From an uncultured archaeon (GTDB taxonomy: Archaea; Asgardarchaeota; Jordiarchaeia; Jordiarchaeales; Jordiarchaeaceae), in contig CAZECW010000122.1 of the NCBI GenBank assembly GCA_964510585.1, positions 1 through 18,251 on the forward strand: a DNA stretch of 18,251 nt, given 5' to 3'. The notes under the pieces are model-generated. The model made no database searches and was not told the origin of the DNA. It saw only the letters and a list, made by a program, of their open reading frames with translations. The position numbers were made by a program, and so were the translations under genes. Positions 1 to 18,251 of this stretch are shown here, piece after piece (position 1 is the first letter of the stretch; the number at the start of each line of letters is the position of its first letter).

Positions 1-575
1 CCTCTGGTAATAAACCTATTAATTTGTTCAGTTATTACCTCCTCCCAAATTTCTCTAACCGACTCCGAATCCATTGAGGCCTTTGCTTCACTTTTCTCAA
101 ATACCTTAACTGCCTTCATGGGGTGAACGTATGGCAGCAAGTAGAATCTCGCCTTCTCACCCCTCTTTGATTGCAGTTCTACATATTCTGGTTTATCAGA
201 TGCGGTGTTTATGAAGGTTTTCGCTCCCTCTGTAAATATTTCTGCTATGGTTGAGAAGAGATCTACAGGAGAGCTTCGCGCCTCATGCCTCGGCAGGTCA
301 TGGTTACCCGCTATCATAACTATTTGAATCCCATTGTCTATTAGTGGTTTGAGTACTTTTGCGAATCTTTTCATCATGGTTGTGGTAGGGTTGGAACTGT
401 GAAAAACATCACCGCAAATCACGAAGAAATCAGCATTATTGCAAACCGCGTACTTCACAACTTGCGAGAGATAGTTTTCACAGAGCAGTGTTATCTCGGG
501 AAGGGATTCCCTAGCATCAATCTTAGAGTGCCGATTTATACCATAATGAACATCCGCCAGGTGAATTATCCTCAT
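1..575 (-). CDS. mre11: Mre11/SbcD-family DNA repair metallo-nuclease, 3'-truncated by the window edge (191 codons visible)
   Basis: Not in the ORF track; manual translation from ATG at 575 gives MRIIHLADVHYG...ICGDVFH...IAGNHD...YLLPY, i.e. phosphoesterase motifs DxH, GDxF and GNHD. Preceded by GAGGAG, 22 nt after the herA stop. No stop before position 1. Confidence 0.93.
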   Translation of the reverse strand, partial: MRIIHLADVHYGINRHSKIDARESLPEITLLCENYLSQVVKYAVCNNADFFVICGDVFHSSNPTTTMMKRFAKVLKPLIDNGIQIVMIAGNHDLPRHEARSSPVDLFSTIAEIFTEGAKTFINTASDKPEYVELQSKRGEKARFYLLPYVHPMKAVKVFEKSEAKASMDSESVREIWEEVITEQINRFITR

Positions 576-580
576 AACCA

Positions 581-587
581 CTCCTCT
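581..587 (-). promoter_or_regulatory. Shine-Dalgarno site of mre11
   Basis: Minus strand reads AGAGGAG-tggtt-ATG (5-nt spacer). Confidence 0.75.
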
Positions 588-597
588 AAACAGAATT

Positions 598-2844
598 TTA
601 TGGCTCCGCAAAGCGTGCCTCTTCCCTATCTAAATCCTCCTCACTTTTTTCACTTGCTAGAACTGATGTTTTTAAATCTTCAAAAAATGTGACCTTTACT
701 GGAAATGGAGTGTCTATCACAATGTTGCTCATCACAGCTTCCCCAGTGTCTCCATGTTGAATGTAGAACTCGTATGGAGTAAAGTCAGTGGGCACCTTTC
801 TCAAAACTTCCTGTCTATCAGTTTCCTGAGGTACCTGAAGAACAGACACGAATCCCGCAGCTTGACTCACAACGAAGGGCTCAACTCCCCGCAGCGACTG
901 GAAAATGTAAAGGTACCCCATACGGTATTTCCGAGCACCGGTAGCCATCTCTGAGAGCCTCTTTATTTCAGGCTCCCCCATCCAAACAAATGATTCCGTC
1001 ATCTCCTCATTAATAAAGTAGAAAAGAGGATAAGAAGAGAATCCCGCCTTATCACTTATGAAAGCCTTCTCTCTCCAGGATTTCACCTGCTCAATAATCA
1101 GTGTTTCAAGCAAGGATCTTTCTTCCTTCTCAAATCTTGAACAATTAATTATTATCCAGTCACCATTATACTGGGCTCTCATAAGCTCATCATAGAGGCT
1201 TCCCTCAACACTCACAGGTTTAAACTGCACCTCTTCCTCATCCCATTCCGCCTGAATAACGTTGCGCAGCGATTTGGCAGACTTCATGGACCTTAAAGCA
1301 GCCTTTATCGTCTCTTTATGATGCGGTGTCCCCTCCAGGAGAGCCTTTGCATTATTTTCGTCGGCTTTAATAAACCAATTAATAGCTTGGAGAGTAACTG
1401 TGTTCAGTTTTTCTTTGCCTGACTCGTCCCTGGGAACTTTAATTTCTTCCCCGGTAACTTCGTTAACCCTCCCCTCTTTGTACAAGGCTCTAAGGAGGTC
1501 CCTTATGACAAATTCAGCCTGTTGAGAACCGGTAATTTTTGTGAAAACCCAGAAGGGAATCCGTTCCACTGGAATCCGGTACTTCTGCTCCTCAAATGGA
1601 TCAACAATTAGCAATCCATTTCCCCCCTCGGTTTTAAAGAGGGGCACTAGTTCTTTGAAGTCCTGGAAGTATTCCCCATGTTTGTCAAGGACCACGCCTC
1701 CCATTCTAAGATGTCTGCCGCGACCACGATTATGCATCAAAGCCCTCAGTAAAAGTACCTCCGCAGTGTTTGTTTTACCCCTCCCACTGAGAGCAATCAT
1801 AGCACCGTTACAGTTCTCCCCCGGCTTGAGTAAAATCCTATAAGGAAAACTTGAGCCATCAGCGTTCATAACTCCTGGAATAACCCCTATCTCCAAAGGA
1901 ATAACGTCACTATCCCTAAATTTGAAGATGGGCTCAATATCTGAGCCGCGAACCATACGAACGGGAGAACCCAGAGTTACCTCCTGCCCAGTTATTACCT
2001 TCTTCCTCCTCTTACCCTTCTCTTCAACCTCAACAATGGTCTTAGATATTCGAGCTTTAAACTCCCATTCTGTTCTCTCAACGATGACCCCGATGTGGGT
2101 GTATCCCTCATAGTCGTCCACAGCCACTAGTGGAGTACTCTTGGTATTTAAAGGCTGAGTGCATAGCACAGTAAATGCATCATTCTCGAAAGAAATCACC
2201 ACCCCCAATTCGTAACGTTTACCCAGAAGCCTGCGCATAATAGACTCCAACTGAAGAGGCGCAACCTCCGTCAACCTAGAACAGTTCACAATAGCACGTG
2301 CCAAATTGTCGGGAACAAAACCATCGATCTCGCTAAAGTATTCCACAAGCAGCCTCGCAATGTTTGCGAAATTGGTCTTACTCTCCCCTATAAGTGAAGT
2401 GAGAGTAGTTAACCAGTCAAAATTATTCACATCAACGAAAGCCTTAAGCTGCTCCTCAGTAGCAGTGTAAACAACAGAATCCAGCCGAAGCAAATCCCGG
2501 GGCTCACTAGGAATAAAACCATTGCTCCACTCACCGATACGCATACCAAAAAAGTAGCGTTCCGAAGTCCTCTCAAGCATACCCTCAAAAAACGCCTTAT
2601 TAAGCGTCGTAACCTTATCACCAAAATCAATAAGAATATTACTTAGTGCAGTAGTGGAAATCTGCTCCTCACTAAAAATAACACCTAGAGAAATTTTACC
2701 GTCCTCAACAATTTGAACAACCTGAGGCAAGCTACGAGTAACCTGCCCACCAACATCAGTCACAGAATAGTAGCTACCAATAAAGAAGTGAAGCCCCACA
2801 GTAGACTTCACAGTTCCAACCGGAGCATTAAACACCACACCCAT
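598..2844 (-). CDS. herA: HerA-family (FtsK/HerA) ATPase/helicase with an extra N-terminal HAS-barrel-like module, 748 aa
   Basis: Walker A ALSGRGKT (aa 351-358), VLDKHGEY motif, Walker B FINEE (aa 610-614), arginine-finger ARKY, IFQ and VVSQ motifs, HAS barrel aa ~208-308. Lies between nurA and mre11. Confidence 0.9.
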   Translation of the reverse strand: MGVVFNAPVGTVKSTVGLHFFIGSYYSVTDVGGQVTRSLPQVVQIVEDGKISLGVIFSEEQISTTALSNILIDFGDKVTTLNKAFFEGMLERTSERYFFGMRIGEWSNGFIPSEPRDLLRLDSVVYTATEEQLKAFVDVNNFDWLTTLTSLIGESKTNFANIARLLVEYFSEIDGFVPDNLARAIVNCSRLTEVAPLQLESIMRRLLGKRYELGVVISFENDAFTVLCTQPLNTKSTPLVAVDDYEGYTHIGVIVERTEWEFKARISKTIVEVEEKGKRRKKVITGQEVTLGSPVRMVRGSDIEPIFKFRDSDVIPLEIGVIPGVMNADGSSFPYRILLKPGENCNGAMIALSGRGKTNTAEVLLLRALMHNRGRGRHLRMGGVVLDKHGEYFQDFKELVPLFKTEGGNGLLIVDPFEEQKYRIPVERIPFWVFTKITGSQQAEFVIRDLLRALYKEGRVNEVTGEEIKVPRDESGKEKLNTVTLQAINWFIKADENNAKALLEGTPHHKETIKAALRSMKSAKSLRNVIQAEWDEEEVQFKPVSVEGSLYDELMRAQYNGDWIIINCSRFEKEERSLLETLIIEQVKSWREKAFISDKAGFSSYPLFYFINEEMTESFVWMGEPEIKRLSEMATGARKYRMGYLYIFQSLRGVEPFVVSQAAGFVSVLQVPQETDRQEVLRKVPTDFTPYEFYIQHGDTGEAVMSNIVIDTPFPVKVTFFEDLKTSVLASEKSEEDLDREEARFAEP

Positions 2845-2860
2845 AACCTTACACCTTACC

Positions 2861-4210
2861 TTAAAACAATCTCTTAGTAAGAATTTTCAGAGAATCCTTA
2901 AAACCAAACTCCAAAGCAATCATCCTAATCAACTCAGCAATCCCAGTATTAATAGTGCAAAGTCTATGCGAAATAGCTAAAACCGCAGGATAATAAGTCG
3001 GCATAATAGTAGACTGCACCAAATAGTGCAAGTAAGCCTCCTCAGGCTGAGCATAAACATACTCAACCCTAGCCCAATCAACAAGATAACCCACATAAAA
3101 AAACTCAATCTGAGTATCAGGATACCACCTACCAAGAGTATCATCATACGGCCTAACTCTCTTATTTATCTCAAAAGCCACAGTACGCTCCTCAACATTC
3201 CCAACTAAACCCTCAACCACCTGAAAATCAATAGTACGATACTCGTGAGAAAGATGCCGAGAAACAATCTCATTAATAACCCTACTTGGCTCAGGAACCC
3301 CACTTGAACGAGCCAAATCAACAGCCAAATCCATATTATCCTCAATCCAGTCCACAACAGTCTCCGCCACCTCATTCGCAGGATTCAAGTAATAACTATA
3401 AGTATGATCCAACAAATTCATAATAGTATCAATAATATCATGAGACTTACTAGAAACCACCACACCAATCAAAGGAGTGTCAAAACGCTTACAACAATCA
3501 AACAGTCTCCTCTGAGCCTCAATCAAACGAGTATAATGAGAACCACGAAAATCCCGAAAATACATGCTGGAAATTGGGCGATCAAAGAATGCTACAGTCC
3601 GTCCCCTCATCGGCTTTAAATGCTTCAGCTCACAATTCTCCTTATGAATGGGGCAACCAAACTGCTCAGACCTACAGTTAAGAGGCTCCCCATGCAACCG
3701 GTGAAGCATACAACGCAGCCCCTGTGTCTCCGCCTCAAACATGTCAACATCCAGAGCCCCCTCAACATTAAGTTTACTGGAAAATCCGCCGTGAAACTTA
3801 ACTGGATTATCTCCCGGTACGTGAACTACGCCCTTAAACCTCACGACACCTCCCTGAGACATGATAAACTTGGAGCCGTCACCGCCCACATACAGTGTAG
3901 GATTGTCTTTACAGTGGGACAAAACCCACTTCGACCTCTCACTCAAGTCAGCAACTGGTTTCTCAGGGTTAAAGTAGGGTGGCTTGCGTGTGGGAGAGGA
4001 AATATCCTCCCGCAAGAGGGCCTTGGAACTGGGCCTATAGTTTTTGAAGGCGTGTGGGAAAATTCTGCGGAGAAGTTCCCCTATTTTTAGTAGTTTCTGG
4101 TTCTGCTTTCTTTCCTCTTCCAAGGACTTTATGATGGAGATTATTTCCTCTTTTAGGAGAGTTGAGACTTTGGTCACCCCCCACTTTTGGGGATAATATA
4201 TTTTTACCAT
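2861..4210 (-). CDS. nurA: NurA-family 5'-3' nuclease (RNase H-like fold), 449 aa; true start may be GTG at 4177
   Basis: YVGGDGS (first catalytic Asp, D111), MFEAE, FFD (second Asp, D210), RVE, YPAVLAISH and C-terminal KR motifs. Ends 16 nt upstream of herA. Confidence 0.85.
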   Translation of the reverse strand: MVKIYYPQKWGVTKVSTLLKEEIISIIKSLEEERKQNQKLLKIGELLRRIFPHAFKNYRPSSKALLREDISSPTRKPPYFNPEKPVADLSERSKWVLSHCKDNPTLYVGGDGSKFIMSQGGVVRFKGVVHVPGDNPVKFHGGFSSKLNVEGALDVDMFEAETQGLRCMLHRLHGEPLNCRSEQFGCPIHKENCELKHLKPMRGRTVAFFDRPISSMYFRDFRGSHYTRLIEAQRRLFDCCKRFDTPLIGVVVSSKSHDIIDTIMNLLDHTYSYYLNPANEVAETVVDWIEDNMDLAVDLARSSGVPEPSRVINEIVSRHLSHEYRTIDFQVVEGLVGNVEERTVAFEINKRVRPYDDTLGRWYPDTQIEFFYVGYLVDWARVEYVYAQPEEAYLHYLVQSTIMPTYYPAVLAISHRLCTINTGIAELIRMIALEFGFKDSLKILTKRLF

Positions 4211-4215
4211 TAAAC

Positions 4216-4224
4216 TTATATAAA
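4216..4224. promoter_or_regulatory. TATA box in the divergent nurA / regulator promoter (possibly bidirectional)
   Basis: TTATATAAA on + and TTTATATAA on - in the short gap between the divergent genes. Confidence 0.6.
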
Positions 4225-4245
4225 TGTTACGCTAAATATTACACA

Positions 4246-4264
4246 GTTACATAAAAATTGTAAC
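4246..4264. promoter_or_regulatory. Candidate operator: inverted repeat GTTACA-N7-TGTAAC
   Basis: Perfect 6-bp arms at 4246-4251 and 4259-4264. Related half-sites GTTACG (4226-4231) and ATTACA (4238-4243). Confidence 0.55.
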
Positions 4265-4286
4265 CATTTTAGGTTTGGCGAAACCA

Positions 4287-4964
4287 ATGAAAACCATAGT
4301 AGACTGGCTAGTATTACCAGTAAACCCAGACACATCAATAAGAGACCACTTCATAAGCAACGAGTATTTCCCCGCACACCATTGGCTAATAATATACAAT
4401 CCAAAAGATCCTAAAAACAGTAGCGCCTGCCAGCAAATCCGAGAAATCCTGGAAACCGCAAGAATATCAAAATATGAAACCCTAGAAGCCAACCCCGAAA
4501 ACTACTACGACGTACTATTCAGCTTCGACCAGTGGCTCCAAGAAAAAAAACTTGAACAAAACACAACCATCGCAGTAAACGGAGCCACAAACGCCATACC
4601 TGCCATAAACGCAGTAAGAGACACACTCTCAAGAAGGCAATACAACGGATTCATATTCTCATTCAAAAAAAAGGACGGCATAATCTACGGAGAACCACAA
4701 ATAACCCCACTAAACACCAACACACTAACAGAAGACCACTTCAAAATAATAAAAACACTCCTAAAACTAAACGGAAAAGCCCAAAGCCAAAAAGAACTAC
4801 TAGAACACCTCACACAAACCGACGAAAAATACAGCAAATACAAAAACGACCTAAACACCGGAAAAAGAGTACTATCCTACTACCTAAGACAACTAAAAAA
4901 ACTAAACATCATAAAAATAGAACACGAAAAAAACGAAAGACAAACAACAATAACACTAACATAA
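4287..4964 (+). CDS. CARF-like (Csa3/DUF6293-like) Rossmann domain plus C-terminal winged-helix transcriptional regulator; ATG 4287 preferred over TTG 4275
   Basis: N-terminal hhLPV...R, NPENYYDV and IAVNGAT segments resemble DUF6293/Csa3-type sensor domains. C-terminal SQKELLEHL...VLSYYLRQLKKLNII...TITLT has wHTH form. Confidence 0.65.
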   Translation: MKTIVDWLVLPVNPDTSIRDHFISNEYFPAHHWLIIYNPKDPKNSSACQQIREILETARISKYETLEANPENYYDVLFSFDQWLQEKKLEQNTTIAVNGATNAIPAINAVRDTLSRRQYNGFIFSFKKKDGIIYGEPQITPLNTNTLTEDHFKIIKTLLKLNGKAQSQKELLEHLTQTDEKYSKYKNDLNTGKRVLSYYLRQLKKLNIIKIEHEKNERQTTITLT

Positions 4965-5164
4965 CAAAAATCAACCAAACAACAAAAATAGTTAGCATTC
5001 ATTCCCCCATAAAACAAAATTTGGTTGAAGGAGGGACAAATCATAGATTATTCAACAGTAAGTAAAAGCCAACTGTTAATTAACTTCAAATTTTGGAAAC
5101 CTATCTTCTTTTTTTAAAAAATTATAGCAATAAACTATTTATATGTTTAGTTTACGGTTTTTTG

Positions 5165-5335
5165 TGGTTTTGAAAAAATTGCAAAACAAAAAAAGTTAAA
5201 AACGTGCAAAAAATATTTTTTGAGCGTACACCAAGTAGACCACACAGAAAAATATTCTTAAAAACCCTCAATCTATTTTTGGTTTTTTTGAAAAAAATTA
5301 GTAAAGCGCAAAACAATAAAACCTAGTTAAAAAAC
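5165..5335 (+). repeat. Two degenerate AT-rich direct repeats (5165-5203 and 5280-5335) with a 16-bp palindrome between them (5207-5222)
   Basis: Both copies contain TGGTTTT(T)nGAAAAAA(A)TT, GCAAAACAA and AGTTAAAAA(A)C in the same order. CAAAAAATATTTTTTG is a perfect palindrome. Low complexity weakens the case. Confidence 0.4.
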
Positions 5336-5472
5336 TTGATTTCACTTTTAACTCATCAGTAATCTCTACATCCTTTTCTGTCAGTGGTATCTCAAAGCTT
5401 TTGCCTGATGTGATTAAAATAAGTGTTGGTGTTCCGTTCAAAAAACCTCAACATCCTTTCATTTTTTTATTT

Positions 5473-5490
5473 AATCTAACTGATGCAATA
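5473..5490 (+). repeat. 18-bp direct repeat, copy 1 (AATCTAACTGATGCAATA)
   Basis: 17/18 identical to 7226-7243. Confidence 0.75.
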
Positions 5491-5653
5491 GCTGTAAGAA
5501 ATGAAAGATTTAGGGAAAAAGAGGTAGAAATAGGGATAGAATGTGACAAAGCAACCTGTCCATATTAGCTTATTATTTTTATTTTTATGTTTTAGCTTTT
5601 TTCCTACTTCTTTTTGGCTTTCTTTTTTTTAACCCAACTATTTGTTTATCCTA

Positions 5654-7132
5654 CTATAAGCGGAATTTTCCAGGGCTTAGTATTCTATTAGGGTCAAGGG
5701 CATTCTTTACGGATTTTAGAAATTCAAAGTAGGTGCCTGTGAGTGTTCCTGTATCGATTAGTGCACGGCTCATTATTTCTCCAGGATTTATTGGCATCAC
5801 ACCCTCCTTGAGCATGAACTGGACTTGGCTTTCCCACAATCTTCTATTCAGCTCTCTGAGCTCTGGCCTATCCCAAACTAATAGACCAGCATCTACTACA
5901 GCTGTAGTGTGAGAACAGAGGAATGCATTTGAAACTCCTGTTATGGCTCTAGCCTTAGCAAGTTCCTCTCCATATGCCTCTCCCCACTCGTCCACTTTTT
6001 TAAAAATGTACGGGAATCGGTGAATAGGAATGTGGAAGTCGACACTACATGGAACGGATCCTGGACCGAGGCCACCCCATAGACCGTGCCAATTCAGCCA
6101 GTGACCCTGTTCCTCATAGTGCCATTTTGCATAGTTTCCATCCTTAATTTCTGGGCCCAGTTCTTCTCCACCATACTTCTTAATTGTTTTATCCAAAATT
6201 TTCACATTCACCTCTAATTCTTCCGGCGTCTCAGCCTCCATCGTATACCAAAAGATGGCCCTATCTATACCCTTCCAAGGTTTAAAAATTATGGTCTCTG
6301 CTAATCCTCCTGTCATTCCCAGCACCATTAGTTGTGGGAGATAAAAAGAATCGTATATTCCAAGCTCCCCTCTTTTCCTCCAATCCAACCAGATTTTGGT
6401 CGTGTTTTCGGTTGAGGGTTCCTCCAGTGTAAAAGTTTTACATTCATGATATTCTGGCTTTGGATAAATCTTGAGAGTGGCCTTGGTTTTTATTCCCATT
6501 ATTCCAGCATCACCTAGGAATAAACCTGTAAGATCCGGCCCGAACCCAAATCTACAGAATGGTTCCTTTGTATATAAGCCAGCATTAGATCCCGTGTAAA
6601 TTATGTTTCCATTTGGGAGTACAACTTCCAGAGCCACACACTGTTCGTTGCAAGTACCATATTTTGCCGCTCCGCCACCACCCATAGAGTTGTTTGATAG
6701 TCCACCTCCAATGGTGGCAGACATTCCACTTCCTGGACCAAGGTTCCCAGTGTAGTATCCCATTTCACTGAGTTTCATATTCAACTGAGCCCAAGTTATA
6801 CCTGTTTCTACTGTAACCGTGAGGGTATTTTCGTTTATATCTAGAATTTTATTCATTCTAAGCATGTCCAGGACTATTCCACCACTCTCAATGGGTTTTG
6901 AGCCACCTACTAAATCGCAGCCACCACCGCGTGGAACTATGGGAATCTTATACCTATTAGCAACTTGCACTACTTCAGCCACTTCCTCCGTGTTTCCCGG
7001 CTTTACCACAAATTCTGGCAACCTCTCAAGCGCCCCATCAACAACTCTAGAGTAGGAGTAAAGGACAAAATCCTCATCCGAAACATATTCGGAACCCACA
7101 GCATCCACTAAAGCCCTAAACACTTTACTCAT
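5654..7132 (-). CDS. FAD-linked oxidoreductase, FAD-binding PCMH / GlcD-alkylglycerone-phosphate-synthase-like superfamily, 492 aa
   Basis: PRGGG, ATIGG, LEVVLPNG, GPDLTGLFLGDAG.MGI and C-terminal LDPNRILSPGK motifs. Confidence 0.9.
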   Translation of the reverse strand: MSKVFRALVDAVGSEYVSDEDFVLYSYSRVVDGALERLPEFVVKPGNTEEVAEVVQVANRYKIPIVPRGGGCDLVGGSKPIESGGIVLDMLRMNKILDINENTLTVTVETGITWAQLNMKLSEMGYYTGNLGPGSGMSATIGGGLSNNSMGGGGAAKYGTCNEQCVALEVVLPNGNIIYTGSNAGLYTKEPFCRFGFGPDLTGLFLGDAGIMGIKTKATLKIYPKPEYHECKTFTLEEPSTENTTKIWLDWRKRGELGIYDSFYLPQLMVLGMTGGLAETIIFKPWKGIDRAIFWYTMEAETPEELEVNVKILDKTIKKYGGEELGPEIKDGNYAKWHYEEQGHWLNWHGLWGGLGPGSVPCSVDFHIPIHRFPYIFKKVDEWGEAYGEELAKARAITGVSNAFLCSHTTAVVDAGLLVWDRPELRELNRRLWESQVQFMLKEGVMPINPGEIMSRALIDTGTLTGTYFEFLKSVKNALDPNRILSPGKFRL

Positions 7133-7225
7133 TCAATATCATCTCACTATTTTAAAGAAAATTAATGAGTTGCACGTTTATAGCCTATTCATAGGTATAA
7201 CTTGTATTCCTCACTTTGTCATTTA

Positions 7226-7243
7226 AATCTAACCGATGCAATA
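7226..7243 (+). repeat. 18-bp direct repeat, copy 2 (AATCTAACCGATGCAATA)
   Basis: 17/18 identical to 5473-5490; the copies bracket the oxidase gene. Confidence 0.75.
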
Positions 7244-7687
7244 ACATCTGAACGACTTTTTCGGGCTTAGCGTGATTAGGGGGGTTCTGCTTGAAGGGTT
7301 CTTGGACGGCCAAGTTTGTTCCGTCCTTGACCATGGGGTTTTCCGCATTGAGGGTAGGGGGGATGTCCAAACAGTTTCTCCACCGCTACTATTATTTGGG
7401 CTTCTGTGAGGTTGGGGGTTGAGGATTGCTATGAGGTCGGCTCTCTTTTGTATCTGTGGGCTGGGGGGCAGATGACTCTTAAACCTGTAGGTTGGTGTGG
7501 GTGTTTTTCTCGCCCTTCTCTCGGGGGGTTTGTAGTCAACCTCGATGATCACACATGTATTTTTCAAAATTCACCAGTTATACTGTTGTAGCAATTCAAC
7601 CTTTCAAATTCATCACGCCAAGCCCGAAAATGTCTGCAATAGGGCATCTATGCCCAAATTTTTATATGTGAAAATAGAATTATAATA

Positions 7688-7699
7688 TTGTTATAACAA
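7688..7699. promoter_or_regulatory. 12-bp palindrome TTGTTATAACAA, candidate operator
   Basis: Sits between a TTTATATG TATA-like element (~7661-7668) and the GTGAGG RBS of the 7722 gene. Confidence 0.4.
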
Positions 7700-7721
7700 C
7701 GACAAGTGAGGTTTTTGGAAA

Positions 7722-8426
7722 GTGTCAGACCTTAAGATTTCTGACTTCAAAATGTTTGAAAAAGCCCCGTATGAAGACCCCGATCCCCGTGTCTTGACAG
7801 AGCTCACCATTAGTGGGATACGCGGAGAAGAAAAAATATATGGCCCCGTATTCACCGCCAGAGTGATAAGGTACGCCTTAAATCTTATGGCTCAAAAAGG
7901 AGAAGAAGCACCCCAAGACATCAAAGACTTAGACCAGCTAAAAGAGTATCTACTCTCAAAACCATTCAAAATTCCTCCCTACTGTGTAGCCATGTATGCC
8001 CAAGTTAAGGCTGAAAACGAGTTGCAAGGCCAAACCGGAGCCGGAACGCGGGTGGAAATGATGAACATGACCAAAAGGGCGGTGGAACTAGCGGGAACCC
8101 AAATTAATAGAATCCTCGACATTGACGCCATAATGCAAAGAATACGCCAAGTAGGAGTTTCAATGAAATTGGTTGCCTCTGAAATGGGATACAAGAAAAA
8201 CGGAGATGGTAGCCTAGATTTAATTTATCTCCGGTGCCCCTTTTTGGACACCTGCCAGTTAGCTTCGGATGAGGGCCTGTTGAAACGCCCAAATGGCAGA
8301 GCCAGATGTGGAGTACTCGGAGAATTTGGTTGCCAGTTACTTAAACTATATACTAGTTACGAGTGGGACTATGAACTCTTAGAAGCATATAAGCCACACT
8401 GCATAGTGAAACTATACATAGTCTAA
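7722..8426 (+). CDS. Hypothetical protein, 234 aa, with Cys-rich C-terminal half resembling V4R/MetOD1/ATC-hydrolase-like folds
   Basis: GTG start after GTGAGG. CPFLDTC...RCG...GC...HC pattern near the C-terminus. Long clean ORF. Confidence 0.7.
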   Translation: MSDLKISDFKMFEKAPYEDPDPRVLTELTISGIRGEEKIYGPVFTARVIRYALNLMAQKGEEAPQDIKDLDQLKEYLLSKPFKIPPYCVAMYAQVKAENELQGQTGAGTRVEMMNMTKRAVELAGTQINRILDIDAIMQRIRQVGVSMKLVASEMGYKKNGDGSLDLIYLRCPFLDTCQLASDEGLLKRPNGRARCGVLGEFGCQLLKLYTSYEWDYELLEAYKPHCIVKLYIV

Positions 8427-8598
8427 TTATTCGTTTATTTAGCGTGAGGCTTCGGAAAAGTTTCACATAGACAAAAATGAAAATATTCGTGCAGAAGATT
8501 TAGTTCAAACTCTGGTACTTCTGCTCTGAATCTAGTTTCATTAATATTTTTTACTTAGGAGTGAGTTTAAGTAAATTGTTCTTTTTACAAATTTTTGG

Positions 8599-9453
8599 TT
8601 ATTTGTGCTTAATTACCTCCTTTACTTTTTCGCTTTCATTGGTGAATTTTGGTTTTCTTTTCTCGCTGAAGGCTTTTGGTCCCTCGTAGAAATCGTGGTT
8701 AAGTAACAGATTCCAGAAGAGCATGCTCTCAATTCTCAAGCCTTCCTCCAGGGGAGTTCCAATACCCCTTATTAATGCTTCTTTGTCTGTTCTTATTGAT
8801 CCTTGGGGGAAGGAGCATATTGTTCGGGCCAATTCTTTCGCGCGTTCCAAGACCTTGTCTTTGGGCACAATCTCGTTTACCAGCCCGATTCTGTAGGCTT
8901 CTTGAGCGTCGATTTCTTTTCCTGTGAGAATTAGTTCCATGGCTCTTCCCAGGCCGACTACTCGCCATAGTCTTTGGGTTCCGCCGTCTCCTAGCCCCAC
9001 GTTCCATCTTCGGTTCAGCACTCCGAATTTTGCGTCTTCGGAGCAGATTCTTATGTCTGCTGCGAGGGCTATTTCCAGTCCTCCAGCGTAGCACATGCCG
9101 TTTATGGCGGCAATGATGGGTTTGAAGATTTGTATTCCTCGAGTTAAGCCTCCGAAGCCGGGTCCCTGGTAGGCGTTTTTTCGGGCAAAGTTAACCTTTT
9201 GCTCTTCTATGAAGGGGTGCCAGTTTTTGAGGTCGGCCCCAGTGCAGAAGGCTCTGTTTCCGGCTCCAGTTATTATCGCCACGTAGGCTTCATCATCCAT
9301 GTCGAATTTTTTCCAAACTTCTGCTAGTTCCAGATTCGTTTGAGGATCGATACAGTTTAAGACTTGGGGCCTATTGATGGTAATTATAAGGATGTGGTCT
9401 TCCTTCTCACATATCACGTTTTTGTACACACCATAATTTTTCAATTCTGTCAT
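8599..9453 (-). CDS. Enoyl-CoA hydratase/isomerase (crotonase superfamily); start ATG 9453 preferred over 9468
   Basis: FCTGADL, AAINGMCYAGGLE, DGGTQRL and AYRIGLVNEIVP motifs. GGAGG lies upstream of ATG 9453. Confidence 0.93.
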   Translation of the reverse strand: MTELKNYGVYKNVICEKEDHILIITINRPQVLNCIDPQTNLELAEVWKKFDMDDEAYVAIITGAGNRAFCTGADLKNWHPFIEEQKVNFARKNAYQGPGFGGLTRGIQIFKPIIAAINGMCYAGGLEIALAADIRICSEDAKFGVLNRRWNVGLGDGGTQRLWRVVGLGRAMELILTGKEIDAQEAYRIGLVNEIVPKDKVLERAKELARTICSFPQGSIRTDKEALIRGIGTPLEEGLRIESMLFWNLLLNHDFYEGPKAFSEKRKPKFTNESEKVKEVIKHK

Positions 9454-9635
9454 ACCATTTTCCTCCATTATAAATCTCGCATTTCAGTAACATAGTATAA
9501 TTTTATTTGGTTAGGTTTTGTCGGCGATTTAAGAATCTTATGATTCCTCATCTCAACTTGTGGTTCCAAAACTGGAAACTACTAGGTGAGGCTCCTCTGC
9601 TTGGAGAAATCGAATCGAATAGTGTACATTGCTGG

Positions 9636-9896
9636 TTATGTTAGCCACTTTTTCTTTTCCCGCTCAAATTCTTTTTTGACGATTCTTTCTTTTTCTTTTT
9701 TGCTGATTTTCCGTCTAGTTTTTTCTAATTGTTTTCTGAGTGGTAGGTAGTACTTTTCTAAAAGGGTTACTATTTCCTTTTCAGGCATGTTCATCATGTA
9801 TGCAACTGTTTTGACTGATCGGAATTGTTTATACAATTTGTAAGCCTTTTTTGCGAGGAGCTTCTCCTTAACCTCAGCTTCTCTCATTTTAACCAT
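9636..9896 (-). CDS. Small, very basic protein with a helix-turn-helix-like segment, 86 aa
   Basis: AYKLYKQFRSVKTVAYMMNMPEKEIVTLLEKY resembles an HTH; Lys/Arg/Glu-rich helical tail; fills an otherwise empty gap. Confidence 0.55.
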   Translation of the reverse strand: MVKMREAEVKEKLLAKKAYKLYKQFRSVKTVAYMMNMPEKEIVTLLEKYYLPLRKQLEKTRRKISKKEKERIVKKEFEREKKKWLT

Positions 9897-10053
9897 CGTT
9901 CATTAACAATGCTCCCAACACTACTTTAATTCCGGTGAAACAGTGTTTCACATTTTTTTGGGATTCTTAAGTAATTTTGGTTTCGTTAAGCTTATATTTT
10001 ATTTCGATTCTCTTTATTTTCAATTTTGGCTAATAGGTTGTGAAGGTGAGCAT

Positions 10054-11400
10054 TTGAGACATCCGCATCTGGACTTTAGGTTTATTCCTATTTATCTTGC
10101 TGCTGCGATGGGACCCTTTAGTGGAAACCTAATTTTGCCCATGATTTCCGTTTTGAAGAATGATTTGTTCACTGATGTGTCTCTTATTATGCTTTCTTTG
10201 ACTCTTTTTCAGGTTCCTTTTGCCTTGGGACAGTTTTTTTCGGGTGGCTTGTCTGATGTTTATGGGAGGATGAAACTAATTTTGGCCGGATTTTTGCTCC
10301 TCGCCTTGGGCTTCGCATTTACGCCCTTCTCCACAAATATTTGGTTCTTCATAGCCACAAGAATTATCCAAGGACTGGGATTAGCTCTCATATCTCCGGT
10401 TCTAATTGCCCTCATAGGGGACTTAACGGAGCCTCAGCAAAGGGGGCGATACATGGGTTTCTACAGCGCCGCCATACAGACGGGTATAGCTATTGGGCCA
10501 TACGTGGGGGGAGCAATGGCCAATCAGTGGCGTCTCCTCTTCATGGTTATGGCGGTTTTTTCAGTAATCTTAACCCTGTGCAGTTGGCTTTGCCTCAGGG
10601 GAATCGGAGTAAAGGAGGGTGGAAGCCTTAGGGATATTGCCGAGAATATTAGAGACACTTTAAGGTACAGGCAGGTTCTCATTTTGGGTGTCACTGGATT
10701 CATGGTTTTCTTCTCCTATCTTGCCGTGATTTCTCTAAGTTCAGATGCGCTATCCGTGTTTCCATACTACATAGATCCCAACTCTATAGGCATAATTCTC
10801 TCAACAAGCGGCGTTTTAGGAATTTTCACATCGTCCCTCGCGGGTTATCTTACAGATAGATTTGGTAAACTAAAAATTCCCACCATAGGAATGATAATAG
10901 CTGGAGCAGCCCTAATCGTAATGACTTTTGTCACAATTTATTCAGAATCAGCCTTCCCCCTCGCCTACATACCGAACCTATTAGAAACCACGAACCAAAG
11001 CATACTAACTGATCAAGCCCTCTTAAGCTTGCTTTCCCTCCAAATCCTGTTCAGAACATTGTTCGGAGGGATTTTTTGGGATTTCCTAATTCTTATGTCT
11101 ATTAGGGGAGTTGGAATTTCCTTTGTGTGGCCCGCTCTTTTAGCCCTCTCGGTAGAAGTGGTACCACCACATAGTAGGGGAGCGTCCACATCGATTTTCA
11201 GTGGTATGCGGTTCCTAGGTTACTCTCTGGCACCGATAACTTTCACACCAGTATACCTCTGGATGGGGCTGGATGCAGTTTTCATTTTGGGAGCAGCACT
11301 CACACCAGTAATAATAGCGCTCATATACCTGGTAACAAGAAAGAAAATTGAAAAACCAGAAATGATACCCAAGAAAAGAGAATTAAAACCTGACGCATAG
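10054..11400 (+). CDS. Major facilitator superfamily transporter (DHA1-like); TTG 10054 preferred over GTG 9943
   Basis: MFS motif A in both halves (GGLSDVYGRMK, GYLTDRFGK) and ~12 hydrophobic segments. GAAGGTGA RBS precedes TTG 10054. Confidence 0.9.
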   Translation: MRHPHLDFRFIPIYLAAAMGPFSGNLILPMISVLKNDLFTDVSLIMLSLTLFQVPFALGQFFSGGLSDVYGRMKLILAGFLLLALGFAFTPFSTNIWFFIATRIIQGLGLALISPVLIALIGDLTEPQQRGRYMGFYSAAIQTGIAIGPYVGGAMANQWRLLFMVMAVFSVILTLCSWLCLRGIGVKEGGSLRDIAENIRDTLRYRQVLILGVTGFMVFFSYLAVISLSSDALSVFPYYIDPNSIGIILSTSGVLGIFTSSLAGYLTDRFGKLKIPTIGMIIAGAALIVMTFVTIYSESAFPLAYIPNLLETTNQSILTDQALLSLLSLQILFRTLFGGIFWDFLILMSIRGVGISFVWPALLALSVEVVPPHSRGASTSIFSGMRFLGYSLAPITFTPVYLWMGLDAVFILGAALTPVIIALIYLVTRKKIEKPEMIPKKRELKPDA

Positions 11401-11875
11401 AAAAGGAAACCAACCGCAACAAAATTTTAGACCGCTTAACAAAAACTAGTACTTTAAATCTTTCAACACTAATTTCTTTTTCTGACATTAATTATTTGAG
11501 CAAGTTGACTTCAGCTGGTTGACAAAAAAGCGTTTTCTCTCTCTGACTATTTACTAATTGCGTTATTCTTCCCTTCAATACGCGAAGGAGCAATTTTATC
11601 ACTAGTTTTAATCACCAGTGTCTAGGAAAACTTAAAGTTCTGGTGGTTCAACCCCCCTTGTTGTTCATGAAATTTTTTATCCTTTTTCGCCATCTTCGAG
11701 TTTTGAAAATAACCTTTTTTGTGTTTTTCCAGTAAAAAGAGGGTTACTGTTTCCCAATTTTTCCCCACACATTGGACCATTTCTAAATGGCATTCCTTTT
11801 TTTCCGAAATATATATATGTGGGGTTTTTTCCATTCGTGCATGTCAACCATTTAGCAAAAATTGGTGAAGGAGAA

Positions 11876-13090
11876 ATGAAGTTAGAAGATATTAAGAATA
11901 TTACTGTTCTCGGTGCTGGGGCCATGGGCCACGGGATTGCACAGCTTTGCGCAGTCGCAGGCTATAATGTTGTTATGAGGGACATCGAAAAGAAATTTGT
12001 TGACGATGGCTTGGGGAAAATCAAGTGGAGCCTCGACAAACTTGCATCAAAAGGCAAAATATCTGCCGACATGGTAAAAGCGTCCCTAGATAGGATCACT
12101 ACGACTACCGACCTTAAGGAGTCAGTTAAGAATTGTGACTTTATGATAGAGGCCATCCCAGAAGTCCTCAAGCTCAAACAGGACACCTTCAAAGAAGTAG
12201 ACTCCATAGCTCCCAAACACGCTATACTGGCAACCAACACCAGCGCCCTACCTATAACAGAGATAGCAGCGGCAACAAAGAGGCCAGAAAAAGTTGTGGG
12301 AATGCACTTCTTCAACCCACCGCAAATGATGAGACTAGTGGAAGTCATATACGGAGCCAAGACCAGCAAAGAAACAGCAGAAATCACCTACAACCTAGCA
12401 ATAAAACTGGGAAAAGAACCAGTTTACTGCCTAAAGGACATTCCAGGATTCTTGGCAAATCGAGTCATGAATCCTCCAGGAAACTTCCTAGCCTGGCTGG
12501 TTAGCGAAAAAATCTTCACACCTGAAGAGATTGATTCCACATCACACTTTAAACTAGGCAATCCGATGGGAACCTTCGGCCTAATGGACTATGTAGGCCT
12601 AGACGTGGGCTACAATGTTCAGAAATTCTTCGAACAAAGGGAACCGCCCTACAAGGTTGCCCCAATACTTGAGGAAAAAATAAAAAAGAAGGAACTGGGC
12701 GTAAAAACCGGCAAGGGGTTCTACGAGTATCCAGACAAGCAGTGGAGAGTCCCCCCAGAATGGAGTAAAGATAAAGCAGAAAAAGTTGACCCCATGATGT
12801 CCGCCTACGTAGCCATAAACAGAGCTGCCCAAATAGTGGCTGATGGTGTGGCCAGCGTAGAAGATGTGGACAAAGCTGTAAGACTAGGATTTAACATGCC
12901 CTTTGGTATGCTCCAGTTAGCCGACATGCAGGGAATAGATGTCGTGGTACAAAAACTAGAAGAACTGGACAAGAAATACGGCAAAATAGATGGATTGCAC
13001 GCACTCTTGGAACCACACCCCCTACTCAGAAAAATGGTTAAAGAGGGGAAGCTGGGACAAAAAACAAAACAAGGATTCTACAAATATTAA
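11876..13090 (+). CDS. 3-hydroxyacyl-CoA dehydrogenase (NAD-binding domain plus two C-terminal domains), 404 aa, paralog 1
   Basis: GAGAMG, RD, EAIPE..KLK, NTS, HFFNP, LVE and GFLANR motifs. GGTGAAGGAG precedes ATG 11876. Confidence 0.95.
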   Translation: MKLEDIKNITVLGAGAMGHGIAQLCAVAGYNVVMRDIEKKFVDDGLGKIKWSLDKLASKGKISADMVKASLDRITTTTDLKESVKNCDFMIEAIPEVLKLKQDTFKEVDSIAPKHAILATNTSALPITEIAAATKRPEKVVGMHFFNPPQMMRLVEVIYGAKTSKETAEITYNLAIKLGKEPVYCLKDIPGFLANRVMNPPGNFLAWLVSEKIFTPEEIDSTSHFKLGNPMGTFGLMDYVGLDVGYNVQKFFEQREPPYKVAPILEEKIKKKELGVKTGKGFYEYPDKQWRVPPEWSKDKAEKVDPMMSAYVAINRAAQIVADGVASVEDVDKAVRLGFNMPFGMLQLADMQGIDVVVQKLEELDKKYGKIDGLHALLEPHPLLRKMVKEGKLGQKTKQGFYKY

Positions 13091-13135
13091 AAAATCGGTA
13101 ACTTCATAGACTCAAAAATAAAAATTCAACCCCGC

Positions 13136-13165
13136 CTCTCTTTTTTATGAAATTTTTTTTCTTTT
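13136..13165 (+). terminator. T-tract terminator candidate after dehydrogenase 1
   Basis: CTCTC-T6...T8-C-T4 starting ~45 nt after the stop. Confidence 0.5.
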
Positions 13166-13409
13166 ATGCAGGGAATGTCTACACAACTGTGCAAAAAGAG
13201 GATTCATTTAACTGAACCACGACTATTTTGTCAGAATCCAATACACTACACATACAGTTCAGAGCAAACCTTAAAGCAGCCTCTCATCTATAATAGGTGG
13301 AATAATTTAGACCCCGTGCAAGGATATTTAAACTGTTAACCTTTTTAGAAGGGCATTCTACATATCTATGATGTGTTGCTTATTGGTTAACGATTTGGAG
13401 TTGATGGAA

Positions 13410-14624
13410 GTGAATGTTGAAGATGTTGAAACCTTGACTGTTCTGGGAGCTGGCCACATGGGGTTGGGAATAGCGCAGGTAATAGCTATGTCCGGATATC
13501 AGGTTAACCTAATGGATTTGAACAGGGAGACTCTCGAGAAAAATATTGGTAGAATAAAGTATATTCTCACAAGATATGCGGAGAAGGGAGAGTTTCCACG
13601 GGACAAAATTGAGCCCACCATGAATAGAATAAGACCCTTCACAGATTTGAAAGAATCAGTAAGGGATTCCCAATATGTTATTGAGACTGTTCCGGAGGAG
13701 CTTGAACTCAAACAGAGAGTTTTCAGAGAGGTGGAGAAACTTGTCCCGGAGGATGTGATAATCTCAACCAACACAAGCGCCCTCCCCATAACAGAGATTC
13801 AAGAGGGAATGAAAAAGCCGCAAAGAGTTGTGGGTACACACTTTTTCAATCCACCCCAGAGAATAAAACTGGTGGAAATAGTTTATGGAGCCAAGACCAG
13901 CGACGAAACCGTAAATTTCACACTAGAACTTATGAAGAGAATAGACAGAGATCCCGTAGTATGCAAAAAGGATGTCCCTGGATTCCTAGCCAATAGGACG
14001 GTAATTGTGATGCTTAACTTCGCAAGCTGGCTTGTAAGCGAAGGCATATTTACACCGGCTGAGATAGACTCCGCATTCCATTATAAACTGGGACAACCAA
14101 TGGGCACATTCGGATTAAACGATTTCTTGGGACTAAAAACCACCTATCAAGTGCAGAAATTCATAGCCCAGAGAGAACCAACATTTAAGGTTCCACCAAT
14201 ATGGGAGAACCTGGTGAAAGCCGGACACAACGGTGTGGACACTGGAAAAGGCTTCTATGAGTATCCCGATAAGGTTTGGAGAAAGCCACAATCCTGGAGT
14301 GAAAAAATCGCAGACAAATATGACACTACCTGGTCCCTCCTAGTGGGAATAAATAGGATGGCACAAATCGTAAACGATGGAGTAGCAACGGTAGAAGAAG
14401 TGGATAAAGCGGTAAAAATCGGCTACTTGATGCCCGTAGGCCTGCTAGAACTCGCAGACCAAATGGGCATTGACAAGGTGGTAGAGGGACTCGAAGAATT
14501 AAAAAAGAGGTTTGGAAAAATCGACAATTTAAGCCACATTCTGGAGCCGAATCCACTACTCAAAGAAAAAATAAAAAAAGGACAACTGGGAGTAAAAACC
14601 AAAATGGGATTCTACAAGTACTAA
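13410..14624 (+). CDS. 3-hydroxyacyl-CoA dehydrogenase, 404 aa, paralog 2; GTG 13410 preferred
   Basis: Same catalytic motifs (GAGHMG, NTS, HFFNP, LVE, GFLANR). GGAGTTGA RBS before GTG 13410. Gap-free alignment to paralog 1. Confidence 0.95.
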   Translation: MNVEDVETLTVLGAGHMGLGIAQVIAMSGYQVNLMDLNRETLEKNIGRIKYILTRYAEKGEFPRDKIEPTMNRIRPFTDLKESVRDSQYVIETVPEELELKQRVFREVEKLVPEDVIISTNTSALPITEIQEGMKKPQRVVGTHFFNPPQRIKLVEIVYGAKTSDETVNFTLELMKRIDRDPVVCKKDVPGFLANRTVIVMLNFASWLVSEGIFTPAEIDSAFHYKLGQPMGTFGLNDFLGLKTTYQVQKFIAQREPTFKVPPIWENLVKAGHNGVDTGKGFYEYPDKVWRKPQSWSEKIADKYDTTWSLLVGINRMAQIVNDGVATVEEVDKAVKIGYLMPVGLLELADQMGIDKVVEGLEELKKRFGKIDNLSHILEPNPLLKEKIKKGQLGVKTKMGFYKY

Positions 14625-14682
14625 CAGGTTATAAATTACCAAAAAAAGGTAGAAAATTCCAAGCTCCCAGTCATAAACTCCA

Positions 14683-14706
14683 GAAAATAAAAAAAGGGGA
14701 AAAGGG
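14683..14706 (-). terminator. Pyrimidine/T-tract terminator candidate after the NlpC/P60 gene
   Basis: Minus strand reads CCCTTTTCCCCTTTTTTTATTTTCT ~25 nt after the stop. Confidence 0.45.
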
Positions 14707-14731
14707 ATTTTTGGCCTATCTCCCAAGTTAC

Positions 14732-15412
14732 TTATGAGGAGTACGCCACCAGGTACGTGTCACCGTCATCAGCTAATTCTTGGGGTGCTACATTGTATCC
14801 GTACTTCCAACTCCATCCGGGGTTTTGGTCGATGTCGGGTCCGCCCACCGCCTTATATGCGGCCCACACAAGTTCGCTGCAATAGTAGCTGTTGCCCTCA
14901 ACTTGTTTGCCTCCTATATAGGTGAGCCAAATGTAATCGTAGGGTAGTCCCACTTTTGTCAGGGCCCAGTTCACAGCCTGCTGCTTTATGGAGCTTGAGG
15001 TGCTTACTCGATAAATGGCTGCGTCGTTAGCATTGTGAATCATGCTGATATCCACAACTCTCACACCGTTTTTCCAAGCTTCAATCATTTTGCCATTTCC
15101 AATATACATAGCGGCGTGTGAGTAGTGCCCCGGCATTGACTTGTCACCAACAAATACTCCCGAGACAAGAATTATGTCCCCCACCTGTAGCTTACTGAGG
15201 TCAAGATTGTTTCCATCGCCTCCCCAAGTGTCGCCTACCAGCTTCGAATCAAGGGTTCCCCCGTTGTTTATACCGCTATTTATGGCGGCAAGTGCAATTA
15301 GCCCAGTAAGATTACCGTTGCTCCCGCTTAAAGTCGCAGCTAGACCAGCTGAAAGCAACATAGACATTGCGAACAGCGAAATGCAGAAAATAGAAAAGCC
15401 CTTCCTTCTCAT
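14732..15412 (-). CDS. Secreted permuted papain-like NlpC/P60 cysteine hydrolase (YiiX/YebB/YycO-like); ATG 15412 preferred
   Basis: Signal-peptide-like MRRKGFSIFCISLFAMSMLLSAGLAA. GDIIL, HAAMYIG (His), PYDY and YCSELVWAAY (Cys) occur in the permuted His-before-Cys order. Confidence 0.85.
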   Translation of the reverse strand: MRRKGFSIFCISLFAMSMLLSAGLAATLSGSNGNLTGLIALAAINSGINNGGTLDSKLVGDTWGGDGNNLDLSKLQVGDIILVSGVFVGDKSMPGHYSHAAMYIGNGKMIEAWKNGVRVVDISMIHNANDAAIYRVSTSSSIKQQAVNWALTKVGLPYDYIWLTYIGGKQVEGNSYYCSELVWAAYKAVGGPDIDQNPGWSWKYGYNVAPQELADDGDTYLVAYSS

Positions 15413-16116
15413 GGTATATTTCTCCACACATTTTTGAAAATTTAATCTTATTCTCCTCTTATTTAAATTTTTTGTAAAAGAGGAGTATAACGCATTTATT
15501 ATAGCTTTTAGAGGATTATAAGGGGTGGTTTTACATAAAGTTTGATATTATTACCAGAATTATGGAAATAATCCCTATTAACCGTATTTCGGGGTAAAAA
15601 TTTTGAAGAGTATTAAATTATTATGGCTGACCTTCGTTTCCCACTTCCTTGTACCCCGACAAACATTTTCCAAGCAGAGATGTTAAAGAAGAGAAACGCG
15701 CCCAAACCTTCACAGCAGCAGCCTCCTAAAACTAGAATTGATATTAAAAATATGACCCCCTCAATCAAAAAATGTAAAGCATACAAATCCTAATCTAAAA
15801 AGTACATATTAGAATATCTGGAGCCGCTTATATCCAATTCAGCAAGCATATATATACAGTCCATGTATTGAGGAGTTTCGTCCATTCCTCTTACTTGGTT
15901 CTGGGGTAGAAAAGAAGAGTTAAATTCGTAATGTTAAAACTAGTGTTTGCGGAATGGTTTTGTTCGACTCAAGATCCTTCTTTGGGGTATTTTAAGCGAT
16001 TGTGTTTAAATCCGGTGATGGAAGGGGAAAAAATCGTTTAAGGTAAGTGTTGGTAGAAATAATTAAGTCAGTTTCCTTGTTTGAAACATGCTTCACTTAG
16101 CTGTGCTTGACGCCTT

Positions 16117-17433
16117 CTAGAAATATTCTTGGAATTGTTGAGTGGTGATTTTGTTACTTTTTATTATGTCTCGGTAGAGGTAGGCGCTGGGGCGTGGTTT
16201 TCTTTCCAGCGTTTCATAGTTTACTTCTACTAGTCCAAACCTCATAGAATAGCCGAAGCTCCATTCAAAGTTGTCCATTAGTGACCAGTAAATGTATCCT
16301 TTCAAGTTTACTCCTTCTCGAATCGCTTTGTGGACAATTTTTAGGTGGGTTAGAATGTATCGGCATCTCTGGCTGTCGTCTTTGGTGGCTATTCCATTCT
16401 CAGTCACATAGACAGGTTTTCCATACCTTTTAACAGATATGAGCTGTTTATATAGTCCCTCGGGATAAACTTCATACATGTCTGTGGTTTCCCCAACACG
16501 TGACATCATCAGCTCCAGAACTTTAGGGTCGCTAAGTCTTGGTGTGACTTGAGTTCGGGTATAGTAGTTAACCCCAATAAAGTCCCAGGAACCTCTGAGG
16601 TAATCCAGTTCTTCTCCTTTACCGAAAGGCTGCCTAATGATTCCAGTATGAATACCATCAAGGAACCATCTATTAGTCAACTCATCCAGTCTATTTGCTT
16701 CATCCACGTCCTCCTTCACTTTGGGATCCACTGGGTCATAGTACATCATCTGCTTAACTATACCGACTTGAGGCTTGACTTTGAATCCCATATCTTTGAC
16801 AGTTTCATGTATTGCGTTGTAGCTTTTTCCATGGGCTAAAAGGAAGTGCCTTCCAGCCTTGTAAAACTCGTTCATATCGGTGTGGCAGGGAGGATGCACC
16901 CCCAGACCATAGCTGGCGTAGGCTACCCAAACTGGCTCATTTATCGTGTTATAAAAGGGTATAATGTCCCCCATTGTTTCAACTATTTTTCTCGTATAGC
17001 GTTCAAAGTATTCGACAGTCTTGGGATTCAGCCATGCACCTTTCTCCTCCAACCAGAGGGGATTGGTGAAGTGGTGCAGGGTAACCATGGGAATAATGTT
17101 TCTTTCCCTGAGGGCTTCAATCACTTTGCGGTAGTGTCCTATTTCCTTCTCGCTCCACACGCCCTCCTTGGGCTCAATGCGGCTCCACTCTATTGAAAAA
17201 CGGTGAACATTGTGTCCCAACTCCTTAACTAGGTTGAAATCTTGTTCATACAGGTTGTAATGGTCGCAGGCACGTCCAGAAACTGAGCCGTCACTTATGT
17301 GTCCACCTTCCTGTTCCCATACCCACCACTGGTTATTGGTGTTGTTGCCCTCAACCTGGTGGGCTGAGGTTGCAGCGCCCCAAAGAAAACCTTTGGGAAA
17401 TTTTATTTCCTTGTAATCAGACTTATTCTCCAT
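16117..17433 (-). CDS. Glycoside hydrolase family 1 beta-glycosidase, 438 aa, no signal peptide
   Basis: WGAATSAHQVEG, RFSIEWSRIEP, TINEP (acid/base), GVNYY, YVTENG (nucleophile) and WSLMDNFEW motifs. Confidence 0.96.
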   Translation of the reverse strand: MENKSDYKEIKFPKGFLWGAATSAHQVEGNNTNNQWWVWEQEGGHISDGSVSGRACDHYNLYEQDFNLVKELGHNVHRFSIEWSRIEPKEGVWSEKEIGHYRKVIEALRERNIIPMVTLHHFTNPLWLEEKGAWLNPKTVEYFERYTRKIVETMGDIIPFYNTINEPVWVAYASYGLGVHPPCHTDMNEFYKAGRHFLLAHGKSYNAIHETVKDMGFKVKPQVGIVKQMMYYDPVDPKVKEDVDEANRLDELTNRWFLDGIHTGIIRQPFGKGEELDYLRGSWDFIGVNYYTRTQVTPRLSDPKVLELMMSRVGETTDMYEVYPEGLYKQLISVKRYGKPVYVTENGIATKDDSQRCRYILTHLKIVHKAIREGVNLKGYIYWSLMDNFEWSFGYSMRFGLVEVNYETLERKPRPSAYLYRDIIKSNKITTQQFQEYF

Positions 17434-17860
17434 CTCGAAGCCACGCCTAATAGTTCAGTCCACAACAATATAATTTAGTCAACGTTAAATCTTATTGTTA
17501 AATTTTCCCGTCCCTTGTTATTTGGTGTAATAATTTTTGCTTCTTGTGGTTCGGTAAGCCAGCAGCTTTTGTAAGCTCCACGTTTGACCTGTTACTCCAA
17601 GTGGTATGGGGGGGTACTTGTCATCACCTTTTTTGCGTCCCACTGCTTTTGGGTTTCCTAGGGGAAATTTTTGGCACGGTTTTTATTTTTCTCGGAGGAG
17701 TAAATGCCTTTAGAGGGTGGTGTGTTTGGTTTCTCGTGAAGCGCCGGCTGGCTTTTTGACTCGGTGTTTTCTTCTTCCAAGCGGGGGGTTCTCGAGGTGA
17801 GCATTGATTTCATTCCATCAGTTTCTCGCAGTTGGAACACTCATCTCTTTATCCGTCCTT

Positions 17861-18021
17861 TTAGGGGTTGAGTCTGACAACTCTAACCCTTTTTCCGATC
17901 CAGTCTTTGGGGATCAGGATTCTGGCTGAGGTGGCGTAGAGCTCGGCCATTTCTCGGCGACTTGGCCCAGTATCCTGAGGCTATGGGTTCTTTTGCAACT
18001 GTTTTTTTCAGCCTTAACCAT
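17861..18021 (-). pseudogene. DUF2080-like (putative transposon-associated) small gene with an apparent 1-nt frameshift
   Basis: Frame from ATG 17950 gives MAELYATSARILIPKDWIGKRVRVVRLNP*, matching the SA.i.iPk.wiGk.V.v pattern. Frame from ATG 18021 gives MVKAEK...LRILGQVAEK. Total span 161 nt, one short of 54 codons. Confidence 0.6.
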
Positions 18022-18031
18022 ATTTCAATAA

Positions 18032-18043
18032 AAGTATATACTT
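18032..18043. promoter_or_regulatory. 12-bp palindrome AAGTATATACTT overlapping a TATA-like element upstream of the DUF2080-like gene
   Basis: Perfect palindrome 11-22 nt upstream of ATG 18021. Confidence 0.35.
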
Positions 18044-18251
18044 ACTATTCCAACAAAGAAAAATCAAAAAATTAAGTACATACAGGCAACTCTTCCTATA
18101 TTACTCATCAATTAAAAACACCATCCTTAACGGACACAGAATGTAGTTCGTGAAACATTTCTCTTGTTGATTAAAAATGCCCCAACTCCCATCCATCAAT
18201 TTTTTATGAGGATTACATAACGGTTTTTAGCCAGTCAGAGGGTTTGATATG

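Follow-up and report, generated by a model that had tools for sequence, protein, structure and literature searches.

An accessory NurA-HerA-Mre11-Rad50 operon facing a CARF-fold regulator gene in an Asgard archaeon: a candidate second machine for DNA-end processing

Why would a hot-spring Asgard archaeon that possesses the standard genes for DNA-break repair also carry a rare, extra NurA-HerA-Mre11-Rad50 operon? In the canonical archaeal end-resection operon, the genes are ordered herA-mre11-rad50-nurA. In the window, that is, the entire 18,251-nucleotide stretch of DNA analyzed here, positions 1-4964 encompass a truncated mre11, a herA and a very divergent nurA that are opposed by a gene for a regulator with a CARF fold and a winged helix-turn-helix (wHTH) domain (Table 1; NurA and HerA of this type are denoted aNurA and aHerA, for accessory). 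The three enzyme genes are co-directional, herA starting 16 nt downstream of nurA (gap 2845-2860) and mre11 following after 22 nt (576-597, counted with the mre11 ATG at 575), as the preliminary description of this locus had stated. That description expected rad50/sbcC past position 1, and a Zn-hook rad50 is indeed found beyond the contig end, but the rest of mre11 comes first; a small HEAT-repeat gene follows. The whole operon is present on a 31-kb JGI contig (L014) and at a second locus, L031.

Table 1. Features of the divergent locus, in window coordinates
Feature	Position	Strand	Remarks
SbcD-like mre11, first 191 codons	3..575	-	Metallophos E 2.9e-12, TIGR00619 sbcD; gene cut by contig end
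herA (aHerA), 748-aa HerA-family ATPase	598..2844	-	DUF87; N-terminal extension of ~200 aa
aHerA residues 1-308	1921..2844	-	extra HAS-like barrel ~6-127, helical bundle 130-210, regular HAS barrel 211-308
nurA (aNurA), very divergent NurA-like nuclease	2861..4177	-	438 aa from conserved GTG 4177; longest ORF from ATG 4210
aNurA Cys/His-rich insert, residues 167-197 (P0001 numbering)	3620..3712	-	between conserved Glu and DRP motif
nurA/regulator divergent promoter region	4178..4286	.	83% mean column identity, four orthologous loci
Palindromic operator candidate GTTACA-N7-TGTAAC	4246..4264	.	extra GTTAC half-site 4226-4230
Csa3/HFX_2341-like regulator, 225 aa	4287..4964	+	CARF-fold Rossmannoid N-domain and C-terminal winged helix, at fold level

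The full-length Mre11 (425 aa; remainder at G000:C191:1-969 and on the JGI contig) belongs to the SbcD subfamily, with 98.4 bits against TIGR00619 (cut-off 77.65), retains the complete set of phosphoesterase motifs (DxH, GD, GNHD, GH and GHxH) and has the bacterial SbcD and T. maritima Mre11 as its best solved relatives (aligned residues 1-296). The companion rad50, located outside the window (C191:969-3512), encodes a full-length, 847-aa product that is identified as Rad50/SbcC by the Walker A (33), CPVC (432), SGGE (756) and Walker B (785) motifs, along with a Rad50_zn_hook match (24.9 versus a cut-off of 24.3). The catalytic motifs appear intact in all four enzymes of the operon.

In aHerA, DUF87 is matched with 35.4 bits (gathering cut-off 23.2), only over residues 349-496, and the Walker A motif GRGKT (K357), E613 and Q649 are invariant throughout the aHerA family and canonical HerA; the HAS barrel, the RecA-like ATPase domain, the Walker motifs and the nurA neighbor jointly identify this protein as a HerA ATPase. 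The N-terminal extension is kept in every aHerA relative, sequence-level matches to it being confined to close orthologues. In the AF2 model of the N-terminal region (pLDDT 74, pTM 0.71), residues 211-308 are superimposed on HerA (9c1m_M) with Z 12.0 and residues 6-176 on residues 3-177 of TdpA (8wet_A) with Z 10.4 (both VIA-align); the HAS barrel gives Z 10.6 with 4d2i_B, and Foldseek retrieves HerA chains exclusively. The unusual add-ons previously noticed on HerA and NurA can thus be specified as a duplicated HAS barrel and a Cys cluster, respectively.

For aNurA (P0001), there is no direct match to Pfam, NCBIfam or PADLOC models. The ESM Atlas feature score is 0.93, with 202 shared features and NurA as 100 of the 100 neighbors, and the Atlas model aligns with a NurA cluster over 324 residues at a TM of 0.63 (query) and 0.76 (target), followed by Piwi and RNase H; the fold is read from this model, the separate AF2 model being unusable (pLDDT 33). 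Furthermore, the aNurA family profile detects P0020 (E 1.4e-25), a protein that itself matches PF09376 (NurA) with 31.1 bits (cut-off 21), and PF09376 is matched by 4 of the 10 family members, none of which matches any other family. Profile homology and the RNase H-like fold of the model both indicate that aNurA belongs to the NurA family. Two acidic residues (E161 and D210) are invariant, whereas at least 90% of the sequences retain D111 and H415; comparison with solved NurA (hhalign probability 9.6%, no sequence match in PDB) yields no reliable alignment of catalytic residues. In the insert, C167, C179 and C193 are kept in at least 90% of the 10 family members and C186 is invariant in a four-sequence alignment, a pattern from which we infer a putative metal-binding site.

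What could control such an operon? The regulator, for which the ATG at 4287 is the likely start (the longest ORF begins at 4275), scores 21.1 bits against Csa3_N, below the cut-off of 27, and has no sequence relatives in PDB; for these reasons, we denote it Csa3/HFX_2341-like rather than a member of Csa3, and ligand sensing would therefore be suggested at the level of the fold. At that level, the earlier call of a CARF-like/wHTH protein is upheld: the Atlas model (pLDDT 0.79) aligns over residues 5-225 with the HFX_2341_N/Csa3_N and wHTH clusters (TM 0.56-0.64), PADLOC CARF3 is matched at E 1e-5, and one close orthologue has a precomputed PF22662 match. The regulator family is present as a single copy in the genome, and a paralogue (P0017, 53% identical) occurs in another context, away from any aNurA gene. 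The nurA ATG at 4210 is not conserved in the alignment of orthologues; with the nurA GTG at 4177 and the regulator ATG at 4287, the spacer is therefore 109 nt, so that the shared promoter proposed earlier, at ~70 bp, is divergent as described but measures either 64 nt (longest ORFs) or 109 nt (likely starts). This region contains a TATA-like TTATATAAA at 4216-4224, conserved among the orthologous loci, and the inverted repeat reported there before turns out to be the operator candidate of Table 1, which occurs once in the 3.78-Mb genome (~0.37 expected genome-wide per spacer length) and combines invariant arms with a variable spacer at four orthologous loci. The palindrome is a putative binding site of the regulator.

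The function of the operon might be illuminated by its relatives and their neighborhoods. The module is conserved at ~26% NurA identity, and the conserved divergent regulator envisaged in the preliminary description is borne out by homologous regulators in at least four deep lineages. Regulator homologues are divergent from nurA at L051, L032 and L058 and share with the window regulator the loop (I/V)N-x-(A/S)-(T/S)-(N/G)-x-x-P; the Frey-only regulator profile detects L051 (E 1e-11) and, less strongly, L058 (7e-5), and the wider profile detects L058 at 1e-20. At L051, the regulator faces aNurA-aHerA-Metallophos-SMC adjoining pAgo, TIR and PLD-SNF2; at L032, a 250-aa gene faces the same array adjoining JetC/JetD (Wadjet); and at L058 (Hodarchaeota), the regulator faces aNurA-aHerA. 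In a sister branch (L052, L053 and G043), a wHTH gene faces aNurA-aHerA-DUF2797-Cas1-Cas2-Cas4, a CRISPR-associated, cas-linked arrangement; this wHTH gene matches the window regulator in size and position, with no detectable sequence similarity between the two. The defense-island context anticipated for this module is thus found among the relatives, which adjoin Wadjet, pAgo or cas genes, but not at the locus itself, which lies amid metabolic genes (FAD oxidase, enoyl-CoA hydratase, MFS and 3HCDH in this genome and on the JGI contig). There are no cas or defense genes in the window or on the 31-kb contig, and the locus neither lies within nor adjoins a cas cassette or array. Cas1 and Cas10-like genes are present in the genome, Cas1 being encoded on a different contig. 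In PADLOC-DB 2.0, the window proteins yield weak matches only (HerA E 4.7e-5, mad8 6.1e-5 and generic phosphoesterase models) and correspond to none of the catalogued anti-phage systems.

Close analogs of this arrangement have been described, and the operon is not categorically new; the label of a new system was an overstatement. In Sulfolobus islandicus, the nurA-mre11-rad50-herA and nurA-herA promoters are targets of Csa3a binding (Liu et al. 2017, PMC5587795), and it has been proposed that resection feeds CRISPR adaptation in Sulfolobus (PMC5587795). In both cases, a CARF and winged-helix regulator is associated with promoters of NurA, HerA, Mre11 and Rad50 genes, binding in the window being a prediction; however, Csa3a is a product of the cas locus that controls the housekeeping operon in trans, whereas the window regulator, which falls below the Csa3_N cut-off, appears to be dedicated, in cis, to an accessory, divergent set. 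The nurA-csm6-herA of Thermoproteales (Bernick 2012, PMC3396285) and the 'Cas HerA/Cas NurA' (Vestergaard 2014, PMC3973734) are likewise paralogous pairs that exist apart from the repair copy and are associated with a CARF protein and cas genes, with a proposed role in adaptation, and the sister branch of the window family is itself located directly upstream of cas1-cas2-cas4. In contrast, neither a cas gene nor an array accompanies the window locus, the CARF-fold protein encoded there is a predicted transcription factor rather than Csm6, and the operon adds SbcCD-like Mre11-Rad50, the HEAT gene, the double HAS barrel and the NurA Cys cluster. The best structural matches of the aHerA N-terminal region are HerA-based defense structures, namely SIR2-HerA (8sub, 8j4u), DUF4297-HerA (8zir, 9c1m) and TdpAB (8wet), which share the HerA hexamer, the HAS-barrel collar and a nuclease or NADase effector; unlike in these systems, the effector in the window is NurA-like and accompanied by Mre11-Rad50, and their PADLOC models match weakly or not at all.

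Taken together, the gene content and its comparisons suggest, with a probability of about one half, that the regulator and the opposed nurA-herA-sbcD-like mre11-rad50-HEAT operon constitute an accessory, complete second DNA-end-processing machine, likely with a role against foreign DNA or in adaptation. Given the sister branch embedded with cas1-cas2-cas4 and the relatives beside Wadjet and pAgo, the most likely role, by analogy, would be to destroy foreign or linear DNA and/or to furnish DNA fragments from which CRISPR spacers are acquired, as opposed to the routine repair of breaks. The earlier idea of a separate inducible or defense module thus survives insofar as the operon is distinct from the conserved set on contig C118 of the same genome, but its own locus is outside a defense island. 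Mechanistically, a regulator dimer would occupy the single GTTACA-N7-TGTAAC site, which covers the core promoter of the regulator gene and immediately precedes the TATA box of nurA, and a small-molecule signal in the Rossmannoid domain would alter site occupancy, switching the operon. The obvious, if unproven, candidate for this signal is a cyclic oligoadenylate from the Cas10-type proteins of the genome; binding of cA4 by Csa3 has been reported (PMC8699464). The SbcCD-like Mre11-Rad50 would recognize and open DNA ends, and the aHerA hexamer with its double HAS-barrel collar might pass the DNA to an aNurA dimer, with its Cys4 insert, for degradation.

Could the operon nevertheless be an accessory, stress-inducible module for double-strand-break repair, with its own regulator responding to DNA damage or heat and no part in defense or CRISPR adaptation? 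Each of the four enzymes belongs to a family known from classical end resection, with apparently intact catalytic motifs, and the local neighborhood is metabolic. The genome encodes five NurA-HerA pairs in total, which makes the multiplication of paralogues a lineage trait (PMC13748450), and DNA-damage repair genes are reported to be also under the control of Csa3a (PMC7515695). The phyletic pattern is harder to reconcile with repair. The patchy distribution predicted earlier is real: the window-type set is found in 3 of the 6 genomes of the genus, being missing from the other half, a closed genome included, and strong aNurA matches come from 5 of 400 genomes of the phylum; close homologues number 8 among 5.8 billion proteins, and the aNurA/aHerA family has 12 representatives among 1.84 billion proteins. 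Such extreme rarity, together with a scattered occurrence in Jordarchaeia, Hodarchaeota, another Asgard family and Hydrothermarchaeales, would be unusual for repair. Combined with the sister branch in cas1-cas2-cas4 operons and the SbcCD-linked relatives that abut Wadjet and pAgo, this makes the repair scenario a tentative one, doubtful albeit worth keeping in sight.

Alternatively, the operon might be carried by a mobile element or a variable island, for instance an integrated plasmid, and serve the replication or recombination of that element, or inter-element competition. The orthologous loci L014 and L031 have differing flanks; in the sister species, the best matches of the adjacent FAD oxidase and MazE-like genes reach only 67-70% identity, compared to 91-94% for the core Mre11; and PIN and MazE-like genes are located nearby on C191. 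However, no integrase, transposase, replication or conjugation genes are detectable in the 31-kb contig, the viral contig collection contains no relatives, and the within-genus identities come in species order. Divergence of the accessory genes within the genus follows that of the species, a pattern that vertical descent with loss would fit equally well as mobility. We consider the cargo scenario improbable.

That the window-type set is the main housekeeping one and the C118 set the specialized one is exceedingly improbable: its Rad50, with the Pfam Zn-hook match, is longer than the short C118 Rad50 (676 aa), but the C118 set, with its archaeal-type Mre11, is found in 6 of the 6 genomes of the genus, the C118 Rad50 has a CPTC hook, and no window-type set occurs in G117 (closed and 100% complete), in G119 or G120, or in the sister family, a phyletic pattern that contradicts this reading. 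The existence of a second, more canonical nurA-herA-mre11-rad50 set had been put forward as a prediction, and the C118 genes correspond to it, with a NurA detected by Pfam (E 1.5e-10), a HerA (2.2e-26), an archaeal-type Mre11 and a Rad50 with a CxxC hook. Compared with the canonical archaeal operon, which this genome thus already has, the window-type operon contains the same four enzyme families, presumably co-transcribed, but its Mre11 is bacterial SbcD-like, its NurA is beyond direct Pfam detection, its HerA is ~230 aa longer, and the set is accessory in the genus. The nurA-first order, taken at the outset as a distinctive trait, does not separate the two: the canonical C118 set is likewise nurA-first.

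The window opens contig C122 of a 3.78-Mb metagenome-assembled genome (96% complete), and the operon at its start is found in full on a 31-kb JGI contig of the same DNA, where the genes for the divergent NurA-like nuclease (NurA*) and the HerA-family ATPase (HerA*) are followed by mre11 (425 aa), rad50 (847 aa) and a gene for a HEAT-repeat protein (181 aa); in the present assembly, the remainder is contig C191. The rad50/sbcC gene expected beyond position 1 is indeed there, after the remaining part of mre11, and the intergenic gaps measure 22 and 16 nt, as originally described. Near-identical DNA occurs in hot-spring metagenomes from several studies, the runs concerned being DNA runs, with no RNA run listed. 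The homologues carry the name Candidatus Freyarchaeota, and one genome of the same genus is that of Ca. Jordarchaeum madagascariense.

Features of the window and of the related loci discussed in the text
Feature	Sequence	Position	Strand	Remark
mre11-like	window	3-575	-	ORF cut at contig end
herA-like (herA*)	window	598-2844	-	748 aa
nurA-like (nurA*)	window	2861-4210	-	longest ORF, 449 aa as annotated
conserved TTATATAAA	window	4216-4224
GTTACA-N7-TGTAAC	window	4246-4264		palindrome
regulator	window	4275/4287-4964	+	225-229 aa
FAD-linked oxidase	window	5654-7132
papain-like amidase	window	14732-15427	-	231 aa, permuted
MazE-domain protein	L025	6466-7518		350 aa
NurA*-HerA*-DUF2797-Cas1-Cas2-Cas4	L052	10001-17161
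NurA*-HerA*-DUF2797-Cas1-Cas2-Cas4	L053	927-7746
NurA*-HerA*-DUF2797-Cas1-Cas2-Cas4	L047 (G043:C79)	210-5925
regulator homologue and pAgo gene	L051	6879-9903
orthologous region with codon skew	L031	4228-7092
regulator paralogue P0017 region	L030	7759-11511
nurA-herA-mre11-rad50	C118	29333-36296
NurA-HerA pair	C137	1767-4563
NurA-HerA pair	C114	24382-27194
NurA-HerA pair	C195	12925-16687

So is this the main end-resection operon of the archaeon, or a separate one, as the preliminary description proposed? Contig C118 of the same genome holds another nurA-herA-mre11-rad50 set, in which nurA and herA are recognized by Pfam (E 1.5e-10 and 2.2e-26), the best relatives of Mre11 are those of P. furiosus and M. 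jannaschii, and Rad50 (676 aa) has a CPTC hook; the window operon is therefore the second set. The atypical gene order, taken at the outset as a hallmark, has to be given up: the C118 set is likewise nurA-first, so that order is not what sets the window operon apart. (Between the C118 nurA and herA lies a non-coding, low-complexity stretch of about 1 kb.) The expected patchy distribution is borne out: C118-type Mre11 is present in all six genomes of the genus, with identities of 78-94%, and window-type Mre11 and NurA* occur in the same three of them, being absent from G117 (closed, 100% complete), G119, G120 and the sister family. Across the phylum, 5 of 400 genomes yield a strong NurA* match, and NurA* has 8 close homologues in a set of 5.8 billion proteins and 12 representatives in one of 1.84 billion, the named members belonging to Freyarchaeota, Hodarchaeota and Hydrothermarchaeales. 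The window operon is an accessory, dispensable and complete second resection-type operon. In orthologous loci at 78-88% identity (L031, G118, G121), regulator and operon stay together and the outer flanks differ. This entire region may belong to the variable portion of the genome; an empty site sought in sister genomes was not located, the FAD oxidase and MazE-like flanks being multi-copy families. The best matches of these two flanking proteins in sister species are at 67-70%, with core genes 91-94% identical. A 235-aa gene beside the regulator in L031 was considered as a regulator paralogue and rejected (weak Prok-JAB match, no tblastn match).

Together with the C118 set, contigs C137, C114 and C195 bring the further NurA-HerA pairs of the genome to four, and a lone HerA is encoded on C130; the C195 pair is unusually long (644 and 623 aa). 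This agrees with the four annotated NurAs in Freyarchaeum given in a recent review (PMC13748450). NurA* would be an unannotated fifth, missed by annotation in a Jordarchaeial Asgard genome, which bears on surveys of Asgard repair genes (PMC13748450). It has no direct match in Pfam, NCBIfam or PADLOC, and a genome-wide NurA search did not pick it up. The tie to NurA comes from Atlas searches (feature score 0.93; structural TM 0.63/0.76) and from the NurA* family profile, which retrieves a relative, P0020 (E 1.4e-25), that in turn passes the PF09376 cut-off of 21 with 31 bits; PF09376 is matched by 4 of 10 family members. Two residues, E161 and D210, do not vary within the family, and two more, D111 and H415, hardly vary; a conserved cluster of cysteines (C167, C179, C186, C193) lies between the Glu and the DRP motif. 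Alignment with the four canonical NurA paralogues of the genome by hhalign gave a probability of 9.6%, in the C-terminal motif only; an AF2 model built with six close homologues was set aside (pLDDT 33), and searching PDB sequences with profiles of NurA* and the regulator gave nothing meaningful. A four-sequence NurA* alignment found Ca. Jordarchaeum madagascariense as its sole match among genome contigs and no match among metagenome and viral contigs. Because ATG 4210 is not conserved in the orthologue alignment, the orthologues reading ACG there, we move the start of nurA* to GTG 4177, which is preceded by a G-run and is the likely start of a 438-aa product.

In HerA*, the DUF87 match is confined to the ATPase core (residues 349-496), and the AF2 model of residues 1-345 (pLDDT 74) has two barrels, at 6-127 and 211-308, with a helical bundle (130-210) between them. 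In structure comparisons of the model, the second barrel matches HerA HAS barrels (Z 12.0 and 10.6), and the first barrel with the helices matches the N-terminus of TdpA (Z 10.4) and that of T. kodakarensis HerA (Z 9.2). The original description of this gene as HAS plus herA was therefore right, and the N-terminal extension is common to all family members; a search with this region in the 5.8-billion-protein set returned close orthologues only. Window-type Mre11 scores 98.4 bits against the SbcD subfamily model (cut-off 77.65), keeps all phosphoesterase motifs and has bacterial SbcD and T. maritima Mre11 as its closest solved structures, with alignments of about 296 residues; with archaeal Mre11 structures, the alignment is limited to the first 100-120 residues. 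Its Rad50 has the Walker A, CPVC hook, SGGE signature and Walker B. The catalytic motifs of the operon enzymes, putative in the case of NurA*, are intact.

The divergent gene encodes a CARF-fold/wHTH protein: it scores 21 bits against Csa3_N, under the cut-off of 27, matches PADLOC CARF3, and its Atlas model aligns over the full length with HFX_2341_N/Csa3_N and winged-helix clusters (TM 0.56-0.64). Its start is likely ATG 4287, judging from the orthologue alignment. The 109-nt spacer between the two genes contains, besides the conserved TTATATAAA, a palindrome with arms that are invariant and a spacer that is variable in four loci; the genome has no second palindrome of this kind. Relative to the regulator it is placed about 32 nt before the ATG, and relative to nurA* it is upstream of the TATA box, a position that would fit both autoregulation and control of the operon. 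In the intergenic regions of distant relatives, palindromes are AT-rich and uninformative.

The module recurs at about 26% NurA identity. In L032, a 250-aa gene diverges from NurA*-HerA* (818 aa)-Metallophos-SMC, directly adjoining JetC/JetD (Wadjet) and a PLD gene; in L051, a 240-aa gene diverges from the same four genes, with UvrD, PLD-SNF2 and TIR genes nearby, and shares 17 nt with the beginning of a co-directional 772-aa pAgo gene, so that one CARF-fold/wHTH protein may serve both pAgo and the SbcCD-like operon; in L058 (Hodarchaeota), a 232-aa gene diverges from NurA*-HerA*. A Freyarchaeota-only regulator profile finds the L051 protein (E 1e-11) and the L058 protein (E 7e-5), the latter at E 1e-20 once L032 and L051 are included. 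The regulator is thus a conserved, cis-linked partner, as was anticipated from the window. In a second branch (L052, L053 and genomes G043/G044), a 196-227-aa wHTH gene diverges from NurA*-HerA*-DUF2797-Cas1-Cas2-Cas4, with cas7, cas5 and cas8-like genes also upstream in L052. This CRISPR adaptation operon with its own nuclease/motor pair occurs in two lineages, the L052 and G043 regulators being identical; the branch's regulator has no detectable similarity to that of the window, a scan of L052 and L053 for tandem or CRISPR-like repeats found none, and no account of DUF2797 as a gene linked to cas was found. In a Hydrothermarchaeales locus, unrelated genes follow NurA*-HerA*.

In the reading that we favour, the regulator would respond to a ligand (the genome encodes Cas1 and Cas10-like proteins) and bind the candidate operator, and the enzymes would destroy foreign DNA or feed adaptation. 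A bolder possibility, to which we would give roughly three chances in ten, is that regulator, NurA* and HerA* form the core of a so far undescribed toolkit for archaeal defence and adaptation. A switch gated by a ligand would then turn on a double-collared HerA/NurA shredder, modular with either SbcCD-like end openers, for stand-alone destruction of invading linear DNA, or DUF2797-Cas1-Cas2-Cas4, as a built-in prespacer factory. If so, this would be an archaeal counterpart of RecBCD-fed CRISPR adaptation in one encoded unit. The favoured reading has inducible repair as its main rival, supported by the lack of a PADLOC system match and by the metabolic neighbours in the window genome; the proposed defence context fails there but holds in other lineages, where the family is linked to cas1-cas2-cas4 operons and stands beside Wadjet or pAgo genes. 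Even if it serves inducible repair only, the module would be a clean case, outside CRISPR loci, of a CARF-fold regulator wired in cis.

There are precedents for parts of this scheme. S. islandicus Csa3a binds both the nurA-mre11-rad50-herA promoter and that of a nurA-herA pair and has been proposed to couple resection with spacer acquisition (PMC5587795); NurA-HerA pairs that are associated with CRISPR and linked to a CARF protein have been known since 2012 (PMC3396285, PMC3973734), such pairs are listed among CRISPR auxiliary genes (PMC10910872), and structures of HerA-effector defence complexes have been solved. In the literature searched, a single paper brings CARF, NurA, HerA and Mre11 together, and its subject is Csa3b. 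New are the NurA*/HerA* family itself, in which HerA has a double HAS barrel and NurA a Cys cluster, its joining to an SbcCD pair of bacterial type and to a HEAT gene, its sister relation to the Cas1-Cas2-Cas4-embedded branch, and its occurrence in Asgard archaea. How prespacers are generated in archaea without RecBCD, and whether HerA-NurA machines act in immunity, are questions on which the evidence has so far been mainly Sulfolobus trans-regulation data. In this family they can be examined on genes that are physically linked: those for a dedicated regulator of sensor type, for a HerA-NurA pair of distinctive structure, and for either SbcCD-like proteins or Cas1-Cas2-Cas4 as partners.

Some further observations concern the region. 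Regulator paralogue P0017 (53% identical) does not adjoin nurA*, so the regulator family is not tied to NurA* alone; P0017 lies after an Upf1-like SF1 helicase and before a GATase_4 gene, and a TPR protein of 1585 aa and a HEPN_Swt1 protein are encoded nearby. The amidase encoded further along the window (Peptidase_C92, E 8e-18; NlpC/P60, E 4e-8) is a permuted papain-like enzyme in an archaeon. Finally, the third codon positions in the stretch 2500-5000 have a strong amino/keto skew that is bound to the strand: they are 92% A or C in the regulator and, on its own strand, 76% G or T in nurA*, weakening along the operon (herA* 66%, mre11 52%, then rad50). The skew in the regulator gene opposes simple transcription-coupled deamination; L032 and L051 are without it, and the 78%-identical orthologue L031 has the same skew (regulator 86% A/C, nurA* 72% G/T).

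Follow-up and report, generated by a model that had tools for sequence, protein, structure and literature searches.

A long HerA with a family-specific N-terminal extension in an accessory NurA–HerA operon of Asgard archaea

In the stretch of DNA analysed here (18,251 nt, hereafter the window), which makes up contig C122 of a metagenome-assembled genome (MAG, 3.78 Mb) of the Asgard genus Jordarchaeum/'Freyarchaeota', we identified a HerA-type protein, HerA* (P0001), built of two parts. Residues ~210–748 constitute a complete HerA, with a HAS barrel, a RecA-like ATPase and a helical insert, and residues 1 to ~209 form a family-specific extension that is under purifying selection and, judging from its codon changes and conserved positions, is functional. 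The explanation that we favour, with modest confidence, is that P0001 acts as translocase in a NurA*–HerA* pair that is rare, restricted to Asgard archaea and present in addition to the housekeeping locus, that its extension acts as an adaptor or gate on the NurA face, and that the pair processes DNA ends in defence or CRISPR adaptation.

Results

Organization of the locus

HerA–NurA is the archaeal end-resection motor, and several anti-phage systems reuse HerA rings as scaffolds that carry an effector on the barrel face. In the window, herA* lies directly behind a gene for a divergent NurA-like nuclease, nurA* (P0002), and is followed by mre11/sbcD (Table 1). The nearest public locus, with 89% protein identity, is that of Ca. 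Jordarchaeum madagascariense. The mre11 gene of the window leaves the contig end, and its remainder was recovered at positions 1–969 of contig C191 (G000:C191; 84% identity to the related locus L002). On C191, mre11 is followed by an 864-aa open frame (918–3509) that we call Rad50 by position; the L002 gene at the same position matches AAA_23 (E = 6e-28) and SbcC_Walker_B (E = 1.8e-9), as well as Rad50_zn_hook at an E-value under the Pfam cutoff (3.7e-4). The genes nurA*, herA*, mre11, and rad50 form an uninterrupted four-gene run in three related loci (L002, L060, and L061), and the window and C191 together hold the same clustered set, as in archaeal double-strand break (DSB) repair operons.

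Table 1 Features of the long-HerA locus, in window coordinates
Feature	Position	Strand	Basis or remark
herA* (P0001), 748-aa long HerA	598..2844	-	single uninterrupted ORF
nurA* (P0002), divergent 449-aa NurA-like nuclease	2861..4210	-	16 nt upstream of herA*
mre11/sbcD, N-terminal part	3..575	-	Metallophos E 2.9e-12 and NCBIfam Mre11/SbcD models
229-aa CARF/Csa3-like regulator candidate	4275..4964	+	divergent to nurA*-herA*; weak matches
N-terminal module of HerA*, beta-rich, with ~35-aa helical insert (aa 61-95), aa 1-137	2434..2844	-	AF2 at low pLDDT and conservation
4-5-helix bundle joining N-terminal module to HAS barrel, aa 138-209	2218..2433	-	both AF2 models
HAS barrel, canonical, aa 210-310	1915..2217	-	directly before ATPase
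RecA-like ASCE ATPase with helical insert, aa 311-748	598..1914	-	aligns structurally to HerA, VirB4, TrwB ATPases
Walker A, aa 353-359	1768-1788	-	G356, K357, N359 invariant family-wide
Walker B ending ..INEE, aa 607-614	1003-1026	-	E613, E614 invariant in four close homologues

The complete HerA within HerA*

HerA* exceeds the genome's own canonical HerA (516–517 aa) by ~230 aa and is 22% identical to it over the last 184 aa. Its sole Pfam match is the HerA central domain PF01935 at aa 349–496 (E = 1.6e-8, above cutoff), and it scores 35 bits against DUF87, compared to 96–117 bits for the three best-scoring paralogues in this genome, canonical HerA included. A full-length AF2 model (8-sequence alignment, mean pLDDT 66.8) matched HerA structures in Foldseek with E-values from 5e-16 to 1e-11, and 120 canonical HerAs mapped to aa 187–745 in hhalign (probability 98.4%). 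Because of these two mappings, we regard aa ~210–310 as a genuine HAS barrel and everything before it as an extension. By family membership, HerA* is predicted to be a hexameric dsDNA translocase. A sequence-only reading of the same DNA had described a protein much longer than ordinary HerA, in which a first module is followed by a helical block and then by a barrel (aa ~208–308) before Walker A; the length, the barrel, and the helical block, a 4–5-helix bundle at aa ~130–209 in both AF2 models (pLDDT about 55–85), are all borne out.

A diverged NurA partner

P0002 has no Pfam match, and the NurA family PF09376 itself fails to match it. In Atlas, however, it is linked to NurA clusters both by features (score 0.93) and by structure (TM 0.63/0.76 over 324 aligned residues). 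All six homologues share H415, and the five that cover the DRP motif (D210) retain it; at the GDGS position (D110), an Asp is found in the two Jordarchaeum copies alone, and the g30 copies carry an Asp two residues earlier. Every long HerA examined has a nurA* homologue immediately upstream of its gene. We accordingly classify P0002 as a diverged NurA with a predicted RNase H-like fold. Co-folding of aa 1–212 of HerA* with NurA* gave a score of 0.00 in a run without controls, and counts neither way.

Integrity and conservation of the extension

In four separate metagenome studies of hot springs, contigs span window positions 2130–2984 without gaps or indels, and nine homologues are continuous across the aa 200–207 region. 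As independent contigs cross the junction and the homologues are continuous, the long herA* ORF is not an assembly artefact, and neither a stop nor a frameshift, either of which would have refuted the sequence-only reading, splits it near aa 200–207. In the N-terminal module, G10, G23, P40, Q61, F98, R102, P115, A128, and F136 are conserved across 10 homologues. The identity of this module to distant family members (27%) is close to that of the ATPase (28–31%) and exceeds that of the true HAS barrel (15–18%), and relative to L002, 40 codon changes in the module are synonymous and 14 non-synonymous, a balance similar to that of the ATPase part (128 and 40). We also considered an internal start at M203, which would yield a HerA of canonical length, and rejected it: M203 is not conserved beyond the genus, and the 200 codons upstream are under purifying selection.

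Search for free-standing relatives of the extension

We searched 1.84 billion representative proteins exhaustively with aa 1–330 (phmmer) and obtained seven matches. The real relatives among these are long HerA-type proteins of 671, 803, 751, and 525 aa (the records of the 671- and 525-aa proteins are incomplete); the others are weak short stretches in two longer proteins (2364 and 1099 aa) and a 61-aa fragment. This fragment corresponds to the beginning of the L058 copy, in which an in-frame TAG at the conserved Gln61 interrupts the gene. When 400 Asgard genomes were searched in six frames with a profile of aa 1–212, nothing but fused forms of 748–780 aa was recovered (E ≤ 1e-10), and the module was confined to the Jordarchaeum genus and one other family (fused proteins of 756 and 780 aa). 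No paralogue of the module was found among all ORFs of the window's own genome by HMM search, in which an HMM of the true barrel finds no other HerA barrels either. Searches with P0001 and the family alignment returned three close homologues when run as word-indexed protein searches and Jordarchaeum/'Freyarchaeota' contigs when run as a genome-contig locus search, and nothing else in either case. Across long HerA members, identity over the N-terminal part is about 18–27%, and all of them, including the deepest branches G075 and G076, are fused. In these collections, the N-terminal module thus has no free-standing relative detectable by sequence.

These results bear directly on the proposal, made in the sequence-only reading, that a free-standing HAS-barrel partner once encoded between nurA and herA was fused to the herA 5' end. 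The extension does stand exactly where such an intervening gene would have been, and stand-alone proteins annotated as 'HerA barrel domain-containing' exist, one of which, a 246-aa AFDB cluster representative, was weakly matched (E = 0.047). The searches nevertheless yielded no free-standing homologue of aa 1–207, and the real relatives of aa 1–330 are long HerA-type proteins instead of stand-alone ORFs in nurA–herA operons. The sole split copy, L058, is broken inside the module and not at a domain border. The partner named in support, 'HerP', said to have been described in Thermus, could not be traced: a whole-word literature search for 'HerP' with 'HerA' returned unrelated papers only, and the protein reported from Thermus is HepA, a HerA homologue. 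Since all homologues are fused, the L058 fragment is not a domain gene, and 'HerP' was not found in the literature searched, the fusion of a partner gene is unsupported, and we consider it very improbable.

Fold of the N-terminal module

A different origin for the first module (aa 1–137) would be a second, diverged HAS-type barrel, duplicated internally or derived from another herA paralogue, so that the hexamer would carry two stacked barrel rings. Within the extension, the beta-rich part covers aa ~9–128, ahead of the helix bundle. The AF2 model of the N-terminal region alone contains strands at aa 19–26, 41–47, 50–60, 97–106, and 118–127, with two helices between strands three and four, at a pLDDT of about 30–60. 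The order of elements is that of the canonical HerA barrel of the same genome: hairpins at aa 9–25 and 41–60, the ~35-aa helical insert, the strand at 97–106, a Pro-containing loop, the last strand at 118–127, and a helix at 130–139. In Foldseek searches of the PDB with this model, 12 of the 50 best rows were HerA-family chains, including TdpA, Deinococcus radiodurans HerA, and Sso HerA (best E = 0.069), and the AFDB search gave two weak rows (E = 0.05–0.1), a 'HerA barrel domain' protein and the N-terminus of an ATP-binding protein. Likewise, hhalign of aa 1–140 against the N-termini of 120 canonical HerAs produced a single co-linear alignment of 87 columns (E = 0.083), and the one alignment of the first module to the second barrel runs tail to tail, with the tails alone aligned (24 columns, E = 0.22).

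None of these matches is significant, however, and other models point elsewhere. Residues 115–127, a strand in the N-terminal model, are helical in the full-length AF2 model, and an Atlas ESMFold model of aa 1–140 has a weak likeness to GHKL/MutL alpha+beta sandwiches (TM 0.33–0.38). Structure searches with models of the aa 1–128 region gave no significant match, Atlas feature searches with aa 1–207 and aa 1–140 gave no usable match, and a PDB profile search with aa 1–140 returned nothing but a de novo designed protein (E = 0.93). Two of the tests are powerless: Pfam detected nothing in aa 1–137 at E ≤ 1, and its HAS-barrel family PF09378 misses the true HAS barrel of HerA* as well, and hhalign cannot discriminate here because the true barrel (aa 205–345) does no better against canonical barrels (12 columns, E = 0.096).

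We therefore regard a second HAS barrel as possible, at odds somewhat short of even. For aa 1–128 taken as a fold, a small barrel, either degenerate and HAS-like or of another kind, is a tenable assignment, an alpha+beta sandwich is hardly less so, and some other fold accounts for the rest of the probability. Of the two HAS-barrel-like modules in the sequence-only reading, the second is thus confirmed and the first is not, all fold and profile tests on it being non-significant; the HAS-like tail noted at the end of aa 1–137 is there as a pattern and fails statistically. Neither a double HAS ring nor a fused partner gene is established.

An accessory pair with variable neighbours

The herA*–nurA* operon is accessory and does not belong to the core genes conserved across the lineage. 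Neither gene was found in three of six congeners (G003, G004, and G005, the last a closed genome), and each of the four congeners checked for the canonical Mre11 locus (G002–G005) has it. The window's genome itself has a canonical nurA–herA–mre11 locus on contig C118, along with a total of eight DUF87 loci, herA* being one, and four loci matching Pfam NurA, P0002 not among them. Jordarchaeia carry several NurA–HerA pairs, and Asgard repair inventories should therefore split core from accessory copies.

The genes next to the pair differ between loci. Mre11–Rad50 lies downstream in L002, L023, L058, and L060, and DUF2797-Cas1-Cas2(-Cas4) takes this place in L055 and L056, from another Asgard family. 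The L024 pair stands beside a TIR-like gene and a TnpB. Upstream of the L060 pair are a DndD/SMC-like ATPase and a DEAD/ResIII helicase, an arrangement resembling a defence island, together with weak or faint matches to a Dnd-associated family and a methyltransferase.

Head-to-head with the pair, the window encodes the regulator candidate listed in Table 1, which matches Csa3_N (E = 3.3e-4, under the Pfam cutoff) and PADLOC CARF models (E = 1.1e-5). Genes of 224–232 aa occupy the same position in L002, L059, L060, and L055, with weak matches to Csa3_N (E = 3.3e-4 to 1.4e-3), HFX_2341_N, or wHTH families, all under the Pfam cutoffs. Csa3a is reported to tie DNA repair genes to the activation of CRISPR (PMC5587795).

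Several observations run against a defence reading of the locus. The linkage to Mre11–Rad50 fits a second repair system equally well; neither a tandem repeat or CRISPR array nor any cas gene was found in the window, and the genome's only Cas1 is on another contig, C92. The CARF call rests on matches under Pfam cutoffs, and the window and L055 regulators cannot be aligned, BLASTP detecting no similarity between them.

One can accordingly ask whether the operon is a second, diverged housekeeping DSB-repair system, its extension no more than a lineage-specific addition, unrelated to defence and CRISPR. The full nurA–herA–mre11–rad50 set is what such a system would contain, and the window's lack of cas genes and arrays agrees with it. 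A patchy distribution within one genus, in which every congener checked has kept the canonical locus, is in contrast not what housekeeping predicts, and the flanks also weigh against it: elsewhere nurA*–herA* sits inside a cas1–cas2–cas4 operon, another copy adjoins the TIR-like gene and TnpB, and the pair has a CARF-like neighbour and defence-type flanks. We hold this alternative to be rather unlikely.

Discussion

Returning to the adaptor or gate reading, the position of the extension follows from its attachment. In solved HerA–NurA complexes, the HAS barrel is the docking site of NurA (PMC9960219), and the extension is joined to the N-terminus of that barrel; it should therefore lie on the NurA face. 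We infer this from chain connectivity alone, as well as the position of aa 1–128 relative to the ring and to NurA*, since this region lacks a confident three-dimensional model. The sequence-only reading had placed an extra barrel ring at this face; the placement stands by the same reasoning, and the barrel identity of the ring is unproven.

Six copies of the extension would then crown the HAS face of the hexamer, where NurA dimers dock. Most likely, such a crown would couple the ring to the atypical, co-inherited NurA*, serving as adaptor or gate, and may also handle the DNA end as it passes from nuclease to motor or back. The pair itself appears to be modular, associated with Mre11–Rad50 in Jordarchaeia and two metagenomic relatives and with DUF2797-Cas1-Cas2-Cas4 in another Asgard family. 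Given these interchangeable partners and the weak CARF/Csa3- or wHTH-like neighbour, DNA-end processing is most likely to serve defence or CRISPR adaptation and not routine repair.

A bolder proposal, in our estimation speculative and unlikely, is that the regulator, nurA*, and long herA form a mobile Asgard DNA-end-processing cassette that is switched on by a CARF-type sensor, with the crown as a docking platform for interchangeable partners. When paired with Mre11–Rad50, the cassette would destroy or resect the ends of invaders; when paired with Cas1–Cas2–Cas4, it would supply prespacer fragments, the archaeal equivalent of what RecBCD/AddAB do in bacterial spacer acquisition. A conserved domain on the NurA face of a pair that is found alongside either Mre11–Rad50 or Cas1–Cas2–Cas4 would illustrate how a machine for end resection comes to be retargeted, and could give a direct handle on archaeal prespacer generation.

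Among known systems, canonical archaeal HerAs, as in Saccharolobus solfataricus (4D2I) and the Thermococcus kodakarensis HerA–NurA complex (9X1M), are without the ~210 N-terminal residues of HerA*, and unlike them, herA*, in its nurA–herA–mre11–rad50 gene order, is accessory and not universal. Defence complexes built on HerA (Sir2-HerA/Nezha, DUF4297-HerA, TdpAB, and DndH) have Sir2, DUF4297, or TdpB as partner, whereas the partner here is a NurA-type nuclease with a predicted RNase H fold; PADLOC gave weak generic HerA and mad8 matches for herA* (E of about 5e-5). By description and gene context, there is a likeness to the Cas NurA/HerA of Thermoproteales, in which CRISPR-associated nurA–csm6(CARF)–herA clusters are known (PMC3396285, PMC3973734): in both cases an extra paralogous pair exists beside the repair pair and has a CARF-type neighbour, a candidate one in the window, and the L055 and L056 relatives of the Asgard pair are accompanied by cas1–cas2–cas4. 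The Thermoproteales pair differs in that no N-terminal extension is described for it in these two papers, and in that the partners in the window are Mre11–Rad50 and not cas genes. Overall, the long HerA is a new architecture within the known class of accessory, CRISPR- or defence-linked NurA–HerA pairs, found so far in a few Asgard lineages.

Extent of the strain-specific region

When the window was compared with three congeners in which neither the accessory nurA nor the long herA was found (G003–G005), orthologues with 81–90% identity were recovered only for the enoyl-CoA hydratase region, and matches of the FAD-oxidase gene in the congeners were only 67–68% identical. Together, these patterns suggest that the strain-specific part of the window is not limited to the nurA-herA-mre11-rad50 operon, and seems to run beyond it to about 7.6 kb (window 1-7600). 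The 234-aa ORF had dozens of DNA matches at 65–72% identity, dispersed across the closed genome of one of these congeners (G005).

Coordinates of the features discussed in this section
Feature	Location	Remarks
Cys/His-rich insert of NurA	window 3620-3712	aa ~167-197
~100-bp piece in nurA 5' part	window 3948-4048	aa ~54-87
Further copies of the piece, window's own genome (G000)	G000:C68:910-1059; G000:C182:1-105	58-80% protein identity
FAD-oxidase gene	window 5654-7132	
234-aa ORF	window 7722-8426	no Pfam match; member of multi-copy family
Enoyl-CoA hydratase region	window, about 8470-9490	
DUF2797 protein gene	L055:1247-2296; L056:2310-3311	product 333-349 aa

Variation among NurA and HerA homologues

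The genome carrying the operon has an unusually large NurA/HerA complement, with eight DUF87/HerA-type loci, including giant forms in open frames that measure 980 and 1016 aa, and four NurA loci; one NurA-like match lies within a 647-aa open frame. Within the accessory nurA, a ~100-bp piece recurs on other contigs of the same genome, and in other metagenome assemblies it is found on contigs that diverge at both flanks. It represents one of two things, a repeated element or an N-terminal peptide motif held in common. Of the NurA copies, only the two from Jordarchaeum carry the Cys/His-rich insert; the homologues of another Asgard family (L055 and L056) lack it, which identifies it as a genus-level insertion rather than a family feature.

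For the long herA of a metagenomic relative (L058, 668-905; 40% identity), a single in-frame TAG falls exactly at the codon of the conserved Gln61, read as CAG in other copies, so that the gene is called as two (61 aa and 671 aa). A nonsense mutation, a sequencing error and read-through are all possible explanations of this TAG. Finally, in L055 and L056, a DUF2797 gene sits between the long herA and cas1-cas2(-cas4), and its product may be an uncharacterised component of the adaptation module.
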